A stretch of 64,000 nucleotides of DNA. Source: an uncultured Eubacteriales bacterium. GTDB taxonomy: Bacteria > Bacillota > Clostridia > Christensenellales > CAG-138. This document shows positions 1 to 64,000 of this stretch, piece by piece. The stretch is from positions 18,581-82,580 of the forward strand of contig ONNZ01000005.1 in NCBI GenBank assembly GCA_900319345.1. The letters are read 5' to 3'. The translations under genes were made by a program, and so were the position numbers. The notes below the pieces were generated by a model, which was not told the DNA's origin, ran no database searches, and saw only the letters and a list, made by a program, of their open reading frames with translations. Position 1 is the stretch's first letter, and every line of letters starts with the position of its first letter.

Positions 1-1121
1 TTCACCCGATCCGACTGGTTCGTGATGACGAAATTCCATCCAAACAGGGTCGCACTGTCGCCGCCCATGGAATGGGCGCCGATATTGTCGGGGTCGAGCT
101 TGTATCCAAAGAGGGCCAAAGCTGCGGTCTGCTCGGGCGTACAGTTGGTAAACAGCGCGCCGTCAAAGGCAGCCAATATTTCCGGCACCTTCAGCACCAT
201 GTTCTCTTCCTTCATCTTTTTAAAGATGGTCACCATCATATTCTTCTGGCGATTGACCCGGTTGCTGTCACCTGTGGGCAATTGCCCGTGTCCGGCCTTG
301 CGCACCCGCATGTAGTCCAGGCAGGCCTGTCCATCCATGAATTGGAACCCGGCCTTATAGTATCGGCCGCCGTTGTCGAAATCGCCTTCCAAATTATACC
401 AGACGCCGCCCACGATATCCACGATCTGCTTGACCGATTCCATGGTCACGGCATAATAGTAGTCCACGTCGATGCCGCCCAGCATCCATTCAGCGGCTTC
501 GCATACCTTGTCGAACCCCTCCCCGTTCTCGCAGAACAGACCGTAATTCTTGCCGTCCGTGCCGCAGTTCAGGGCGGCGTTCAGCTTGTATACACCCTTC
601 ACGCCAGGGATATTTGCATAGGTGTCCCGGGGCAGGGAGATGAGGTCTACCCGGTTTTCATTGAAGTTGACCGCACAGACGATCATCACGTCCGAATGGA
701 AGGAGTTGCCTCCTTTCCCGGCCCAGCTCTTATCGATCCTGGCCGCCTCGTAGTCCACGCCGATGAACATGATGTTGACGATCCCGTTCATCATGCTGGT
801 ATCGGCCACTTGGGAAAGCTCTTCATACGGATCCAGTGTGGGCGCCGGCGTGATCACAGGCTCTTCGGTCGGTACGGGCGTAGGCTCCTCCGTTGGCACG
901 GCAGCGGCGGTCGGAACGACGATGGGCGCGGACGTAGCCTTTGTCGGAACGGGCGTAGCTTGAACGGTCTGCTCTTCCTTCGCGAACAGATCCTGACCCG
1001 AGAACAGTACGCCGGATATCTTCCCTCCCAGCAGTACGCCCATAGCAATGGCCAGGATGGCCACCGCGGCGAGTATAGCGAAAGTATAGATGCGTTTATT
1101 CTTATTGGAAACGTTTCCCAT
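1..1121 (-). CDS. LCP (LytR-CpsA-Psr) family protein, 3' end runs off the window
   Basis: Missing from the ORF track (no stop in window). Manual translation from ATG 1121 (SD AAGGAG): N-terminal TM, P/T-rich linker, then VNIMFIGVD...HSDVMIVCAVNFNENRVDLISLPRDTY...KLNAA, typical LCP motifs. Confidence 0.85.
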   Translation of the reverse strand, partial: MGNVSNKNKRIYTFAILAAVAILAIAMGVLLGGKISGVLFSGQDLFAKEEQTVQATPVPTKATSAPIVVPTAAAVPTEEPTPVPTEEPVITPAPTLDPYEELSQVADTSMMNGIVNIMFIGVDYEAARIDKSWAGKGGNSFHSDVMIVCAVNFNENRVDLISLPRDTYANIPGVKGVYKLNAALNCGTDGKNYGLFCENGEGFDKVCEAAEWMLGGIDVDYYYAVTMESVKQIVDIVGGVWYNLEGDFDNGGRYYKAGFQFMDGQACLDYMRVRKAGHGQLPTGDSNRVNRQKNMMVTIFKKMKEENMVLKVPEILAAFDGALFTNCTPEQTAALALFGYKLDPDNIGAHSMGGDSATLFGWNFVITNQSDRV

Positions 1122-1192
1122 ACCAGTTCTCCTTATTCGTTATCAGTATCATATACTGGAAGGGGTGTTCTTTCTACCCAAACACCCTTGAT

Positions 1193-1220
1193 ATTACAAA
1201 CAGTTTACAAATCTGTGACA
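1193..1220 (-). promoter_or_regulatory. WalR/OmpR-type direct-repeat box
   Basis: Minus strand TGTCAC-N5-TGTAAA-N5-TGTAAT; the last two hexamers match the WalR consensus TGTWAH-N5-TGTWAH. Lies between divergent envelope genes. Confidence 0.55.
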
Positions 1221-1297
1221 TGTTCAAGCTTTTTCCTCTTTCTTTTTTGGGGCTCTGTGGTATAATGAGGAAAGTTTTTTAGGAGACATACCAGTAT

Positions 1298-2329
1298 ATG
1301 ATAATCGTGATCCCCGCCTACCAGCCAGACGAAAAGCTGACCGGTGTGGTGGACACCTTGATTTCCAAGACGAAATTTCCCATCGTGATCGTGGATGACG
1401 GCAGCCAGGCTGACTGTCAGCCTATCTTTGCATCCTTGTCCGAGAAGGAACAGGTGACCGTTCTGCACCACGAGGTGAACCGGGGCAAGGGTGCCGCCAT
1501 GAAGACGGCATTCCAATATGTGTACGACAACTGCCCTGATGCGGAGGGCGTGATCACCGTGGATGCTGACGGACAGCATCTTCCTGACGACGTGCTGCGC
1601 GTGGCAGAGGCCTTCCGTTCCCATCGGGATGCTCTCGTCACCGGCTCCCGTCGCTTCACCGGCAACGTTCCTTTCAAGAGCCGCGCTGGAAACGCCATCA
1701 CCCGATTCGTGTTCGCCATCTCCACCGGTGTCAAGGTCTACGACACACAGACGGGCCTGCGCGCCTTTTCCCGGGAAAACATCCCCCGCATGCTTTCCTT
1801 GAAAGGAGATCGGTACGAGTACGAGATCAGCCAGCTCCTCTACTGCTGTCGGGAGCTTATCCCCATCGTAGAGGTGCCCATCGAGACCGTCTATATCGAA
1901 GACAACGCCTCCTCCCACTTCCGGGCGCTGCGGGACGGCTGGCGCATCTATAAGATGATCCTGATGTTCGTCAGCTCATCGTTGTTGAGCTTCCTCCTGG
2001 AATACATCGTATTCCTGTTTCTGATATGGCTCACCAGGAACTGGGCGCAAACGACCTCCATTTTCTTCTCCACCGCTGTTTCCAGGGTGTTGAGCTCCAT
2101 CTTCAACTACCTGTACAATAAGCGGCTGGTGTTCGAATCTGCCAACAGGACCAGTTTCCTCCGCTATACGGTGCTGGCGCTGTTCATCTTTGGATGCCAT
2201 TATGGACTGCTGTATCTGTTCACGGTTATATGCGGCATACCGGAATGGATCTCCTATGCCCTCGTCCAGCTGATCGTCTACCCCATGAGCTTCGTGCTTC
2301 AACGTAAATTCGTGTTTTGTAAAGGATAA
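1298..2329 (+). CDS. Bifunctional GT2 glycosyltransferase / GtrA-like flippase
   Basis: VIPAY, VDDGS, NRGKG, DADGQH and DTQTGLR motifs; C-terminal ~4-TM GtrA-like region; SD AGGAG and TGTGGTATAAT upstream. Confidence 0.9.
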   Translation: MIIVIPAYQPDEKLTGVVDTLISKTKFPIVIVDDGSQADCQPIFASLSEKEQVTVLHHEVNRGKGAAMKTAFQYVYDNCPDAEGVITVDADGQHLPDDVLRVAEAFRSHRDALVTGSRRFTGNVPFKSRAGNAITRFVFAISTGVKVYDTQTGLRAFSRENIPRMLSLKGDRYEYEISQLLYCCRELIPIVEVPIETVYIEDNASSHFRALRDGWRIYKMILMFVSSSLLSFLLEYIVFLFLIWLTRNWAQTTSIFFSTAVSRVLSSIFNYLYNKRLVFESANRTSFLRYTVLALFIFGCHYGLLYLFTVICGIPEWISYALVQLIVYPMSFVLQRKFVFCKG

Positions 2330-3529
2330 ATGCAGCAAATGAGAAAAACCAGTAAAAAGCGGATCCTGCGCATGGTCATCCTGGACCTACTAGGCTTTTG
2401 TGTGCTCGCGTATCTGGTCTGTGCACAGGTCTTCCACTTCTTCCCCTGGAAGCCGGTGGAGATCGACTTGACGGATTTCAACAGTGCCAACGCCAGCGTC
2501 GTGGCCGCCAGCACCCCTGCCCCCACCGATACGCCTGCCCCTACCCCCGTACTGACGGATACGCCTGCGCCAACTGACGCTCCTGACGGGACAGACGATC
2601 CTTCCGCCGAGACTCCCGCGCCGACGGATACGCCTGAACCGACGGAAACGCCGGAGCCGACGCCCGAACCGACTCCGGAACCTAAGGGACTGCTCAAGGG
2701 CAAATATGCCGAGAAGTTCTCTCCGGATCAGGTGATCTCCAACGATAACGAGTATCGCAGCGAGAACATCGCCATCGAGCTCACCCAGGTGGAAGGCTAT
2801 TACTGCCGCAGCTGTACCCACGTTTCCAAGACGTGGCCCAACTGCGAGTACTGCGGCACCGAGCTAAGGAAAGGCGATTACGTTCCCTACACTGTCGCCG
2901 ACATCTATCTGCAGGATATCAATTGCTTCCGCACCAGCATTGCGCCCAGCTTTGAAAAGAACCTTCCTGTATGGGCCATGTGCAAGGAACAAAAAGGCAT
3001 CCTGGCCATCAATACGGATTTCTATCTGAATGCCTATGGCAACCAGCACGGCTGGTTCGTCCGCAACGGCGTCACGATCAAGCGGTTCAAGAAGATCGAC
3101 TTCGATCTTGCCATCCTCTATCCTGACGGTGTTTTCGACACCATCGACGTATCCACAGAGACCTACTCTCCCGAAGAGATCGAGGCCGCGAACCCCTATC
3201 AGATCTGGTTCTTCGGTCCCGCGCTGCTCACCCGGGACGGCCAGCCCAAGACCAAGTTCACCATGGAGAAGATCGTGGGCGATCCCAATCCTCGTTCCAT
3301 CATCGGCTACTACGAGCCGGGGCATTACTGCTTCATCGCCGTCAATGGCCGTGGCAAGCTCAGAGGATTATCGTTGTCCGAAGCGTCCCAGCTCTGCGCG
3401 GACATGGGCCTGACGGCTGCCTATAACATGGATGGCGGTGCATCTTCAGGCATGTGCTTCAATGGCAAGAACTACGGCAACAACGGCCGCGCCACCAGCG
3501 ATATCGCCTATATCATCGAACCAAGCTAA
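2330..3529 (+). CDS. Phosphodiester glycosidase (NAGPA) family membrane-anchored protein
   Basis: N-terminal TM, P/T/E linker, ILAINTDFY, FGPALL, NPRSIIG, AYNMDGGASS motifs. Confidence 0.85.
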   Translation: MQQMRKTSKKRILRMVILDLLGFCVLAYLVCAQVFHFFPWKPVEIDLTDFNSANASVVAASTPAPTDTPAPTPVLTDTPAPTDAPDGTDDPSAETPAPTDTPEPTETPEPTPEPTPEPKGLLKGKYAEKFSPDQVISNDNEYRSENIAIELTQVEGYYCRSCTHVSKTWPNCEYCGTELRKGDYVPYTVADIYLQDINCFRTSIAPSFEKNLPVWAMCKEQKGILAINTDFYLNAYGNQHGWFVRNGVTIKRFKKIDFDLAILYPDGVFDTIDVSTETYSPEEIEAANPYQIWFFGPALLTRDGQPKTKFTMEKIVGDPNPRSIIGYYEPGHYCFIAVNGRGKLRGLSLSEASQLCADMGLTAAYNMDGGASSGMCFNGKNYGNNGRATSDIAYIIEPS

Positions 3530-3542
3530 GGAGAAGATTGAC

Positions 3543-3848
3543 ATGAAAAAGAAGAATTCCGTTCCTCGCTGGCTTCAGATCGTCTCCACGATCGTCGCCA
3601 ATACCGCTATTGTTCTGTCCATCGTGTATATCGTGTTCTACATTCTTGACCGCTTCAACCCCATGCTCCACTTCCTGGGCGAGCAGGTCTTCGTGTCCCG
3701 GTATCTGGACGTGATCATCGCCGCCCTGGCGCTGATCCTGGGCATCCTCTTTCTCATCTGCACCTGGAAGATCTTCTATGGCAAGAAGGGCAAGAAGGTC
3801 AAGCGTCAACCTCGTCCGCAGTATGACGAGGAGTACCCCGAGGAATGA
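3543..3848 (+). CDS. Small two-TM membrane protein
   Basis: SD AAGGAG then ATG 3543 (MKKKNSVPRW); two hydrophobic helices. Confidence 0.75.
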   Translation: MKKKNSVPRWLQIVSTIVANTAIVLSIVYIVFYILDRFNPMLHFLGEQVFVSRYLDVIIAALALILGILFLICTWKIFYGKKGKKVKRQPRPQYDEEYPEE

Positions 3849-3871
3849 TCTGACAGTCTTATAGTAAACGG

Positions 3872-3899
3872 AAACGGACGGGAGGACCCGTCCGTTTTT
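3872..3899. terminator. Bidirectional intrinsic terminator
   Basis: AAACGGACGGG-AGGA-CCCGTCCGTTTTT between convergent genes. Confidence 0.8.
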
Positions 3900-3911
3900 C
3901 TCTGCTAAAGA

Positions 3912-5147
3912 TCAGTCCTGAGGCTTTGGTGCTCGTTTCCGATTCAGGTAGACGTCCAGCTTGTCCTTGATCTTCTCTGGGATCTCCCGCTTCACGGGGC
4001 AGCGGACGGCGTTGGCCATGCGTCCGGTAAAACCTGCGATGAACTCTATATCCGTCAGCACCTGCTGCGGGGAAACGATGGCTGGCGTATCGTACCGTTC
4101 ATGGATGGATCCGGCGGTGGGCGGTGCCAGCCGCGCAAAGGAAAGGCTGGGAACTCCCTTGTCCGCAAAGGGCGTGGAGTCGCTGGAATAGACGCCGCTA
4201 CGGGCGGCCACAGGGAACCCGAGCTCGTCCGCCGTATATTCGAGGAAGGAAACCAGGCGCTCCTCTGCGGAGCAGCAGGCGATGAATTTGCCCATGATGC
4301 TGCCGATCATGTCCAGGTTTATGTTCAACACCACCTTTTCCAGCTCCCCTTCATGGTCGGCGCAGTAGGCTTTGGAGCCCAAAAGGCCCAACTCTTCTCC
4401 GCCGCACCAGATGAACCGAAGGCCCCGCCGATGAGGCGCTTTCACGAACTGTTCCGCTACGCCCAGGATACCGATGGACCCGGTCATGTTGTCGTAGCTG
4501 CCGCAGGACAGGGGTGTGGAATCGTAGTGGGCTGTCAGTACCACCCACTCGTCGATCTCCCCGGGGAGTTCTCCGATCAGGTTATGGGCCTTTCCCTCAT
4601 ATGACTCCTGGTCGATCTCGATACAGGCGGACTTACTTCCCTTGGCCACGATGTCCATGGCGTCCTTCACGTTGATATTCACGCCCAGAAGAAGCTTTCC
4701 CAGGCTGGTGGAGGGCCGCAGCGTCTTTTGATCGATATCCCGATCGGGACAATTATACCGCCCCGTGAAGGTGATGAACCCCAGGGCGCCGTTCTTGAGC
4801 ATGTCCTGATAGGTCCACATCTTCAGCGGCTGATCCGTCAGCACGATGTGGTCCCTACACAGGGACAGAGATAGATCGTCCGTGCTCCGAAGGTAATAGA
4901 GCGGCGCCTCCACTTTCCCGCTGCCGCAGCCGATATAGGCCTTGCAGTGGTACTCCTTCCCGTCCACCGTAAGGGTAGCGGATCGGATGTTGGAACGCTC
5001 CAAGGGGAACGCTTCTACCCTTGTCTCCAAGCCAACCTTGCGGCATCTTTCCTGCAGGTATTGCAGGCATTTCATCTCTTCCGGGGAGGCCGCTGTATGG
5101 GGATACGCCGTATCCTTCAAAATCTGTTTCACGTCTCTGCTGTTCAT
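3912..5147 (-). CDS. M28 family aminopeptidase with PA-like domain
   Basis: AHYDS, YDNMTG, GEELGLLGS, NLDMIG, SSDS and SIHERYDT metal-binding motifs. Confidence 0.88.
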   Translation of the reverse strand: MNSRDVKQILKDTAYPHTAASPEEMKCLQYLQERCRKVGLETRVEAFPLERSNIRSATLTVDGKEYHCKAYIGCGSGKVEAPLYYLRSTDDLSLSLCRDHIVLTDQPLKMWTYQDMLKNGALGFITFTGRYNCPDRDIDQKTLRPSTSLGKLLLGVNINVKDAMDIVAKGSKSACIEIDQESYEGKAHNLIGELPGEIDEWVVLTAHYDSTPLSCGSYDNMTGSIGILGVAEQFVKAPHRRGLRFIWCGGEELGLLGSKAYCADHEGELEKVVLNINLDMIGSIMGKFIACCSAEERLVSFLEYTADELGFPVAARSGVYSSDSTPFADKGVPSLSFARLAPPTAGSIHERYDTPAIVSPQQVLTDIEFIAGFTGRMANAVRCPVKREIPEKIKDKLDVYLNRKRAPKPQD

Positions 5148-5229
5148 CAGGGTCACCTGCCTTTCTTATGAAACATGATACCATAGCAATACATATCTAA
5201 CAAGTGCAAATCATTTTCAAAAAAAGGAC

Positions 5230-5258
5230 TTGCAAATTGCAAAACGATGCTGTATAAT
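5230..5258 (+). promoter_or_regulatory. Sigma-A promoter of tRNA-Val
   Basis: TTGCAA-N17-TATAAT. Confidence 0.8.
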
Positions 5259-5271
5259 CTTGCTTGCGCGT

Positions 5272-5348
5272 GGGGATGTAGCTCAGCTGGTTAGAGCGCT
5301 GTGTTCACATCGCAGAGGTCTAGGGTTCGAGTCCCTACATCCCCACCA
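5272..5348 (+). tRNA. tRNA-Val(CAC)
   Basis: GGGGATG/CATCCCC acceptor stem, anticodon arm CTGTG-TTCACAT-CGCAG, GTTCGAGT T-loop, encoded CCA. Confidence 0.96.
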
Positions 5349-5542
5349 ATAAAAAACCACCTTTTCAGGTGGTTTTTTATTGGTGGGGATGTAGGGCTCG
5401 AACGGGTTCGGTAGTGAATGGAGCGCCAGTGGCGCTCCAGAGCCGAACCCCGACCAAGCCCGCAGGCGCGAATTCGAGTCCCTGAAGCTTCATCTACCAT
5501 TACACCTCCAAGCCCGCAGGCGCGAATTCGAGTCCCTACATC
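5349..5542. repeat. tRNA-associated composite palindromic element, copy A
   Basis: Inverted repeat 5325-5362/5367-5403; core hairpin 5404-5450; 30-bp direct repeats 5454-5483 and 5508-5537. Confidence 0.85.
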
Positions 5543-5552
5543 TTTTATATTT

Positions 5553-6677
5553 TCATTCAAACAGCTCCGCCGCTTTCTCCATATGCACCGCCGACTCGAT
5601 ATGCTGTGGGCAGATATCCAAACACTGTCCGCAGCCCACACAGGCGGACGCAAGCCCCTTCTCCCGGGTCCTAAACCCGTAGCTGCGCTTGGCGCTCTCC
5701 AGGGAACCGAAGCGAGCGTATTCGTTCAACAGATCCAGGATGGCCGGGATATCGATGTTCGCCGGGCAGCCCTCCACGCAGTATTTGCATCCCGTGCAGG
5801 GGATGGCCCCGGCCGCCCGCAGCATATCGGCAGCCTGTGTCAGCAAAGCCTGCTCCGCGTCCGATAGGGGGGTTATATGGCTGAACAGGGCCACGTTCTC
5901 CTCCAGCTGCTGGAAGGTGGACATACCGGAAAGAACCATGGCTACACCCGGCAACCCCGCTACGAACCGCAAAGCCCAGGAAGCTAAGGTCGCTTTAGGA
6001 TCAGCTTCCTTCAACAGCGGCGCGCACACCGCCTTTTCCGACGCAAGGCTACCGCCTCGGACAGGCTCCATGACGATGACGGGCTTGCCGTGTTTCTGCG
6101 CCACCTCGTAGCAGCGGCGGGACTGGACCTCCTGATCCTCCCAGTCCGCATAGTTGATCTGGAGCTGGACGAACTCCGCTTCCGGAAGGTCGGTCAACAT
6201 CCGGTCCAGCACCTCCGGCGAATCGTGGAAGGAGAACCCCAGCCGACGGATCCGTCCCCTCTCCTTCTCCTGGAGCAAGTACGGCCACACTTGCAGCTCC
6301 TTGACCTTCTCAAGGCGTTCCGCGCCCATGGCGTGTAGCAGATAAAAGTCGAAATAGCCGGCCCCGGTCCGTTCCAGCTGCTCCTCGAAGGTGGCGAGGG
6401 CATCCGGGGATTCCTTCAGCTTATAGACCGGCATCTTGTCGGCCAGCAAAAAGCTCTCCCGAGGATGGCGCTCCACCAGTACCTTCTTGACGGCGCGCTC
6501 GGAGAAACCGTTATGATAGGGATACGCCGTGTCGAAGTAGGTGAAGCCCTGCTGCAGAAAGTGATCGGCCATCTTGCATACCAGCTCGATATCGATGTCT
6601 TCGCCCTTGCCGTTCAGAACGGGCAGCCGCATCAATCCGAACCCCAGTTTTTTTGTATTTTCGGGAAGAAATGCCAT
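5553..6677 (-). CDS. Aldo/keto reductase with C-terminal 4Fe-4S dicluster
   Basis: LGFGLMRLP, YFDTAYPY, GFSFH, MEPVRGG; CTGCKYCVEGCP and CVGCGQCLDICP. Confidence 0.92.
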   Translation of the reverse strand: MAFLPENTKKLGFGLMRLPVLNGKGEDIDIELVCKMADHFLQQGFTYFDTAYPYHNGFSERAVKKVLVERHPRESFLLADKMPVYKLKESPDALATFEEQLERTGAGYFDFYLLHAMGAERLEKVKELQVWPYLLQEKERGRIRRLGFSFHDSPEVLDRMLTDLPEAEFVQLQINYADWEDQEVQSRRCYEVAQKHGKPVIVMEPVRGGSLASEKAVCAPLLKEADPKATLASWALRFVAGLPGVAMVLSGMSTFQQLEENVALFSHITPLSDAEQALLTQAADMLRAAGAIPCTGCKYCVEGCPANIDIPAILDLLNEYARFGSLESAKRSYGFRTREKGLASACVGCGQCLDICPQHIESAVHMEKAAELFE

Positions 6678-6803
6678 ATGATCGCCTCCGTTTTTGTTTA
6701 TATTGTACAAAAATAGCGTTTCACCGTCAAGAAAATATAAGATTGCACTTTCAAATACGATCGATCTGTGATACTATATGCCATCATGTGTTTCGAGGTC
6801 GCT

Positions 6804-7736
6804 ATGCTTTACATCCTTATTCCCATCTGTCTGTTGCTTCTGTTGCTCCTGGGCGCCAGCTTCTATGCCTTTGAAAGAGGCAGCACCCGGCGAGACAGGA
6901 CCGAGCTCTTTCGCGTGACCAGCGTGGTCCCCTCCGGCCGATACGCCTTCCGGGACCAGATGCAGCAGGGCGTGGACTGGTATGAGAGCCAGCCTAAGAC
7001 GGAGCTCCATATCACCAGCCGGGACGGGCTTGCCTTGACTGCGGAATTGCTGGAAGCGGAGAATCCCATCGGCCTTATAGTGGCGGTCCACGGCTTTCGC
7101 TCCTGGCCCGCCCGTGAGTTCGCCAAGGTCGCCCAGCATCTGTACGAGGAAGGATACACCGTGCTCTACCCCTATATGCGTGCCCATCGCAAGAGCGAGG
7201 GCAAGTATATCACCTTCGGCGTGAAGGAGCGATACGATATCGCCGCCTGGGCCAAGCTCCTTTCCGACAAACATCCCGATCTGCCCCTGTTCCTTTACGG
7301 CCAAAGCATGGGCGGCGCCACGGTGATCATGGCTTCCGGCCTGGATCTGCCCAAACAAACCCGTGGCATCATCGCCGATTCCGCCTTCCACTCCCCGCGG
7401 GACGTGATCGCCACCGCCCTTACCAATGCTTACAAGGTCCCCGTCTTCCCCATGCTCCCCGCCATGGACATGTGGGCCAGGATCATCGCCGGATACTCTT
7501 TGACCGCCACCACCTGCCGGGAGGCGCTGGATAAGACGGATCTCCCCTTCCTGTTCATCCATGGAAAGCTGGACGAGCTGGTCCCTTATGACATGGGATA
7601 TCAGAACTACGTGGAGTGCCATACGGAGAAGGAGATGCTCACCGTGGAAACGGCTGCCCACTGCGCGTGCTGCTACGTGGACCCCGTGGGCTATATGACG
7701 TATCTGGACGATTTTCTCAAAAAATATACAAAATGA
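6804..7736 (+). CDS. Membrane-anchored alpha/beta hydrolase
   Basis: N-terminal TM, HGF, GQSMGG nucleophile elbow, IHGKLDELVP, AAH. Confidence 0.88.
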   Translation: MLYILIPICLLLLLLLGASFYAFERGSTRRDRTELFRVTSVVPSGRYAFRDQMQQGVDWYESQPKTELHITSRDGLALTAELLEAENPIGLIVAVHGFRSWPAREFAKVAQHLYEEGYTVLYPYMRAHRKSEGKYITFGVKERYDIAAWAKLLSDKHPDLPLFLYGQSMGGATVIMASGLDLPKQTRGIIADSAFHSPRDVIATALTNAYKVPVFPMLPAMDMWARIIAGYSLTATTCREALDKTDLPFLFIHGKLDELVPYDMGYQNYVECHTEKEMLTVETAAHCACCYVDPVGYMTYLDDFLKKYTK

Positions 7737-7804
7737 CTCTTGCATTAAACGGCCTTTTACAGTAGAATGTTCAGCATTGATGCAAACACCAAAGGAGAAC
7801 AATA

Positions 7805-9055
7805 ATGGATAAACTCATTGGCGCCTGCCTGGTCGCTCAGTCCGGCGGGCCCACAGCTGTCATCAACGCCAGTGCGTACGGCGTGATCCGTACCGCCCTG
7901 GATAGCGATTCTATCACCCACGTCTACGGCGCTGCCCATGGCATCAAGGGCGTATTGGACGATATCCTCTACGATCTCGATCAGGAAGACGAGCACGAGC
8001 TGCGCCTCCTGCTTAACACCCCCTCCGCCTCCCTGGGCTCCTGCCGCTATAAGCTGAAGGACTACACGGAGGACGACACCGACTTCCGCCGGATCCTGGA
8101 AGTGTTCAAGAAGCACGACATCCGCTACTTCTTCTATATCGGCGGCAACGACTCCATGGACACCTGCAACAAGATCAGCAAGTTCTTCCAGCAGGAAAAC
8201 TACCTCTGCCGGGTCATCGGCGTACCCAAGACCGTGGACAACGACCTGTACGGCACGGACCACTGCCCGGGCTTCGCCTCCGCCGCCAAGTACGTCATCA
8301 CCAGCTGCATGGAGATGCGCCGCGACTGCAACGTGTACGACTACTTCTCGGTACTTATCGTGGAGGTCATGGGCCGTCACGCCGGATGGCTGGCCGGTGC
8401 TGCCGGCGTCGCCACCGCCACGGGCGACGGACCGGATCTGGTGTACATGCCGGAGACGGATTTCGACATGGGCCAGTTCCTGACGGACGTGAAGCGGGTC
8501 ATGGACGAGCGGGGCGACTGCATGGTGGTGGTCTCCGAGGGTATCCATGACAAGAACGGCGTCTTCATCGCGGAATACGGCGCCGCTGTCGCCAACACCG
8601 ACAGCTTCGGCCATAAGCAGCTGGGCGGCGTGGCCGCCACGTTGGTGAGCTACGTAAAAGCCAAGCTGGGCGTGAAGAAGATCCGCGGCGTGGAGCTGTC
8701 CCTGCTGCAGCGCTGCTCCTCCCATTTTGCCTCTGCCACAGATATCAACGAATCCTTTGCCGCCGGTCGCGCGGCGGTGAAGGCCGCCGTCAACGGCATG
8801 TCTGACAAGATGATGGCCTTCCATCGCCATATGGACGTGTACGGCGACTATGCCTGCGACGTGGTCCCCGAGGACCTGTCCCTGGCGGCCAACACGGAGA
8901 AGAAGGTGCCCCGGGAATGGATCAACGAGGCCGGCAATGGCGTCACCCAGGAGTTCGTGGACTACGTGCTGCCCCTCATCCAGGGCACGCCCAATCTGCC
9001 CCTCGAAAACGGTCTCCCCCGCTTCGCCCGGTTGAAGCGGATCGTCGTCAAATAA
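7805..9055 (+). CDS. pfp: 6-phosphofructokinase, probably PPi-dependent
   Basis: QSGGPTAVINAS, GGNDSMDT, PKTVDNDL, EVMGRHAGW. Confidence 0.88.
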   Translation: MDKLIGACLVAQSGGPTAVINASAYGVIRTALDSDSITHVYGAAHGIKGVLDDILYDLDQEDEHELRLLLNTPSASLGSCRYKLKDYTEDDTDFRRILEVFKKHDIRYFFYIGGNDSMDTCNKISKFFQQENYLCRVIGVPKTVDNDLYGTDHCPGFASAAKYVITSCMEMRRDCNVYDYFSVLIVEVMGRHAGWLAGAAGVATATGDGPDLVYMPETDFDMGQFLTDVKRVMDERGDCMVVVSEGIHDKNGVFIAEYGAAVANTDSFGHKQLGGVAATLVSYVKAKLGVKKIRGVELSLLQRCSSHFASATDINESFAAGRAAVKAAVNGMSDKMMAFHRHMDVYGDYACDVVPEDLSLAANTEKKVPREWINEAGNGVTQEFVDYVLPLIQGTPNLPLENGLPRFARLKRIVVK

Positions 9056-9094
9056 ATATCTGCATGATGAAAAGAGTCTCCCTGCGAGGCTCTT

Positions 9095-9790
9095 TTATGT
9101 TTCTCGGTATAGGGTCACGGACCTTCGTATCGCACCGATCAGCAGGCACAGAGAACCTAAAAAGCGCCAATAGAGGGCCCGCCGCAGGACGATGGAAAGG
9201 AGCAACAGCAAAGCTCCGGTCAAAAGATACCGATTCCCCGGCAAATCCAGGAGCCTTTTCCACAGAGCGCCGTTCCGTTTCGGCGCGTTCCGTCGGAGCC
9301 GTTCCATGACCTGTTCCTGGCTGGGCTCCGGCCCCTCCTGCCAGGGATGAAAGACGACGCTGCAGCCATAGTCTTCTGCAACAGTAAGTAAATTGCTATT
9401 TGTATCTCCAAAACAGTGGAAGACGGTACCCTGCCCAAAGTTCAGGCAAAGGCCGATCATCCTCTCTCTATCCGGCGTCGGGTATATAATCACGCCGCCC
9501 TCCCCGCGTATGCGCTCCGCCTCCTGCTGCAGCCAAGCTTCCCGCCTTAAGGCTTTGACTGCGTCCTGCCAGATGCGATGTATATAATTGTCCCATCGCT
9601 TCCTGTCCCACAGCACGAACAATAGCAGCAATACAGCGGATACGACGGCCGAGAAAACCAAGTTCCTTTTGAGGATGTACAGGCAAGCGCCACCCAACAA
9701 GGAGAAGAATGCCATGTCCAGGGAACGGGCCACCATTCCCCGTCCCTGGAAGCATTCTCTCTTATACGCCCTTTCCGTCATCCTGTCCAT
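9095..9790 (-). CDS. Hypothetical membrane protein
   Basis: TM pairs at both ends; fills the gap between pfk and nadD; start uncertain. Confidence 0.65.
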   Translation of the reverse strand: MDRMTERAYKRECFQGRGMVARSLDMAFFSLLGGACLYILKRNLVFSAVVSAVLLLLFVLWDRKRWDNYIHRIWQDAVKALRREAWLQQEAERIRGEGGVIIYPTPDRERMIGLCLNFGQGTVFHCFGDTNSNLLTVAEDYGCSVVFHPWQEGPEPSQEQVMERLRRNAPKRNGALWKRLLDLPGNRYLLTGALLLLLSIVLRRALYWRFLGSLCLLIGAIRRSVTLYRET

Positions 9791-9840
9791 TTTCAAATTC
9801 AGTATTGCCTCATGGGTAAGAAGTATACTATACTACACAC

Positions 9841-11391
9841 ATGAAGATAGGTATTTTAGGGGGCAGTTTTCACCCCATCCACAACGGACATCTGGATATG
9901 GCCCGCAGCGCTCGAGACGCCCTGGGCCTTGATGAAGTTATCCTCATGGTGGACCGTATCCCGCCCCATAAGGAGCTGGCCCAGGGAGCGACCAGCCAGC
10001 AGCGCTATACAATGGTACAGCTGGCCTGCGCAGGAGAAGTCGGATTCGTGGCTTCCGATTGGGAGTTGAACCAAAGCGGCACCAGCTATACGGCCCTCAC
10101 CCTGACGCACCTGAAGGAGGAGCACCCTCAGGACCAGCTGTATTTCATCATGGGCAGCGATATGCTCCGCTCCCTTACCTCCTGGTATCATCCGGAGATC
10201 GTCTGCGAAAAGGCCCATCTGGTCTGCATCTGCCGGGCCGGGCAGGACGGCGGCGAGGCGGAGGCTGCCAAACAGGTCACGGAGCTGTTCGGCGCCCAAG
10301 TGACCCTCCTCCCCCCCGTGCGAGAGCTTTCCTCCACCGAGATTCGGAATCGTTTAGCTGATGGACGGCCCATCTCCGGCCTTGTGCCCCAGGCTGTGGA
10401 ACGGTACATCTACGAGGAAGCCCTGTACACGAACGAACAGCTCGTGACGTTGACCGATGCCATGCGAGATACTCTGAAGCCCAGCCGCTTCCGGCATGTG
10501 CTGGGCGTGGAGATGACGGCGGTACAGCTGGCGGAGAATTTAGGCGCCGACGGGCAGAAGGCTCGATTGGCCGCCCTGCTCCACGACTGCGCCAAGTATC
10601 TCTCCGTCACCGAGCAGGCCATCCTGGCCAAGCGGGACGGCAGCACCCTGGACCCCCAGAAGGACGATATGATCCTCCACGCTCCTGCCGGCGCCACCCT
10701 GGCCAGAGAGCAATACGGCATCACGGACGACGAGGTTTTGGAGGCCATCCGCTATCACACCACCGGGACGGAGGGCATGACGCTGCTGGACGAGATCATC
10801 TGGGCAGCGGACCTCATAGAGCCTGGCCGAGACTATCCCTCCGTGGACAAGCATCGTGCCCTGCTCCTCTCCGCCAACGATCCCGTCAGCTTTGAAAAGG
10901 GGCTGCTACTTGTATTTGACGACAATATCTGCTATATTCAGAGCAGAGGACAGGGCATCAACCCTGCCACCCTCCGCGCCAGGGACTACCTGAAGCGCAA
11001 GACCACAGCAAAGGAGACATACATGGAAACCCTGAACAAGGAAACGATCCTTCAGCTCTGCAGGATCCTGTACGACAAGAAGGCCCTGGACATCCGGGCC
11101 ATCGAAGTGACGGACAAGACCATCATCGCCGATTGGTTCATCGTCTGCAGCGGCCGCGGCGTGCCCCAGGTGAAGGCTCTCTCTGACGAATTGGAGGAGA
11201 AAGCCGCTGAGATGGGCCTTATCCCCCGCCGAAAGGAGGGCTATCAGGAGGGCCGCTGGATCGTGCTGGACTTTGGAGATCTTCTGGTGCATCTGTTCCA
11301 TCCGGAGGAGCGCACCTATTATAATCTGGAGCGCCTGTGGGACGACGGGCAAAACGTGATCACCTACACCGAGGAAGGAGATGCGAAGTAA
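9841..11391 (+). CDS. nadD: NadD - YqeK (HD-domain Ap4A hydrolase) - RsfS in-frame fusion
   Basis: [11 protein letters not shown] and SSTEIR (NadD); [28 protein letters not shown] (YqeK); [38 protein letters not shown] (RsfS). Confidence 0.92.
11023..11391 (+). CDS. rsfS: Ribosome silencing factor RsfS, probable internal in-frame start
   Basis: AAGGAG at 11011-11016, 6 nt before in-frame ATG 11023 at the RsfS domain boundary. Confidence 0.7.
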
Positions 11392-12035
11392 TGGAACTGA
11401 ACAAATACATCGACCATACCCTGCTGAAGCCGGAATCCACCCATGAGGACATCCGCCGGGTCTGTGAGGAAGCCAAGGCTTACAACACCGCCAGCGTCTG
11501 CGTGAACCCCATCTTCGCTTCCTTCGTTGCCAAGGAGCTTGAAGGCACGGATATCAAGACCTGCTGCGTGGTGGGCTTCCCACTGGGGGCCACCCCCTCC
11601 GCCATCAAGGCCGCGGAAGCGAAGCTGTGCGTGGAGAATGGAGCCCAGGAGATCGACATGGTCATCTCCGTGGGCGCTGCCCGGGAAGGCGACTGGGAGT
11701 ATGTGGAAAAGGATATCAAGACCGTGGCCGATGCCATCCGGGGCAAGGCTCTCCTAAAGGTCATCATCGAGACCTGCCTCTTGAACGACGAGCAGAAGGT
11801 GAACGCCTGCCTGTGCGCCAAGAACGCCGGGGCCGACTTCGTGAAGACTTCCACCGGCTTCTCCACCGGCGGCGCCACCGTGGAGGACGTGGCCCTCATG
11901 CGGGGCGTGGTAGGCGACGAGCTGGGCGTGAAGGCCTCCGGCGGTATCCGCTCCAAGGAGGCGGCCGAAGCCATGATCGCCGCCGGCGCCAGCCGCATTG
12001 GCGCCAGCTCCTCCAAGAAGATCATCGAAGGCTGA
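11391..12035 (+). CDS. deoC: Deoxyribose-phosphate aldolase
   Basis: [38 protein letters not shown]; TAATG overlap with upstream stop. Confidence 0.96.
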
Positions 12036-12050
12036 GCTGATTCGGATATA

Positions 12051-12082
12051 AAAGCCCCTGACCGATCGTCAGAGGCTTTTTT
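12051..12082. terminator. Intrinsic terminator
   Basis: AAAGCCCCTGAC-CGATC-GTCAGAGGCTTTTTT. Confidence 0.75.
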
Positions 12083-12085
12083 GTG

Positions 12086-12601
12086 TCACCATAAGGGAGA
12101 AAAATGCTCGTACACGAAGTCGCTGTATTCGGCAAATTCTCCTTTCTTCCATCCCTCCTGAATGGCCAGGGTCATCTGCCGCTGTTCCTGCGGATCTATG
12201 TCCGCGTAACGGTGGATGATCACGCCGCCCGCTCGTTCCTCCTTCAGTATCTCGGCATACACGTCCGGCACATGTTCAAAAAGGGTCACCGGCACGTCTG
12301 TCACACTCTCAAAGGAACGCCCTCTGGTACGAACCAAACCTTCCTCTGAGACGGGCGTATACAGATACCCCTCCCTGCCTGCGTACATGACCTTGAGCTG
12401 ATCGGGGAATCGCTCATAATAATTCTGTTTGCCGCTTTTGTCCGGGCCCATGGTCACGAAGTTTTCCGTAGGCATTCGGCAGCATACCAGGGCGTACACC
12501 CTGTCCAGCGTAAAGTATGCCACCTTTTCGCCGGAGGAATGAGACTTTGATCTTGCCCATATGGTCGTCAAACCGCCGACCACGCTGCCATGATATAACA
12601 T
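12086..12601 (-). CDS. Hypothetical protein (MLYHGS N-terminus)
   Basis: ORF with SD GAGGGG; LYHGS start loosely resembles ADP-ribosyltransferase-fold proteins; function unknown. Confidence 0.65.
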   Translation of the reverse strand: MLYHGSVVGGLTTIWARSKSHSSGEKVAYFTLDRVYALVCCRMPTENFVTMGPDKSGKQNYYERFPDQLKVMYAGREGYLYTPVSEEGLVRTRGRSFESVTDVPVTLFEHVPDVYAEILKEERAGGVIIHRYADIDPQEQRQMTLAIQEGWKKGEFAEYSDFVYEHFSPLW

Positions 12602-12721
12602 TCTTCCCCTCACTTTCGCTTGTTTTAAAACCATAGTACAAGATGTATTCCTTCAGTACAAGTCTTGAAAGTCAGCGGTATGTGTGGTATTATACATTTA
12701 GAGAGAAAAACGCCTTTCCGT

Positions 12722-13528
12722 TCAGCGGGAAGGCGTTTTTAATGTGATGAGATCGATTTCGGGACGGTTGAAGATGCGGGGCGGCAGGAAGCTGTGGGTA
12801 CCCGCGCCTCGGGAGACATAAAGCTTTGTACAGTCCTTCACATATATCCCCGACGTGTATCGGGGCAATACGCCCTGATCGGGGCTGTACAACCCTTGGC
12901 CGAAGATACGGACTTGGCCGCCGTGAGCGTGGCCGGACAGGACCAGGTCCACGCATGTACGAGCATAGTCTTCGATCCGTTCCGGGTGGTGGGCCAAAAG
13001 GATGGTGCATCTTTCCTTGGGGATCAGCTCTTCGATCTCCCCAGGTGAGGCTTCCTCACGTATGCCGCACAAGGCCAACTGGTCGTTCTCTCGCATCAAA
13101 GTCATCGCTTCGTTGTCCAGCACGTGGACGCCCCGGTCCGTCAGCTCTGCCTTGATGCTGTCCCAATGGCCGATCTCCGCTTCGTGATTGCCCTCCACGA
13201 AATAGACGGGCGTTTTGTCCTTCAACGCTTTGAGCAGGGCGTAGACGTTCTTCCGCTGCTTGGGAAGATGCCGGTCCAGCAGGTCCCCGGTGAGCGCCGC
13301 CATATCAAAATCCAGCGTTTCGATAGCCCGCAGAAGTTCCTGACCATCCTTCCCGTAAGCTCGGTTGTGGAGGTCCGACACCTGCAATATAGTGAACCCG
13401 TCGAAGGCTTTGGGCAGACGATCCAGCTCGATCTTAGTTCTGCGCAGGTCGAAACGGTTGGTGTCCCACCAGCCGTAGAGCAGCACCAGGATGCCCGCTA
13501 TGAGAATGGCGATCAGCGTGTAGAGCAC
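12722..13528 (-). CDS. Calcineurin-like metallophosphoesterase
   Basis: SDLH, GDLLD, GNHE, AHHP, SGHAHGGQ; GTG start after AAGGAG. Confidence 0.92.
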   Translation of the reverse strand: MLYTLIAILIAGILVLLYGWWDTNRFDLRRTKIELDRLPKAFDGFTILQVSDLHNRAYGKDGQELLRAIETLDFDMAALTGDLLDRHLPKQRKNVYALLKALKDKTPVYFVEGNHEAEIGHWDSIKAELTDRGVHVLDNEAMTLMRENDQLALCGIREEASPGEIEELIPKERCTILLAHHPERIEDYARTCVDLVLSGHAHGGQVRIFGQGLYSPDQGVLPRYTSGIYVKDCTKLYVSRGAGTHSFLPPRIFNRPEIDLITLKTPSR

Positions 13529-14025
13529 GATTCTCCTTTCCAAATGAAGCGCCAGGGACGCAGTTGGTCCTCCTTCGAGGCATAGCCGATGCCCACCCGC
13601 GGCGCGGTCTCAAAGGCGCATTTCGGACCTTTCCACAAGCTTATTCTGCCCGTGGTCAAGATATCGATGCCATTATAGGACAGGTCTATCCCCAGGGCCT
13701 TAGTGAGCTTCCCCGGCCCCTCAGCCCCCTGGCAGCAGCGGATCAGCACGCCCTGGGGCTCGTCCTCGGGCCCGGTGATGATGTTGAGGAGGCTATGGAT
13801 GCCGTAGCATAGGTATACGTATACATACCCGCCCCGGCGGTACAGCATCTCCGTCCGTTTCGTTCGTCCACGGTGGGCGTGGCAGGCCGTATCTGATTCG
13901 CCCCGGTAGGCCTCCGTCTCGGTGATGACCAGCTCTCGACCGTTCACCGCCAGGCAGCAGCCCAGCAGCCGGGGTGCCACCGTCAGGGCGTCCTGAAGAA
14001 AGAAATCGGCGGGCAGGTCCGTCAT
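13513..14025 (-). CDS. DNA-3-methyladenine glycosylase (MPG/AAG family)
   Basis: ITETEAY, ACHA, YVYLCYGIH, VLIR, GPGKLTKAL, PRVGI, PWRF. Confidence 0.92.
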   Translation of the reverse strand: MTDLPADFFLQDALTVAPRLLGCCLAVNGRELVITETEAYRGESDTACHAHRGRTKRTEMLYRRGGYVYVYLCYGIHSLLNIITGPEDEPQGVLIRCCQGAEGPGKLTKALGIDLSYNGIDILTTGRISLWKGPKCAFETAPRVGIGYASKEDQLRPWRFIWKGESCSTR

Positions 14026-14276
14026 CAGCCCTGGAGCCCACGGGCCTGCCGGTCCATGTCCTCCACCACGATGTCGAAAATCTCCCCTAGGCTCGCGCAA
14101 TATTCGAGCACCAGCCAGGGCTCGTTGGTGTGGAAATGGATCTTGATCAGGGTCTCGTCCCCCACGCACAGGAGGCAGTCGCCCTTGAAGTTCTCGGTGA
14201 AATAATCGCTGATTTTGTCCTCGTCGAGATCGGTCCCTTCAATCAGCAGTTGGGTGTCATACTTGTATTCCAGCAT
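14025..14276 (-). CDS. Small protein resembling the middle domain of DAK2/FakA-like kinases
   Basis: YKYDTQLLI, GDCLLCVGD, KIHFHTNEP. Confidence 0.75.
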   Translation of the reverse strand: MLEYKYDTQLLIEGTDLDEDKISDYFTENFKGDCLLCVGDETLIKIHFHTNEPWLVLEYCASLGEIFDIVVEDMDRQARGLQG

Positions 14277-14291
14277 CTTTCTATCCTCTCT

Positions 14292-14603
14292 TTACAATGT
14301 GTCCGTTTCCAACGCGGCCGTGACCAGCCGCAGCATCCGCACCAGCAACTCACGGTTCTCCGTGGTCAAATCGTAGACGGCGTCCTCCGACAGCACGCCT
14401 CTCTTGAGGTATTTGGGGAGCTTCCCCGCCTCGTCGTCCTCGTAGTCCTCCATCCACTGGTCGCTGCCGTAGTAATCGCTGAGCTGACGATACTGTGGCT
14501 GAACTTCCTCAAAGGCGGACAGCGCCTCCGACAGCTCCCGAATGGCCTTCTCCGAAGCGTCCAGGCATTGCTCCATCTTCATGATACGTTCGATCTGTTC
14601 CAT
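14292..14603 (-). CDS. DUF4298 family protein
   Basis: ERIMKME, LSDYYGSDQWMEDYEDDEAG, KRGVLSEDAVY. Confidence 0.8.
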   Translation of the reverse strand: MEQIERIMKMEQCLDASEKAIRELSEALSAFEEVQPQYRQLSDYYGSDQWMEDYEDDEAGKLPKYLKRGVLSEDAVYDLTTENRELLVRMLRLVTAALETDTL

Positions 14604-14617
14604 GGCCTGCTCCTCCC

Positions 14618-15658
14618 TCACTCCGTCACTTTGGTCTTCCCCGCCAGGACGTTCCGATAGTCCTCCAGGTTCTTCCGCAGCAGGTTCGGGATATCCAGCT
14701 CGTAGGGGCACTTGCTGACGCACTGGCGGCAGTCCACACACTCGTCGATCTTTTCCATCTCCACCTGCCACTTTTCGCTGAGCCAGCCGGCGCTGGGAGC
14801 ACGGCGGATCATCAGCGACATGCGGTTGCAGTCGCTGATCTTGATGCCCACCGTGCAGGGCAGGCAGTAGCCGCAGCCACGGCAGAATGAGCCCATGAGC
14901 TCCTGCCGCTCGCTAGCGATATAGGCCAGCAGCTCGTCGTCCATTTGGGGCGTATCGTCCATAAAGGACAGCCAATCGTCCAGCTCCCTCTCCCGCTGGA
15001 TGCCCCAGATGGGGATCAGCCCGTCGAATTGGCTCACGAAGGCCATGGCCGCCTTGGCGTTGGTGATGAGGCCGCCAGCCAGGCCTTTCATGCACACGAA
15101 GCCCATGTTGTGCTGCTGACAGGCGGCCAACAGCTCCAGCTCCTTATCCTCTGCTAAGTAGCTCATGGGGTACTGCAGGGTCTCGTAGAGCCCGCTTTCC
15201 ACCACCTCCCGGGCTACGCCGATCTTGTGGGCGGTGGCGCCGATGTGGCGGATCTTTCCCTGGGCCTTCGCCTCCAGCATGGCCTCGTACATGCCCGTGC
15301 CGTCCCCAGGCCGGTAGCATTGGGACAGGTTGTGGAACTGGTATACGTCGATATAGTCCGTCTTCAAAAGTTTCAGAGAGGTCTCCAGATCCTGCCAGAA
15401 CCCCTCGGGAGTCTTGGCGTGGGTCTTGGTGGCGATATATACTTCCTCCCGCTTCAGCCAGCCGTCGCCGAAGGCGGCGCCCAGCTTCTCCTCGCTGTCC
15501 GTATAGCCGCGAGCGGTGTCGAAGTACCGCATGCCGCCCTCGTAGGCCCGCCGCAGGAGCTTCACGGCCTTCTCTTTCGAGATGCGCTGGATGGGCAGTG
15601 CCCCGAATCCATTCTGCGGGACCACGATCCCGGTGTTTCCCAGGGTGATGTTCTTCAT
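14618..15658 (-). CDS. Aldo/keto reductase with C-terminal Fe-S cluster
   Basis: GFGALPIQR, YFDTARGY, MKGLAGG; CRGCGYCLPC and CVDCRQCVSKCP. Confidence 0.92.
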   Translation of the reverse strand: MKNITLGNTGIVVPQNGFGALPIQRISKEKAVKLLRRAYEGGMRYFDTARGYTDSEEKLGAAFGDGWLKREEVYIATKTHAKTPEGFWQDLETSLKLLKTDYIDVYQFHNLSQCYRPGDGTGMYEAMLEAKAQGKIRHIGATAHKIGVAREVVESGLYETLQYPMSYLAEDKELELLAACQQHNMGFVCMKGLAGGLITNAKAAMAFVSQFDGLIPIWGIQRERELDDWLSFMDDTPQMDDELLAYIASERQELMGSFCRGCGYCLPCTVGIKISDCNRMSLMIRRAPSAGWLSEKWQVEMEKIDECVDCRQCVSKCPYELDIPNLLRKNLEDYRNVLAGKTKVTE

Positions 15659-15681
15659 ACCATATTCTCCTTGTGCTTTGC

Positions 15682-16689
15682 TCAATATCTACGGCTGCCG
15701 CTCTGCCGCTCGTCCGTTACGTCATACACCTCTATGCCGAACTCCCTGGCGTACTGCTGCCGACAGCGGTGAAACAGGTCCCGGCGGCTGTACAGCTTGT
15801 CCCCTGCCTTGTCTCCATACCGGTCCAAAAGCTCTTTGAAAGACGGGAAAGCGGCATAATAGGCATCGTCCAGTGCTTCCACTTCGGCGATGATCTCGGA
15901 GAAGGGGGTCTGCACAAATCGTTCTATATTCTCCTCGGTCAAAGAGATGATCAGCGTCCTGCTCTGCTCCGGGTCCCCGCCCCCTATCTTACACCATTCC
16001 GCCTCGGTTTGGTAGACCTTTCGGTTCAATTTCGCTTTTGCGGATTCGCTAAGCCTGGGAAGATCGTCCAGGGAAAGGCGGACGCTTTCCAAAGAAACCC
16101 CTCTCCCCTCCCTATGGGGGATGAACAGGCGGACATCCTTTGCGCCGTGAGCCTCCAACACATCGATCAGCTCGTCGGCTTGCCCTACGTTCTCCTGGGT
16201 CAGCGGGATTATAACGCTCACTATGAACTCCATCTGCGCTGCATGGCTCACCATGCGCAACAAGTGGGCGTGATCTCCCTTTCGCCCGGCAAATCGATCA
16301 TGATACGCTTCCGTCCCGTAGAAGGTGAAATTCAGCTCCTCTACCCCATGGTCCTTCAACCCGGCAAGCCGATCCTTCATCTCCCCTTCCTCTCGAAAAG
16401 CCAAGCCGTCGCATTGAAGAAACTTTCCGCTCACGGAGCCGATGCGGTTCATAAAGTCGATGGCATCCAGCAGACGGGGGTGCTCCATGCTGTACCCGAA
16501 GGAAAAGTTAAATTTTAGTTCAGGACGCTCCTGTCTTATCCAGGTATAGAATCGCTCCGCAAGCCGCTGGCTGCGGTCATAGTCTGCGCCAACGGTTTTG
16601 CCGTCCCAACGCAACAGACAATACCGACAGCGACAGGCACATGGCACGCACAGCGTTTGCAGCATCACGCTTTTGGTTTCCATCATCAT
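15682..16689 (-). CDS. Radical SAM protein of unknown function
   Basis: N-terminal CxxxCxxC (CACRCRYC); overlapping stop/start with neighbours. Confidence 0.75.
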   Translation of the reverse strand: MMMETKSVMLQTLCVPCACRCRYCLLRWDGKTVGADYDRSQRLAERFYTWIRQERPELKFNFSFGYSMEHPRLLDAIDFMNRIGSVSGKFLQCDGLAFREEGEMKDRLAGLKDHGVEELNFTFYGTEAYHDRFAGRKGDHAHLLRMVSHAAQMEFIVSVIIPLTQENVGQADELIDVLEAHGAKDVRLFIPHREGRGVSLESVRLSLDDLPRLSESAKAKLNRKVYQTEAEWCKIGGGDPEQSRTLIISLTEENIERFVQTPFSEIIAEVEALDDAYYAAFPSFKELLDRYGDKAGDKLYSRRDLFHRCRQQYAREFGIEVYDVTDERQSGSRRY

Positions 16690-16695
16690 CCCTCC

Positions 16696-17166
16696 TCACT
16701 TTAGCTTTTTCTTCAAGAGAAAGGTCATCTCTTTTTCTGCTTCTATCTCAAATCCCTCGCTGAGGAACAAGCGTATGGCCGGATTGTCCTTAGCGATATC
16801 GTCATAGAGAACGTCTATCCCATTCTTCCTGGCTGATTCACAAAGAAGCCGCAGGCCCTCTCGTCCATATCCCTGCCCGCGGCACGAGGCGAAGACGATC
16901 ACGTCCGCCAAGCAGATGCCCTCTTCCTCGTCCCAATGGTAGGCGATCTCGCCCACGAAGCTTCCGGTTTCATCGTCCTTCAGATAGCGATAGAACCGCT
17001 TGCCCTCCGGATCACACAACCAGCGATCATGCCAGCTTTTCCACTTCTCTTTTGGAAAAGAGATCGTGCCGTCCCAGGCAAGGTTATAGGCCATGGTATC
17101 GGGGTCCTCCAGCATCTGCTGTCGGAACCACAAGTCGTCCATGGATGGCTTGTACAGCGTCAGCAT
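16696..17166 (-). CDS. GNAT family N-acetyltransferase
   Basis: RGQGYG acetyl-CoA motif, NPAIRLFLSEGF; SD GGAGG. Confidence 0.85.
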   Translation of the reverse strand: MLTLYKPSMDDLWFRQQMLEDPDTMAYNLAWDGTISFPKEKWKSWHDRWLCDPEGKRFYRYLKDDETGSFVGEIAYHWDEEEGICLADVIVFASCRGQGYGREGLRLLCESARKNGIDVLYDDIAKDNPAIRLFLSEGFEIEAEKEMTFLLKKKLK

Positions 17167-17167
17167 C

Positions 17168-17809
17168 CTACCCCTCCATGGCTTCCAGCATAAGCCGTCC
17201 CAGGGAAATTCCCATCCTCTTTGCCCCAAAGGTCGCCCGCATGAACCCCTCGCAGAGGGCTCCATTGACCTCCATTACATGGATGGGCGGCTGACTTTCT
17301 ACTGTACGTAGGTTTCTGTTCTTGTCGCCCATAAGCAGCAAAGCGAATTCTCCGTCCTCCCATTGGATTTCCCATACTGGAACGGTTTGAGGCAAGTCGC
17401 ACCGAAGGAGGAGCGTTCGGGCATCCTCTTCTATATGCTCCGCATAGGGTCCTCCATACAAAGGTTCATCCTTGAAACGCTGTCCCAACCTTTTGGCTAT
17501 CTGGTCCAATCGGCTATAATCCACTCCAAGACGACGGTAAACGTCGCCCATGAAGTCCACCAGGAATTCTTCCCCTACAAGGTTTTGCAGCTTGCGCTCC
17601 AGCTCGTCTGCATCCTCCATCGTAAGGGGGCCGCACGCAGTGAACCTGACTATGATCTGTCCGCCAAAGTATGGCAGGGCGATATACTCCTCCATGCGGA
17701 CCAAGTCGTCTGTGGATGAACGGACCCGTCGATCCAGTTCAGCGATCCTCTCCCGCAGCCAGGATCCGGTCAAAAACAATTCGCAATTCCCATTCGAACT
17801 CATCTTCAT
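17168..17809 (-). CDS. Hypothetical protein
   Basis: ATGA overlap with upstream gene; inside a tight operon. Confidence 0.65.
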   Translation of the reverse strand: MKMSSNGNCELFLTGSWLRERIAELDRRVRSSTDDLVRMEEYIALPYFGGQIIVRFTACGPLTMEDADELERKLQNLVGEEFLVDFMGDVYRRLGVDYSRLDQIAKRLGQRFKDEPLYGGPYAEHIEEDARTLLLRCDLPQTVPVWEIQWEDGEFALLLMGDKNRNLRTVESQPPIHVMEVNGALCEGFMRATFGAKRMGISLGRLMLEAMEG

Positions 17810-18054
17810 TCGATCCGTTCCCCGTGTACCTTCACTCGTCCGCCGTCGGGGCACTGGCCGTCGAAACAGGCGGCTTTTTCCTCTCCATAGTCCAATTCCG
17901 CCCCATTGAGCAGAGCGAAGACCTGAGGATAGATGGCGTGCCATAGCTCATGACAGATAGGTGGACAAAGTCCCTCCACGACGAATTCATCCCCCGCCTT
18001 GCAGCTGCCGTCCCGGCATAAGCTATCCACGATCGTCAGTTTGACTTTAGACAT
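17806..18054 (-). CDS. TIGR04076-like small Cys-rich protein
   Basis: KVKLTIV...C...GDEF...CPPICHELWHAIYP...CPDG pattern. Confidence 0.75.
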   Translation of the reverse strand: MSKVKLTIVDSLCRDGSCKAGDEFVVEGLCPPICHELWHAIYPQVFALLNGAELDYGEEKAACFDGQCPDGGRVKVHGERIE

Positions 18055-18063
18055 ATTTCCCTC

Positions 18064-19134
18064 CTAAGCTTCCATGAAAAGGATTTCTTTCACCTGGTCG
18101 CCAAACACCTCTTTCACCTTGCGACGGATGGCCGCCTCGTCCTTTTTGAGCCGCTTGTCGAAGGAGGTGACGATGACTTTTTGACCGTCCAGCTTCCACC
18201 GGGCCCGGATGCGGCCTCGGATCAGGATAGACGGGGAGACGATGCCGGAGATGTTGGTCAGCTCCCGTAGGAACCGCCTGTCGATCATGCGCTCCCGGTC
18301 CCTGTACCCCAGGACCAGCTGATCGAAGCCGGGCACCAGGACGCACGCGGGAATTTCCCCGTCCCTGATAGGCTCGTGGAGACTGTAGTACTGCTTGCTG
18401 TCGATCGAGGTGCAACATAGCTCCGGCAGCAGTTCTTGCAGCAGCGGGTCCATATCCGACTTCTTCCAGTTGCTGAAGAAATACCGGCAGTCGGACAGGG
18501 TGGCCGGACCGTAGTGATGGAAGTACCGCCTAAGGAACACCCGCCGAGCCTGGTCCCGATCCAACCACTGGACGGACTTCGGTAGAAAATAGGCCTTCTG
18601 GGTTCCCGTGCCGCATACGATCCGGCCCCGGCAGACCATCTCCCGGATGAGCCCGCCCCAGCCGTAGAATACCTGGTGGAGCAGCTCCTCCCCCATGCCC
18701 TTATGGGCGCAGGCGACTTTGAGCCCGTCTCGGCTGTTGTTGCCTTTCCCTATCTGCTCCTCAATGAAGGGGGCCCAATACTCGGCGTCCGCCTGGGAGA
18801 TGCCCCAATACCCATGGACGAAGGGACCGGCGTTATCATAAGCAGAAAGGTGGAGCCCCAGCTCGTCCTCAGGCACCAGGTGCATGGTGCCCCGATGGGA
18901 CCATATCTTCACGAGTCCCGCGAAGGGGTCGGCCTCATGGTAATCTGACGCCCGTATCCTCAGCGACGCCTTGGGATAGTTGGCGAACTGAGCCTGTAGG
19001 CCCATCAGGTCGGACACCACCCTGTGCGTGTCCGCTTTATCCAGCAGATACAGTCCCTTTAGGGAATTATATAGAAGCATCTCTTTGCCTGTCATGCAAA
19101 TATGGTTCCCGTTTCGTTTTTTGTATTCTACCAT
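18064..19134 (-). CDS. AlkZ-like (HTH_42) DNA glycosylase
   Basis: GLQAQ (QxQ) motif, KIWSHRGTMHLV, YFHHYGPAT, LVPGFDQLVLGYRDR. Confidence 0.85.
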   Translation of the reverse strand: MVEYKKRNGNHICMTGKEMLLYNSLKGLYLLDKADTHRVVSDLMGLQAQFANYPKASLRIRASDYHEADPFAGLVKIWSHRGTMHLVPEDELGLHLSAYDNAGPFVHGYWGISQADAEYWAPFIEEQIGKGNNSRDGLKVACAHKGMGEELLHQVFYGWGGLIREMVCRGRIVCGTGTQKAYFLPKSVQWLDRDQARRVFLRRYFHHYGPATLSDCRYFFSNWKKSDMDPLLQELLPELCCTSIDSKQYYSLHEPIRDGEIPACVLVPGFDQLVLGYRDRERMIDRRFLRELTNISGIVSPSILIRGRIRARWKLDGQKVIVTSFDKRLKKDEAAIRRKVKEVFGDQVKEILFMEA

Positions 19135-19224
19135 ATCTATCCCGTCAGGGCAAATAAAACCTGAAGGTTGTACAACCAGGTGGGAGTATGGTATACTTTA
19201 CCCAGTAAACAGGAGGTGAACGGG

Positions 19225-21024
19225 ATGCTGAACAAATTCTGCAAGAAGCCCCTTTATGAAGTGACCCAGACCATGGCCCGGGTGGCTATGGGCGTGGAGA
19301 AAGCGGAGCTGGTCATTAAGAACGCCAAGCTGGTGAACGTCTGCACCGCCGAGATCCAGGAGGGGATCGACGTAGCCATCGCCCAGGGCCGGATCGCCCT
19401 CGTGGGCGACGCCGCCCACTGCATCGGCGAGAACACCAAGGTCATCGACGCCGCGGGCCAATACATCGCGCCGGGCTTTATGGACGCCCACATCCATGTG
19501 GAATCCTCCATGATCAGCGTGGGCGAATACGCCCGGGCGGTGGTGCCCCACGGGACCACCGGCATCTTCATGGACCCCCACGAGATCTGCAACGTCTGCG
19601 GGCCTGAGGGTGTGAAGGCCATGATCGACGACGCCAAGCGCGCCCCCCTCAAGGCCATGTCCAATGTTCCCTCCTGCGTGCCCGCCGTGGCGGGCTTCGA
19701 GGACACGGGCTCCCACATCGGCCCCGAGGAGGTCCGTGAGATGATGACCTGGGACGGCATCATGGGTCTTGGGGAGATGATGAGCTTCCCCAACGTCCTC
19801 TGGGCGGAACCCAACATCCACGGGGAGCTGGCGGAAACCTTGAAAGCGGATCAGATCATCACCGGCCACTACTCCGTGCCCGACACAGGCATGGGTCTCA
19901 ACGCCTATATCGCCTCCGGTGTCCGCTGCTGCCACGAATCCACCCGGGCAGAGGACGTACTGGAAAAGATGCGCCGGGGCATGTACGCCCTCATGCGCTA
20001 CGGCAGCGCCTGGCACGACATGCCCGTCATCATCAAGGCGGTGCTGGACAACCATATCGACGACCGCTTCGCCTGCCTCATCTCCGACGACACCCACCCC
20101 GATACCCTGATCCAGGACGGGCATCTCGACCATATCGTCCGCTGTGCCATCAAGGAAGGGCTGGACCCCATCAAGGCCATCCAGTACGTGACCATCAATC
20201 CGGCCACCTGCTTTAGGATGGACCACGAGATGGGCAGCATCGCCCCGGGCAAGTGCGCCGACATCGTGTTCTTCGACGACCTCAACGATATCCGCATCAC
20301 TCGCACCATCATCGACGGCGACGTGGTGGCAGAGAACGGGAAGATGACCGTGGAGATCGGCAAGCCCAACTTCCCTGCCCATATCTACGACACCATGCAT
20401 GTGGGCCATCCCATCACCGCTGACAGCTTCAAGATCGCCGCGCCCAAGGACAAGGACGTGGTCAAGACCCGGGTCATCGAGATCATCCCCAACCGGGTTG
20501 GCAATTACGAGCGCATCATGGAGCTGAAGGCCAAGGATGGATATCTGGAGGCCGATCCCGGGCATGACCTGCTGAAGATGGCCGTCTTCGAGCGCCATCA
20601 CGAGACGGGCACCAAAGGCGTGGGCTTCCTCAAGGGATTCGGGTTCAAGAAGGGCGCCATGGCCCAGACCGTGGCCCACGACGCCCACAACCTGCTGGTG
20701 GCAGGCACCAACGACGAGGATATGGCTCTCGCCGCCAACACCCTGATCGTATGCGGCGGCGGCCTCTGCGCCGTGGCGGACGGCAAGGTGCTGGCTCTGG
20801 TGCCCCTGCCCATCGCGGGCCTTATGAACGACCTGCCCGTGGAGGAGATGGCGGACCTGGTTAGCAAGCTCAGCGACGCCTGGCAGCAGATGGGCTGCGT
20901 CATCAACTCCCCCTACATGACCATGGCCCTCATCCCCCTGGCCTGCCTGCCGGAGCTGCGGCTCACCAACCGAGGCCTGGTGGACTGCCGGACCTTCCAG
21001 TTTGTGGACCTGTTCGTGGAGTAA
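19225..21024 (+). CDS. ade: Adenine deaminase
   Basis: DAHIHVESS, DPHEICNV, CHES, AQTVAHDAHN; SD AGGAGG. Confidence 0.95.
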   Translation: MLNKFCKKPLYEVTQTMARVAMGVEKAELVIKNAKLVNVCTAEIQEGIDVAIAQGRIALVGDAAHCIGENTKVIDAAGQYIAPGFMDAHIHVESSMISVGEYARAVVPHGTTGIFMDPHEICNVCGPEGVKAMIDDAKRAPLKAMSNVPSCVPAVAGFEDTGSHIGPEEVREMMTWDGIMGLGEMMSFPNVLWAEPNIHGELAETLKADQIITGHYSVPDTGMGLNAYIASGVRCCHESTRAEDVLEKMRRGMYALMRYGSAWHDMPVIIKAVLDNHIDDRFACLISDDTHPDTLIQDGHLDHIVRCAIKEGLDPIKAIQYVTINPATCFRMDHEMGSIAPGKCADIVFFDDLNDIRITRTIIDGDVVAENGKMTVEIGKPNFPAHIYDTMHVGHPITADSFKIAAPKDKDVVKTRVIEIIPNRVGNYERIMELKAKDGYLEADPGHDLLKMAVFERHHETGTKGVGFLKGFGFKKGAMAQTVAHDAHNLLVAGTNDEDMALAANTLIVCGGGLCAVADGKVLALVPLPIAGLMNDLPVEEMADLVSKLSDAWQQMGCVINSPYMTMALIPLACLPELRLTNRGLVDCRTFQFVDLFVE

Positions 21025-21037
21025 CCCAAAGCAAAGG

Positions 21038-21077
21038 AAAAGCGGCTTTCCGATCCGATCGGAGAGCCGCTTGTTTT
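21038..21077. terminator. Bidirectional terminator
   Basis: AAGCGGCTTTCCGAT-CCG-ATCGGAGAGCCGCTT between convergent genes. Confidence 0.75.
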
Positions 21078-21954
21078 ATAGATCGAACAGGCTCATCTTG
21101 GCCTTGTTCTCGGGGAAGTCGTACATATATTCGAAGCACGCCTCCGGGGTGGCCAGGATATCGTTTTTGTCACAGATACTGTGAAGCAGCTTCCTTAGCT
21201 CCTTCGCCCGGGGGCTGGGCAGCTCGTAGGCGTTGCCGTACGTTCGGATATAGCGCTCCTTCATGCTCGGGAAATGCCGGTCCAGGGCCGCGTAGTAGTA
21301 TTCCCGATCCCCTTCCCGCAACGTCAGGCCCATGCCGAAATCGATTACGCCCTTGACGCCTACCCGGACGCACTCCTTCAGGATGGCTTCGACGTTCTCC
21401 GGCGTGTCGTTGATAAAGGGCAGGATGGGTGTGAGCCACACCACGGTGGGTATCCCCCGCTCCTGCATACGTTCCAGCACCTCGATCCGCCGTTTTGTGT
21501 TGCACACATTAGGTTCTAAAATGCTGCACAGTTCGTCGTCGTATGTAGTCAGCGTCATCTGCACCACGCATTTAGCCGACCAATTGATCTCGTCCAGCAG
21601 GTCCAGGTCCCGCAGTATCCTGTCCGACTTGGTCTGGATGGCCACGCCGAAGCCGTACCTTTGTAGGACTTCAAGGCACCGCCGAGTGAGCCCCAACTGC
21701 TCCTCGCAGTGCATGTAGGGGTCAGACATGGACCCGGTGCCGATCATGCACCTCTTTCGCTTCGATTGCAGGGCCTTTTCCAGCAGCTCCGGAGCGTTCC
21801 GCTTTACCTCGATATCTTCAAACAGGTGCGTGAACTGATAGCACCGGCTGCGGCTGTCGCAGTACACGCAGCCGTGGGTGCAGCCCCGGTATATGTTCAT
21901 ACCGAGATGTCCCCCGCTACCGGTCAATATTCCCTTGGCGTCTACAAAGTGCAT
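21076..21954 (-). CDS. Radical SAM protein (spore photoproduct lyase-like/Rv2578c family)
   Basis: NIYRGCTHGCVYCDSR, SDPY, TKSDRILRD, PILPFIND. Confidence 0.88.
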   Translation of the reverse strand: MHFVDAKGILTGSGGHLGMNIYRGCTHGCVYCDSRSRCYQFTHLFEDIEVKRNAPELLEKALQSKRKRCMIGTGSMSDPYMHCEEQLGLTRRCLEVLQRYGFGVAIQTKSDRILRDLDLLDEINWSAKCVVQMTLTTYDDELCSILEPNVCNTKRRIEVLERMQERGIPTVVWLTPILPFINDTPENVEAILKECVRVGVKGVIDFGMGLTLREGDREYYYAALDRHFPSMKERYIRTYGNAYELPSPRAKELRKLLHSICDKNDILATPEACFEYMYDFPENKAKMSLFDL

Positions 21955-21961
21955 GGATGGG

Positions 21962-23311
21962 TCAGGGACGCGTCAGCAAGCAAACTGATTCTACATGCCC
22001 GCAGCGGGGGAACATATCCACGGGCTGGACGGCTTGGACGGTGAAGCCGCCGGCGGTGAGGAGCTTCACGTCCCGGGCCAAGGTGGCGGGGTTGCAGGAG
22101 ACATAGACCATGCGCTGGGCGCCGGAGGCAAGGATGGCGTCGATGACCTGGGAGTCGCAGCCCTTGCGGGGCGGGTCCACGGTGAGACAGTCGATGGTTT
22201 GGCCATCCGCCACCAGCCTGGGCAGGGCGTCCTCCGCAGGCGCGCAGAGGAAGGAAGCGTTCCGAATGCCGTTCCTGGCGGCGTTCTCCCTGGCGTTCTC
22301 CACCGCCTCTGGGACCACTTCGATGCCGATGACCTTCCCGGCCTTCCGGGCCAGGAGCAGGCTGATGGTGCCGATGCCGCAGTAGACGTCGGCTACGGTT
22401 TCGGTAGGCTGAGGAGAAAGCAGCTCCAGGGCGGCCCCATAGAGCTTTTGAGTCTGCACCGGATTCACCTGCAGGAAGGACCGTGGACTCACCTCGAAAT
22501 CAAGGCCACATAAGGTCTCTCGCAGGGTGGGTTTGCCGGATAGCAGGGTGAAGCTGTCACCGAAGATCACGTTGGTGTTTCTATCGTTCTGGTTCCAACA
22601 GACGCTTTCCGCGAAGGACAGGGCGTCCACCAGCTCCTTTTTGTGGGAGAGTTCACCCCGGGTGACGACGACGATCATCAGCTCCCCGGCGGTGGTCACC
22701 CGGGCCACGGCGTGGCGCAGGCACCCCTTCCCCGTCCCCTCGTCGTAGGGTTGTATAGCATACCTCTCGGCCCAGATCTTTACAGCGTTGACGGCGTCGC
22801 AGACCTGTTTTTGTTCGATGAGGCAATCGTCAACAGCTACCAGCCGATGACTCCGGGGGACGTAGAACCCGAAGGCCGGGCCCCGATCCGTCATGCCGTA
22901 GGGGAAAGCGCCCTTGTTCCGATACCGGTCCGGCGCATCCATGCCCAGGATAGGCCGCAGGGGCACGTTTTGCAGCCCGCCCAGCCGCGTCATGGCCTCC
23001 GCCACCTGCTGCTCCTTGATGCGCAGCTCCTCCTCGTAGGACACGTGACCGAAGGCGCAGCCCCCGCAGCGGGCATAGACGGTGCAGTTGGGTTCCACCC
23101 GATGGGGCGAGGGCGCCATCACGTCCAGCAGCTTTCCAATGGCATAGGAGGCGGTGACTTTGATGATGTGCACCCGCACCCGTTCCCCTGCCAGCGCGCC
23201 GGGCACGAACACGGCGAAGCCGTCCACCCGGCCTACGCCCGCCCCCTCCAGGGTGACGCTGTGGATGGTCAGCTCCAATTCCTCGTTCTTTTCTATAGGC
23301 GGTCTGTTCAT
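21962..23311 (-). CDS. rlmD: 23S rRNA (uracil-1939-C5)-methyltransferase
   Basis: TRAM domain, CGGC, SFLQVN, DVYCGIGTI, DPPRKG, YVSCNPATLARD, DMFP. Confidence 0.93.
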   Translation of the reverse strand: MNRPPIEKNEELELTIHSVTLEGAGVGRVDGFAVFVPGALAGERVRVHIIKVTASYAIGKLLDVMAPSPHRVEPNCTVYARCGGCAFGHVSYEEELRIKEQQVAEAMTRLGGLQNVPLRPILGMDAPDRYRNKGAFPYGMTDRGPAFGFYVPRSHRLVAVDDCLIEQKQVCDAVNAVKIWAERYAIQPYDEGTGKGCLRHAVARVTTAGELMIVVVTRGELSHKKELVDALSFAESVCWNQNDRNTNVIFGDSFTLLSGKPTLRETLCGLDFEVSPRSFLQVNPVQTQKLYGAALELLSPQPTETVADVYCGIGTISLLLARKAGKVIGIEVVPEAVENARENAARNGIRNASFLCAPAEDALPRLVADGQTIDCLTVDPPRKGCDSQVIDAILASGAQRMVYVSCNPATLARDVKLLTAGGFTVQAVQPVDMFPRCGHVESVCLLTRP

Positions 23312-26300
23312 CGCAGGATCACGTTCTCCTTGCCGAATACGGCCTGCAGAGTGCTCATGAGCTCCTCGTCCACCTTCACGTTCCAGTCCCGGGGCGCGCC
23401 CTTGGCCTGGCGCTTCGAATCCACCAGCACGATGGGGGTCTGGCCCGGGTAGTTCTGGATGATTTTCTGGACCTTGTAGGAATCGGACAGGACCGTCAGC
23501 CGGATGTACAGCTTCTTGGAAGCACCCTCCAGGTCCGTCAGCTCCTCGATCAGCAGGGAGTTGACCCGATCCTCCCGGATGTTCAGCCGGCCCTTCACCA
23601 GCACCGGGGCGTCGTCGTGGAAATAGCGGCCGTAGAGCTGCAGAGTCCGGGGGAAGATCACCGTCTCCACTGTGCCCGTGACGCCCTCCAAATTGGCGTA
23701 GCCCATCATGCCCGTGTTGCCCTTGGTGGGGCGGGTCTTACAGGCGGTCAAGAGGCCGCCCACGGTCACGTATGCGTTATCCTCCAAGGTGGTGCCGTCC
23801 GCTTCGGCCAGGTCCATCACGCTGACGGAAAGGCCCGACAGCACGTCCATATAGTCGTCCAAGGGGTGGCCGGAGAGATACAGGCCTGTGGCCTCCCGCT
23901 CCTTCTGCAGCAGGAGCTTGTGGGGCATCTCCGCCGACGGTAGGATGGGCGGATGGCTGGAGACGGAGGCGTCCCCGTCGTCGAAATCGAACAGAGACAT
24001 CTGCCCCGCATCCCGATTCTTTTTCGTCTTGGCCGCCAGCTCCATGGCCTGGTCGTAGACCTTCAACAGCTGGGTCCTGGTGTAGCCCATGGAATCGAAG
24101 CAGCCCGCGTAGATCATGTTCTCCACCATGCGCTTGTTGAGGCTGGGAGCCCGATCGCAGAAGTCCCAGAAGTCCTTGAAGGGCCCATGGGCCTCCCGTT
24201 CCTTCACCAGCTCCTCCATGATCCCTTCGCCCACGTTCTTCACGGCCGCCAGGCCGAAACGAATGCAGCCGTTCTCCACGGAGAACTTGGGCCGGGACCG
24301 GTTCACGTCCGGTCCAAGGACCCTGATGCCGCTCCTGCGGGCGGAGTACACGTACTCGGCCACGGAATCGGAGTTGTACATATAGCCGTTGATCATGGCG
24401 GCCAGGAACTCCACGGGGAAATAGCGCTTGAGATAGGCCGTCCGGTAGGTGGTCACGGCGTAGCAGGCAGCGTGGGCTTTGTTGAAGGCGTAGGAAGCGA
24501 AGTCCATCATCTCGTCGAAGATATGGTCCGCCACCTGCTCCTTCACGCCCCGCTTCACAGCCCCTTCCACGCCGTCCGTGCCGTGGACGAAATACTCCCG
24601 CTCCCGGGCCATCACGTCGTGCTTCTTCTTGCTCATGGCCCGGCGGACGATGTCGGCTCGGCCCAGGGAGTAGCCGCCCAAGGTGCGGACAATCTCCATG
24701 ACCTGCTCCTGATAGACCATACAGCCGTAGGTGGTGGAGAGGATGGGCTCCAGGCGCTTGTCCTCATAGTGGACGGAGCTGGGATCGTGCTTGCCCTGGA
24801 TATACCGGGGGATGCTCTCCATGGGGCCTGGACGGTAGAGGGCGATGCCAGCGATGATATCCTCGAAGCAGTCGGGTTTGAGCTGCATGAGGAACTGGCG
24901 CATGCCAGCAGATTCCAGCTGGAACACCCCGTCCGTGTCCCCCCGGGAGATCATGTCGTATACCTCTTTGTCGGAGAAATCGTTGGTGGAGAAATCCGGC
25001 GCCTCCTTCCCCTGCTCCCGGATGAAGGCCAGGGCGTCCCGGATGATGGTCAGGGTCCGAAGGCCCAAAAAGTCCATCTTGAGGAGGCCCAGTTCCTCCA
25101 GGGTGGTCATGGGGAACTGAGTGGTCAAGACTCCATCGTTGCTCTGGAGCGGCACCACCGTCTCGAGGGGCACCCCGGAGATCACCACGCCGGCCGCATG
25201 GGTGGAGCTGTGGCGGGGCAACCCTTCCAGCTTCATGGATAGGTCCAGCACCTTCTTCGTGGTGGGGTCCGAGTCATAGAGGCTCTTCAGCTCCGGCTGC
25301 ATTTGCATGGCGTCCTTCAGCGTGATCTTCAGCATGTTGGGCACCAGTTTGGCCAGCTTGTCCGCGTCGGCGTAGGGCACCCGCAATACCCGGCACACGT
25401 CGCGGATAACGGCCTTGGCCGCCATGGTGCCGAAGGTTATGATCTGGGACACGTGGCCTTCGCCGTACTTCTCCCCCACGTAGTCAATGACCTCCTGCCG
25501 CCGCTCGTAGCAGAAGTCCACGTCGAAATCAGGCATGGACACCCGTTCGGGGTTCAAAAACCGCTCGAACAGCAGGGCGTATTTCAGAGGGTCGATATCC
25601 GTGATGCCCATGCAGTAGGCCGCCAGGCTCGCTGCGCCGCTGCCTCGTCCGGGACCCACCATGATGTTGTGGGATTTGGCGAAGTGGATGAAGTCCCAGA
25701 CGATGAGATAGTAGTCCACGAACCCCATGTTCTCCACCACGGAGAGCTCATAGTTGAGCCGGTCCCAGGCCTCCTTCCCGGCGTTGGGCATCTTCTTGGC
25801 CATGCCCTCCTCACAGAGCTGTCGAAGATATGTCCGGTTGTCCATGCCGTCGGGCGCCGTGAACTTTGGCAAACGCCGCTTTCCGAATTCGATCTCCACG
25901 TTGCACTTGTCCACGATCTCCATGGTGTTTCGGAGGGACTGCTCCTCCCCAGGCAGGAACTGCAGCAGCTCCTCGGCTGATTTGCAGTAGAACTCCTCCG
26001 CACCCATGCGCATCCGGTCCTGTTCGTCCACGAACCGCTGGGTCTGGATGCACAACAGCACGTCCTGGGCCTCCGCATCCTCCTTGTCCGTGTAGTGGAT
26101 ATCATTGGTGACGATGGTCTTGATGCCCAGCTCGTAGGCCAGCCGCTTCAGCTTGGGCAAAATGATCTTCTGCTCCCGGATGCCGTGGTTCTGTAGCTCG
26201 ATATAGAAGTCCTCACCGAACATGTCCTTGAGGCGACGGGCCAGCTTGTACGCTTCCTCGTCACGGTCATGGAGCAGGAACTGGGGAATATCGCCGCCGA

Positions 26301-26718
26301 TGCAGGCAGAGGTGCAGATCAGCCCCTCCCGATGCTTCGAAAGCAGATCATAATCGATCCGCGGCTTATAGTAGAAGCCGTGGATGAAGGCTTCAGAGGA
26401 GAGCCGCATCAGGTTTTGGTAGCCTACCTCATTCTTGGCCAGCAGGATCAGATGCCCGTATTCCCGATCCATCTTCGCATCCTTGAAGGTATATCCCCGG
26501 GGCGCTACGTAGGTCTCAATCCCGATGATGGGCTTGATCCCTTGCTTCTTGCATTCTCGATAGAAGTCGATAACGCCGTACATGACCCCGTGGTCCGTGA
26601 TGGCCATGGCGGTCTGCCCCAGGGCCTTAGCGCGGGCTACCAAAGCCGGAATACGGGACGCTCCGTCCAGCAAGGAGTATTGAGTATGCACGTGCAGATG
26701 CGCGAAGGGAATGGACAT
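23308..26718 (-). CDS. dnaE: DNA polymerase III alpha subunit
   Basis: PHP HLHVHTQYSLLDG, GPGRGS, PDFDVDF, KMDFLGL, YAFNKAH, C-terminal OB fold; no intein-sized insert. Confidence 0.97.
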   Translation of the reverse strand: MSIPFAHLHVHTQYSLLDGASRIPALVARAKALGQTAMAITDHGVMYGVIDFYRECKKQGIKPIIGIETYVAPRGYTFKDAKMDREYGHLILLAKNEVGYQNLMRLSSEAFIHGFYYKPRIDYDLLSKHREGLICTSACIGGDIPQFLLHDRDEEAYKLARRLKDMFGEDFYIELQNHGIREQKIILPKLKRLAYELGIKTIVTNDIHYTDKEDAEAQDVLLCIQTQRFVDEQDRMRMGAEEFYCKSAEELLQFLPGEEQSLRNTMEIVDKCNVEIEFGKRRLPKFTAPDGMDNRTYLRQLCEEGMAKKMPNAGKEAWDRLNYELSVVENMGFVDYYLIVWDFIHFAKSHNIMVGPGRGSGAASLAAYCMGITDIDPLKYALLFERFLNPERVSMPDFDVDFCYERRQEVIDYVGEKYGEGHVSQIITFGTMAAKAVIRDVCRVLRVPYADADKLAKLVPNMLKITLKDAMQMQPELKSLYDSDPTTKKVLDLSMKLEGLPRHSSTHAAGVVISGVPLETVVPLQSNDGVLTTQFPMTTLEELGLLKMDFLGLRTLTIIRDALAFIREQGKEAPDFSTNDFSDKEVYDMISRGDTDGVFQLESAGMRQFLMQLKPDCFEDIIAGIALYRPGPMESIPRYIQGKHDPSSVHYEDKRLEPILSTTYGCMVYQEQVMEIVRTLGGYSLGRADIVRRAMSKKKHDVMAREREYFVHGTDGVEGAVKRGVKEQVADHIFDEMMDFASYAFNKAHAACYAVTTYRTAYLKRYFPVEFLAAMINGYMYNSDSVAEYVYSARRSGIRVLGPDVNRSRPKFSVENGCIRFGLAAVKNVGEGIMEELVKEREAHGPFKDFWDFCDRAPSLNKRMVENMIYAGCFDSMGYTRTQLLKVYDQAMELAAKTKKNRDAGQMSLFDFDDGDASVSSHPPILPSAEMPHKLLLQKEREATGLYLSGHPLDDYMDVLSGLSVSVMDLAEADGTTLEDNAYVTVGGLLTACKTRPTKGNTGMMGYANLEGVTGTVETVIFPRTLQLYGRYFHDDAPVLVKGRLNIREDRVNSLLIEELTDLEGASKKLYIRLTVLSDSYKVQKIIQNYPGQTPIVLVDSKRQAKGAPRDWNVKVDEELMSTLQAVFGKENVILR

Positions 26719-26786
26719 CGTTTACCTCCCCAGTTTACTGTATTCAGTATAGCATATCCAGGCCAGTGATGAAAAGAGAAAAAAGG

Positions 26787-26816
26787 AAAAACGCCGCCCT
26801 GTTCAGGCGGCGTTTT
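26787..26816 (-). terminator. Intrinsic terminator of SH3-repeat gene
   Basis: AAAACGCCGCC-loop-GGCGGCGTTTT. Confidence 0.75.
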
Positions 26817-26832
26817 ATCAGTTTTGAGAGTA

Positions 26833-29055
26833 TCAATCCTCGACGGTGATGGTACCTACCTTGACGAACCAGGTGTACACATAGCCGATCACGTCGCCGA
26901 CCTTAACCTTGTACCAGGAGCCTTCCTGCTTGATGACTTTACCGGTCAGGCCCGCATCGAGGGAGCCGACCTTCTCAGCAGAATTCGAAGCAGCGGCACG
27001 TACGGGCGCCTTTGTCTGAGAGCCGTGAGCGATGATGGTGATATCCGTACCAGCGGGAACGCCCTCCAGGACTTGCAGCTTCACAGCTTCATGGTTGATG
27101 ATATGACCGCCGCCGGTGGCGCGGACCTTAACGGTGAGCTTGCCGGGCTGGGTCAGGCTGGGAACCGTGGTGGACCACTTCTTGCCGCCGTCCGTGGAGT
27201 ATTCGATGGTGAAGCCAGCGCCGTTCGTCAGCTTGGCCGTGACCTTATGCTCCTTGCCGTCGTAGACGAAAACACCGCCCTTGACCTCCAGCTTTGCCTT
27301 GGAGGGATCGGGATCAACGGTGGAATCGCTGTCTTCAGGAGGCAGAGAGCCGGTCTTGACGAACCACTCGTAGACGTATCCTTCCACAGAGCCGCACTTG
27401 ACCTTGATCCAGCTGCCGGTCTGACTTACCAGCGTGCCATGGGTGCCGGCGTCGAGGCTTCCAATCTTAGGAGAGCCGTTGGAGGGACCGGAACGGACGG
27501 GGGCCTTGGTGGTCCCGTTATGCGCGACGATGGTGATCGCCGTTCCGGCAGGCGCGACCTTGGTCACAGTAATGGTCACGTCCTTGGCGTTGAGTACGAC
27601 CTTGCCGCCTGTAGCCCTGGTCTTGACCGTCAGCGTACCGGGATCAGCGAGACCGGGCACCTTGGTGCTCCAGGTCTTGCCGCCGTCAGTGGAGAACTCC
27701 ACGGTAAGACCTGTGCCATTCTCCAGCTTATAGGTGACTTTGTGTACCATACCGTCATACATGAAGGTCCCGCCCTTTACGGTCAGCTTGGCTGCGGGAT
27801 CGGGATCGGGCCCGGGTACTTCAGCAGGAGCCACGGGATCAGGAAGAGGATCCTGAGTCACGAACCAGTAGTAAACGAAACCAGGCTTACCGCCGAAATT
27901 GATCTTGTACCAAGAACCGGTTTTGCCCAAAAGATCGAACTTCTGACCGGGAATTGCCGTTCCGATCTTTTCAGAGCCGGTGCCCGTCCCGGAACGAACA
28001 GGAGCCTTGGTGGTGCTGCCGTGCGCGATGATGGTGACCTTCGTTCCGGCAGGGATATTCTCCAATACCTCGATGACAACGTCCTTATGCTTGATCTGAT
28101 GGGTCCCGCCCGTAGCGCGAACCTTGACGGTCAGCGTGCCGACTTCGGTCAGGCCAGGGACCTTGGTGCTCCAGGTCTTACCGCCATCAATGGAGTATTG
28201 GATGGTGTAACCTTCGCCCTTCGTCATGGAAGCGGTCACCTTGTGCTCCTTGCCGTCGTACATGAAGGAGCCGCCTTTAGCGGTCAGCGTGGCGGAAGGA
28301 TCCGGATCGGCATCGGTCTCCGTGTTGAAAGAGCCGACTTTCACATACCAATTGTACACATAGCCGATTTTCGTACCAAACTTGATCTGATACCAAGAGC
28401 CTTCCTTGGTGATCATGCTGTACTTTTCGCCCTCAGTAGCTGTGCCGATCTTTTCAGAGCTGGAGGAAGCGCCGGCGCGGACAGGTGCTTTCTTGATGCC
28501 AGCGTGGGCGACGATGGTGATCTCTGTGCCCTCTGGCGGAGTCTTGGTGATCTCCAACGTCACTTCCTTATGGTTCAGGATGACGTTGTCCTTGCAGGCG
28601 CGTACCTTGACCTTCAGCTTGCCGGGGTCCTTGAGGCTGGGCTGGGTGGTAGTCCAGCTCTTGCCATCGTCAGTGGAGTATTCCACTACGAATCCTTCCC
28701 CGTTTTTGATGGAGACAGTCACCTTGTGATCCAAACCATCATACAGGAACAGGCCGCCTTTCACCGTCAGGGTGATGTCATATGGAGCGGTGACCTCAGC
28801 GGTCTTCACATAGCCGGAAGGATTTGCGATGCGCGTAAAGGCGCCGCTGACGCTCACATACTTTGCAACTGCATTGGGAGCCAGCGTACCGACCACAGGA
28901 TTGGCGTCGCCTGCCTCCTTGTACACATTGATCACGCCGGATGTCTTATTCCGGACGTACTTGTCTTCCGCTGCAACACCGTCCCTTACGAACAGGGCCG
29001 GAACCAGCGAAAAGACCATGATCGCTGTCAGCAGCAAAGAGATCGCTTTTTTCAT
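26833..29055 (-). CDS. Secreted SH3b-repeat surface protein (SH3-like + 4x [Ig-like + SH3b])
   Basis: Signal peptide MKKAISLLL; four ~160-aa repeats with YDGKEHKVT, YSTDGGKTW and APVRxG...KIG...GSWYKI...GYVY. Confidence 0.85.
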   Translation of the reverse strand: MKKAISLLLTAIMVFSLVPALFVRDGVAAEDKYVRNKTSGVINVYKEAGDANPVVGTLAPNAVAKYVSVSGAFTRIANPSGYVKTAEVTAPYDITLTVKGGLFLYDGLDHKVTVSIKNGEGFVVEYSTDDGKSWTTTQPSLKDPGKLKVKVRACKDNVILNHKEVTLEITKTPPEGTEITIVAHAGIKKAPVRAGASSSSEKIGTATEGEKYSMITKEGSWYQIKFGTKIGYVYNWYVKVGSFNTETDADPDPSATLTAKGGSFMYDGKEHKVTASMTKGEGYTIQYSIDGGKTWSTKVPGLTEVGTLTVKVRATGGTHQIKHKDVVIEVLENIPAGTKVTIIAHGSTTKAPVRSGTGTGSEKIGTAIPGQKFDLLGKTGSWYKINFGGKPGFVYYWFVTQDPLPDPVAPAEVPGPDPDPAAKLTVKGGTFMYDGMVHKVTYKLENGTGLTVEFSTDGGKTWSTKVPGLADPGTLTVKTRATGGKVVLNAKDVTITVTKVAPAGTAITIVAHNGTTKAPVRSGPSNGSPKIGSLDAGTHGTLVSQTGSWIKVKCGSVEGYVYEWFVKTGSLPPEDSDSTVDPDPSKAKLEVKGGVFVYDGKEHKVTAKLTNGAGFTIEYSTDGGKKWSTTVPSLTQPGKLTVKVRATGGGHIINHEAVKLQVLEGVPAGTDITIIAHGSQTKAPVRAAASNSAEKVGSLDAGLTGKVIKQEGSWYKVKVGDVIGYVYTWFVKVGTITVED

Positions 29056-29115
29056 TGTGTGTTTTCCCCTTTCCAGACACAACATATTGTGATATCTCAA
29101 ATCGGTCTGAATTTT

Positions 29116-29189
29116 ATGAACATTATATGAACACTATACCATGATTTGCAAAAAAATAAAGCGTTATAAATGTGAACTTTTTATGAACA
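29116..29189 (-). promoter_or_regulatory. Two pairs of 11-bp-period GTTCA direct repeats
   Basis: Minus strand TGTTCA-TAAAA-AGTTCA and TGTTCA-TATAA-TGTTCA (the latter contains TATAAT). Confidence 0.5.
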
Positions 29190-29260
29190 TGCAAATAAAA
29201 AAGGCCTTTTTCCGTGATTTTTGGTGGAAAAAGGCTGCATAATCGGATTGCATACTTATC

Positions 29261-30019
29261 CTACACACTGATTACGTTCTCCATCGTATAAAACCCTGGT
29301 TCTTTATCTAAAAGCCAGGCGGCTGCGGTCAAAGCGCCGTCTGCAAAGACCCTTTTGCTTCCTGCTCGATGGGTGATGACGATCTCCTCATCGGTGCCAA
29401 GGAAGTACACAGAATGCTCTCCCGCTATGTTTCCGCCCCGCAGGGAATGAATGCCGATCTCCTTCTTGTCCCGCCGTTTGTTGGTCTCGTGCCGGCCGAA
29501 CACCAGCTCGCTCTCCCCGTCCCGAGCTGCCTCGATGGCTTCCGCCAGCATCATAGCGGTGCCGCTTGGCGCGTCCACCTTCATGTTGTGATGGGTCTCC
29601 ACGATCTCCGGATCGAAGGCGGAGCCCAGCACACGGGTCGCTGCCCGCACCAATGCAAGCTGCAGATTGACGCCCAAGGACATGTTGCGTGAATAGAATA
29701 CGGGGATGGTCCTGGCGGCTTCCTTCAGCCGCGCCATCTCCGGCTCCCCCAGCCCTGTGGTGCCGGTGACGATAGGCTTCCTCTCCCGCAGGCATAGCTC
29801 CAGCACCGTCATGGCAGCCATGGGCCGGGAAAAGTCGATGGCTATGTCGAAAGGCACGTCCACCGCTTCTGCCGAAGGGAAAAGCAGGCCGGGGAAATCC
29901 CCCGCCTTCAGGTCGACGCCCACAGCCGGGACCAGGTCCCCGTGGGCGGCCTTCAGGACGGCCAGGACCGCCTGTCCCATGTGGCCCATAGCCCCATTGA
30001 TCAATACTTTCTTTTCCAT
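29261..30019 (-). CDS. dapB: 4-hydroxy-tetrahydrodipicolinate reductase
   Basis: GAMGHMG, IDFS, GTTG, NMSLGV, ETHHNMKVDAPSGTA. Confidence 0.95.
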   Translation of the reverse strand: MEKKVLINGAMGHMGQAVLAVLKAAHGDLVPAVGVDLKAGDFPGLLFPSAEAVDVPFDIAIDFSRPMAAMTVLELCLRERKPIVTGTTGLGEPEMARLKEAARTIPVFYSRNMSLGVNLQLALVRAATRVLGSAFDPEIVETHHNMKVDAPSGTAMMLAEAIEAARDGESELVFGRHETNKRRDKKEIGIHSLRGGNIAGEHSVYFLGTDEEIVITHRAGSKRVFADGALTAAAWLLDKEPGFYTMENVISV

Positions 30020-30031
30020 ATAATCCTCAGC

Positions 30032-30913
30032 TTAGATCAATCCGAAATCTTTTAGCGCCTTGCGCATCTTCTCCTCATCCTCCGGCGTGGGCGGTACGAG
30101 GGGCAGCCGCAGCTCGGGGGAACAGAGGTCCATCATGCCCATCATGGTCTTGATGGGGATGGGATTGGTCTCGCAGAAGGCGGCCCGCCAGATGGGCAGG
30201 AGGCTGAACTGGAGCTTGCGGGCGATGTCCAGCTTCCCGGCGAAGAAGGCCATGCACAGGTTGTGGACCTCGGAGGGCACCACGTTGGCGATGGTGGAGA
30301 TGACGCCCTTGCCGCCAAGGGACAGGACCGGCAGGATGTGGTCGTCGTTGCCGGAATAGATGTCGAGGCCCGGACATGTGGCCGCCAGGTTCACCATCTG
30401 CTCGATGTTGCCGCTGGCCTCTTTGATGCCCACCACGTTCTCGCATACGTCTAAAATCTCCCGCATGGTGGCGGGCAGCACATTGAGGCCAGTCCGGGAG
30501 GGCACGTTGTAGACGATGATGGGGATATGTACTTGCTCGCAGATGGCGGCGTAGTGAGCCACAAGGCCCTTTTGGGTGGTCTTGTTATAGAAAGGCGTCA
30601 CGATCAAAAGGCCGTCCACCCCGAGGGCTTCCGCTGTGCGGGAGAAGTCGATGACGGCGGCGGTGTTGTTGCCGCCGGTGCCGGCGATGACCGGTATCCG
30701 TCGGTTGACACGATCCACCACGAAGCGGATCACCTCCACTCGCTCCTCCGTGGACATGGTGGCCGCCTCCCCGGTGGTGCCGCAGACGATGATGGCGTCC
30801 GTACCGCTGATGATCTGCAGCTCGATGAGCCGGGTCAACGCGGTATAATCCACCTCGCCGTTGGTGAACGGCGTGACCAAAGCGACGCCGGAGCCTTTGA
30901 AAATGGTACTCAT
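30032..30913 (-). CDS. dapA: 4-hydroxy-tetrahydrodipicolinate synthase
   Basis: ALVTPF, GTTGE, YNVPSRTG, GIKEASG, ETNPIPIK. Confidence 0.96.
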   Translation of the reverse strand: MSTIFKGSGVALVTPFTNGEVDYTALTRLIELQIISGTDAIIVCGTTGEAATMSTEERVEVIRFVVDRVNRRIPVIAGTGGNNTAAVIDFSRTAEALGVDGLLIVTPFYNKTTQKGLVAHYAAICEQVHIPIIVYNVPSRTGLNVLPATMREILDVCENVVGIKEASGNIEQMVNLAATCPGLDIYSGNDDHILPVLSLGGKGVISTIANVVPSEVHNLCMAFFAGKLDIARKLQFSLLPIWRAAFCETNPIPIKTMMGMMDLCSPELRLPLVPPTPEDEEKMRKALKDFGLI

Positions 30914-30947
30914 GGGCCTTCCCTCCCTAAGCATATTCTTCGATTTG

Positions 30948-30976
30948 ATTGTACCGTTTTCCCTATTCTTTGTCAA
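30948..30976 (-). promoter_or_regulatory. Sigma-A promoter of dapA-dapB overlapping the spoIIP 3' end
   Basis: TTGACA-N17-TACAAT. Confidence 0.75.
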
Positions 30977-31904
30977 TTCCCGCTCTGTTGGGGACCAACA
31001 GGCCGCGAAACTCTTTTTGCGGCTGGCAGGCTTTTCTGTCGGCCAGGGTCAGGGCCAGGCTCTCTGCCAGGGAGGGCACGGCGTTTAGGGCTTGTTCCAG
31101 GGTATTGGCGTTATGTCCCACCTCGATGAGCAGGCTCAGCTGCCCCACATGTTGGTTGTACCGCCCGGTCTTCACCCGCACATCCCTCGCCAGCCGCCGA
31201 TCGATATGCCGCAGGTTTTCCGTAAGCGTCGATGCCAAAGCAAAATTTGTATCAAAATCCGGTTTATCCGCATACTTGGTCCCCTGCCCCACTACGCACA
31301 TGAGCCGGGCCGTGGGGCAGCCGTCCACCACTACAAAATCCTTCTCATCCGAGCTGGCGTCCCGATGGATGTCGATGAACAGGACCAGGGAGGGATATCG
31401 TTCGAGATAGCCGCGCATGGTCTTCTCACTCCGTTCGTAAGCGGTCTTAAGGCTTGGCGGCTCGTGATCCGTGGTGTCGTGGATCACGGAAAAACCGTAC
31501 TGTACCCGTAGCCGTTCCGCCAGCGCCTCCCCCACCGCCAGCACGCTCTTGCTGGGGTCCGCCGTGCGATAGGAGCCGGTCTGCACATAGGGGGACGCTT
31601 TTGTGGCGGTATAGGCTTCGGTGGTATGGGTATGGTATATGAGTATCTTCGGCTCCTTCCCCCTTAGGTCCAGCCCACGGGACAGGATCGCCGTCTCAGC
31701 ATCCTCAATGGATAGCGAAGCGTCCTTCTCCTCTGTCGTCGTCGGCGCGGGCGTAAGGGGTGCCATCGTAGGCACGGCCACAGGCTCCTTCGGCGGCAGC
31801 AGGTCGATCACCCGCAGCACGGACAGGAACAGCAGCAGGGCGAACAACAGGCGGATGAAGCCCTCCTTCCCGGCATGGGTTCGTTGGTTCTTTCGGCGTT
31901 TCAT
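30963..31904 (-). CDS. spoIIP: Stage II sporulation protein P
   Basis: ILIYHTHTTEAY, IDIHRD, RYNQH, LLIEVG. Confidence 0.92.
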   Translation of the reverse strand: MKRRKNQRTHAGKEGFIRLLFALLLFLSVLRVIDLLPPKEPVAVPTMAPLTPAPTTTEEKDASLSIEDAETAILSRGLDLRGKEPKILIYHTHTTEAYTATKASPYVQTGSYRTADPSKSVLAVGEALAERLRVQYGFSVIHDTTDHEPPSLKTAYERSEKTMRGYLERYPSLVLFIDIHRDASSDEKDFVVVDGCPTARLMCVVGQGTKYADKPDFDTNFALASTLTENLRHIDRRLARDVRVKTGRYNQHVGQLSLLIEVGHNANTLEQALNAVPSLAESLALTLADRKACQPQKEFRGLLVPNRAGIDKE

Positions 31905-31925
31905 AGGGCATACCTCCTCATCGTT

Positions 31926-31953
31926 ACCCTATGCATGGGGGAAACGGATTATC
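31926..31953 (-). promoter_or_regulatory. Possible sigma-E promoter of spoIIP
   Basis: Minus strand ATA-N16-CATAGGGT. Confidence 0.5.
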
Positions 31954-32833
31954 GCATGAGCCCTTCCAGCGCTCCATAATTCTCCCCGAACAGCGCCAAA
32001 TTCAGTCCATAGGACAGGATGCTGGCCCCGTCCTTCACCATGGCGTCGATGTCCTTGGGTGTGACGCACATGGAGAGGAAGTCGCCGCCCAGCCGCCGCT
32101 TGGCCTTGCTGAACAGGTCCTCCGCGTCCATGCGGACCAGGCCAGAATATAGGATCGCCTCCGCCGTCAGCACCAGGGGGATGCCCAGGGCGATGACCGG
32201 GATGCCCAGGGTGGCCTTATTGAGCCCCATCCGGAAGTTCCCCACCCCGGCCCCAGGTGAGATGCCTGTGTCGTTCAGCTGGACCATGGCCCCAACATGA
32301 TCGCTTTCTGAGGACGCCAAGGCGTCCACCGCCACGATGAGATCGGGCTCCAGTACGGAAGCGATGCCTGTCACCGCCTCCGCCGTCTCCACCCCGGTCA
32401 TGCCCATGACCCCTGCCACGAAGGCCGCCACCGTGCGGGTGTTTGGCGGCAGAAGGTCCGGGAAATGGTTTTGCACATGACGGGTGACGAACAGGTTTTC
32501 GATGGTCTGGGGGCCCAGGGCGTCGGGGGTCACGTGCCGATTCCCCAGGCCCACCACCAGCACGCTCTGCACCTCCCCCATGAGCAAGGACAGTTCCGCA
32601 GCGAGGCACCGTCCCGCCTCCTGCCGCACTTCCTTGCTGGAAAGCCCATCTTCAGGCAGGGTCAGGGTGATATAGCTGCCCCGGGGCTTATCCAGCTTAC
32701 GTTCCGCCCCCTGGGTTCGCACCCGGATGCGGGAGATGCGCATGCGACCCTTCCGTTCGTTCTCCTCCTCCACGCCGGAGAGGGTCGGGCAGCGCTGCAG
32801 CGCCTCATGGGCCATATCGGTGCGGGTGTTCAT
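31949..32833 (-). CDS. gpr: GPR endopeptidase (germination protease)
   Basis: RTDMAHEA, VVGLGNRHVTPDALGP, VDALAS, DTGISPGAGVGN, VTPKDID. Confidence 0.93.
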   Translation of the reverse strand: MNTRTDMAHEALQRCPTLSGVEEENERKGRMRISRIRVRTQGAERKLDKPRGSYITLTLPEDGLSSKEVRQEAGRCLAAELSLLMGEVQSVLVVGLGNRHVTPDALGPQTIENLFVTRHVQNHFPDLLPPNTRTVAAFVAGVMGMTGVETAEAVTGIASVLEPDLIVAVDALASSESDHVGAMVQLNDTGISPGAGVGNFRMGLNKATLGIPVIALGIPLVLTAEAILYSGLVRMDAEDLFSKAKRRLGGDFLSMCVTPKDIDAMVKDGASILSYGLNLALFGENYGALEGLMR

Positions 32834-32892
32834 GCTTCCTCCTGAAAAAAGAATGCCGGCCCAAGTGGGCCGGTAGTTAGGGTATCCAGATT

Positions 32893-34365
32893 TCAAAGCA
32901 GAATACAGATAAGGCCGTTGCAATCCTCGTTGACCATGCGTTCGATGGTGCCCTGCATCTTCTGCTGCACGTTCACTGGCATGCCGCCCAGCTTCCCCTG
33001 CATGTTTTCCGTCACCATGTCCTGCAACGTTTTTCCGAAAAATGAGGTCTGCCACAGGGCGTTCACGTCCTCCTGGCGTGCGGCGTTCAGATGCTCCATC
33101 AGGTTCTTTGCTTGCTCCTCGGAGCCGATCAGGGGGCTCACCTCCGTGTCGATGTCCACCTTCACGATGTGCAGCCCCTTGGCCCTGGCCCTGAGCCGCA
33201 CCCCGCAGCGGCCGCCCTGCCGGAACATCTCCGGCTCCATGAGCTCCATCTCCTCCATGGAGGGGGTGACCACGCCGTAGCCCGTCTGTTCCGCCTCCTC
33301 CAATGCGTTAGCCAGCCGATCGTAGGCTCGCTTGGCTGCAGCGAACTCCCGAATGGCGGAGAACAGGGCAAAATCGTCGGCGATCTCAACCCCCGTCTCC
33401 TCGCTCAAAAGGGTGTAGAACATGCTTTCCTCCGGCGTCAGGGCCAGCGTCACCGTGCCTGTACCCAGATCGGCGCCCTCCCATTCCGCCTTTTTGAAAT
33501 GCTCCAGGGACTGCATCCCCTCCACCAGCTTTCCACAGTCGCCCACGGTCTGCACCTCGGGCGACAGCTTCCGCAGCAGGGACAAAACGCCCTCCATCAG
33601 GGGGCTTTCTCCCGACAGGGCCCGCAGGAACCCCGGCACGCTGATCTCCACCAGCTTCACCGGGAAGGCGTACAGGATCTTGGTGATCAAGTCCCGGACC
33701 TCCGTCCCGGACATATTCTTCACGTCCAAGGGCACGGCGGTGACGCCGTATCGCTCCCTGATGTCCTCCGCCAGGGCCTGAGCGGTGTCGCTGGTGGGAT
33801 TGTTGCTGTTCACCACCACTACGAAGGGCTTTGCAGCCGCCTTGGCCGCCTCGATGGCCTGTCGCTCCGCATCCTCGTAGCTCTCCCGGGGCAGGTCCGT
33901 GATGGACCCGTCCGTGGTCATGACGATGGAGATGGTGGCATGCTCCTGGATGACCCTTGTGGTACCCACCTCCGCCGCCTGGGAGAAGGGGATATCGTGA
34001 TCGAACCAGGGGGTAGTGACCATCCGGGGGCCCTCCCCCTCCCGGTCGCCCACAGCTCCGGGTACCATGTACCCCACGCAGTCGATGAGCTTGCACCGGC
34101 AGGACACGCCCTCCTCGAAGGTCACGTTCACCGCTTCCGCGGGCACGAACCGGGGCTGGGTGGTCATGATGCTGCGGCCCGCGCCGCTTTGGGGCAGCTC
34201 ATCGGTCAGACGTTCCTTCTCATATTCGTTCTCCATATTCGGCAGCAGCAACAGCTCCGAAAACCGCTTGATAAAGGTGGATTTCCCGGTGCGCACGGGC
34301 CCGGCCACGGCGATATAGATGTCGCCTCCGGTCCGTTCCGCCATATCTCGATAAATATCTCTCAT
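32893..34365 (-). CDS. spoIVA: Stage IV sporulation protein A
   Basis: IYRDMAERTGGDIY, GPVRTGKSTFIKRF, DELPQS, C-terminal GLICILL. Confidence 0.96.
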   Translation of the reverse strand: MRDIYRDMAERTGGDIYIAVAGPVRTGKSTFIKRFSELLLLPNMENEYEKERLTDELPQSGAGRSIMTTQPRFVPAEAVNVTFEEGVSCRCKLIDCVGYMVPGAVGDREGEGPRMVTTPWFDHDIPFSQAAEVGTTRVIQEHATISIVMTTDGSITDLPRESYEDAERQAIEAAKAAAKPFVVVVNSNNPTSDTAQALAEDIRERYGVTAVPLDVKNMSGTEVRDLITKILYAFPVKLVEISVPGFLRALSGESPLMEGVLSLLRKLSPEVQTVGDCGKLVEGMQSLEHFKKAEWEGADLGTGTVTLALTPEESMFYTLLSEETGVEIADDFALFSAIREFAAAKRAYDRLANALEEAEQTGYGVVTPSMEEMELMEPEMFRQGGRCGVRLRARAKGLHIVKVDIDTEVSPLIGSEEQAKNLMEHLNAARQEDVNALWQTSFFGKTLQDMVTENMQGKLGGMPVNVQQKMQGTIERMVNEDCNGLICILL

Positions 34366-34393
34366 ACCGTTCCTCCGCGTGTTTCTCTATCTC

Positions 34394-34421
34394 ACTGTAT
34401 GCGATTCCTGCCGGGGTATGC
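34394..34421 (-). promoter_or_regulatory. Possible sigma-E promoter of spoIVA
   Basis: Minus strand GCATA-N15-CATACAGT. Confidence 0.55.
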
Positions 34422-34463
34422 GAGGCACTTTTCAGCCTCCCCGGATGGTGGTATACTATGCGT

Positions 34464-35813
34464 ATGAACAAACCGGTCCGCGTCATTCGAATAGTTGTGC
34501 CCGTCCTGTGCTGCATCGTCTTCGGCTGGTGGCTGTCGAAGCAGGATTCGATCCTGTCATTGGGCACGCTGTCCGCGCTGTTGAGCGCGGGCCTGTTCGC
34601 CTTGACCCTGACCGCCGCCCTGACCCGGCTGGCCGATGGTCGCTTTGACAGTGGGTTGCCTTCCTGTTCCACCCCAGACATGCCCCGCCAGCGGCTTGGG
34701 GCCTGGGGCATCCTCGTGGGATTCGGCATTGTGGTGACGCTGGTACAGTATCTCGTCATCTCTCTGCTGTCTCGCCCCCACGGGGATTTCCTGCACAGTT
34801 TTCAGCAGCTGTATTACCGCAGCGACGTGGCCCACTATATGGGCATCGCCCGGCACTGGTACGTGAACGCAGGGAACGAACGGCTGCGGTTGGTGTTCCT
34901 GCCCCTCTATCCTCTGGCGGTCCGGCTGACCACCTGGAACAAGGACTATTTCACCGGGGCCCTTATAGCCGCCCAGGTCTTCTCCCTGGCCCTGCTGCCC
35001 GCCGCATACGAGCTGTTTCGGGTGGATCTGGACCGCCGTTCGGCCATGGCCTGTGCCCGGGTGCTGTTCCTGCTCCCCGGGGCCGCCTTCCTGCGGGTGC
35101 CCATGAGCGAAGGCCTGTTCCTTTTACTGACGCTGCTGGGCGTGCTGTTCGCCCGCAAGAAGCGCTTCCTGCTGGCCGGCCTGTTCACTGCCCTGTCCGC
35201 CCTGACCCGGTCCCTGGGCGTCCTACTACTGGGGTTGCTGTTCCTGGAGATGCTGTCCTCGTTCTTGGATGAATACCGAAAGGACAAGCAGGCGGCCCTT
35301 CGGCTGGTGCCTGGATATATCGCGAGTCTCCTGCTGGGCTGCTGCGGTACGGCCCTCTATCTATTCATCAACTGGCAGGTCTCCGGCCATCCCTTGACCT
35401 TCCTCACCTACCAGCGTGAGAACTGGAACCAACAGCTGGGGTTCTTCTTCAACACGGCGTCCTATCAAGTGGAATACGCCTTCATGTATTGGAACAGCGG
35501 AGACCTGAAGTCGGTGCTGTCCCTGAGCCTCCCCAACCTGGTCTGCAGCTTCGGTACCCTGGCGTTGCTGTATACGGATCGAAATAAAATGCAGCTCAGC
35601 TATCTATTGTGGGCCCTGGTCTACTTCGCGATCTCCATCGGCGCCACCTGGCTTTTGAGCGGGCCCCGGTATCTCGCCATGGTGTTCCCCCTGGCGTTGG
35701 CCATCCGGCGAATATGCAAAACGACTTTCTCCGAGGTACTCATGGAGATAGGTCTCCTGGTAACCCAGACAGCGTACCTGCTGATGCTTGCTCTCGATAT
35801 GTACGTTTACTAA
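34464..35813 (+). CDS. GT-C fold membrane glycosyltransferase (mannosyltransferase-like)
   Basis: Multi-TM; DVAHYMGIARHWY, VFLPLYP, SEGLFL, PRY motifs; start 34458 or 34464. Confidence 0.78.
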   Translation: MNKPVRVIRIVVPVLCCIVFGWWLSKQDSILSLGTLSALLSAGLFALTLTAALTRLADGRFDSGLPSCSTPDMPRQRLGAWGILVGFGIVVTLVQYLVISLLSRPHGDFLHSFQQLYYRSDVAHYMGIARHWYVNAGNERLRLVFLPLYPLAVRLTTWNKDYFTGALIAAQVFSLALLPAAYELFRVDLDRRSAMACARVLFLLPGAAFLRVPMSEGLFLLLTLLGVLFARKKRFLLAGLFTALSALTRSLGVLLLGLLFLEMLSSFLDEYRKDKQAALRLVPGYIASLLLGCCGTALYLFINWQVSGHPLTFLTYQRENWNQQLGFFFNTASYQVEYAFMYWNSGDLKSVLSLSLPNLVCSFGTLALLYTDRNKMQLSYLLWALVYFAISIGATWLLSGPRYLAMVFPLALAIRRICKTTFSEVLMEIGLLVTQTAYLLMLALDMYVY

Positions 35814-35858
35814 ATAATATACGTGGACAAATCCAGCCCCTTCCGGTATACTGGACCT

Positions 35859-37595
35859 ATGGAAAAGTTGCGTCGATTTTTAGCCTATTACGGGCCCCAC
35901 AAGGGGCTTTTCATCCTGGACCTTGCCTGCGCGCTGGTGGTCGCCGCCGTGGACGTGGCGTTCCCCCTTGTGACTCAGTACATCCTGCGCACCCTGCTGC
36001 CCGCCATGACGGCGGACAACGGCCTGGTCCGGGTATTCGTGATCCTGATCTGCTGCCTCATCTGCGCCTACATGATGCGGGCCGTCCTGCAGTTCGTCAT
36101 CGGCTACTGGGGCCACCGGCTGGGCACCTTCATCGAAGCGGACATGCGGCGGGACATCTTCACCCACATCCAGACCCTGCCCTTCGCCTTCTATGACAGG
36201 ATCCGCACGGGCAAGCTCCTCTCCCGGATCACCAACGACCTCTTCGAGGTGACGGAGCTGGCCCACCACGGCCCCGAGGACGTGCTCATCTCCACCATGA
36301 CGATCCTTGGCGCATTCATCGCTATGTTCAGCATCGAATGGCGGCTCGCCCTGTGCCTGTTGATCCTGCTGCCGGTCATCGTCTATTTCGTGATGCACAC
36401 CCGGCTCAAGATGCGTCGCACCAGCCGCCAGGTGAAGGAGCGGATGGCGGAGATCAACGCAGACATCGAAAGCTCCATCTCCGGGGCCAGGACTGCCAAG
36501 GCCTTCGCCAACGAGAAGTACGAGATCAAAAAGTTCGAGAAGGGCAACAAAAACTTCTTGTCCGCCAAGAAGGATTTCTATAAGGTCATGGCCGTCTTCA
36601 ACAGCGGCACGGAGTTCTTCCTGGCCATGTTCAACGTGGCGGTCCTCGCCTGCGGCGGATACCTGATCTATCGGCGGCAGCTGGACACGGTGACCCTCAT
36701 CACCTTCACCCTGTACATCTCCACCTTCACCTCCCCCATCAAGCGGCTGGCCGCTTTTGCGGAGCAGTACATGATCGGCATGGCCGGGTTCACCCGGTTT
36801 CTGGAGATCATGGACACCAAGCCCGCCATCGAGGACAAGCCTGACGCAATCGAATTGAAGGACGTGAAGGGCGACATCGCCTTCTCCCACGTGTCCTTCG
36901 CCTACAACGAGGGGCAGAACGTCCTGCAGGACGTGGACCTCTTCATTCCCGCCGGGAAGACCCTGGCCCTGGTGGGCCCCTCCGGCGGCGGCAAGACCAC
37001 CCTGTGCCACCTGCTCCTGCGGTTCTACGACATTCGGGAGGGCAGCATCACCATCGACGGCCACGACATCCGGGACGTGACCATGCGCTCTTTGCGGGAG
37101 AACGTAGGCATTGTGCAGCAGGACGTGTTCCTGTTCGCGGACAGCATCCTGGAGAACATTCGATACGGACGGCTGGACGCCACCGACGAAGAGGTCGTCG
37201 AGGCGGCCAAGCGGGCCCACATCCACGAGGAGATCATGACCTTCCCCGACGGGTACGAGACAAACGTGGGCGAACGGGGCATGCTCCTGTCCGGCGGTCA
37301 GAAGCAGCGGGTTTCCATCGCCCGGCTGTTTTTGAAGAATCCGCCGGTGCTGATCCTTGACGAAGCCACCTCCGCCCTGGACACCCTGACCGAAGCCGAT
37401 ATCCAGCACTCCTTCGACGAATTGAGCAAAGGCCGGACCACCCTGGTCATCGCCCACCGGCTCTCCACTGTGCAGAATGCGGACGAGATCGTGGTCATCG
37501 ACGAGCACGGCATCCAGGAGCGAGGCACCCACGAGGAACTGCTGGCCAAAAACGGCCTCTATTCGGGCTTCTATCAGGCCACGCTGCGGGGCTAA
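35859..37595 (+). CDS. ABC exporter, fused permease/ATPase
   Basis: TM domain; GPSGGGKT, LSGGQKQR, LILDEATS, IAHRLST. Confidence 0.95.
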   Translation: MEKLRRFLAYYGPHKGLFILDLACALVVAAVDVAFPLVTQYILRTLLPAMTADNGLVRVFVILICCLICAYMMRAVLQFVIGYWGHRLGTFIEADMRRDIFTHIQTLPFAFYDRIRTGKLLSRITNDLFEVTELAHHGPEDVLISTMTILGAFIAMFSIEWRLALCLLILLPVIVYFVMHTRLKMRRTSRQVKERMAEINADIESSISGARTAKAFANEKYEIKKFEKGNKNFLSAKKDFYKVMAVFNSGTEFFLAMFNVAVLACGGYLIYRRQLDTVTLITFTLYISTFTSPIKRLAAFAEQYMIGMAGFTRFLEIMDTKPAIEDKPDAIELKDVKGDIAFSHVSFAYNEGQNVLQDVDLFIPAGKTLALVGPSGGGKTTLCHLLLRFYDIREGSITIDGHDIRDVTMRSLRENVGIVQQDVFLFADSILENIRYGRLDATDEEVVEAAKRAHIHEEIMTFPDGYETNVGERGMLLSGGQKQRVSIARLFLKNPPVLILDEATSALDTLTEADIQHSFDELSKGRTTLVIAHRLSTVQNADEIVVIDEHGIQERGTHEELLAKNGLYSGFYQATLRG

Positions 37596-38299
37596 CGCAT
37601 ATAGGATTCGAAGATGGATATGAGGGCATCCGCCGCCTCCGGGGCGTAGCGGGGCGAGATGGCTAAGGATATGAAATCATAGGGGGCGGCAGCACAAAAG
37701 CTGTCGTCTTCTTTGTATTCACGATACGGAATGAGAGGTTCCGGTCCGTTCACCCGTTCGAACAGGTCCGGGAAGGATTGGGGCAGGCGGATGTGATCGC
37801 CGTCCTTTGCAAGGATCTGACGAGGCACGTCCTCCCGGGAGAAGGGCCGGCGCACGTTCTCCAGGGAGCCCACGATCCGGGCGGCCAGGGCAAACAGCAG
37901 GTAGTTGGCCTCGTCCAGCTTCCTCTCCCGGTAGAACCGATCCAGCTCCAACCTGCGCTTCGGCGGCAGGGAAAGCACGTTATAGAGAACGTACCCCGGC
38001 CCGGGATAGCCGATGCCCAGGTCGCTGTGGGCGTCCACATGGGTCAAGTGAAAGGGAGCCTTGAGCTTTCCAGACTCCATCAGTTCCTTCCAGTAGCCAA
38101 GGGCCCCGTCGTGGGTCTCGAAAATGCGTCCCGGTATGGGGCGCTCTTTGGACAGCAGGCACCGCGTTTCTAAAAATGCGCGCACCGCCTCCCCCGCCCA
38201 TGGTTCATGGCCGACCAGGGACGGCCGCTGCCCCTGTTCCGCCATGGGGCAGCAGTCCTCCAGAAAGAAATCTAGATCCAAATCCAACACCCGCTGCAT
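37592..38299 (-). CDS. UPF0489 family protein
   Basis: VLDLDLDFF, HVDAHSDL, DEANYL, SPRY. Confidence 0.75.
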   Translation of the reverse strand: MQRVLDLDLDFFLEDCCPMAEQGQRPSLVGHEPWAGEAVRAFLETRCLLSKERPIPGRIFETHDGALGYWKELMESGKLKAPFHLTHVDAHSDLGIGYPGPGYVLYNVLSLPPKRRLELDRFYRERKLDEANYLLFALAARIVGSLENVRRPFSREDVPRQILAKDGDHIRLPQSFPDLFERVNGPEPLIPYREYKEDDSFCAAAPYDFISLAISPRYAPEAADALISIFESYMR

Positions 38300-38387
38300 G
38301 CTTCATTCCCTCCACGAATCTACAGTATACCACTTTTCTTTCCCATTCCAACATGCTATACTGATGAAAATATAAGGAGTCCTCTCC

Positions 38388-39050
38388 ATGAGACCGGTTT
38401 TCATCATCCTCTATCTATCCTTGCTGGGCCTGTATCTGTTCGTAGAGACCGGGGACAGCCTTCGGCGGCGGGCGGTGAACAAGATCCTCCTGTCCTCCCT
38501 GTTCCTGTTCTTCGGGCAGTTTTGGTTCTGGACCAACGGCTATGCCCGGGGCTGGCAGTTCATGGCCCTGGTGGGCATGTTCTACGCCTGTATGGGCGAC
38601 GCCCTTCTGCTGTTCAGCTTCGGCGCCGGCGGCGCTGCCTTCGCCGTTTGCAACCTCTGCTTCATCGGCTACACCTTCTGCACCCTCTTTTTCGGCGGCG
38701 CGTTCCCCCAGGCGCTGATCTTTTTGGCGGTGGGGCTGCTGGCGTTCTTCGGCATCTTCTTAGGCGCCACGAGGAGCAAGTGGATCGATCTTGGCGAGAA
38801 GACCGGCCTGGCGTTTTTCTATATGCTGACCGTAGCCCTCCACGGCATCCTGGGCGTCGCCGCCGCCGTCCTGCTGCCCAGCGCCCATATCATCCTGTTG
38901 GGCGTGGGCCTGTGTCTCTTTATGATCGCCGACCACTTCCTGGCGATCTATAAGTTCAGAACCAAAAATAAGCGGGCGCTGCGCATCAACACCTCCTGCT
39001 ACTTTCTCGGGATGATGCTGGTGGCGCTGAGCTTCTCCGTTTTGCCGTAA
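38388..39050 (+). CDS. YhhN/lysoplasmalogenase-like membrane protein
   Basis: Multi-TM; GDALL, LFMIADHFLA, CYFLG. Confidence 0.7.
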   Translation: MRPVFIILYLSLLGLYLFVETGDSLRRRAVNKILLSSLFLFFGQFWFWTNGYARGWQFMALVGMFYACMGDALLLFSFGAGGAAFAVCNLCFIGYTFCTLFFGGAFPQALIFLAVGLLAFFGIFLGATRSKWIDLGEKTGLAFFYMLTVALHGILGVAAAVLLPSAHIILLGVGLCLFMIADHFLAIYKFRTKNKRALRINTSCYFLGMMLVALSFSVLP

Positions 39051-39077
39051 CGTACACTATCGAAAGAAGGCGAATGC

Positions 39078-39983
39078 ATGAAACACATCTTCCTCTATAA
39101 CCCAGCCGCCGGACAGGGCGACGCGAAGGCCTGCATCGAAGCGACCGTAGCCCAGCACCCGGACTGCGAACTCTATGTGACCCGAGAGCCCCGAGACGCC
39201 ACCCGCTACACGGAGAAGCGCATCGCCTCATCCCCTGATGAAAAACTCTGCTTCGTGGCCTGCGGCGGCGACGGGACCATCAACGAGGTGGCTTCAGCCG
39301 TGGCCGGTCACGAAAACGCCTGCTTCACCGTCTACCCCTGCGGCAGCGGCAACGACTTCGTGAAGATCTACGGCGGCCGGGAGCGCTTCCTGGATATGAA
39401 CGCCCTGCTGGCGGCGGAGCCGGCCCCCATCGACATCCTGAAGGTGGACGACCGCTGGTGCATCAACGTATTCAGCTTCGGCTTCGACACCGGCGTATTG
39501 AAGACCATGAACAACGTGAAGCGCAAGCCCCTCATGGGCGGCCAGCGAGCCTACTACGTAGGCATCGTCCACGCCCTCATGAAGTCCATGAAGACCGGCT
39601 GCACCATCACTGTGGACGGGGAGCCCTTCTATAGCGGCGACATCCTCCTCTGCACCTTCGCTAACGCCCAGTACGTGGGCGGCTCCTTCAAGTGTGCGCC
39701 TCGGGCCAAGGTGGACGACGGTCTCATCGAGGTCTGCCTGGTGAAGCCCATCTCCCGTCTCTCCTTCGTGAACCTGATCGGCACCTACACCAACGGCACC
39801 CATCTGGAGGACCCGCGGATGAAGGACATCGTCCTCTACACCCAAGGGAAGAAGCTGACGGTGGAGAGCGCCAAGGGGTTGCTGCCCGTGTCCCTGGACG
39901 GGGAGGTCATCGAACGAAAGCGGTTCACCGTGGAGGTGGTCCCCGGCGGCGTGAACTTCGCTCTGCCGGAGGTAAAGGAATAA
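39078..39983 (+). CDS. Diacylglycerol/lipid kinase (YegS/BmrU family)
   Basis: NPAAG, GGDGTINEV, PCGSGNDF, DGE. Confidence 0.92.
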   Translation: MKHIFLYNPAAGQGDAKACIEATVAQHPDCELYVTREPRDATRYTEKRIASSPDEKLCFVACGGDGTINEVASAVAGHENACFTVYPCGSGNDFVKIYGGRERFLDMNALLAAEPAPIDILKVDDRWCINVFSFGFDTGVLKTMNNVKRKPLMGGQRAYYVGIVHALMKSMKTGCTITVDGEPFYSGDILLCTFANAQYVGGSFKCAPRAKVDDGLIEVCLVKPISRLSFVNLIGTYTNGTHLEDPRMKDIVLYTQGKKLTVESAKGLLPVSLDGEVIERKRFTVEVVPGGVNFALPEVKE

Positions 39984-39991
39984 CCCAAAAC

Positions 39992-40025
39992 AAAAGCAGG
40001 TCCCGCCAGAAGCAGGACCTGTTTT
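39992..40025. terminator. Bidirectional terminator
   Basis: AAAAGCAGGTCC-loop-GGACCTGTTTT. Confidence 0.7.
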
Positions 40026-40026
40026 C

Positions 40027-40386
40027 TTATGGATTCATGGCGGCGTGTTCCGCTACCAGCTCCCGATGGAGCCGGCTGGGCGTCCAGCAGAGGTTATGCT
40101 CTGTGGTAATTGCCTTATAGGTCACGGTAGCCTGAAGCATCTGCATCCCGTTCAGCAACCCGTGGAACTGCTCGGCGCTGAGTCCGTCCAGCACCAGCAT
40201 CTCTTCCGTAAAGGGGGCATCCAACGTAAGTGAAGCGGATGTGCCTCCCTTTCCAAGGAGCATCCCCAAGGGCCGATTGCAGTCCTCCGACTTCCCCTCG
40301 ATAGCAACTATCCCATACTGCATCAGCAGAAACAGCAGCTTCATCTTCTTCTCGCCGGTGATATTGAACAGCAGCGCCTTGGCCAT
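40027..40386 (-). CDS. DUF3783 family protein
   Basis: EEMLVLDGLS, KAITTEHNLCWT, ELVAEH. Confidence 0.8.
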   Translation of the reverse strand: MAKALLFNITGEKKMKLLFLLMQYGIVAIEGKSEDCNRPLGMLLGKGGTSASLTLDAPFTEEMLVLDGLSAEQFHGLLNGMQMLQATVTYKAITTEHNLCWTPSRLHRELVAEHAAMNP

Positions 40387-40414
40387 GGTTTTATCCTTTC
40401 ATTTGGAAGAAATA

Positions 40415-40446
40415 GAAAAGAGCATCCCTTCACGGATGCTCTTTTC
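40415..40446 (-). terminator. Terminator of tRNA-Leu
   Basis: GAAAAGAGCATCC-loop-GGATGCTCTTTTC. Confidence 0.8.
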
Positions 40447-40449
40447 CGC

Positions 40450-40533
40450 TGGTGCGGTGGACGAGACTTGAACTCGTACGCGCGAAGCACACGCACCTCA
40501 AACGTGCCTGTCTGCCAATTCCAGCACCACCGC
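40450..40533 (-). tRNA. tRNA-Leu(GAG)
   Basis: GCGGTGG/CCACCGC acceptor, anticodon arm CACGT-TTGAGGT-GCGTG, long variable arm, GTTCAAGT, CCA. Confidence 0.95.
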
Positions 40534-40543
40534 GCATTTATGG

Positions 40544-40572
40544 ATTATAATGGAGGCGTGGCCATTTGTCAA
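40544..40572 (-). promoter_or_regulatory. Sigma-A promoter of tRNA-Leu
   Basis: TTGACA-N17-TATAAT. Confidence 0.88.
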
Positions 40573-40613
40573 TCCTTCGTGTAAAAATCTTTTTATCGCG
40601 CATACTACCCTCC

Positions 40614-41831
40614 ATGAGACATGTATTGCTTTTGATGCTGTTGTTCTGCCTGCTGTGGGGCTGTACCGACAAGCGGGCGGAAGGGGCCAAGAAACCGACG
40701 AAAACCAGCATTCTAGGGCAGTCCCGGACCGCCTCGCCCTCTCCCACGCTCCTGGATCCGGCGCAAAAAACGCTGGACCTGTGCGTAGGCAACGACGTGG
40801 TCAGCTACCGGCTGTCCGATATGGGCGTGATGGTGGGCAGCGCCGGCGGGCTGGTCATCGACGAGAAGGTGTTCGAGGCCTTCTATCAGCGGCTGAACGA
40901 TCTCTATGGGTCCCCGGCCCAGGACGCCAAGATCCTCTATTCGGAGGATCCGTCGTCGCCGTTGACCTTTATCCCGGAAGCAGAGGGCCAGCGGATCGAC
41001 GAAGATTCTCTGTTGCGTGCCCTTACGGACGAATCCACCGCCGGCTCGTTCACGGTGGACCTGCTGCCGGTCAAGGCTGACCTGACCGAAGTGGAGCTCA
41101 AGGCGAGATATGCGCTGCTCTCCACCTTCACCACCTCCTTCAAGGGCTCCACCCTGGGGCGAAAGAACCGGGTGAACAACATGGCTCTGGCCGTGTCCCG
41201 GATCAACGGCGTTGTGCTGGAACCCGGCGAAGAGTTCAGCATGAATAAGACCATTTTGGATCGTACCAAGGAAAACGGCTACTATCTGGCACCGGCCATC
41301 CGCAACGGCGCCTATGAGAAGGAGTACGGCGGCGGGGTCTGCCAGGTGTCCTCCACCCTGTTCAACGCCGTCATGATGGCGGACCTGACCATCACCGAGC
41401 GCCACCACCACAGCTGGCCCATGCACTACGTGCCCATCGGCCGGGACGCCACCATCGCCACCGGGTACAAAGATTTCAAGTTCGTCAACTCCACGGAGGG
41501 CGAGCTGGTGATCTTCGCCCATCTCGACAAGAAAGCCAAGACCATAACCGTCCGCCTCTACGGCATCCATAGCACGGACTTCGACCATATCCAGATCACC
41601 TCCAAGCGCACCGGCTCCTTGCCCGCCAAGGGCACCAAGGTGAAGCTGGACGAAAGCCTGTCCCATGGGTCACGGGTGGAGGAACGTAAGGAGCGCCGGG
41701 GCCGGACCTCCGTGACCTACAAGGAATACTACGACGCCGAGGGCAAGCTCATCAAAAAGGAGACCGCCTACGAGGACAGCTACCCCTCCATCGAGGGGCT
41801 GGTGTACGTGTCCGCGGACCTGTACCGATAA
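40614..41831 (+). CDS. VanW family lipoprotein with G5-like C-terminus
   Basis: Lipobox LLWGC; RVNNMALA, PGEEFS, GGGVCQVSSTLFNA, ERHHHS, GRDATI. Confidence 0.88.
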   Translation: MRHVLLLMLLFCLLWGCTDKRAEGAKKPTKTSILGQSRTASPSPTLLDPAQKTLDLCVGNDVVSYRLSDMGVMVGSAGGLVIDEKVFEAFYQRLNDLYGSPAQDAKILYSEDPSSPLTFIPEAEGQRIDEDSLLRALTDESTAGSFTVDLLPVKADLTEVELKARYALLSTFTTSFKGSTLGRKNRVNNMALAVSRINGVVLEPGEEFSMNKTILDRTKENGYYLAPAIRNGAYEKEYGGGVCQVSSTLFNAVMMADLTITERHHHSWPMHYVPIGRDATIATGYKDFKFVNSTEGELVIFAHLDKKAKTITVRLYGIHSTDFDHIQITSKRTGSLPAKGTKVKLDESLSHGSRVEERKERRGRTSVTYKEYYDAEGKLIKKETAYEDSYPSIEGLVYVSADLYR

Positions 41832-41893
41832 GGATCATTTGACGGCGGGCGGTTCGGGGAGTATACTGACAGAAAAAACAGGAGTGTACTGCC

Positions 41894-42679
41894 ATGATCC
41901 TGATCCGCGGCGCGGGCGATATCGCCAGCGGCATCGCCGTCCGCCTCTTTCGATGCGGGTTTACCCTGGTTATGACCGACCTTGCAAAGCCCACTTCCAT
42001 CCGTCGAACGGTGTGCTTTTCTGAAGCGATCCTCCATGGTGCCTGCACCGTGGAGGACATCACGGCGGAGCAGGCCATAACGAAGGCCGACGCTGACGAT
42101 ATCTGGGCCCGAGGCCATATCCCCGTGTTCGCTGACGACGAGGGCACGGCCCTGTCCCTGCTGCGACCTGATGCCGTGGTGGACGCCCGCCTGGCCAAGG
42201 TGAACCTGGATTCCTCCATCACCGACGCCCCTATCGTGGTAGCCGTGGGCCCCGGGTTCACTGCCGGTCGTGACTGCCACGCGGTGGTGGAGACCCAACG
42301 GGGCCACTACCTGGGCCGGACCATCTACGCGGGCGCCGCCGCTCCCAATACGGGCGTTCCCGGCAACATCGGCGGCTACACCGTGGAGCGGATCATCCGC
42401 GCCCCCCAGGCCGGCGTCTTCCATCCTCTCCGCGCCATCGGCGACCAGGTCCAAGCTGACGAGATCGTGGCATATGTGGACGAAACGCCCGTCACCTGCC
42501 GTATCAGCGGCATCCTGCGCGGCATCCTGCCCGAGGGTATTCGGGTCCATGAGGGCATGAAAAGCGGCGACGTGGACCCCCGCTGTCAGCCGGACCACTG
42601 CCGCTGCGCCTCCGACAAGGCTCTCTCCGTGGGCGGCGGCGTCCTGGAAGCCCTTCTCCATTTCGGATATCGGGAATAA
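41894..42679 (+). CDS. yqeB: YqeB (selenium-dependent molybdenum hydroxylase accessory protein)
   Basis: IRGAGDIASG, IRRTVCF, GPGFTAG, ETQRGHYLG, LRGIL, GDVDPR, SDKALSVGGGVLEA. Confidence 0.88.
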   Translation: MILIRGAGDIASGIAVRLFRCGFTLVMTDLAKPTSIRRTVCFSEAILHGACTVEDITAEQAITKADADDIWARGHIPVFADDEGTALSLLRPDAVVDARLAKVNLDSSITDAPIVVAVGPGFTAGRDCHAVVETQRGHYLGRTIYAGAAAPNTGVPGNIGGYTVERIIRAPQAGVFHPLRAIGDQVQADEIVAYVDETPVTCRISGILRGILPEGIRVHEGMKSGDVDPRCQPDHCRCASDKALSVGGGVLEALLHFGYRE

Positions 42680-42690
42680 GCGACACGCAT

Positions 42691-42720
42691 AAGGGCCGCA
42701 TGACGCGGCCCTCTTTTTTT
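42691..42720. terminator. Intrinsic terminator
   Basis: AGGGCCGC-ATGAC-GCGGCCCTCTTTTTT. Confidence 0.75.
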
Positions 42721-42724
42721 CCGT

Positions 42725-43291
42725 TCAGAACGGCAACAGTCCCAGATGCTCCAGCAGTATCTTGATGCCCAGCAGGATCAGGATCACGCCCCCGGCCAAC
42801 TCCGCCTTGCTCTTGTACTTGGTGCCGAAGATGCTGCCGATCTTCACGCCCAGGGCGGAGAGCAGGAAGGTGATGACGCCGATGAAGGTGACGGCGGGCA
42901 GGATGCGGACTTCGAGAAAGGCGAAGGTCACGCCCACGGCCAGGGCGTCGATGCTGGTGGCGATGGCCATGATCAGCATGGTCTTGAAGCCCAGGGAGGG
43001 GTTAACGTGCTCCGGGTCCTTATCCAGGGATTCCCGGACCATGTTGGCCCCGATGAGGACCAGCAGGATCATGGCGATCCAGTGATCCACGGCGGCGATG
43101 TATTCGGCGAAGCTGCTGCCCAAGAAATACCCGACGAGGGGCATCAAGGCCTGGAAGCCCCCGAACCAGAGGCCCACGATCAGCACGTGCTTCCACTGTA
43201 TCCTGCCGATAGCCAGGCCCTTGCAGACCGCCACGGCGAAGGCGTCCATGGAAAGGCCCACCGACAAGATGAACAATTCGAATATGGTCAT
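42725..43291 (-). CDS. mntP: Manganese efflux pump MntP
   Basis: [25 protein letters not shown]. Confidence 0.92.
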
Positions 43292-43445
43292 AGCATGATT
43301 CTCCTGTCAAAAGCACTGTGCATTGTACTAAATCCTGCGGTAAAAAGCAATAGGACCGTCGCAAAATGCGGCCTTTAGGATTGCTTTTTCAGGGAAATGA
43401 CCGTATACTGTTCTCCAGCAGGTTCATGGAACCGTATCTACAGGA

Positions 43446-44450
43446 ATGGAGCGAAGAACGATGAGTAGAACCGGATGGATCATCCTGATCGTGTGTCTGT
43501 GCCTGGTGCTCTGCATCTGCGCCGGGCTGTTCTTGGCCGGCAGAGTGGCCAACTCCCTGTTTTCAGGCCGGGAGAGCAGCAGCGATCACAGCAACGTCAC
43601 CCAGAAGTACAAGGACCTAAAGAACCCCTATTCGGCCGACGGGGCCTATTCCGTCAAGGCGGACGATTTGAAGGAGCTAGATATCGACTGGATCAGCGGG
43701 TCGGTGAAGGTGGAGCTGACGGACGGGGATGTGATCCGCTTCCAGGAGACCGCCGATCGAACCATCAGCGAGAAGGACGCCCTGCGCTACGGCGTTAGCG
43801 GCGGCAAGCTCCGCATCCAGGCCTGCAAGAAGAACCACGTGGGGAAGCTCCCCCGGAAGGATCTGGTCCTGTCCCTCCCCCGCACCTTGGCGGACCGGCT
43901 GCAGGAGCTCGAGATCGACACCGTCTCCGCCTCCATCTCGGCAGCTGATCTTCAGGTGAAGGAGCTGGAGCTCAACACGGTCTCGGGCAAGGTGGAAGCC
44001 AGCTACATGATCGCGGAGGAAGCGGGCATCGACAGCGTGTCCGGGGCCGTGGCACTGCTGGATTCTCACGTGGAGTCCCTTCGGATCGACAGCGTCTCCG
44101 GGCGCATCAACGTCTCCGGCACCTCGAGGAAGGTCAAGGTCTCCTCCGTCTCCGGGCCCATCGAATGCAATATGGACGAGTGCCGGGATATCCGCGCCAA
44201 TACCGTTTCCGGGCAGGTCACCTTCGTGCTCCGCAGCACGCCCAAGGATCTGAAGGTAGACACCACCTCCGGCGAGGTCCGCCTCGCCCTGCCCACGGAG
44301 GCCTCCTGCGCCATCGAGCTGGACGCCATGTCCGGCAAGCTGTTTCTCAACGACACCGCTGTGGGCGCCAAGCAGCTGACCTTGGGGGACGGCGACGCCC
44401 TGTTCGACATCGATACCATGAGTGGCAACGTGTACGTGTACACGAAATAA
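43446..44450 (+). CDS. DUF4097 beta-strand repeat protein
   Basis: N-terminal TM; repeated (D/N)(T/S)VSG motif; start 43446 or 43461. Confidence 0.82.
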   Translation: MERRTMSRTGWIILIVCLCLVLCICAGLFLAGRVANSLFSGRESSSDHSNVTQKYKDLKNPYSADGAYSVKADDLKELDIDWISGSVKVELTDGDVIRFQETADRTISEKDALRYGVSGGKLRIQACKKNHVGKLPRKDLVLSLPRTLADRLQELEIDTVSASISAADLQVKELELNTVSGKVEASYMIAEEAGIDSVSGAVALLDSHVESLRIDSVSGRINVSGTSRKVKVSSVSGPIECNMDECRDIRANTVSGQVTFVLRSTPKDLKVDTTSGEVRLALPTEASCAIELDAMSGKLFLNDTAVGAKQLTLGDGDALFDIDTMSGNVYVYTK

Positions 44451-44528
44451 TGCCCTTTCCCCTTTCCCATTTGACGAACCCGCCATAATCTGATACTATG
44501 GTTTTCAACAACTAAGGAGGAACATCCT

Positions 44529-45386
44529 ATGGCAAGACCTGTGAAGATCACCGCCGACACCCCCTGCGACATCGGCCCCATGCTGACGGAGCGCTACGAC
44601 GTGGAGCTCATCCCCCTGCATGTGACCATGAACGGGCAGGAGTACCTGGACGGTGTCAACATAACCAACGAGATGATCTATGACAACTGGGAGAAGACGG
44701 GCTCCCTGCCCAAGACCAGCGCGGTCAGCGTGGGCGAATACGAGGAGGTGTTTCAGCGTCTCACCGGCCAGGGCTACGACGTGGTCCATATCTCCCTGGG
44801 TTCCGGCCTGTCCGTGACCCATCAGAACGCGGTCATGGCGGCCGAGGAGGTCCCGGGCGTATACGTGATCGACTCCTGCTGTCTGTCCACCGGCACCGGC
44901 CTTTTGGTCTGCGAATCCGGGGAACGGGTCAAGAAGGGCATGGACGCCGCCACCATCTACGAGGAAGTGAAGGCCCTGAATCAGAAGAACTCCGCCAGCT
45001 TCATCCTGGACACCCTGGCCTTCCTCCACGCAGGCGGCCGGTGCTCCTCCCTCGCCCACATGGGGGCGAACCTCATGAGCATCAAGCCCAGCATTCGGGT
45101 GCTCAACGACCAGAACGGCGGCATGACCGTGGGCAAGAAGTACTTCGGGAAGCTGAAGAAGTGCATCATCGCCTACATCCACGATCAGCTGGACGGGCGG
45201 ACCGACATCGTGCGGGACCGGATCTTCATCACCCATTCCGGCTTCCCCGCGGAGGACATCGAGTGGATGAAGGCGGAGGTGGAAAAGTACGGCCCCTGGG
45301 GCGAGATCATCATCACCACCGCCGGCTGCACCATCTCCTCCCACTGCGGCCCGGGCTGCATCGGTGTGCTGTTTCTGACGAAATAA
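44529..45386 (+). CDS. DegV family fatty-acid binding protein
   Basis: ITADTPCD, PKTS, LHAGGR, ISSHCGPG. Confidence 0.93.
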   Translation: MARPVKITADTPCDIGPMLTERYDVELIPLHVTMNGQEYLDGVNITNEMIYDNWEKTGSLPKTSAVSVGEYEEVFQRLTGQGYDVVHISLGSGLSVTHQNAVMAAEEVPGVYVIDSCCLSTGTGLLVCESGERVKKGMDAATIYEEVKALNQKNSASFILDTLAFLHAGGRCSSLAHMGANLMSIKPSIRVLNDQNGGMTVGKKYFGKLKKCIIAYIHDQLDGRTDIVRDRIFITHSGFPAEDIEWMKAEVEKYGPWGEIIITTAGCTISSHCGPGCIGVLFLTK

Positions 45387-45491
45387 AAGATTTACAGATT
45401 TTCAACGTTCTGACCCTCCTTTTGGGAGGGTTTTCTGTTTCCAAAAGAGATCGAAGCATGCTATAATCAAACAAAGTCTTTCGGAGGTACT

Positions 45492-47831
45492 ATGATCCTG
45501 TCCATCCTGTATCTGTTGTTTTACGCCACGGCCGGCGTCCTCATCGGCAGATACCTGTTTTCAACCGAATCCTTCCCCCGCCGCTTGTGGTTGGGACTGA
45601 CGCTGGGCCTGTTCGGCAGCATCTGGCTCCCCAGCCTGTTTTCCTTCGTCCTGGATTTCGGCACGTTGAGCCATATCCTGGGTGCCGTGCTCATGGCCGC
45701 GCTCACCGTCCTGTGCCTGCTGCAAAAGAAAAAAGCGCATGCAGCTAGAGCGTCTGACCTTCGCTCCCTCCTGCCCCTCCTGTGGCTTTTGCCGATCTTT
45801 CTTATTGGGGCCTACCTCTTCTCCACCCATATCCTCCAGCCCAAGTCGGACGGCTACTACGTGGGCCAGACCACCTACGGGGATCTGGCCATGCACCTGG
45901 GATTCATCTCCAGCCTGGCGGAGCAGGGTTTCTTCCCGCCGGAATACAGCATCTTCCCCGGCCACACCGTCAACTACCCCTTCCTTTGCGAGGTCCCCAG
46001 CGCCTCCCTGTTCCAGTTCGGATCCAGCCTCCGCTGGGCTTACCTGCTGCCCGCCCTGTACGCCTACGCCCTGGTGATCCTGAGCGTGTACTTCGCCTTC
46101 CAGGCCTGGCTCAAACGGTCGGATCGGGCCCGGTTCGCCACCTACCTTTTCTTCATCGGCGGCGGCTTCGGGTTCATCTACTTCTTCGATCGGCTAAACG
46201 GTGCCTCCACCGTAGGCGCCCTCATCGGGGAAAGCAGCTACGCCAACAACCTTTCCTACCTGCTCAACGACTTCTACGTGACCCCCACCAACCTGCCCCG
46301 GATCGGTCTCCGCTGGGTCAACCCCATCGTGGACATGCTGATCCCCCAGCGTGCCACCCTCTTTGGCTGGGTGTTCCTATTTCCCTGCCTATACCTTTTG
46401 ATCCGGTTCGCTTTTGAAAAGCGAAAGGATGCCTTGCCGCCCCTGATCCTCTTTGCCGGGGGGCTGCCCCTCATCCATACCCATTCCTTCCTGGCCCTGG
46501 GTATCGTCAGCGCTACCTACTGTGTGGAGGACCTGGTGCGTCATTTCGACAGGAAGCGGCTGGTGCAGTGGGGCTGCTACGGGTGCCTTGCGGTACTCCT
46601 GGCCGCGCCCCAGCTCTTTGGATTCGCCTTCCAGCAAGCGTCAGAAAGCGGCATGGTGCGGCTCCACTTCAACTGGGCCAACGAGGTGGATTCCTTCCTG
46701 TGGTTCTACGTGAAGAACCTTGGGTGGCTGTTCATCCTTCTGCCCTTCGAGTTGCTCCTGCTGTCCCGGCGGGATCGGCGGATCGCCCGAGGCTTCCTGG
46801 TCCTGTGGCTCGTCTCCGAGGTGGTGGTCTTCCAGCCCAACATCTACGACAACAACAAGCTCCTGTTCGCCTGGTTCTTCTGCCTGTGCGCTTTTACGGC
46901 CAAGCTGTTGAGCGTCCTCGATCATCGGCTGGCCCACCGATATAGAACCGCCCCCAAGGCGCGGGTCGCCGCCCTGTCCGCGCTGGGGATCGCCGCCGCC
47001 GGGCTGGGGCTGTTGCTGCTCCTGTCGGCCTTCATATCCCACCGCTACGACAGCACCGTGGACCTGCCTGCCTTCGGCGTGGTCACGGAGCTGTTCCTGC
47101 TGGCCTTTTTGATCTATCTTTCTGTGCAGATCATCAAAGCCCACGCCACCAGGGAGAGCGATGGCTGGGCCGCCCTGCTGCTCCTTCTTTCCTCCGCCGT
47201 CGCGGCGTACCTTTTGTATCGCCTGCTGGGGGACAGCAGCAGCCGCACCCTGCCCGTGTCCCTCTCCTTTGCGCTGCTGTTGAGCTTTGTGGGCCTCGGC
47301 ATGGCACTTTTGTTCGCGTCCCTGTATCTTTCCTCCCGGGATGCTGGCGGCAAAAACAGGGGCGTTTACGCCAGCCGTGCGCTGCTCGCCTTCCTGCTGG
47401 GCTTTTCCCTCTTTATCTCCGGGCCCATGACCATCCTGCGGGAATGGCGCAGCTCCTACATGATCTTCAACCGGGCGGACATCCAGGCGGCAGACTATAT
47501 CCGCGACAACACGGACGCCCACGGCGTCTTCCTGGCGGATTGCAACTGGCACCTGAACCCCGTGTCGGTGTTGACAGGGCGGAGCATCGTCTGCGGGCCG
47601 GACCTGTTCCTCTACTATCACGGCATCGACACCAGCGAGCGCAAGGCGGACATCTCCGCCATGTTCGAAGCCCCGGCGGATAACGGGGAGCTGTTCGAAA
47701 AGTACGGTGTTCGGTATGTATACATCGGATCGTCGGAGCGCTCCAGCTACGCCATCGACATGGATTACTTCCTGACCAGCGGCGCCCTCCTCTACGATCA
47801 GGACGGCATCCAGGTGATCGAACTCAAATGA
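45492..47831 (+). CDS. Large polytopic membrane protein, probable GT-C glycosyltransferase
   Basis: Many TM helices; YGDLAMH, NYPFL, WVNP, PQRAT, DNNK; soluble C-terminal domain (LTGRSIV, KYGVRYVYIG). Confidence 0.65.
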   Translation: MILSILYLLFYATAGVLIGRYLFSTESFPRRLWLGLTLGLFGSIWLPSLFSFVLDFGTLSHILGAVLMAALTVLCLLQKKKAHAARASDLRSLLPLLWLLPIFLIGAYLFSTHILQPKSDGYYVGQTTYGDLAMHLGFISSLAEQGFFPPEYSIFPGHTVNYPFLCEVPSASLFQFGSSLRWAYLLPALYAYALVILSVYFAFQAWLKRSDRARFATYLFFIGGGFGFIYFFDRLNGASTVGALIGESSYANNLSYLLNDFYVTPTNLPRIGLRWVNPIVDMLIPQRATLFGWVFLFPCLYLLIRFAFEKRKDALPPLILFAGGLPLIHTHSFLALGIVSATYCVEDLVRHFDRKRLVQWGCYGCLAVLLAAPQLFGFAFQQASESGMVRLHFNWANEVDSFLWFYVKNLGWLFILLPFELLLLSRRDRRIARGFLVLWLVSEVVVFQPNIYDNNKLLFAWFFCLCAFTAKLLSVLDHRLAHRYRTAPKARVAALSALGIAAAGLGLLLLLSAFISHRYDSTVDLPAFGVVTELFLLAFLIYLSVQIIKAHATRESDGWAALLLLLSSAVAAYLLYRLLGDSSSRTLPVSLSFALLLSFVGLGMALLFASLYLSSRDAGGKNRGVYASRALLAFLLGFSLFISGPMTILREWRSSYMIFNRADIQAADYIRDNTDAHGVFLADCNWHLNPVSVLTGRSIVCGPDLFLYYHGIDTSERKADISAMFEAPADNGELFEKYGVRYVYIGSSERSSYAIDMDYFLTSGALLYDQDGIQVIELK

Positions 47832-49195
47832 AAACAGGCAAGTGGATCATCCTCATATCGCTGCTGTTGTTGCTGCTGGCGGGGGCGGTGCTGCTGGACC
47901 CCCTGTTTCGTTTTACCATGGACCTGCATCGGGAACAGTTTACGGACGCGGGCGCCGTCTATGACGCGCGCCTTGCTGCCTCAGAAACGCGTAGCCGGGA
48001 GTCAGCGGCCCAATTGAAAGCGTACGTGGAGGATCAGCTTAAACGGTATTACGCAAAGGATATCAGCTTTGATCGTATCATGGGCATCCTTTCCGCCCTG
48101 TCTAAAACCGGCCTGCCCCAGCAGGATGTGTCCCGCTGCCGCCATGATGCGGAGGAAATGGAGCAGGCCCGGACAGACCTTGCCAAGGCCGATGCTCTCT
48201 ATCAAGAAGGTAATTTTGGGGAAGCCATCCCCCTCTACCACCGGTCTCTGATCGCCGACGAGGGCGCTTCGTTCCGGCTGATGCAGGCGGAAGCCCTCTA
48301 TAAAAACACGACCCTGGACCAGGCGGAGGCCGCCATGGCGGAGGGTCGATATGAGGACGCTGAGAATACGCTTGCAGCGTGTCTCAAGGTGTTCGGGCAG
48401 GACGACGATCTTGCCGCTGCCTTAGAGGACGTGAGCAAGCTGAAAGCCGGACAGATCTATCACAACCGAACGGAGGAAGCTCGGCGGCTCCTTCAGACGG
48501 ACGGCCCGGAAAAGGCCTTCGCCTATGTGGCGGACCTGCTAAAGCAATCGCCCGATTCCTATGAACTGGAATATCTCGATCAGCTGATCCGCCATGAATA
48601 CGAAGCGGATATCTTATCCCGCGCTCAGTCGATGCGGGAAGCGGAGAACCTGGACGGTGCCTGCGCCCTGCTGGGGGAAGCGCTCCTGTGGATCGATTCC
48701 GAGCAGGTAAAGGCTTTGCGTGCCGAGATAAGGACCGCCATGATCTTCTATCTGGTGGACCGCCCCATCCTGCGGGACGAGACGGCCAGCCCCCGGACCG
48801 GCGCCATAAGTACCGTGGTCCGGGATCAAGTCCTGTCGGACGTTCAGGCAAACGAATACGCCCACAGCCTCTGGGCGGACGCGGGGTCCGTCACCTTCGC
48901 CCTGGACGAGGATTTCACCACCTTCGCCGGGACGGTGGCCTTCCCTCAGGGGGAGAAGGCGGACCTGTACCGTGCCTCGGCCACCCTGCAGGTTTTCGGC
49001 GATGGAATACTATTAGCTGAATTCAAGGATATGGACGACGCCTCCGCGCCCCTTCACTTTACCCTTCCCGTTTCGGGCGTCAAGGAGCTGACCCTAATTT
49101 GGACCAGCAAAGGGGCCGACGGCTGGAAGGATTGGGGCCGGTTCGCCGCCGTCTTCGACGGGCGGTTCCTGATAACGGCTCCCGGTCAGCCATAA
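47828..49195 (+). CDS. Membrane-anchored helical-repeat protein with NPCBM/NEW2-like C-terminal domain
   Basis: N-terminal TM, TPR-like helices, then FTTFAGTV, LQVFGDG, LPVSGVKELTL; ATGA overlap with upstream gene. Confidence 0.65.
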   Translation: MKTGKWIILISLLLLLLAGAVLLDPLFRFTMDLHREQFTDAGAVYDARLAASETRSRESAAQLKAYVEDQLKRYYAKDISFDRIMGILSALSKTGLPQQDVSRCRHDAEEMEQARTDLAKADALYQEGNFGEAIPLYHRSLIADEGASFRLMQAEALYKNTTLDQAEAAMAEGRYEDAENTLAACLKVFGQDDDLAAALEDVSKLKAGQIYHNRTEEARRLLQTDGPEKAFAYVADLLKQSPDSYELEYLDQLIRHEYEADILSRAQSMREAENLDGACALLGEALLWIDSEQVKALRAEIRTAMIFYLVDRPILRDETASPRTGAISTVVRDQVLSDVQANEYAHSLWADAGSVTFALDEDFTTFAGTVAFPQGEKADLYRASATLQVFGDGILLAEFKDMDDASAPLHFTLPVSGVKELTLIWTSKGADGWKDWGRFAAVFDGRFLITAPGQP

Positions 49196-49197
49196 AG

Positions 49198-49914
49198 TTA
49201 TAGCAATTCCCGTAAGCTGCGTATCTCCCGGCACGACTTCGGCAGGGACGCCGGTCGATCCGGGGATATGCCCGTATGGATGTACCGGCTCTCCATGCCC
49301 ACTGCCGCGGCGCCCTGGATATCCGCCGTCCCGTCGTTTCCGATCATCAAGCACGTTTCCGGACGAAGCCCATACTGTATCAGCAGCTGCTGAAAGATGG
49401 CTTGGTCCGGTTTTTTGACGCCCACGTCGGAGGATAGGACGATGCCGTCGAAAAGCGGGGTCAGGCCCAGCTTGTTCAGCTCCGGCACTGTGAAGGTTGC
49501 CTGGGCGTTGGACAGCAGATACACGCCTTTCCCCCGGGCTCGCAGGGTGCGCAGCACTTCTGCCGCCTGAGGGTACAGCCGTATGTGACGAAGGGACAAG
49601 GTGCGAAAGAGCAGGGCGGCATCCTCCGCCCTGTCCTGGCTGACCGTAACGCCTTTGCGGGCGTACAGGCTTTCGAAGACCCGCAGGATATCGGGCTCGA
49701 TATGCTCCTTGGGCACGCCTATCCGCCGGGCCGCGCATCGGTCGATCTCCCCCGCCACAGCCTCCTGATACGCCCGGCACAGCGCCTTTGGGCCATAGGC
49801 CGCCCCCTGCAGGGACAGCAACAGGGCCATGCGCCGCCACAGGGAGGGCATGGATTCGTCGGTGCGGATATCCACCAGCGTTCCGTAGAGGTCAAAGATA
49901 TAGTTCTGATACAT
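49198..49914 (-). CDS. HAD family hydrolase
   Basis: FDLYGTLVD, LSNA, KKPD, MIGND; SD GGAGGT. Confidence 0.92.
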   Translation of the reverse strand: MYQNYIFDLYGTLVDIRTDESMPSLWRRMALLLSLQGAAYGPKALCRAYQEAVAGEIDRCAARRIGVPKEHIEPDILRVFESLYARKGVTVSQDRAEDAALLFRTLSLRHIRLYPQAAEVLRTLRARGKGVYLLSNAQATFTVPELNKLGLTPLFDGIVLSSDVGVKKPDQAIFQQLLIQYGLRPETCLMIGNDGTADIQGAAAVGMESRYIHTGISPDRPASLPKSCREIRSLRELL

Positions 49915-51950
49915 GATACCTCCCGGGGCTGCCTGCCGTCGGTCCTTTCCTGCTCTGTCGGCTGGTCCGCCGCGGCAGGCTCCGCCGCCTGTCCCTCATG
50001 GACCGGGGCGAAGGGCATGGTATCGTCCGAGGACATCATGACGGGCCGCGTATGGGTCTTGTGGATGGGCACCGCGGTGATCTCCCCCGTCCGGCGGGCC
50101 GGTTTGGCCCCCGTGGTCTGGGCGGGCGCCAGGGTCCTGGCGGCCGTGTTGGAAACGATCGTCACGGAAGAAACAGCTTTAGCGGATTCCTCCTCCTGGC
50201 CCACGGCGGGCATCCGATCCGTCCGGTCCATATACCGTAGCTTGGCGGGCTGCAGATATCCGAACTGGTCGTGGACCGCGTCGCCCCCCGCTTTGACGGG
50301 TATGGGGCCCGTAGGCGTCTTGCGCAGGCCGAAGGGACGGATGGCGGATTCCTTGGGCAGCCAGCGCCGCAGGTTCAGCTCCGCAACCCGGAAGATGACC
50401 GAAAGGAGCAGGAACACCAGCAGCAGCGCCAGCACGATCAGGGCCACCATGCGGAAAATCTTTGCATACAGCTCCGTATCATAGATGGTGCCCGTCACGT
50501 CCACCCGCTCTCCCGGTCGGATGGGCGGCAGGTTGGTGGGCTTGGGCGCCGTCAAGGGGGAAAGGTCCAAGGTCATGGGGATAGAGGCGTACTGGTTCTG
50601 GGCCGGGTCCATGGCGGTCAGCACGAAGGTCAGCGACCGGGTGCCCGCCGGGACCACGAACTCCTTTTCAAAGGTGGTGGCGCCGGTGGACAAGAAGTCG
50701 TATTCGTTGACCACGCCTTTGAAATAGTCGCCCTCGGTGACCACGGCGTTCCGGATGGGGACCTTGGAATCGTTTCGTATCTCGAATAGTACGTTCAACT
50801 TGTTGGAACCGTCGTCATTTTGGGTGGAATTTTCCAAGGTGACAGACAGCTTCAACCGCACCTGATCGGAGTCCACGAAGGGAAGCACCTCATAGGCGGA
50901 GGGGCTTTTGACGGTGATGGTCCCGCCCACACAGTCTACGCCGGTGGCCTCAAAGGAGATGTATCGGACGGACCCCGAGGAAACGGCCGAAGGCACCGTG
51001 CAGGAGACGGTCTTCTCCTCCTTTGCGTCCAGGGTTATCCCATCTTCTATCAGGGTGCCTATCTCGTCCGTCAGGCGGATATCGGTCATGAGGTGCGTGC
51101 CCTCGTTGATGAGCGTGATCCGAAACAGGGTGCCCTCTGCGGTGGCGGGATACTTCTCCACCACCATGGAAAGCTCCACATGCACGAATTCCACGGTCAC
51201 GGACTGAGGGACCGAAGTTTTGGATTCGACGCCCCTCACCGTATACTGGGCCGTGGGATTCAATTCCAGCGTGCTGCTCCCCATGGAAACGGTGGCCTTG
51301 GCCTCCATCTTTTCCCCGGCGTTCAGCGTATTCTTCGGCAGCGTCACGTTGGGCAGATTGACGCCCATATCTTGCAGCGTCAGATTGGTCATGTCGAACT
51401 TCGTGTCGTTGCTCAGAGTATAGGTGACCGTGACGGGGTCCCCTTCCCTGGCCAGCAGCACATCCGGTTCCACGCTGATGCCCATCACTGGCTCAATGAA
51501 CCGTTCGATGCGGATGGGTACGGACAGCATGTGAGCCGTGCTGATGGGATCCTCATGGGCTTCGTCCTCCGGTGCGAAGGTGACAGTCTGCCATGTCAGC
51601 TGGAAGGACAGATCCCGGTCGAATTCGTCCTCTTCGATGCGCACCTTTTCCAGAGTGAATTCCAAAACGTCTTTGGCCTGAATAGTGAGGGATTCAGAGA
51701 TAAGCTTAGGCTCCTCCAGGAGATCTCCCTGAAGGGTCAGATCATCGAGAACGTAATCCTCCTCCAGGGTGTTTTTCAGGGTGAACCGGAAGAAGGTCAT
51801 GTCCCCGGCCTCGCTGAGCAGGCAGTCCGGGTCCGATTCCACGGTCAACGTCAGGGGCTCCTCGTTCTCCGCCCACACCGGAAAGGCCGTCAACAGCAGG
51901 ACGACCGCCAGCAACAGGATATGGAATTGGAACCCTCTACCCTTCCTCAT
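49719..51950 (-). CDS. Surface protein with tandem Ig-like (DUF11-like) domains, TM helix and cytoplasmic tail
   Basis: Signal peptide; repeated TYTLSN/FRITLIN-type motifs; TM near aa 510-530; 3' end overlaps the HAD gene by 196 bp. Confidence 0.7.
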   Translation of the reverse strand: MRKGRGFQFHILLLAVVLLLTAFPVWAENEEPLTLTVESDPDCLLSEAGDMTFFRFTLKNTLEEDYVLDDLTLQGDLLEEPKLISESLTIQAKDVLEFTLEKVRIEEDEFDRDLSFQLTWQTVTFAPEDEAHEDPISTAHMLSVPIRIERFIEPVMGISVEPDVLLAREGDPVTVTYTLSNDTKFDMTNLTLQDMGVNLPNVTLPKNTLNAGEKMEAKATVSMGSSTLELNPTAQYTVRGVESKTSVPQSVTVEFVHVELSMVVEKYPATAEGTLFRITLINEGTHLMTDIRLTDEIGTLIEDGITLDAKEEKTVSCTVPSAVSSGSVRYISFEATGVDCVGGTITVKSPSAYEVLPFVDSDQVRLKLSVTLENSTQNDDGSNKLNVLFEIRNDSKVPIRNAVVTEGDYFKGVVNEYDFLSTGATTFEKEFVVPAGTRSLTFVLTAMDPAQNQYASIPMTLDLSPLTAPKPTNLPPIRPGERVDVTGTIYDTELYAKIFRMVALIVLALLLVFLLLSVIFRVAELNLRRWLPKESAIRPFGLRKTPTGPIPVKAGGDAVHDQFGYLQPAKLRYMDRTDRMPAVGQEEESAKAVSSVTIVSNTAARTLAPAQTTGAKPARRTGEITAVPIHKTHTRPVMMSSDDTMPFAPVHEGQAAEPAAADQPTEQERTDGRQPREVSCIRTISLTSTERWWISAPTNPCPPCGGAWPCCCPCRGRPMAQRRCAGRIRRLWRGRSTDARPGG

Positions 51951-52584
51951 GATCCTCCAAAGGTCGATACTCCCGGCCGATCACCTGTCCCGTCAGGGAA
52001 CCGGCGCTCTGGTCGTAAACAGCATCCATAAATGTTTTCGTCTTCTCCGCCTCGACGGCGGCGATGCAGCTGACCTTCTCCCCGTACTCCGGTCCCAGCG
52101 ACGCGCCCTGTTTGCGAGCCTCTTGCTGGAACATGGCCCACTGATGGTAGGGAACTTGAAACGCCACAAGATCGCAGGGCGTCATGCGCACAATCCCCGC
52201 CGCCCGGATGGCCTCCGAACAGCTCCGGGAATAGGCCCGCACCAGGCCCCCGGTGCCCAGGAGGATGCCGCCGAAATAACGGGTCACCACGCACAGAACG
52301 TCGGTCACCCCCGCCCCCCGAAGGGCGTCCATCATGGGCATGCCCGCCGTGCCGCCCGGCTCCCCGTCGTCGGAGAAGCGGGCGATCTCCCCTTTCTTGC
52401 CCACCGAGTAGGCGTAGCAGTTGTGGGTGGCGTCCCAATACTGCTTTCGGAGGGCCGCCAGCTTTTCCAAGGCTTCGCTCTCCGTGGAGATGGGAAAGCA
52501 CTGGCCGATGAACCGGGACTTGTTGATCACCAGCTCCACGCTGGCGGGCCCCTTCACGGTGCGATAGGATGTTCCCTGATCCAT
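51937..52584 (-). CDS. YigZ/IMPACT family protein
   Basis: KSRFIG, ATHNCYAY, DDGEPGGTAG, VTRYFGGILLGTGGLVRAY. Confidence 0.93.
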   Translation of the reverse strand: MDQGTSYRTVKGPASVELVINKSRFIGQCFPISTESEALEKLAALRKQYWDATHNCYAYSVGKKGEIARFSDDGEPGGTAGMPMMDALRGAGVTDVLCVVTRYFGGILLGTGGLVRAYSRSCSEAIRAAGIVRMTPCDLVAFQVPYHQWAMFQQEARKQGASLGPEYGEKVSCIAAVEAEKTKTFMDAVYDQSAGSLTGQVIGREYRPLEDHEEG

Positions 52585-52668
52585 GGGCTTTCCCGTTTCG
52601 ACTCCTTCCCCATATTTGATGTCATAGTAGCAAATCTGCCGCCTAAAAGCAAGTTTAGGCCCGATTTG

Positions 52669-53511
52669 TTACAAATTGTCCACGGCTTCGCCCCGCAGGA
52701 GCCCGATCTCCCGGGCGTAGCCGCTTAGGTCCTCCTGGGGCGTCTCCAGGATCATGGGTAGCTGGGTCAGGACCGGATGGTTCACCATCGCCAGCAGGGC
52801 GTCGAGGCCGATGCACCCCTTGCCGATGGGGGCATGCCGGTCCTTGCGGCTCCCCAGGGGGAACAGGGAATCGTTGACGTGGAGGGCTTTGAGCCGATCG
52901 AGGCCGATATACCGTTCGAACTGCTCCAGCACTCCATCTAGATCGTGGACGATGTCGTAACCCGCGGCGAACACGTGGCAGGTGTCCAAGCATACCCCCA
53001 TCTTTTCCTGCAGCTCCACCCGGCTAAGGATGTCCCCCACCTCCTCGAAGGTGCCGCCGATCTCGCTCCCCTGCCCCGCCATGGTCTCGATGAGGACGGT
53101 GGCGGCCGTGTCAGGCGTCAGCAGGGTGTTGAGGAGGGCCGCCGTCTTCTCGATGCCCGCCTCGCTCCCCTGGCCCACGTGGCTGCCGGGATGGAAGTTG
53201 TAGAGGTTGCCGGGGAACGATGCCATGCGGACGAGATCGTCAGCCATGACCATGGCGGCAAACTCCTGGACCCGGGGATCGGCGGCACAGGGATTCAGGG
53301 TATAGGGGGCGTGGGCCACGATAGGCAGCATATCCTTCCCCCGCAGCAGCGCCATAAGGGCCGCGGCGTCGGCTTCGTCCAGAGCCTTTGCTTTGCTGCC
53401 CCGGGGGTTGCGAAGAAAGAACTGGAAGGTGTTGGCCCGGATGCTCAACGCGTCCTGGCCCATGCGCAGCAGCCCCTTGGAAGGGGAAAGATGGCAGCCG
53501 ATCCGTATCAT
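52669..53511 (-). CDS. nfo: Endonuclease IV
   Basis: HAPYTLN, FHPGSH, ETMAGQG, CLDTCH, HVNDS, DRH, ILETP. Confidence 0.94.
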   Translation of the reverse strand: MIRIGCHLSPSKGLLRMGQDALSIRANTFQFFLRNPRGSKAKALDEADAAALMALLRGKDMLPIVAHAPYTLNPCAADPRVQEFAAMVMADDLVRMASFPGNLYNFHPGSHVGQGSEAGIEKTAALLNTLLTPDTAATVLIETMAGQGSEIGGTFEEVGDILSRVELQEKMGVCLDTCHVFAAGYDIVHDLDGVLEQFERYIGLDRLKALHVNDSLFPLGSRKDRHAPIGKGCIGLDALLAMVNHPVLTQLPMILETPQEDLSGYAREIGLLRGEAVDNL

Positions 53512-53566
53512 TGGTTTCTCCTTCTAAAAAGGGCCGCTGCCCTAGAGGCGGCGACCCGTACCCGTT

Positions 53567-55528
53567 TTATTTCTGCAGCTCCGGCAGCAGAGCCTCGAAG
53601 TAGTCCAAGGACTCCGGGTTGCCCAGGGCCTCCCGGTTGGTGATCCTCCGTCCGTTCACCAGGTTGGTCACGGCGGACTCCACCTTCTTCCCGTTGAAGG
53701 TCTTAGGGAGGTCCGGCACGGCGTAGATCAGGGCCGGCACGTGCCGGGGGGACGCCTTGGTGCGCAGGTCCTTCTTGATCCGCTTCTTCAGCTCCTCGGT
53801 GAGCTCCGCCCCGGGGGCAAGCTGTACGAAAAGGAGGATCCGCTGATCGTCGTGGTACATCTGACCGATGGCCAGGCTGTCCTGGACTTCCGGAAGCTTC
53901 TCCACGATGTTGTAGATCTCCGCGGTGCCGATGCGCACGCCGGAGGGCTTCAGCACGGAGTCGGACCGACCGAAGTAGGTGACGCCGCCGGTCTCGCTGT
54001 TGAACTGAACGTAGTCTCCATGGTGCCAGATGCCGGGGTACACCCGGAAGTAGGCGTTCATGTACCGCTCGCCGTCGGGATCGTTGGCGAACCATATGGG
54101 CATGCTGGGCTCCGGAATCTCGCAGACCAGCTCACCCTGGGTGTCCCGGATGGGCTTGCCGTTCTCGTCATAGCACTCGATCTTCATGCCCAGGCCCGGG
54201 GCCTGCAGCTCGCCTACGTACACGGGGCTCAGCAGATTCCCGATGCAGAAGCAGCCGTTGATGTCCGTGCCGCCGGCGATGGAGTTGAAGTGCAGGTCCT
54301 GCTTGATCTCCCGATATACGAACCGGAACCCCTCCTCGCTGAGGGCGGAGCCGGTCTGGGAGATCATGCGAAGCTTCCGTAGGTCCGCATGCTCCCTGGG
54401 GTTGAAGCCCGCCGCCATCAGGGCGTGGATATAGCTGGCGGAGAGGCCGAAGACGGTGACCCCCTCCTCCTCCAGCACCTTCCAGATGGCGTCGAGATCG
54501 GGATAGGACGGGTTGCCGTCGTAGAGGACGATGGAGCTGCCTGCCCCCAGGGTGGCCGCCTGCCAGTTCCACATCATCCAGCTGCAGGTGGTGATGTACA
54601 GCATCCTGTCGGAGGGCTTCATGTCGTGGTGGAGCACCAGCTCCTTCAGCTGGTTGATGAGAAGCCCGCCCACGGACTGGACCATGCACTTGGGCTTGCC
54701 CGTGGTGCCGGAGGAGAACATGACCACGGTGGGATCATTGAACTCCCGCTGCTCGTAGACGAAGGGCTCCGGCACGGCCTTGGCGAGGAAATCCTCATAG
54801 AGCACGGCGTTGGGAACATTGGCGACGTCCACCGTATTTCCCGCGTAGTGGACCACCACCACCTTTTTGAGCCCCTCCATGCGGGCCGCCACCTGGGCGG
54901 CGTTGGGCAGGGTGTCGAACTCCTTGCCCTTGTAGTAGTAGCCGTCCGTGGTGAACAATACCTTGGGCGACACCTGCCCCAGCCGGTCGAAGGCGGCGCC
55001 GGGGCCGATATCCGTGGCACAGGAGCACCAGACTCCGCCTACAGCCGCGGTGGCCAGCATGGCGATGATGGTCTCGGGCAGGTTCGGAAGATAGGCGGAC
55101 ACCGCGTCCCCGGCCCCCACGCCCAGCTCCCGTAGGGCCGTAGCCAGGCGGAAGGTCTGTTCCTTCACTTCCTTCCAGGTGAGCACCCGGCGGACCTTGT
55201 CCTCGCCCCGAAAGATCAGGCACGCTTCGTCGTTCGCCTCGTGCCGGAGCAGGTTCTCCGCATAGTTCAGTCGGCAGCCGGGGAACCACTTGGCTCCGGG
55301 GAATCTGTGGATGTCGTCCACGGTCCTCTCGTAGCCCACGGAATGGACGATGTCCAGATACCGGAACAGGATGTCCCAGAAGGCCTCCGGCTCGTCCACG
55401 GAGAAGCGATAGAGCTCCCTGTAGTTCCGATAGTTCCGGCCCTTCTCCCGGTTCACCAGCTCCATGAAGGCGTACATATTGGACGCCTTCTGCACCTCTT
55501 CACTGGGGGTCCACAACAGCTCGCGCAT
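53567..55528 (-). CDS. Acetoacetate--CoA ligase
   Basis: LWTPS, WFPGCRLNYAENLL, FSSGTTGKPKC, WMMWNW, GRSDSVLKPSGVRIGTAEIY, SPRHVP; ATG 55528 after AAGGAG. Confidence 0.9.
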   Translation of the reverse strand: MRELLWTPSEEVQKASNMYAFMELVNREKGRNYRNYRELYRFSVDEPEAFWDILFRYLDIVHSVGYERTVDDIHRFPGAKWFPGCRLNYAENLLRHEANDEACLIFRGEDKVRRVLTWKEVKEQTFRLATALRELGVGAGDAVSAYLPNLPETIIAMLATAAVGGVWCSCATDIGPGAAFDRLGQVSPKVLFTTDGYYYKGKEFDTLPNAAQVAARMEGLKKVVVVHYAGNTVDVANVPNAVLYEDFLAKAVPEPFVYEQREFNDPTVVMFSSGTTGKPKCMVQSVGGLLINQLKELVLHHDMKPSDRMLYITTCSWMMWNWQAATLGAGSSIVLYDGNPSYPDLDAIWKVLEEEGVTVFGLSASYIHALMAAGFNPREHADLRKLRMISQTGSALSEEGFRFVYREIKQDLHFNSIAGGTDINGCFCIGNLLSPVYVGELQAPGLGMKIECYDENGKPIRDTQGELVCEIPEPSMPIWFANDPDGERYMNAYFRVYPGIWHHGDYVQFNSETGGVTYFGRSDSVLKPSGVRIGTAEIYNIVEKLPEVQDSLAIGQMYHDDQRILLFVQLAPGAELTEELKKRIKKDLRTKASPRHVPALIYAVPDLPKTFNGKKVESAVTNLVNGRRITNREALGNPESLDYFEALLPELQK

Positions 55529-55554
55529 AGGTCTCTCCTTCATACAATGATTTG

Positions 55555-56730
55555 TTATCTGATCTTTTCCAAAAACTTGCTGATGCCCGTGCGGCGGACC
55601 TTCATGGCGCCGATGGGGCAGAACTCCTGGCAGCAGAAACAGCGGATGCACTTCGTATAGTCGATGGAAGGTTTCTTGTCGATCATGGTGATGGCCTTGG
55701 CGGGGCAGACCTTACTGCACTCGCCGCAGCCGATGCAGTCCTCCTTCTTCACCTGGGGTCGGGGCTGGACGGCGGCCTTCATGATGCCGGCCCAAAGCTT
55801 GCCCACGATGCCGGAGTATTTATCAGTGAACAGGATGCCCCGTTTCACGCCGATGGTCTCGAAGTCCGGGCAAATGAACTGCTCCCAGCCTTCAGAAACA
55901 TTCAACTCCGCCACTGTGCCGGGGATGAGTCCCCGCTCGTAGGCGGCCATCAGGGTGGGCACGTCCTCCCGGGTCATATGGATGAGGGCGGCCAGCACCA
56001 GGTCCAGCTTGTGGGGCGATTTTGAGGCCGCCAGAAGCCCCATTTTCCGAGGTTTGCCCATGGAGGGGCCGTTGCCTTCCATGGCCATGATCCCGTCGCA
56101 AATGGTCAATACGGGCTTAAAATAGGCGTTTATGTCCACCAGCATCCGGGAGAAATCCGTGGGGTTGGGATAGCGATAGTGATACTCCGGCTTGTCCGTG
56201 CCGGGGATAGCCCCGAACATGTTCTTGCAGCCGCCGGTGAGGCCCATCATGCCGTGGGTCTTCAGCTTGCAGAAGTCGATGATGTAGTCGCAGTCGTCCA
56301 GATACGCCGTGTAGGTGAACTCCCGCATCACCTTCGACTCGGGGAATACTCCCTCTTTGATGGCGGTGTTCTGGTTCAGCGTGGCCCCGGCCCTCTCGCA
56401 GTCGTTGAGGCCGGTGGCGGCGTAAACACGTTTCAAATACGGCAGGCTGAAGGGCCCGCCCGGGCTGTCGCCGATGACGACGGAAGCGCCCCGTTCCCGC
56501 AGCAGCTCCGTGAGCGCGCTCAACAGCACCGGATGGGTGGTGGCCGCCTTGTCCGGCTTCAAAAAAGTGATGAGGTTGGCTTTGACGACTACCCGGTCCC
56601 CTGGTTTGACGAAGGTCAGCCCGCCCAAGGGCTCCAACAGGGCCCGCAAAGCGGCCTTGCACCGTTCATGTTCATAGGCGTCGCAGGGGACCACGGACAC
56701 GTCCAGGGGGCGATTTGCAACGGTTTCCAT
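55555..56730 (-). CDS. DUF362 protein with C-terminal 2x[4Fe-4S] ferredoxin domain
   Basis: KANL, TTHP, KLKTH, KNMFG, MEGNGP; CIGCGECSKVCP, CIRCFCCQEFCP. Confidence 0.9.
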   Translation of the reverse strand: METVANRPLDVSVVPCDAYEHERCKAALRALLEPLGGLTFVKPGDRVVVKANLITFLKPDKAATTHPVLLSALTELLRERGASVVIGDSPGGPFSLPYLKRVYAATGLNDCERAGATLNQNTAIKEGVFPESKVMREFTYTAYLDDCDYIIDFCKLKTHGMMGLTGGCKNMFGAIPGTDKPEYHYRYPNPTDFSRMLVDINAYFKPVLTICDGIMAMEGNGPSMGKPRKMGLLAASKSPHKLDLVLAALIHMTREDVPTLMAAYERGLIPGTVAELNVSEGWEQFICPDFETIGVKRGILFTDKYSGIVGKLWAGIMKAAVQPRPQVKKEDCIGCGECSKVCPAKAITMIDKKPSIDYTKCIRCFCCQEFCPIGAMKVRRTGISKFLEKIR

Positions 56731-56736
56731 ATCTCT

Positions 56737-58092
56737 TTACAGGCCGATGATGGCCTTGGCGATGCTGAAGAAGGTCAACAGGGACAGGGCGTCCACCACC
56801 GTGGTGATGAAGGGGCTGGCCATGACCGCAGGGTCGAAGCCCAACTTTTTCGCGAACATGGGCAGCGTGCAGCCGATGAATTTGGCAATGGTCACGGTCA
56901 CCACCAGGGTGAGCGACACGGACAGGCTCACCAGCATCCCCACCTTATCCAGGACCATGAGCTTCAAAAAGCTGATGGCGGACAGGCTGAGGCCGCAGAG
57001 GACGGCCACCCGGACCTCCTTCCAGATGACGGTCAGGATGTCCTTGAAATGGATCTCGTTCAGGGAGAGACCGCGGATGATGGTGACGGAGGCCTGGCTG
57101 CCGGAGTTGCCGCCCGTGTCCATAAGCATGGGAATGTAGGCGGTCAGCACCAGCTGGGCGGCCAGCGCTTCTTCGAAGCTGCTGATGATGAGGCCCGTAA
57201 AGGTGGCCGACACCATGAGGAGCATGAGCCAGGGGATGCGGTGCTTGAAGATCTCCCACACGCCAGTCTTCAGGTACGGTTTATCCGACGGCGTGATGGC
57301 GGCCATCTTTTCGATATCCTCGGTGGCCTCCTCCTCCATGACGTCGATGGCATCGTCGACGGTGACGATACCCACCAGCCGGTTCTCCCCGTCCACCACG
57401 GGCATGGCGGTCAAATCGTACTTTTTGAACTTCTCCGCCACGGTCTCCTGGTCGTCCATGGTGTTGACGCTGACCACGTTGGTGTCCATGATGTCGGACA
57501 CCTTGTCGTCGTCCTGGGCGAGGATCAGGGATCGGATGGAGATGATGCCCTCCAGGGTACGGCCGGGTCCGGTGACGAAGCAGTCGTTGATGGTCTCCTT
57601 GTCGAAGCCCGTGCGCCGGATGGTCTTGATGGCATCCTCCACCGTGTAGCCCATGCCCAGTTCCACGAACTCGGTGGTCATGATGCTGCCGGCACTGTCC
57701 TCCGGGTACTTCAAGAGCTCGTTGATGAGCTTGCGGGTCTCCGGATCGGCCTGATACAGGATACGCTTCACCACGTTGGCGGGCATCTCCTCCACCAGGT
57801 CCACTGCGTCGTCGATGTAGAGCTCGTCGATGACCTCCTTGAGCTCCGTATCGGAGAAGCGGGTGATGAGAAGCTGCTGTTGGTCCGGATCCATCTCCAC
57901 GAAGGTATCGGCCGCCAGCTCCTTAGGCAGCAGCCGAAATAGCAGGGGCAGGATCTCCGGCTCCAGTTCAGCAAAGATAGCCGCGATATCCGCGGCGTTC
58001 AGGGTGATGAGGATGTCTTTGATAGAGGAGTACCGCTTGTTGCCTAACAGGGTACGGATGGTCATTTCCAGGGAATAGGTTTTTTCCGACAT
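56737..58092 (-). CDS. mgtE: Magnesium transporter MgtE
   Basis: YPEDSAGSIMT, CBS pair, EEATED, GGNSGSQ, DPAVMASPFITTVVD. Confidence 0.96.
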   Translation of the reverse strand: MSEKTYSLEMTIRTLLGNKRYSSIKDILITLNAADIAAIFAELEPEILPLLFRLLPKELAADTFVEMDPDQQQLLITRFSDTELKEVIDELYIDDAVDLVEEMPANVVKRILYQADPETRKLINELLKYPEDSAGSIMTTEFVELGMGYTVEDAIKTIRRTGFDKETINDCFVTGPGRTLEGIISIRSLILAQDDDKVSDIMDTNVVSVNTMDDQETVAEKFKKYDLTAMPVVDGENRLVGIVTVDDAIDVMEEEATEDIEKMAAITPSDKPYLKTGVWEIFKHRIPWLMLLMVSATFTGLIISSFEEALAAQLVLTAYIPMLMDTGGNSGSQASVTIIRGLSLNEIHFKDILTVIWKEVRVAVLCGLSLSAISFLKLMVLDKVGMLVSLSVSLTLVVTVTIAKFIGCTLPMFAKKLGFDPAVMASPFITTVVDALSLLTFFSIAKAIIGL

Positions 58093-58144
58093 GTTTGCCT
58101 CCTTCCTTTTGGTTCGTTAAGAAGAAAGGCACAGGGAATATCGG

Positions 58145-58231
58145 TTATATGCGGCGGCACACCATGGCTGCGGTGCATCGATGTATATGACCGTTCGATC
58201 CGCTTGTGCCGCTACTACCGCCAGCATCCAT
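58145..58231 (-). promoter_or_regulatory. Putative 28-aa leader peptide / attenuator of mgtE
   Basis: SD GAGAGGTG, uORF MDAGGSSGTSGSNGHIHRCTAAMVCRRI*, overlapped by a long hairpin followed by a U-rich tract. Confidence 0.55.
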
Positions 58232-58285
58232 GGTGTCCACCTCTCTTTCTGAAATGATCTCTTGGCGAATCTCCACGCCATACAA

Positions 58286-58315
58286 ATTCTACAACCGACC
58301 CTTCCCTCTTGTCAA
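58286..58315 (-). promoter_or_regulatory. Sigma-A promoter of the mgtE leader
   Basis: TTGACA-N18-TAGAAT. Confidence 0.75.
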
Positions 58316-58359
58316 CCTAAAATGAATGAAAAAGGACGGCAAATCTGCCGCCCTTTTGC

Positions 58360-59082
58360 TCATTTCCTATCCCGTATGGCCAACGCTTTGTCGGGATAGT
58401 TGGTGATGACGCCGATGCCGTGTCGGATGCACAGGGCCATGATCTCCTCGTCGTTCACGGTCCAGGGGTTGATGCCGATCCCGGCAGCCAGGGAGCCCTC
58501 GATCAGGCCGGGATAGAGGAGCGTGCGCCAGTGGGGGTGGATGTACCGGGCGCCGATGGACTTGGCATACTTCCAGGGCTCGTAGAGGCCATCGCTGTAG
58601 AGGATGCCGTACTTCACGTCGGGCTTGATGGCTTTGAGCTCCATCAGGGTATAGTGGTTGAAGGAGGAATAGAGGATGCGCCCCTCCATGCCCTTCTCCT
58701 GCTCCAGCTTCAGCACCTTCTCCGCGATGCCGGGATAGACGATCTGGTCCGTCTTGATCTCCACATTGACCACGTGGCGAGTGTCCCGGATAAGGTCGTA
58801 GAGCTCCCCCAGGGTGGGGACCTTCGCCCCTTTATACTTCGTCATGCCGTTGCTGGCGTCCAGCGCCTTCAGTTCCTTCAGAGTGTAGGACTGGATCAAC
58901 CCTGACCCGTCCGTGGTCCGATCCACCCGCTCGTCGTGCATGACGATGAGCTCCCCGTCCTTGGAGAGGTGCACGTCCAGCTCGAAGCCGTCCGCCCCCA
59001 TGTCCATGGCCAGACGAAAGGCCTCCAGCGTGTTCTCCGGGGCGTAGCCGGACGCCCCCCGATGACCCAAGATGATCGACAT
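58360..59082 (-). CDS. Glycerophosphodiester phosphodiesterase
   Basis: GHRGASGYAPENT, ELDVH, HDERVDRTT, NVEIK, WTVN, ITNYP. Confidence 0.94.
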   Translation of the reverse strand: MSIILGHRGASGYAPENTLEAFRLAMDMGADGFELDVHLSKDGELIVMHDERVDRTTDGSGLIQSYTLKELKALDASNGMTKYKGAKVPTLGELYDLIRDTRHVVNVEIKTDQIVYPGIAEKVLKLEQEKGMEGRILYSSFNHYTLMELKAIKPDVKYGILYSDGLYEPWKYAKSIGARYIHPHWRTLLYPGLIEGSLAAGIGINPWTVNDEEIMALCIRHGIGVITNYPDKALAIRDRK

Positions 59083-59182
59083 ATGCTTCTTATCTCCGAT
59101 CTTTTTTCTCGATTCTACTCTCCTTTCCCCCATCTTTCAAGACCGCGTTGCAATTTTGCCGAAAGAAAGCTATACTCTGCTC

Positions 59183-59860
59183 ATGAGGTACGACAGCATT
59201 CGCGAAGCCATCTTCATAGAGCGCCCCAATCGGTTCATCGCCCACGTTTTGTTGGACGGGGAACCGGTGGTCTGCCACGTGAAGAACACGGGCCGTTGCC
59301 GGGAGCTTTTGGTGCCCGGGTCCAGGGTCATCCTGAGCCGGGGCGCGAATCCCCTGCGCAAGACGGCCTACGACCTCATTTCCGTCTATAAGGGGGAACG
59401 GCTCGTCAACATGGACAGCCAATCCCCCAACGCCATCGCCGCCGAGTACCTCCCCCGGCTGTTCCCGCACCTGGAGACGCTACGGCGGGAGGTGACCTGG
59501 GGCGATTCAAGGTTCGATTTCTGCGGAGTCAAGGGCGGCCGCCCCTTCTATCTGGAGGTGAAGGGCGTGACGCTGGAACAGGCGGATCGGACCTACTTCC
59601 CCGACGCCCCCACCGAGCGCGGCGTGAAACACCTGCGTGAGCTGACGAAACTGCAGCAAAGCGGTACGGACGCCTACGTGCTGTTCGTCATCCAGATGCA
59701 GGACGTACTCTCGGTGCAAGCCAACCGAGAGACCGATCCTGCTTTTGCGGACGCGCTGCTGGCGGCCAGGGCGGCGGGCGTGGGCATCCATGCGGTGGAC
59801 TGCATGGTGACGCCGGACAGCGTGACGGCACGAAAACCTGTGCCCGTGCTGTTCCTGTAA
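59183..59860 (+). CDS. sfsA: DNA/RNA nuclease SfsA
   Basis: RPNRF, HVKNTGRCRELL, SRFDF, EVKGVTL, FPDAPTERGVKHL. Confidence 0.93.
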   Translation: MRYDSIREAIFIERPNRFIAHVLLDGEPVVCHVKNTGRCRELLVPGSRVILSRGANPLRKTAYDLISVYKGERLVNMDSQSPNAIAAEYLPRLFPHLETLRREVTWGDSRFDFCGVKGGRPFYLEVKGVTLEQADRTYFPDAPTERGVKHLRELTKLQQSGTDAYVLFVIQMQDVLSVQANRETDPAFADALLAARAAGVGIHAVDCMVTPDSVTARKPVPVLFL

Positions 59861-59929
59861 AGAACGGTTGCAAAGCGTCCCCAGGATTGATATAATGCAT
59901 CACAATGAGACGAGAGGAGGTCAGAATCC

Positions 59930-60868
59930 ATGCGGTATGGTCGATATGTACGGCTCCTGCTGTGCCTTTTCCTGCTTATCGGCATGGGCTGCAGCCAGTC
60001 CTCCCCTTCCGCCACGGTCGAAGCACCCACCGCTGCGCCCACTTCAGCCCCCTCCCCCACGTCTGCCGGACCGGTGCAGGTCAAGATCACCCTGCCTCCC
60101 ACGCCCACGCCGACCCCTGTCCCCACGCCGACGCCTACGCCCACGCCCACGCCGGTCCCCACGCCGACGCCTACCCCTGAGCCCACGCCGGAGCTGATCA
60201 CCAACGAGATGCTGGATTCGGGCATGTTCGACGGGTACTTCGACGACGCCGTTTTCGTTGGCGATTCCCTGACGCTGATCCTGTCCCATCGAGTTCGGGA
60301 CGTACGGCGACAAGATCCCGACTACTTGGGGAACGCCAAGTTCCTGGCGGCCACAAGCATGAGCGCCCGCGTGGCCAGCTGGAACACCGTGATCCCGGAC
60401 GGTGTCAACTTTACCTATCGGGGCGGCTCCGTGTCCATGACCGACGGGATCAATCGCTCCGAAGCCAAAAAGGCCTTCGTCCTGTTCGGGCTCAACGACC
60501 TTGCCATCCAGAATTGGGAGATCGTGCGGGGCAACTTCGGCAAGATCATCGACCTCATCCATGAAAAATGCCCCGATGTGCAGGTCATCATCACCGGCGT
60601 ATTCCCTGTGACCAAGAAGTTTTACAACAAGGCCGAACCGGAATGGAACTCCTTCAACGAGGGCCTGGCGCAGGTGTGCGCGGATCACGGAGCCGAGTTC
60701 TTCGACTTCTCCGACAAGCTGAAGGCGCCGGACGGGCAGTTGGCTGCGGACATATGCGGAGACGGCAAGTGCCACTTGAACATCGCCGGGGAGGATATCT
60801 GGGTCAGGGAGCTTAGAAAGTACGCCGTGCGACAGACTCGCACCAACTTCCTATTCGAGGATCCATAA
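59930..60868 (+). CDS. SGNH/GDSL hydrolase lipoprotein with (PT)n linker
   Basis: Lipobox GMGC, FVGDSLT, FGLND, DGKCHLN. Confidence 0.82.
   Translation: MRYGRYVRLLLCLFLLIGMGCSQSSPSATVEAPTAAPTSAPSPTSAGPVQVKITLPPTPTPTPVPTPTPTPTPTPVPTPTPTPEPTPELITNEMLDSGMFDGYFDDAVFVGDSLTLILSHRVRDVRRQDPDYLGNAKFLAATSMSARVASWNTVIPDGVNFTYRGGSVSMTDGINRSEAKKAFVLFGLNDLAIQNWEIVRGNFGKIIDLIHEKCPDVQVIITGVFPVTKKFYNKAEPEWNSFNEGLAQVCADHGAEFFDFSDKLKAPDGQLAADICGDGKCHLNIAGEDIWVRELRKYAVRQTRTNFLFEDP
60097..60193 (+). repeat. Coding low-complexity (Pro-Thr)n repeat
   Basis: CCCACG/CCGACG hexamer array. Confidence 0.8.
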
Positions 60869-60884
60869 ACAATCCTTATATACG

Positions 60885-60920
60885 AGAAAGGACCCGTTTC
60901 CGAGGGGAAACGGGTCTTTC
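60885..60920. terminator. Bidirectional terminator
   Basis: GAAAGGACCCGTTTCC-GAGG-GGAAACGGGTCTTTC. Confidence 0.8.
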
Positions 60921-60926
60921 GCTTTA

Positions 60927-62315
60927 TTACCTTTTGATCCTGGCCATCCTCGCCGCCTTTTTCTTGCGCCAGTTCATATTCCGATGGGCCTGTTTTATGC
61001 TGGCTGGGGAAACTTCGTTTTGTGCCAGAGCCTCCTGGAATTTGTTCATGCGGCGATCCTGCACGTTGACAGCGGAGGGCTGTATATCGCCGGACTTGGT
61101 CAGGGCCCACTTGGTGAGCAATGGCCCAAACAACTCATAGATCAACACGCTGAACAGGATGATGTTCTTGATCAGGATACCGTCGGCGCTGCCCAGCTTT
61201 GCCGCTGTGACGCACATGCCGAGGGCCACGCCCGCCTGGGGCAGCAGCGTGATGCCCAGATACTTCTTCACCACGGGATCGCATTTGGTGGCAGAACAGC
61301 TGAGGTAGGCGCCTACGTACTTGCCCACGGACCGCATCAGGATGTACACCACGCCCACCAGGATCACAGCCCCGTCCTTCAGCACGTCCAGCTCCAACTC
61401 CGCGCCGCTCAGCACAAAGAACAGGGCGAACAGGGGCACGGTCCACTTGTCGGCCCGCTCCATCAGATCATGGGACAGGGGGCAGATGTTGCAGAACACC
61501 GTCCCCAGCATCATGCACACCAGGAGGGTCGAAAAGGAGATCCTGACCCCGCCGATCTCGAAGGAGATCATAGACAGGGCCACCGTCAGCACCACGAAGG
61601 CGATGGTCAAGGAGAGGCGGTTGGAGTTGGAGAAGAAGGTGCGCTCCAGCATGGTCAGCACCCAGCCCAGGATCGAGCCCAGCACCAGGGAAGCGGCGAT
61701 CTGGATGAGGGGTTCCACGATGATGCCCACCATATCCGTCTTTCCTGTGACGAGAGAGTTGGCGATACCAAATGATACTGCGAACACAGCAAGACCCACG
61801 GCGTCGTCCAGAGCGACCACAGGCAGCAAGATATCCGTCAATTTTCCCTTTGCCTTATACTGGCGAACGACCATCAACGTGGCCGCCGGAGCGGTGGCTG
61901 CAGCGATGGCACCCAGCACGATGGTAGCTTCGATAGACAGCTTGTCAGGCATCAGAAAGTGCAGTCCGATCAAGGCCACATCCACGAACAGGGTGGCAGC
62001 CAGCGCCTGAAAGATGCCTACGATCACGGCCTGTTTGCCGATGGCTTTGAGCTGAGAGAGCAAAAACTCGTTGCCGATGGAGAAGGCGATGAACCCAAGA
62101 GCCGTGTTGCTGATCACCGACAGGTTCTCCACCTCCGCCGCCGAGGTAAAGCCCACGCCTTCGATGCCAAGTCTCCCCAGGCAATGGGGCCCAATGATGA
62201 GGCCGGCGATCAAAAACGCAGTGACGTCCGGCAGATGCAATCGAAGCATCTTGAACACGCGGGTCATCAACAGCCCGATGAGCAGGGCCAACGCCGCCGC
62301 GAGCATCTTTTCCAT
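60927..62315 (-). CDS. Cation:proton antiporter (CPA family)
   Basis: Multi-TM; ATAPAAT, VALDD, RSVGK, LLPQAGVA. Confidence 0.9.
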   Translation of the reverse strand: MEKMLAAALALLIGLLMTRVFKMLRLHLPDVTAFLIAGLIIGPHCLGRLGIEGVGFTSAAEVENLSVISNTALGFIAFSIGNEFLLSQLKAIGKQAVIVGIFQALAATLFVDVALIGLHFLMPDKLSIEATIVLGAIAAATAPAATLMVVRQYKAKGKLTDILLPVVALDDAVGLAVFAVSFGIANSLVTGKTDMVGIIVEPLIQIAASLVLGSILGWVLTMLERTFFSNSNRLSLTIAFVVLTVALSMISFEIGGVRISFSTLLVCMMLGTVFCNICPLSHDLMERADKWTVPLFALFFVLSGAELELDVLKDGAVILVGVVYILMRSVGKYVGAYLSCSATKCDPVVKKYLGITLLPQAGVALGMCVTAAKLGSADGILIKNIILFSVLIYELFGPLLTKWALTKSGDIQPSAVNVQDRRMNKFQEALAQNEVSPASIKQAHRNMNWRKKKAARMARIKR

Positions 62316-62416
62316 GTGAATAAAAACCTCCCATTCAGATCAAACAAAGGTGTATCATAGCACGAAAAGAAATAAAGTCAAGGGTTTTAGGCCATTATTT
62401 CGTTCATGGAAAAGCA

Positions 62417-62445
62417 TTGACATTTGATAACCTCTTTGGTATACT
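62417..62445 (+). promoter_or_regulatory. Sigma-A promoter of the tRNA-Ser pair
   Basis: TTGACA-N17-TATACT with extended -10 TG. Confidence 0.85.
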
Positions 62446-62480
62446 TCCCTTCGAACGGAAGCGGGGGGCATCGAAAACAC

Positions 62481-62568
62481 GGAGATGTGTCCGAGTGGTC
62501 TAAGGAAGCGGTCTTGAAAACCGTCGGCATGCAAGTGCCCGTGGGTTCGAATCCTACCATCTCCGCCA
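62481..62568 (+). tRNA. tRNA-Ser(TGA)
   Basis: GGAGATG/CATCTCC, anticodon loop CTTGAAA, long variable arm, GTTCGAAT, GCCA. Confidence 0.95.
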
Positions 62569-62573
62569 TATAT

Positions 62574-62666
62574 GGAGAAATACCCAAGTGGCTATAAGGG
62601 GCTCCCCTGCTAAGGGAGTAGACTGGGATAACCGGTGCGTGGGTTCAAATCCCACTTTCTCCGCCA
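62574..62666 (+). tRNA. tRNA-Ser(GCT)
   Basis: GGAGAAA/TTTCTCC, CTCCC-CTGCTAA-GGGAG, long variable arm, GTTCAAAT, GCCA. Confidence 0.95.
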
Positions 62667-62866
62667 AGAAATAAAGAGGGCATTTGCTCTCTTTATTTCT
62701 TATTATGAGGAAACGTGGGATTTGAACGGGTTCGGTAGTGAATGGATTGCCAGTGGCGATCCAGAGCCGTGCCCATGGCCTGCGCCGCCGCGCAGGTCAA
62801 ATCCCATTCCAGCTCACCTGCAAGCATTTGGGGCCGTTGCCTGCGCCGCAGCGCAGGTCAAATCCC
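62667..62866. repeat. tRNA-associated composite palindromic element, copy B
   Basis: Hairpin 62666-62701; anti-T-arm 62715-62727; core 62728-62774; 28-bp direct repeats 62778-62805 and 62839-62866. Confidence 0.85.
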
Positions 62867-62874
62867 TTTTTTCA

Positions 62875-63711
62875 TCAGTATTCATCCACGCAGAAGCAGG
62901 GCTTCCTGGAGGCCTCCATGGCCCGCCAGATCTCCTCCGAAGCCAGCATGACGTTTTGGGGGCCCACCTCCCCCGGGACGTCGGCGTCGGGCGGGAGCTT
63001 GGCGGACACAGGCCGTTCCCTGGCGATGCGGCGCAGCTCCTGGAGCAGGGGGCCGTAGCCCGTCAGAGACAGGACCTCCTCCCCGTAGACCTCCTCCTTC
63101 GCAAAATAGATGCAGTAGCCCACGGTCTTCCCCGCCTCCCGGAACAGAAACCCCCTGGCGTCGTCCGCGGCGTAGTCCGCCATCTTCAGGCGGAACCCGT
63201 CCCGATCCCGGTGCACGAAGCCTGTATAGCGGTCCGCCATGGCGGCATAGACGCGAAAAGCCTCCCCCTCTTCGAAGGGGACGATCTCCCCCTGCAGGAA
63301 TTCTCCCTCCCCCTGCCAATACTTCGTGAAGGTGCTGGGGCGAAAGCCCAGGTGGGCATAGGCCCCCTGGCGCTGGGGATGGTTGAACAGGGCGCGAACG
63401 CCTCGACGTTCCGCCTCCCCCTGTAAAAAGCGCATGGCGTCGTACATATGGCCTCTGCCACGTTCCTCCGGGATCGTGGCCACGCCGGAGGTCATGAGGG
63501 CCGTAAAGGAGCCGTCCCCCAGGGACAGGTCCATTGGAGTGCCATGGATGGCCGAGATCAGTTTGTTCCCGTCAAAAACGCCGACGGACCATGCCGGTAA
63601 GTACCGGTTTTCGAAAAACCAGTCCACGAAGGCGGGCGGATCGTCGAAGGCGGTGTCCCATAGGGCCCTGGCCTGGAACAAGTCCGACCGAGTGAGCAAT
63701 CGGATCGTCAT
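62875..63711 (-). CDS. GNAT acetyltransferase (Eis-like N-terminal region)
   Basis: LWDTAF, SGVATIPEERGRGHM, YAHLGF. Confidence 0.85.
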   Translation of the reverse strand: MTIRLLTRSDLFQARALWDTAFDDPPAFVDWFFENRYLPAWSVGVFDGNKLISAIHGTPMDLSLGDGSFTALMTSGVATIPEERGRGHMYDAMRFLQGEAERRGVRALFNHPQRQGAYAHLGFRPSTFTKYWQGEGEFLQGEIVPFEEGEAFRVYAAMADRYTGFVHRDRDGFRLKMADYAADDARGFLFREAGKTVGYCIYFAKEEVYGEEVLSLTGYGPLLQELRRIARERPVSAKLPPDADVPGEVGPQNVMLASEEIWRAMEASRKPCFCVDEY

Positions 63712-64000
63712 GTGACCTGCCCCCGATTATACGCTCGATAGTTCACCGACAGCACGATAGCCACAGTCACCAGGGTGGCCATGATGTTGCTGCCCCCGTA
63801 GCTGATGAGAGGCAACGGGATGCCGGTCACAGGCATGAGGCCCATGTTCATGCCGATGTTCTCGAACACGTGAAAGCCCATCATGGCTACCGTACCCACG
63901 CAGAGGCACCGGCCAAACATATCCTTGGACCGCCGCGCTACCAGCAATATCCTGAGCAGCAGCAGGAAGAACAGCAAAATCAGGATGGCCGCGCCAACGA
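63708..64000 (-). CDS. RodA/FtsW/SpoVE (SEDS) family protein, 3' portion
   Basis: HVFENIGMNMGLMPVTGIPLPLISYGGS; 5' end outside the window. Confidence 0.9.
   Translation of the reverse strand, partial: VGAAILILLFFLLLLRILLVARRSKDMFGRCLCVGTVAMMGFHVFENIGMNMGLMPVTGIPLPLISYGGSNIMATLVTVAIVLSVNYRAYNRGQVT

What the first reader, a model, noticed from the sequence alone, without database searches (positions are those of the whole stretch)
5325..5542. tRNA-mirroring element: conserved hairpin core flanked by copies of the host tRNA's own T-arm (copy A, tRNA-Val)
Seen: the hairpin after tRNA-Val is not a plain terminator. Its arms (5325-5362 and 5367-5403; 38/37 nt, one bulge) include the tRNA's T-loop, T-stem, acceptor strand and CCA. 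Right after the anti-T-loop GAAC begins a 47-nt nested hairpin (5404-5450, GGGTTCGGTAGTGAATGGAGCGCC-AGT-GGCGCTCCAGAGCCGAACCC). Two exact 30-bp direct repeats follow (5454-5483, 5508-5537), each ending in TTCGAGTCCCT; the second extends to TTCGAGTCCCTACATC, identical to tRNA positions 5326-5341. The layout is revcomp(X)-core-X-X, where X is tRNA sequence. The same layout and core recur at tRNA-Ser(GCT) 57 kb away with X changed to match that tRNA. Known: tRNA T-loops and 3' ends are classic tyrosine-integrase att sites, but those leave a direct repeat, not an inverted one; REP/REPIN elements moved by HUH (RAYT) transposases are palindromic. Inference: a non-autonomous element that targets the T-loop and copies its target in inverted form, or a structured RNA that switches between pairing with the pre-tRNA and with the downstream X copies. 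No mobilising enzyme is in the window, and I cannot exclude that this is a described Clostridiales repeat or Rfam motif.
Basis: partly seen in the sequence, partly recalled or inferred. Interest (0 to 1): 0.88.

Follow-up and report, generated by a model that had tools for sequence, protein, structure and literature searches.

The report
tRNA-anchored miniature DNA cassettes
Just behind many tRNA genes and the tmRNA gene of this rumen bacterium and its relatives sits a gene-less unit of about 150 bases, built from copies of that tRNA's own 3' end around a conserved double hairpin, which behaves like a tiny mobile cassette of a kind not yet catalogued.

Summary
All coordinates check, and an independent DNA run tiles the palindrome. 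The core plus a second small hairpin is a repeat family: 16 hits in this 2.14-Mb genome, every one with readable upstream sequence behind a tRNA, a tRNA fragment or the tmRNA. It occurs in 15 of 16 other genomes of the genus and in many rumen and gut Clostridia MAGs. Both stems covary strongly (15 of 21 pairs), but G.T and A.C mismatches are equally rare, which points to folded DNA rather than RNA.

Both arms are anchored at the T-loop. The inverted arm ends at tRNA position 52-54 in 53 of 53 units; the direct arm starts at 53-57 in 46 of 50. Both match the adjacent tRNA far better than other tRNAs. Units form tandem arrays and turn over between close genomes. Where the direct copy runs through CCA it is usually followed by a second, different terminator.

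My best reading (0.4) is a gene-less cassette that integrates in the T-loop-to-3'-end block, replacing the tRNA end and displacing the old one. No enzyme was found: no Y1, RT or IS110 genes. There is no Rfam match, and four literature searches found no description.

The parts
5272..5348 (+). tRNA-Val(cac). Its last 24 nt (5325-5348: G53, T-loop, T-stem 3' strand, acceptor 3' strand, CCA) are block X.
   Evidence: ARAGORN; Rfam RF00005 at 68.6 bits.
5349..5380 (.). Two-way terminator palindrome: A-tract, 7-bp stem, 4-nt loop at 5363-5366, stem, T-tract. It is the centre of the long palindrome X-terminator-Xrc.
   Evidence: Terminators of this style are common in the genome: 113 CCACC..GGTGG sites.
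5381..5403 (+). Xrc: inverted copy of tRNA positions 76 to 53, 23 nt with one base missing in the T-loop. It starts with TGG, the complement of CCA, and ends with GAAC.
   Evidence: Across the family the inner end lies at tRNA position 52-54 in 53 of 53 units.
5404..5450 (+). Core module M: outer stem P1 (8 bp), conserved internal loop TAGTGAA / GAG, inner stem P2 (9 bp), conserved apical CAGTG.
   Evidence: (13 of 17 P1/P2 pairs have changes on both sides).
5451..5472 (+). hp2: small conserved hairpin (GCC-CGCA-GGC flanked by G/A positions). The tRNA-Ser copies carry a longer 7-bp version.
   Evidence: GCC/GGC changes to GGC/GCC in 4 of 15 copies.
5473..5483 (+). X' of unit 1: direct copy of tRNA positions 54-64 (T-loop plus part of the T-stem 3' strand), cut short.
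5484..5507 (+). 24-nt spacer of unknown origin between the two hp2-X' repeats.
5508..5542 (+). Remnant of an older unit: the 3' part of hp2 (5508-5526) plus X' (5527-5542, an exact copy of tRNA 5326-5341).
   Evidence: The orthologous locus in G008 has only this hp2-X' form, running to the discriminator base.
5553..6710 (-). Convergent ORF (385 aa) that ends 10 nt after the element. It is a flank, not part of the element.
   Evidence: it is syntenic in G008 and G003.
62574..62666 (+). tRNA-Ser(gct), the host of copy B.
62667..62700 (.). Terminator palindrome of copy B.
62701..62727 (+). Xrc of copy B. The T-stem and T-loop part is exact; the acceptor part is partly decayed.
62728..62796 (+). 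Core M (62728-62774) and the long Ser-type hp2 (62775-62796) of copy B.
62797..62866 (+). X' of copy B (62797-62806), a spacer, and a second hp2-X' remnant (62839-62866).

Best explanation
The unit is a gene-less, non-autonomous DNA cassette of about 150 nt. Written as a circle it reads: X (tRNA T-loop to CCA), a terminator with or without cargo, Xrc, core hairpin M, hp2. It sits integrated in the T-loop-to-3'-end block of a tRNA or tmRNA gene. The cassette supplies the working 3' end of the tRNA and a terminator. The previous 3' end is pushed downstream and survives as X'. Further integrations and recombination between the X repeats build tandem arrays, reorder them and shrink them. The conserved M-hp2 module, closed by pairing of Xrc with X, is proposed to be the recombination site, read as folded DNA. 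In a single strand it rebuilds a double-stranded copy of the tRNA gene's 3' end next to a conserved three-way junction.

Shown: the anatomy, the anchoring at the T-loop, the match of the arms to the adjacent tRNA, the arrays, the turnover between close genomes, and the DNA-like pattern of covariation.

Inferred: integration by site-specific recombination, the single-strand folding, and the enzyme. No enzyme was identified; it could be a resident Xer-type recombinase or one acting in trans.
For: 1. Family and placement. There are 16 nhmmer hits (E < 1e-9) in the own genome. Eleven have a tRNA or tmRNA 51-98 nt upstream on the same strand, one follows a tRNA 3' fragment, and four lie at contig starts. 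In 81 further loci, 37 of 37 copies near a tRNA lie downstream on the same strand and none is inverted.

2. Arms match the host. The inverted arm scores 12 or more against the adjacent tRNA in 56 of 65 units, against 62 of 650 pairings with other tRNAs. For X' the figures are 49 of 58 against 49 of 580. This covers 18 tRNA anticodon types (15 amino acids) plus tmRNA.

3. Anchoring. The Xrc inner end lies at position 52-54 in 53 of 53 units. X' starts at 53-57 in 46 of 50. The outer ends vary.

4. Displaced-end pattern. In 13 loci X' runs through CCA. In 9 it is followed by a terminator different from the first one; 3 of these are single-module loci and 6 are arrays. In 1 the terminator is the same and in 2 none is obvious.

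5. A clean insertion in another genus: an 80-nt insert flanked by a perfect 61-nt direct repeat that begins at T-loop C56 of tRNA-Tyr.

6. Arrays and cargo. The tmRNA locus of G008 has 3 units, one preceded by about 400 bp of AT-rich cargo with a small ORF. G003 holds two of these units in the other order. G010 has 5 units behind tRNA-Ser.

7. Turnover. G008 and G003 are 83-100% identical in 100-column bins of the flanks (most bins 86% or more), but 72 of 100 and 32 of 52 in the element.

8. Structure. 95.5% of cells are paired, 15 of 21 pairs change on both sides, and 0 of 500 shuffles reach this. G.T against A.C is 25 against 26 in P1 and 13 against 13 in P2, and P2 is 97.5% Watson-Crick.

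9. tmRNA is a target alongside tRNAs, as for classical integrases (that comparison is recalled).
Against: No recombinase is tied to the element. The own genome (90% complete) has only 3 PF00589 genes, and G002, which has no element, also has 3. No gene family recurs next to the module in 81 loci. One enzyme would have to serve 18 or more different X blocks, or each X would need its own.

Most single units have X' cut short at position 64-75 with no old terminator behind it. The model therefore needs later deletions that spare X'.

In some arrays the two terminators and both Xrc copies are nearly identical while M differs (G000 C42, G008 tRNA-Trp). That fits duplication followed by gene conversion as well as it fits integration.

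In L103, X' carries the T-stem variant of another species' tRNA-Trp, not that of the adjacent gene. A simple displaced-end model does not predict this.

No circular or excised form, and no filled and empty pair with conserved flanks, was seen.

Copies of the module away from tRNAs (type B) lack complementary arms.
Confidence: 0.4

Rival explanations
1. There is no dedicated enzyme. M is a REP-like hairpin repeat, and the tRNA-derived arms and long duplications arise from replication template switching at hairpins (fold-back at the terminator and at M), followed by unequal crossing-over between the X repeats and gene conversion between M copies.
For: The three alternating copies X, Xrc and X' are joined at two hairpins. 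The arms are anchored at the module and have variable outer ends. There is a perfect 61-nt duplication running from the T-loop to just past the terminator. Some arrays have near-identical terminators and Xrc copies but different M. The same M variant occurs at different tRNAs in different genomes. No mobilising gene was found. G.T and A.C mismatches are symmetric.
Against: This does not explain how M first reached 18 or more different tRNAs, always in one orientation (53 of 53). It does not explain why the junction is so exact at tRNA position 52-54. It does not explain the different terminators behind X'-CCA in 9 of 13 loci, or why loop nucleotides of M are conserved across several families of Clostridia.
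Confidence: 0.2
2. The units are the last remains of classical tRNA-integrating islands or prophages, that is CIME-like elements with att sites and no genes. M-hp2 would be a conserved arm of attP, and integrases of incoming phages or ICEs would mobilise the units in trans.
For: Direct repeats of the T-loop-to-3'-end block flank each unit. tmRNA is also a target. There is tandem accretion and one unit carries cargo. The definition of a CIME and of accretion comes from passages of PMC5704250. Two loci have longer tRNA 3' fragments in front of the unit, as expected after an island has integrated upstream.
Against: The module is nearly absent from viral and plasmid data: 1 viral contig among 2.9 million by pattern search, and no blastn match in 50,697 phage or 72,556 plasmid records. 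No copy is linked to an integrase. Covarying stems are not expected for double-stranded arm sites. Decay of unrelated islands at 18 or more tRNAs would not leave one shared 70-nt module.
Confidence: 0.12
3. It is a structured RNA. It would be part of a read-through tRNA trailer or of the 3' UTR of the convergent gene, acting in processing, stability or termination by pairing alternately with the tRNA 3' half and the downstream X copy.
For: The orientation relative to the tRNA is fixed. Covariation is strong and loops are conserved. In one RNA library, contigs of a relative cover 5468-5790; these are contigs only, with no strand, and DNA carry-over is not excluded.
Against: G.T pairs are no commoner than A.C (25 against 26, and 13 against 13), and the stems are almost purely Watson-Crick. 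The unit lies behind an intrinsic terminator. The acceptor part of Xrc is free to decay while X' is kept, which breaks the proposed alternative pairing. Turnover, arrays and cargo are the behaviour of DNA elements. No Rfam family matches.
Confidence: 0.12
4. It is a REP/REPIN family moved by a RAYT (Y1 HUH) transposase.
For: The repeats are palindromic and extragenic. A GTAG sits in the conserved internal loop of M. In other Clostridia the module lies among GTAG-plus-stem REP-like hairpins. That RAYT recognises GTAG is recalled, not from a call.
Against: PF01797 has 0 hits in the own genome and is found in 2 of 16 other genomes of the genus, while the element is in 15 of 16. In this genome no copy lies away from a tRNA or tmRNA end.
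Confidence: 0.06

Closest known systems
Integrative elements at tRNA/tmRNA 3' ends and their gene-less derivatives (CIMEs)
   Same: A direct repeat of the tRNA block from the T-loop to the 3' end flanks the insert. The tRNA stays intact and the old end is displaced. Units accrete in tandem. tmRNA is a target. There is no recombinase inside, as in a CIME (PMC5704250, passages read).
   Different: The unit is only about 150 nt. It carries an inverted copy of the att block and a conserved, covarying double hairpin. One module serves 18 or more different tRNAs. No parent element with an integrase was found.
Integron gene cassettes and attC sites
   Same: The site is conserved in structure rather than sequence. 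Its outer arms end in ..AAC and begin with GTT.. There are tandem arrays with one fixed orientation next to a fixed chromosomal site, and the cassettes are sometimes empty. The attC consensus and the folded-strand mechanism are recalled, not tested here.
   Different: The anchor is a tRNA T-loop, not attI. The arms are 11-24 nt of host tRNA sequence rather than 7-nt R boxes. No IntI-like gene or Pc platform was seen, and most units carry no ORF.
Xer-dependent integrating elements that fold single-stranded DNA into a target mimic (CTX-phi type; recalled)
   Same: The integrated layout is partial site, loop, complete inverted site, cargo, partial site. This is what integration of a folded hairpin site would leave.
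   Different: No similarity to dif was tested, there is no phage genome, and use of Xer is pure inference.
REP / BIME / REPIN extragenic palindromes
   Same: They are short, GC-rich, extragenic, multi-copy hairpins at gene ends. In other Clostridia the module is part of mosaic repeat clusters.
   Different: In this genus they are bound strictly to tRNA/tmRNA ends, with host-derived arms. No RAYT is present.
MITEs
   Same: They are small and non-autonomous, with inverted arms and flanking direct repeats.
   Different: The arms change with the target. The direct repeat is 10-61 nt and variable, not a fixed short target-site duplication. The orientation is fixed, and no parent IS was found.

Membership tests
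Rfam RNA families (release 15) | Match to a covariance model at the gathering score | tested here: not met
   Only tRNA matches in the window. No family near its gathering score in 5200-5650 at E up to 10. In 6 related loci only tmRNA, tRNA and one Gut-1 hit, which lies outside the module.
REP/REPIN-RAYT | A Y1 (RAYT) transposase gene in genomes that carry the repeats | tested here: not met
   PF01797 has 0 hits in the own genome (90% complete) and occurs in 2 of 16 other genomes of the genus, against the element in 15 of 16.
REP/REPIN-RAYT | Copies dispersed in intergenic regions in both orientations, often as inverted pairs | tested here: not met
   Every own-genome copy with readable upstream sequence follows a tRNA or tmRNA end, and all lie on the host's strand.
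REP/REPIN-RAYT | Conserved GTAG next to the hairpin (recalled feature) | tested here: inconclusive
   TAGTGAA is the internal-loop sequence in 135 of 153 cores. It lies inside P1, not at the foot of a simple hairpin.
MITE | Terminal inverted repeats that are constant for the family, and a short target-site duplication of fixed length | tested here: not met
   The arms differ with each tRNA. The direct repeat is 10-26 nt in most units and 61 or 107 nt in two.
MITE | A related autonomous IS with the same ends | tested here: not met
   No recurrent neighbouring gene in 81 loci. No PF01797, PF01548 or PF00078 in the own genome.
Integron cassette / attC | An imperfect palindrome conserved in structure, variable in sequence | tested here: met
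   15 of 21 pairs change on both sides and 95.5% of cells are paired. 153 distinct cores; P2 is 97.5% Watson-Crick.
Integron cassette / attC | R'' / R' boxes RYYYAAC / GTTRRRY (consensus recalled) | tested here: not met
   The arms end in ..TTCGAAC and begin with GTTCGAA.. or variants. Position 4 does not fit the recalled consensus.
Integron cassette / attC | An intI gene with attI and a promoter next to the array | tested here: not met
   The arrays abut tRNA/tmRNA genes. The own genome has only 3 PF00589 genes, none next to a module. IntI-specific features were not examined.
tRNA-targeting integrative element (tyrosine-integrase att logic) | The insert is flanked by direct repeats of the tRNA segment from a loop to the 3' end, and the tRNA is left intact | tested here: met
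tRNA-targeting integrative element (tyrosine-integrase att logic) | An integrase gene inside the element | tested here: not met
   The units are about 150 nt with no ORF; one carries about 400 bp of cargo with a small ORF only.
CIME (cis-mobilizable element) | attL and attR kept, integration and transfer genes lost (PMC5704250) | tested here: met
   X and X' flank each unit and no genes lie inside.
CIME (cis-mobilizable element) | Descent from a decayed ICE or IME | not testable with these tools
   No parent element was found. The module is nearly absent from the viral, phage and plasmid collections.
Xer-dependent folded single-strand integration (CTX-phi type) | A dif-like site formed by the folded strand, and dependence on XerC/D | not tested
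   No dif comparison was made. Xer-like genes are present in genomes both with and without the element.
Intrinsic terminator | A GC-rich hairpin followed by a T-run directly after the gene | tested here: met
   This holds for 5349-5380 only. 60 of 74 tRNA-linked units have such a site upstream. The other 160 nt of the element are not terminator.

The most novel reading that the evidence does not exclude
This is an integron-like system anchored on tRNA genes. The roughly 150-nt units would be circles of single-stranded DNA that fold into an almost fully paired rod. The Xrc:X duplex of that rod mimics the double-stranded 3' end of one particular tRNA gene, and the conserved M-hp2 junction recruits a structure-specific host recombinase. 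The inverted arm would thus act as a built-in DNA guide that sets which tRNA is targeted. The cassette replaces the tRNA's 3' end without harming it. Arrays would grow from the tRNA side and can carry cargo.
Probability: 0.2. Interest if true: 0.9.

Novelty: new variant of a known kind. Interest (0 to 1): 0.75.

Why it matters
tRNA and tmRNA 3' ends are the classic landing sites of phages and genomic islands, but always for gene-carrying elements that bring their own integrase. Here roughly half or more of the tRNA transcription-unit ends of a small genome (13-17 of about 27) carry 150-nt gene-less units. These units share one structured module yet are tailored to at least 18 different tRNAs and to tmRNA.

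If they integrate by recombination of a folded strand, this would be a second natural system besides integrons in which DNA structure and a built-in copy of the target define the site. It would also be a possible source of compact, programmable integration sites.

Even on the more modest readings, the element explains why assemblies of these rumen and gut Clostridia break at tRNA genes. It also provides a fast-evolving marker for strain typing, and it is a sizeable repeat family that is missing from Rfam.

Tried and rejected
RAYT as mobiliser: PF01797 is absent from the own genome and rare in the genus.

Retro-element or bridge-RNA routes: there is no RVT_1 and no IS110 transposase in the own genome, which is 90% complete, so absence is not proven.

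Tyrosine-recombinase profiling: the counts are 3, 7, 4, 3 and 7 genes in G000, G008, G003, G002 and G016. No gene set separates carriers from G002.

Serine recombinases: there are 4 in the own genome, none beside a module.

Guilt by association: clustering ORFs of 90 aa or more from 81 loci gave no recurrent recombinase. The largest cluster, in 8 loci, looks like an ABC-type exporter judged from its first residues only.

Phage or plasmid origin: there were no blastn matches. The single viral contig with the motif (L055) had no informative Pfam hit in 9 ORFs.

Expression: all four runs laid were contigs. RNA-library contigs of a relative cover 5468-5790 in X16, and small tRNA or gene pieces in X15 and X17. 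They show neither strand, nor ends, nor that the module is transcribed. The uncovered part, 5351-5467 in the RNA runs, is not evidence of absence.

Filled against empty orthologous sites: G002 and four genomes of other genera have tRNA-Val or tmRNA without the element, but also without conserved downstream synteny. The same holds for tRNA-Pro(cgg) in G000 against G003. tRNA-Leu(gag) is empty in all three genomes looked at. No clean pair was obtained.

A terminator carried by the element: the CCACC..GGTGG style is genome-wide, with 113 sites, so the style alone says nothing.

An invertible switch: 0 of 37 plus 11 copies have the module inverted relative to the tRNA.

A foreign left arm in the G021 insertion: its arm matches no other place in that genome within 3 mismatches. 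On inspection it is a partial match to tRNA-Tyr, so no donor can be named.

M always inserting into hairpin loops, or always following terminators: the type B copies show neither complementary flanks above control (14 of 47 against 17 of 470 at score 10 or more, and most high scorers are in fact tRNA-type) nor upstream terminators (0 of 14).

Literature: the searches found no paper describing such an element in their listings. In PMC8040213 I read only the passages found by term search, and none concerns it. One search was run only to find the CIME definition.

Full report
**The sequence.** The window holds tRNA-Val(cac) at 5272-5348. Behind it lie the following parts:
- a two-way terminator palindrome (5349-5380);
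- an inverted copy of the tRNA's last 23 nt (Xrc, 5381-5403);
- a 47-nt nested hairpin (M, 5404-5450);
- a small hairpin region (hp2, 5451-5472);
- a direct copy of the T-loop and part of the T-stem (X', 5473-5483);
- a 24-nt spacer;
- a second half-hp2 with a 16-nt X' (5508-5542).

As single-stranded DNA the stretch 5320-5545 folds at -75.7 kcal/mol with z = -14.1. A second copy behind tRNA-Ser(gct), at 62667-62866, has the same plan with the arms changed to that tRNA. A DNA run from a different study tiles 4900-6100 with contig pieces that carry no differences, including pieces across the palindrome centre and across both direct repeats.

**A repeat family bound to tRNA ends.** A profile of M plus hp2 finds 16 copies (E < 1e-9) in the 2.14-Mb, 68-contig genome.
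- Eleven copies have a tRNA or the tmRNA 51-98 nt upstream on the same strand.
- One follows a 3' fragment of a tRNA.
- Four lie at contig starts.
- Two of those four overlap contig ends that hold the matching tRNA: C42 with C32, and C10 with C67. For C6 with C53, and for C34 with C33, the join is only inferred from matching arms.

Of about 27 terminal tRNA/tmRNA ends, 13 carry the canonical module, one more is split over a contig break, and three carry degenerate variants. No Rfam family matches.

**Structure of the module.** In an alignment of 15 own-genome copies, 95.5% of cells in the proposed pairs are standard pairs. Fifteen of 21 pairs show changes on both sides, and 0 of 500 shuffles reach the observed values. 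Sliding the partners by one to three columns drops pairing to 31-50%. In 153 distinct cores from all loci the internal loop is TAGTGAA in 135, the opposite strand is GAG in 148, and the apical CAGTG occurs in 126. G.T and A.C mismatches are equally rare: 25 against 26 in P1 and 13 against 13 in P2, and P2 is 97.5% Watson-Crick. An RNA under selection usually tolerates G.U far better than A.C. I therefore read the symmetry as a sign that the structure matters in DNA, although it does not exclude RNA.

**Distribution.** A covariance model finds the module in 15 of 16 other genomes of the genus, with 2-20 matches each. The exception is G002, which is 95% complete and the most divergent. The model also finds it in 1 of 8 other genera of the family and in 0 of 16 other families of the order, with one genome per family. 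All are in uncultured MAGs titled Clostridia, Clostridiales/Eubacteriales, Oscillospiraceae, Acutalibacteraceae, Christensenellales or similar, mostly from the rumen or gut of ruminants.

In the 81 loci returned there are 90 hits. Thirty-seven have a tRNA or tmRNA upstream on the same strand (31 loci from 26 assemblies, counted by hand from accession prefixes), 8 lie at a locus edge and 45 have none. None of the 37 is inverted. Some of the 45 still have tRNA-type arms. The rest form a second subfamily, type B, with a constant 5' hairpin, no complementary arms and no upstream terminator. The module is nearly absent from viral contigs (1 hit) and absent from the phage and plasmid collections.

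**The arms.** I examined 65 first units, covering 18 tRNA anticodon types (15 amino acids) plus tmRNA.
- The inverted arm matches the adjacent tRNA at score 12 or more in 56 of 65, against 62 of 650 pairings with other tRNAs.
- The direct arm does so in 49 of 58, against 49 of 580.

Both arms are anchored at the module.
- Xrc ends at tRNA position 52-54 in 53 of 53 units. Its outer end ranges from 63 to 76, and 23 of 53 stop at the end of the T-stem.
- X' begins at 53-57 in 46 of 50 units. It reaches position 70 or beyond in 40 of 50, and position 76 in 15.

The distance from X to X' is 136-162 nt in nearly all units, and the repeat is usually perfect. The acceptor part of Xrc is often replaced by unrelated AT-rich sequence, while X' in the same unit is intact.

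**Behaviour.**
- Turnover: at the orthologous tRNA-Val locus, G008 and G003 are 83-100% identical in 100-column bins of the flanks (most bins 86% or more), including 100 of 100 across the tRNA and most of the terminator. They are only 72 of 100 and 32 of 52 identical across the element, with all stem changes compensated. The more distant G000 shares its module with G008.
- tRNA-Trp: G008 has two units. The proximal one resembles the single unit of G003 and the distal one resembles that of G000.
- tmRNA: G008 has three units with different terminators. The third is preceded by about 400 bp of AT-rich cargo with a small ORF. G003 has two of these units in the opposite order, and the terminator of G000's single unit resembles that of G008's second unit.
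- tRNA-Ser(gct): G010 has five units with a 113-nt period.
- In another genus (G021), inside a tRNA operon, an 80-nt insert is flanked by a perfect 61-nt direct repeat. The repeat runs from C56 of the tRNA-Tyr T-loop through CCA and the terminator.
- In 13 distinct loci X' runs through CCA. It is followed by a terminator different from the first in nine (three single-module loci and six arrays), by the same terminator in one recent tandem duplication, and by none obvious in two.

**What I think it is.** These facts fit the logic of integration into tRNA genes. The inserted DNA brings a replacement for the tRNA segment from the T-loop to the 3' end, and the old segment remains behind the insert as a direct repeat. 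Here the insert is a gene-less cassette: X, a terminator with or without cargo, Xrc, M and hp2.

What sets it apart is the internal inverted copy of the att block and the conserved three-way junction. In a single strand, Xrc pairs with X, and M and hp2 stick out. This rebuilds a duplex copy of the target next to a conserved structure. From memory, it resembles the way integron attC sites and the CTX-phi attachment site work, but I did not test that.

I put 0.4 on this cassette reading. The weak points are these:
- no enzyme was found;
- X' is truncated in most single units;
- some arrays have near-identical terminators and Xrc copies but different modules;
- one locus has an X' that follows another species' tRNA variant;
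- no excision product and no clean filled and empty pair was seen.

**Rivals.** A purely replicative origin (fold-back template switching at the terminator and at M, then unequal crossing-over and gene conversion) explains the alternating X, Xrc, X' layout, the variable outer ends and the 61-nt duplication. It does not explain the spread to many tRNAs in one orientation or the differing terminators; I give it 0.2. Decayed classical islands, that is CIMEs (PMC5704250, passages read), get 0.12. A structured RNA gets 0.12 and REP/RAYT gets 0.06.

**Known or new.** Four full-text searches gave no description of such an element in their listings. Rfam 15 has no model for it. I cannot exclude that it appears in a supplementary table of candidate motifs, because supplements were closed. 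I rate it a new variant of known kinds (att-flanked non-autonomous elements, structured DNA repeats), with a real chance of being more than that.

Noticed in passing
window 62385-62880; L246 (G010), L244 (G006), L243 and contig C59 of G016: The whole tRNA-Ser(tga)-tRNA-Ser(gct) transcription unit, with its promoter and element array, lies inverted between the same two flanking genes in G010, G006 and probably G016, compared with G000. The breakpoints lie just outside the promoter and just after the last X'.
   Followed up: partly
G000 C18:10290-10490 (L003); G008 locus L185: Two units are preceded not by a whole tRNA but by a longer 3' fragment of one (variable loop to CCA) that ARAGORN does not call. 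This is what an island integrated further upstream in the same tRNA would leave. No intact partner tRNA for the C18 fragment is in the assembly.
   Followed up: partly
G000 C20:71549-71680, C33:46240-46366, C42:150-230; L053 (G008 tmRNA, unit 2); L197 (G003 tRNA-Pro): There is a variant module in which the conserved internal loops are replaced by A and T runs, so that it looks like a terminator hairpin inside the outer stem. In the arrays it is usually the distal unit, and it may be a decayed or alternative form.
   Followed up: partly
L059, L066, L068, L075, L084, L105, L121, L133 and others: In other Clostridia MAGs the module has a constant 5' hairpin and sits in mosaics of further repeated hairpins and GTAG-type REP-like palindromes, sometimes in tandem with a 225-nt period. 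This type B subfamily is not linked to tRNAs.
   Followed up: partly
L084:4657-4727 (-): A Gut-1 RNA motif (RF01706, 59.9 bits) lies about 110 nt from a type B module. Gut-1 may belong to the same mosaic repeat clusters.
   Followed up: no
G000 C31:12876-12901 (between tRNA-Tyr and tRNA-Leu(cag)): The first 17 nt of tRNA-Leu(cag) are duplicated directly in front of the gene.
   Followed up: no
window 40450-40533 and neighbours; G003 contig C3, G008 contig C3: The gene to the left of tRNA-Leu(gag) in G000 lies next to the tRNA-Ala(cgc) element array in G003 and G008. A synteny break therefore coincides with tRNA and element ends.
   Followed up: no
G000 contig ends C32/C42, C67/C10, C53/C6, C33/C34: At least four contig breaks of this assembly fall inside the element, which suggests the repeat family is a cause of fragmentation at tRNA loci.
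   Followed up: partly
G000 C17:513-1154 with tRNA-Arg(cct) at 1540-1616; C30:692-1132 with tRNA-Met at 2115-2191: A tyrosine recombinase gene and a large serine recombinase gene each lie next to a tRNA that carries no element.
   Followed up: no

Follow-up and report, generated by a model that had tools for sequence, protein, structure and literature searches.

In the 2.1-Mb genome of a gut bacterium, most tRNA genes have behind them a small gene-less module with a conserved fold, of which there are about 15 canonical copies. One of these, copy B, lies behind tRNA-Ser(GCT) in the window, that is, the whole stretch of 64,000 nucleotides analysed here; copy A lies in the same window behind tRNA-Val(CAC). 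The layout is invariant: a segment X, which runs from the T-loop of the tRNA to its CCA, is followed by a palindromic terminator, an inverted copy X' of the segment, the conserved P2-P3 hairpin that makes up the core, the smaller hairpin P4, and lastly a further X. A unit measures about 150-200 nucleotides, and reading frames are absent. From sequence comparisons we tentatively read this family, with less than even confidence, as a non-autonomous module of the single-stranded-DNA type, inserted at tRNA T-loops and bordered by flanks that the target templates.

Copy B follows a unit of two tRNA genes on the plus strand: tRNA-Ser(TGA) comes first (62481-62568), with a promoter-like site at 62417-62445, and tRNA-Ser(GCT) comes last (62574-62666), with its segment X at 62643-62666. 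The putative terminator hairpin, segment "a" (62666-62701, no strand assigned), has an A-tract and a T-tract, and is the pivot of the palindrome formed by X and X'. Its arms, 62666-62682 and 62685-62701, are 17 nucleotides long and 94% complementary, and orthologues preserve the hairpin through compensatory changes; a consensus scan of 62300-63000 for intrinsic terminators found none. The inverted tRNA end X' occupies 62706-62727. Its T-arm part, GTGGGATTTGAAC (62715-62727), matches 62643-62655 in reverse complement without a mismatch, and the inverted match reaches 16 nucleotides with one mismatch (62643-62658 with 62712-62727). Upstream of GTGGGATTTGAAC, the segment GAGGAAAC is a decayed anti-acceptor part, and genomes G003 and G008 keep a near-perfect GTGGCGGAGAAAGTGGAGATTTGAAC at the orthologous site. 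The core, at 62728-62774, consists of P2 (62728-62735 with 62767-62774, including one T.G and one T.T), the conserved internal loop TAGTGAA / GAG, P3 (62743-62751 with 62755-62763) and the apical loop AGT.

To the right of the core, hairpin P4 (CCTGCGC-CGCC-GCGCAGG, 62779-62796) is a long variant shared with the copy at tRNA-Ser(CGA). The right X of this first unit (62797-62806) is a direct copy of the T-loop and of the 3' strand of the T-stem (TCAAATCCCA), and pairs with X' to form a helix, P1. Then come the remnant spacer of a second unit, which holds what is left of a CCCC...GGGG hairpin (62807-62839), and the remnant of that unit itself (62840-62866), made of a second P4 (62840-62857) and a second right X (62858-62866), before a TTTTTT run; all these features, from X' onwards, are on the plus strand. 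The preliminary description had reported two direct repeats of 28 base pairs in this region, each a CCTGCGC-CGC(C/A)-GCGCAGG hairpin followed by TCAAATCCC. These repeats are real, and even extend to 36 nucleotides with 89% identity (62773-62808 and 62834-62869), but they do not form an element of their own: they correspond to the P4 and X ends of two tandem units, the second of which has lost its core. Genome G013, in which a second core follows the stretch homologous to the spacer, still has the two cores, and in G014 neither unit is truncated. Copy B is best explained as a decayed two-unit member of the family. No promoter-like site was found inside it. Runs of T follow P1 in copies A and B; other copies are without them.

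Copy A, also on the plus strand, is carried by tRNA-Val(CAC) (5272-5348). Sequence comparison places its terminator at 5349-5380 and a full-length X' (TGGTGGGGATGTAGGGCTCGAAC) at 5381-5403, and the tRNA end, terminator and X' together form a near-perfect long palindrome. The module proper (5404-5542) has its core at 5404-5450, P4 at 5458-5467, X at 5473-5483, a second P4 at 5512-5521 and a second X at 5527-5542. The two cores differ at 5 of 47 positions and, from A to B, the inner stem goes from G-C to T-A and from C-G to T.G, so that pairing is maintained, as had been pointed out before; the other sequence statements first made about copy B also proved true when rechecked on the window.

Throughout the family, the P2-P3 hairpin combines an asymmetric internal loop that does not vary with an AGT(G) apex, the loop of P4 reads CGCA, and the third helix P1, built from the flanking sequences, closes both hairpins: single units are predicted to fold as a P1/P2-P3/P4 three-way junction. 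The word GTAG is invariant, and is located in the internal loop that separates P2 from P3 (GGTAGTGAAT), not at the foot of a simple hairpin. Among the 15 copies of this genome, 96.7% of the cells pair and double changes are found at 15 of the 20 pairs, which 0 of 500 shuffles match. In 87 distinct copies outside this genome, pairing is kept in 94.8% of 1601 cells and falls to 27-41% when the partners are slid; none of 500 shuffles attains the observed level, and the fold covaries strongly. Orthologous copies also keep their pairing by compensatory changes, for example GGGTTCGG/CCGAACCC in G013 versus GGGCTGGG/CCCAGCCC in G003. Dead insertions are not expected to retain pairing in this way unless copies convert each other, which favours a function at the level of the host. 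The best explanation of the evidence lies at the level of the DNA, and not of one RNA strand: on the tRNA strand, wobbles amount to 17 G.U against 22 A.C cells, with no excess of G.U; both strands are predicted to fold equally well; and copies away from tRNAs have mixed orientations relative to flanking reading frames, which are crude stop-to-stop frames and only indicative.

The flanks follow whichever tRNA they adjoin. Across 48 distinct copies linked to tRNAs, the inverted flank has a median score of 13 with its own tRNA and of 7 with other tRNAs, and the direct flank one of 15 versus 6. A tRNA-Thr with the unusual T-loop TCCGAAT has the matching ATTCGGA in its X'. Mapping the junction relative to the T-loop places it inside this loop in every case. 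A third copy upstream, which gives the order X-a-X'-b-X, accompanies 23 of 36 tRNA-linked copies, versus 1 of 44 others; copies that are not at tRNAs show Y'-module-Y only. It can be derived that X-a-X'-b-X is the order expected if an X':X hairpin stem undergoes recombination with a target X or is formed on it. In 14 of 48 units, the module is followed by another full 3' end that includes CCA, and the terminator that comes next is, by our reading, near-identical in 2 of these 14, recognisably related in about 4, and unrelated in 8. This form, a full right X up to CCA and then a terminator, is seen often outside this genus; the basal genome G012 has a complete second 3' end at tRNA-Val.

Both loci of the window are old: they are occupied across a clade of 10 genomes of the genus. 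The earlier impression that copy B is the older of the two does not survive. At tRNA-Val, a decayed X' of the TGGTAT...GGAAGGGACTCGAAC type is common to G007, G015, G016, G003, G008, G010, G011 and G012, and X' is near-perfect in G000 and G004, which the DnaE tree (G011 left out) nests within the clade of G007, G014, G015 and G016. Most parsimoniously, the perfect X' of copy A would result from recent re-copying from the tRNA, with a polarity read from this single gene tree, some forks of which are unresolved. If the perfect arm was restored later in this way, arm decay is no measure of age. Such re-templating supports the earlier proposal that flanks are copied locally, rather than imported as fixed ends, and independent formation at each tRNA by one mechanism is, we infer, the best reading.

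The gene for tRNA-Leu(GAG) (40450-40533, minus strand), singled out in the preliminary description, indeed has a plain terminator only, and is without the element in 13 of the 13 genomes of the genus where it was found. No insertion polymorphism was caught: all genomes of the clade carry the element at Ser(GCT) and at Val(CAC), and the Leu(GAG) locus is empty in all 13. Consequently, any mobility must be old or rare. No clean pair of filled and empty sites was found at tRNA-Leu(GAG) in the genus, nor around locus L115 in another genus, since gene order next to these tRNAs is not conserved.

The recurrence of the module is not due to chance: a 17-nucleotide core word (at most 2 mismatches) has 9 matches in the genome and its reversed control has none, and a covariance model yields 16 matches, with E from 2.6e-15 to 2.2e-9, that we read as about 15 loci. 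All canonical copies of this genome sit after the last tRNA, tmRNA or tRNA fragment of a transcription unit, and always in the orientation of the tRNA; within operons, the module is restricted to the position after the last tRNA, where a terminator exists. The tmRNA is also a target, and one copy lies behind a tRNA 3' fragment. A strict pattern, A-tract-CCACC...GGTGG-T-tract, has six matches genome-wide, and all six are at tRNA ends. Those tRNAs of the genome that are without the element have unrelated terminator stems, and tRNA-Pro(CGG) has one possible X' arm at a terminator without module. Six contig ends of this genome fall within elements, and elements coincide with breaks of gene order at tRNA loci.

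The family is widespread in uncultured Clostridia. Its distribution in the class is patchy yet wide, with 10 of 150 other genomes, in 6 families, and 87 distinct copies were collected from 80 loci of other genomes. In these other Clostridia, 26 of the 87 copies lie at most 400 nucleotides after a tRNA or tmRNA on the same strand, and 61 are elsewhere: the tRNA-specificity suggested by the first copies does not extend to the module in general. The module is found there in the loops of GTAG-headed REP-like hairpins, alongside other small hairpin modules. Core identity is 0.745 between copies of the same assembly at different tRNAs (n=59), and 0.713 between copies of different assemblies at the same tRNA (n=22), a gap too small to choose between descent by tRNA and descent by genome from these values.

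Under the preferred reading of a module inserted at T-loops, the module would have arrived as single-stranded DNA and entered the T-loop of whichever tRNA comes last in a transcription unit; its flanks would be copied from the target, not brought along. Two routes may be considered. In the first, one strand would be attached to the T-loop, and X' would then be written by fold-back (template-switch) synthesis that crosses the terminator palindrome. In the second, the tRNA gene would undergo an exchange, similar to those of CTXphi or integrons, with a folded hairpin that has an X':X stem. After insertion, X' would be kept or restored through hairpin-templated correction from the tRNA, and selection would maintain the three-way-junction fold; the enzyme would be supplied in trans. 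A bolder version, possible but doubtful, makes of the module a new class of tRNA-gene-targeting element without ends of its own: a single-stranded DNA form of the three-way-junction module would be inserted in the T-loop, replication by the cell itself, with the terminator palindrome as its pivot, would write the 3' end of the target both ways around the module, the element would thus be re-addressed to any tRNA or tmRNA that it enters, and its arms would later be re-templated.

Further observations count against this scheme. Among the 14 copies that have a full second 3' end, 8 show two terminators that look unrelated, which at birth the fold-back route does not predict. Also to be counted against it are the 61 of 87 copies that, in other Clostridia, are not at tRNAs and show only Y'-module-Y, and the fact that no enzyme was found in this genome, which is 90% complete. 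In it, Y1_Tnp (PF01797), the IS110 DEDD transposase and the RVT_1 reverse transcriptase have no match, and none of its recombinases (3 tyrosine and 4 serine) adjoins any copy. An all-against-all BLAST of 1126 reading frames neighbouring the 87 copies, used to look for a linked protein, yielded no cluster present in more than 4 loci.

It is rather unlikely, in our opinion, that the module is instead a functional RNA of the tRNA trailer, a three-way junction in which P1 would mimic the acceptor/T-arm minihelix of the tRNA next to it. Such an RNA could serve tRNA-processing enzymes as a substrate or decoy, act as a reserve terminator or, through X', form an antisense guard against read-through. 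It would agree with the strong covariation and invariant loops, with a structure maintained in vertically inherited orthologues, with an orientation that is always that of the tRNA and a position always behind the last tRNA of the unit, with the T-runs after P1 in copies A and B, and with a right X that, outside this genus, often reaches CCA and then a terminator. The tandem G.A-type internal loops may also be RNA-like: a kink-turn is a three-nucleotide bulge, then tandem sheared G.A pairs, between two helices, and the loop TAGTGAA / GAG may resemble its consensus. Contigs of RNA libraries (four runs) cover the element, in favour of this RNA; against it, their depth there is 2-6, comparable to that of the gene beside it, and the tRNA reaches up to 216. 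Being contigs, possibly with DNA carry-over, they have neither strand nor ends, and do not settle transcription either way. The missing wobble excess argues against this RNA, as do the mixed orientation of copies away from tRNAs, and the location of the element behind a putative intrinsic terminator with no promoter-like site within. Moreover, function alone leaves unexplained why P1 copies the adjacent tRNA, rather than being any stem.

A REP/BIME-like structural element of the host DNA, located at the ends of highly transcribed units, is unlikely as well. It would serve in protein binding, supercoil relief, insulation or bidirectional termination, and the tRNA arms would arise as a by-product when template switching extends a palindrome outwards from the terminator. 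The DNA-level evidence of wobbles, orientation and folding of both strands is consistent with this element, as are the REP-like hairpins that harbour the module in other Clostridia, the probable hairpin-templated restoration of X', the patchy but wide distribution, and the coincidence with breaks of gene order. However, palindrome growth alone explains neither the constant stop of X' in the T-loop nor the direct X after the module, no protein partner is known, and this genome has no REP-associated Y1 transposase; the Y1 genes found in 4 of 5 other genomes searched look IS200-like, and the module does not flank them.

That the copies are scars of integrase-mediated islands, X being an attR/attL remnant after deletion of a prophage or island and the core an attP arm region, is very improbable: islands reportedly have, as their classic signature, the 3' end of a tRNA or tmRNA in direct repeat (Williams 2002), the tmRNA is targeted too, one copy follows a tRNA 3' fragment, and one of the integrases of the genome adjoins tRNA-Arg(CCT), but an inverted X' is not expected of attL/attR, units of just 150-200 nucleotides have an identical architecture at about 15 loci of one genome, their fold covaries as a decaying scar should not, no integrase or other protein recurs beside the copies, and 2.9 million viral contigs contain a single match to the core pattern and no prophage or island with the core in an attP-adjacent region.

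Other candidates were rejected: a CRISPR-like mini-array, whose repeat and spacer sizes would fit, because the repeats are the ends of tandem units; a tRNA-primed retroelement with X' as a PBS-like site, for want of a reverse transcriptase and because the order of the parts does not fit; an invertible switch between X' and X, because the core is never seen inverted; and a rolling-hairpin concatemer, because the core has no flip and flop. Classical MITEs have fixed terminal inverted repeats in all copies and a short target-site duplication; here, the inverted flanks vary from locus to locus, each in agreement with the tRNA beside it.

Searched with Rfam 15, the whole window gave tRNAs only at the gathering score, and region 62560-62900, at E up to 10, only weak sub-threshold matches of chance level. 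No description of the family was found in full-text searches of the literature, where the core words matched primers only; the passages of PMC11602168 on tRNA, Clostridia and terminator contain nothing relevant. If the insertion reading is true, the elements form a large family, so far undescribed, of structured non-coding sequences that uncultured Clostridia of gut and rumen carry, and that occupies most ends of tRNA operons in some genera. It would offer a testable case of target-templated ends, whose flanks were apparently re-copied after decay in one lineage. The elements fragment assemblies, coincide with gene-order changes at tRNA loci, and would present integrases with decoys of the att-like tRNA 3' ends on which these enzymes act. 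If the module is a functional RNA instead, it would represent an abundant new class of tRNA-linked RNA.

Several known systems share some of these traits. Quasipalindrome correction by intramolecular template switching, reportedly described by Ripley and by the Lovett laboratory, acts on structures similar to the long quasi-palindrome of X, terminator and X'. The arm that is near-perfect in G000 and G004 and decayed in their relatives is best read as a templated restoration, which such a process may have produced. It would account for the upkeep of X', but not for the conserved module, the end point in the T-loop or the direct copy downstream.

The REP/REPIN-RAYT systems and MITEs such as BOX, RUP, Correia and ERIC are, like the module, short, gene-less, multi-copy, hairpin-forming and intergenic. 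In REP/REPIN-RAYT, the gene of a REP-associated Y1 (HUH) transposase is flanked by the repeats, and a short imperfect palindrome is headed by a conserved GTAG or GTGG; in the module, the word GTAG lies in the conserved loop and not at the foot of a simple hairpin. In other Clostridia, the module lies inside REP-like hairpins. In contrast, its terminal inverted repeats copy the neighbouring tRNA, its copies vary by compensatory stem changes instead of being near-identical, and this genome has no RAYT.

Islands and prophages with tyrosine integrases are said (Williams, in 2002) to integrate at the 3' ends of tRNA and tmRNA genes, one class of them at the T-loop sublocation. The targets and the sublocation are the same, the tRNA stays whole, and a direct copy of the 3' end, sometimes with CCA and a terminator, is found at the far side. 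The module differs by its tiny size, its extra inverted copy, its lack of integrase and genes, and its single match in viral contigs.

Finally, in the integration of CTXphi-type IMEX, a folded single-stranded attP hairpin is exchanged with a chromosomal site. These elements and the attC sites of integrons target dif or attI, whereas the module targets the T-loop region of tRNA and tmRNA genes; it is also only about 150-200 nucleotides long, without cargo, and its stem varies at each locus to match the local target. A single-stranded intermediate and a role of Xer or IntI are only putative for the module. As in these systems, no recombinase is encoded, the site is defined by a conserved fold and unpaired signature bases, not by its sequence, and the order X-a-X'-b-X is the one that results from a one-strand exchange of the hairpin stem X':X with the target X.

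Four tRNA genes lie in the window: tRNA-Val(CAC) at 5272-5348, tRNA-Leu(GAG) at 40450-40533 on the minus strand, tRNA-Ser(TGA) at 62481-62568 and tRNA-Ser(GCT) at 62574-62666. The preliminary description compared a module behind tRNA-Ser(GCT) (copy B) with a related copy A, here located behind tRNA-Val, and saw nothing besides a plain terminator behind tRNA-Leu(GAG): inspection agrees, no module being present there, and the sequence 3' of tRNA-Ser(GCT) reads as claimed. It contains a terminator hairpin with 17-nt arms (62666-62701); an inverted copy of the T-arm (62715-62727), exact over 13 nt, or 16 nt allowing one mismatch, with a decayed anti-acceptor stretch just ahead of it; a 47-nt core (62728-62774); and two direct repeats, each a hairpin CCTGCGC-CGC(C/A)-GCGCAGG followed by TCAAATCCC, which extend to 36 nt at 89% identity. 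The core differs from that of copy A (5404-5450) at 5 of its 47 nt, and in two of these differences the inner stem stays paired (T-A and T.G). The observation on the two copies is genuine and highly non-random.

Across the copies, the parts follow one constant order, always on the strand of the tRNA. The tRNA's own sequence from T-loop to CCA, called X, is followed by a palindromic terminator with an A-tract and a T-tract, then by X', which is X in reverse complement and ends in GAA(C/G), the complement of the T-loop TTC. Next come P2 and the internal loop TAGTGAA; P3, whose apex AGT is closed by C-G; GAG and P2'; P4, a short CGCA-loop hairpin with G.A-type mismatches on either side; and a second X, starting between tRNA positions 53 and 57. 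The junction is constant across copies and lies within the T-loop. Single units folded alone are predicted to form a three-way junction of P1 (the helix X':X), P2-P3 and P4, and the two strands fold about equally (z-scores of -3.9 to -5.5).

Selection acts on the fold. Among the 15 copies of the source genome, 96.7% of cells are paired and 15 of 20 pairs have changed in both partners; no shuffle out of 500 matches any of five measures, and slid partners pair in 31-50%. In other genomes, 92 model matches (87 distinct, from 80 loci) have 94.8% of 1601 cells paired, with a covariation score of 0.536 (shuffles 0.125, slid partners 0.04-0.07); these loci were gathered by an exact loop pattern, so that loop conservation is partly a sampling effect, the stems being unselected. 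The shared core with preserved pairing, first claimed from two copies, is thus borne out by stems that covary among own copies and, strongly, among the 87 distinct ones. A functional RNA in the tRNA trailer, for which the constant strand and the fold might speak, is nonetheless unlikely in our view: G.U cells (17) are not in excess over A.C cells (22), so there is no sign of one RNA strand as the selected molecule. RNA-library contigs, which carry neither strand nor ends, cover the element at about the depth of the neighbouring gene, far below the tRNA, a pattern that speaks neither for nor against its transcription. A strong promoter-like site stands upstream of tRNA-Ser(TGA), and a scan of copy B found none inside the element.

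The flanks were scored in 48 distinct copies linked to a tRNA or tmRNA, from the source genome, its genus and other Clostridia. For the inverted X', the median is 13 against the copy's own tRNA and 7 against other tRNAs (95th percentile 11); for the direct X, 15 and 6 (95th percentile 10). The flanks thus track the adjacent tRNA, as had been proposed, and one tRNA-Thr with the unusual T-loop TCCGAAT has the corresponding ATTCGGA in its X'. The triple order X-a-X'-b-X is found in 23 of 36 tRNA-linked copies versus 1 of 44 others. In both orientations, the arms derive from the target. In 14 of the 48 units the whole 3' end, CCA included, is kept a second time; read by eye, its terminator is near-identical in 2, shows a recognisable relation in about 4 and shows none in 8. 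A strict CCACC...GGTGG terminator pattern has six matches genome-wide, all at tRNA ends, and the terminator stems of element-less tRNAs are unrelated, which hints that the terminator travels with the unit. One MAG, G136, has two tRNA-Leu(GAG) genes on separate contigs (L047, L088); behind both stands the element, its P4 enlarged and a second 3' end present in full.

In the source genome (2.14 Mb, 68 contigs), a 17-nt core word occurs nine times at up to 2 mismatches, its reversed control never; a profile search finds 16 copies and a fragment, and the covariance model R1 gives 16 matches. Two of the latter come from contigs C32 and C42, whose ends overlap, and C34 seems to hold unit 2 of a tandem at the tRNA-Cys locus of C33. 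C53 (tRNA-Ala CGC) runs on into C6, and C67 (tRNA-Gln CTG) into C10. Once split contigs are merged, about 15 canonical copies remain, all behind a tRNA (Val-CAC, Ser-GCT, Ser-CGA, Leu-CAG, Leu-TAA, Arg-ACG, Cys-GCA, Trp, Ala-GGC, Ala-CGC, Lys-CTT, Gln-CTG), the tmRNA, whose identity Rfam confirms, or a tRNA 3' fragment. This tRNA-like fragment, at C18:10330-10400 (about 1417-1487 of locus L005), spans an anticodon-loop-like CTCCTAAG to GGAGGCCA, receives no call from aragorn or Rfam, and could be the displaced 3' portion of a tRNA, left behind by an integrative element. Variant modules stand behind Ser-GGA (C20), Thr-GGT (C33:45900-46443, two units) and Arg-CCG (C25), with the same layout X-terminator-X'-hairpin-P4-X and a different internal loop; R1 misses them because the GTAGTGAAT / AGAG internal loop is absent. 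Plain terminators follow Arg-CCT and Met (two genes each), Leu-GAG and Pro-GGG, and in multi-tRNA units the module stands solely behind the last tRNA, never between tRNAs. Six contig ends fall within copies, and C6, C10, C32, C34, C42, C53 and C67 have ends inside element copies or tRNA-derived arms: assembly breaks at the repeat, and counts of tRNA-adjacent copies in MAGs are likely too low.

The core word is present in 15 of the 16 other genus genomes. R1 has matches in 10 of 100 other genomes of the family and in 10 of 150 others of the class, the latter from six families and including one genome with 19 copies; genus members hold 14-15 copies each, other genera of the family 1-3. When one genome for each GTDB species is scanned for the pattern, at least 118 stretches match; a viral contig collection has one match. 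Among the matches listed, all records are MAGs of uncultured Clostridia, most from gut, rumen or faeces by title, with the labels Acutalibacteraceae, Oscillospiraceae, Christensenellales, Congzhengia and 'Eubacteriales'. The family is large; it matches no Rfam family, and no description of it was found there or in the portion of the literature searched.

In the first 80 of the at least 118 loci, 26 of 87 cores lie within 400 nt behind a same-strand tRNA or tmRNA. The remaining cores, in mixed orientation to the flanking frames by a crude measure, are bracketed by inverted flanks that vary and often form the arms of REP-like hairpins headed by GTAG, with an extra GAA-triloop mini-hairpin (GCGAAGC type) upstream. 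Hairpins of this kind, GTAGGGGAGGG...CCCTCCCCTAC, occur at L059, L103, L126, L102, L091 and other MAG loci; several hold the core module in their loop, adjoined by such a mini-hairpin and by other hairpin modules, GGCACG...GTGACGGAGGG among them. A REP-like host DNA element with palindrome growth would suit these cores, and is a rather improbable account of the whole: Y1 transposases are absent from the source genome, and of five other genomes searched, four have Y1 genes, which are IS200-like and show no linkage to the module. The source genome also lacks IS110-type transposases and reverse transcriptases, and no protein family was found to recur beside copies. Ordinary integrase scars, which the C18 fragment might bring to mind, are very improbable; the source genome's three tyrosine and four serine recombinases are located away from copies.

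The Ser(GCT) element is present in the source genome (G000) and in its congeners G004, G014, G015, G013, G003, G008, G007, G016, G010 and G006; G011 has a deletion remnant. G014 carries two tandem units, both complete with X, CCA and terminator, and G013 two cores and a third P4 and X. The second of the supposed 28-bp repeats is therefore the remnant of a second unit without a core, and the pair is no feature in its own right. In this X', the anti-acceptor part has decayed differently from lineage to lineage, GTGGGATTTGAAC being retained; in G003 and G008 the whole X' is full-length and near-perfect. In G012, another repeat family stands behind tRNA-Ser(GCT) (L177) and tRNA-Leu(GAG) (L211): small G+C-rich hairpins in arrays, with (G)TGAAATC(C) after every hairpin, direct first and inverted after; these arrays do not track tRNA identity.

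The Val(CAC) element is present in G000, G004, G011, G008, G016, G003, G015, G007, G012 and G010; G014 has it in disrupted form and G002 lacks it. All genomes bar G000 and G004 have a decayed X' of a common type, TGGTAT...GGAAGGGACTCGAAC; in these two it is TGGTGGGGATGTAGGGCTCGAAC, and the palindrome running through the terminator is thereby near-perfect. A DnaE nucleotide tree nests G000/G004 in a clade with G007, G014, G015 and G016 (support 90/97), with G010, then G003/G008, then G012 progressively further out, and G002, G001 and G005 as outgroup; it leaves out G011, whose DnaE protein fragments are 95-97% identical to those of G000. Read most simply, the arm had already decayed in the ancestor, and copy A later regained a perfect one by tRNA-templated restoration across the terminator hairpin. 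Both loci are thus old and arm decay is no clock, so that copy B can no longer be called the older. No polymorphic insertion was seen at the Ser(GCT), Val(CAC) and Leu(GAG) loci compared across genus genomes. Orthologous Ser(GCT) copies preserve pairing through compensatory change, which points to continuing in-place selection on the fold, against mobility.

The tRNA-plus-element loci are breakpoints of gene order. A minus-strand gene lies downstream of the element in the source genome (window 62470-63400); in G013, G007, G011, G008, G003 and G010 it is upstream of the tRNA-Ser pair, in opposite relative orientation. The neighbours of tRNA-Leu(GAG) differ in most genomes, and the closest relative, G004 (C108:2499-2503), lacks about 105 nt of window 40300-40405, between the tRNA-Leu(GAG) terminator and the downstream gene body, including the start codon region used in the source genome.

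The modules occur in X-a-X'-b-X order, have their junction in the T-loop, form tandem arrays and are restricted to terminator-bearing last tRNAs. Models of insertion at the DNA level, as a group, are our tentative choice, at somewhat less than an even chance; the order X-a-X'-b-X would be expected from either of two routes. In one, the module would be joined at a nick in the T-loop, and repair synthesis would fold back on the terminator palindrome and write X' from X as far as the nick; this would explain why X' abuts the terminator, ends in the T-loop and matches any tRNA, without per-tRNA lineages. After insertion, hairpin-templated correction may keep up X'. In the other, a hairpin with stem X':X would exchange one strand with a target X, yielding X-a-X'-b-X, which would explain the unrelated second terminators; hairpin-to-target exchange of one strand, of this kind, is that of CTXphi and attC.
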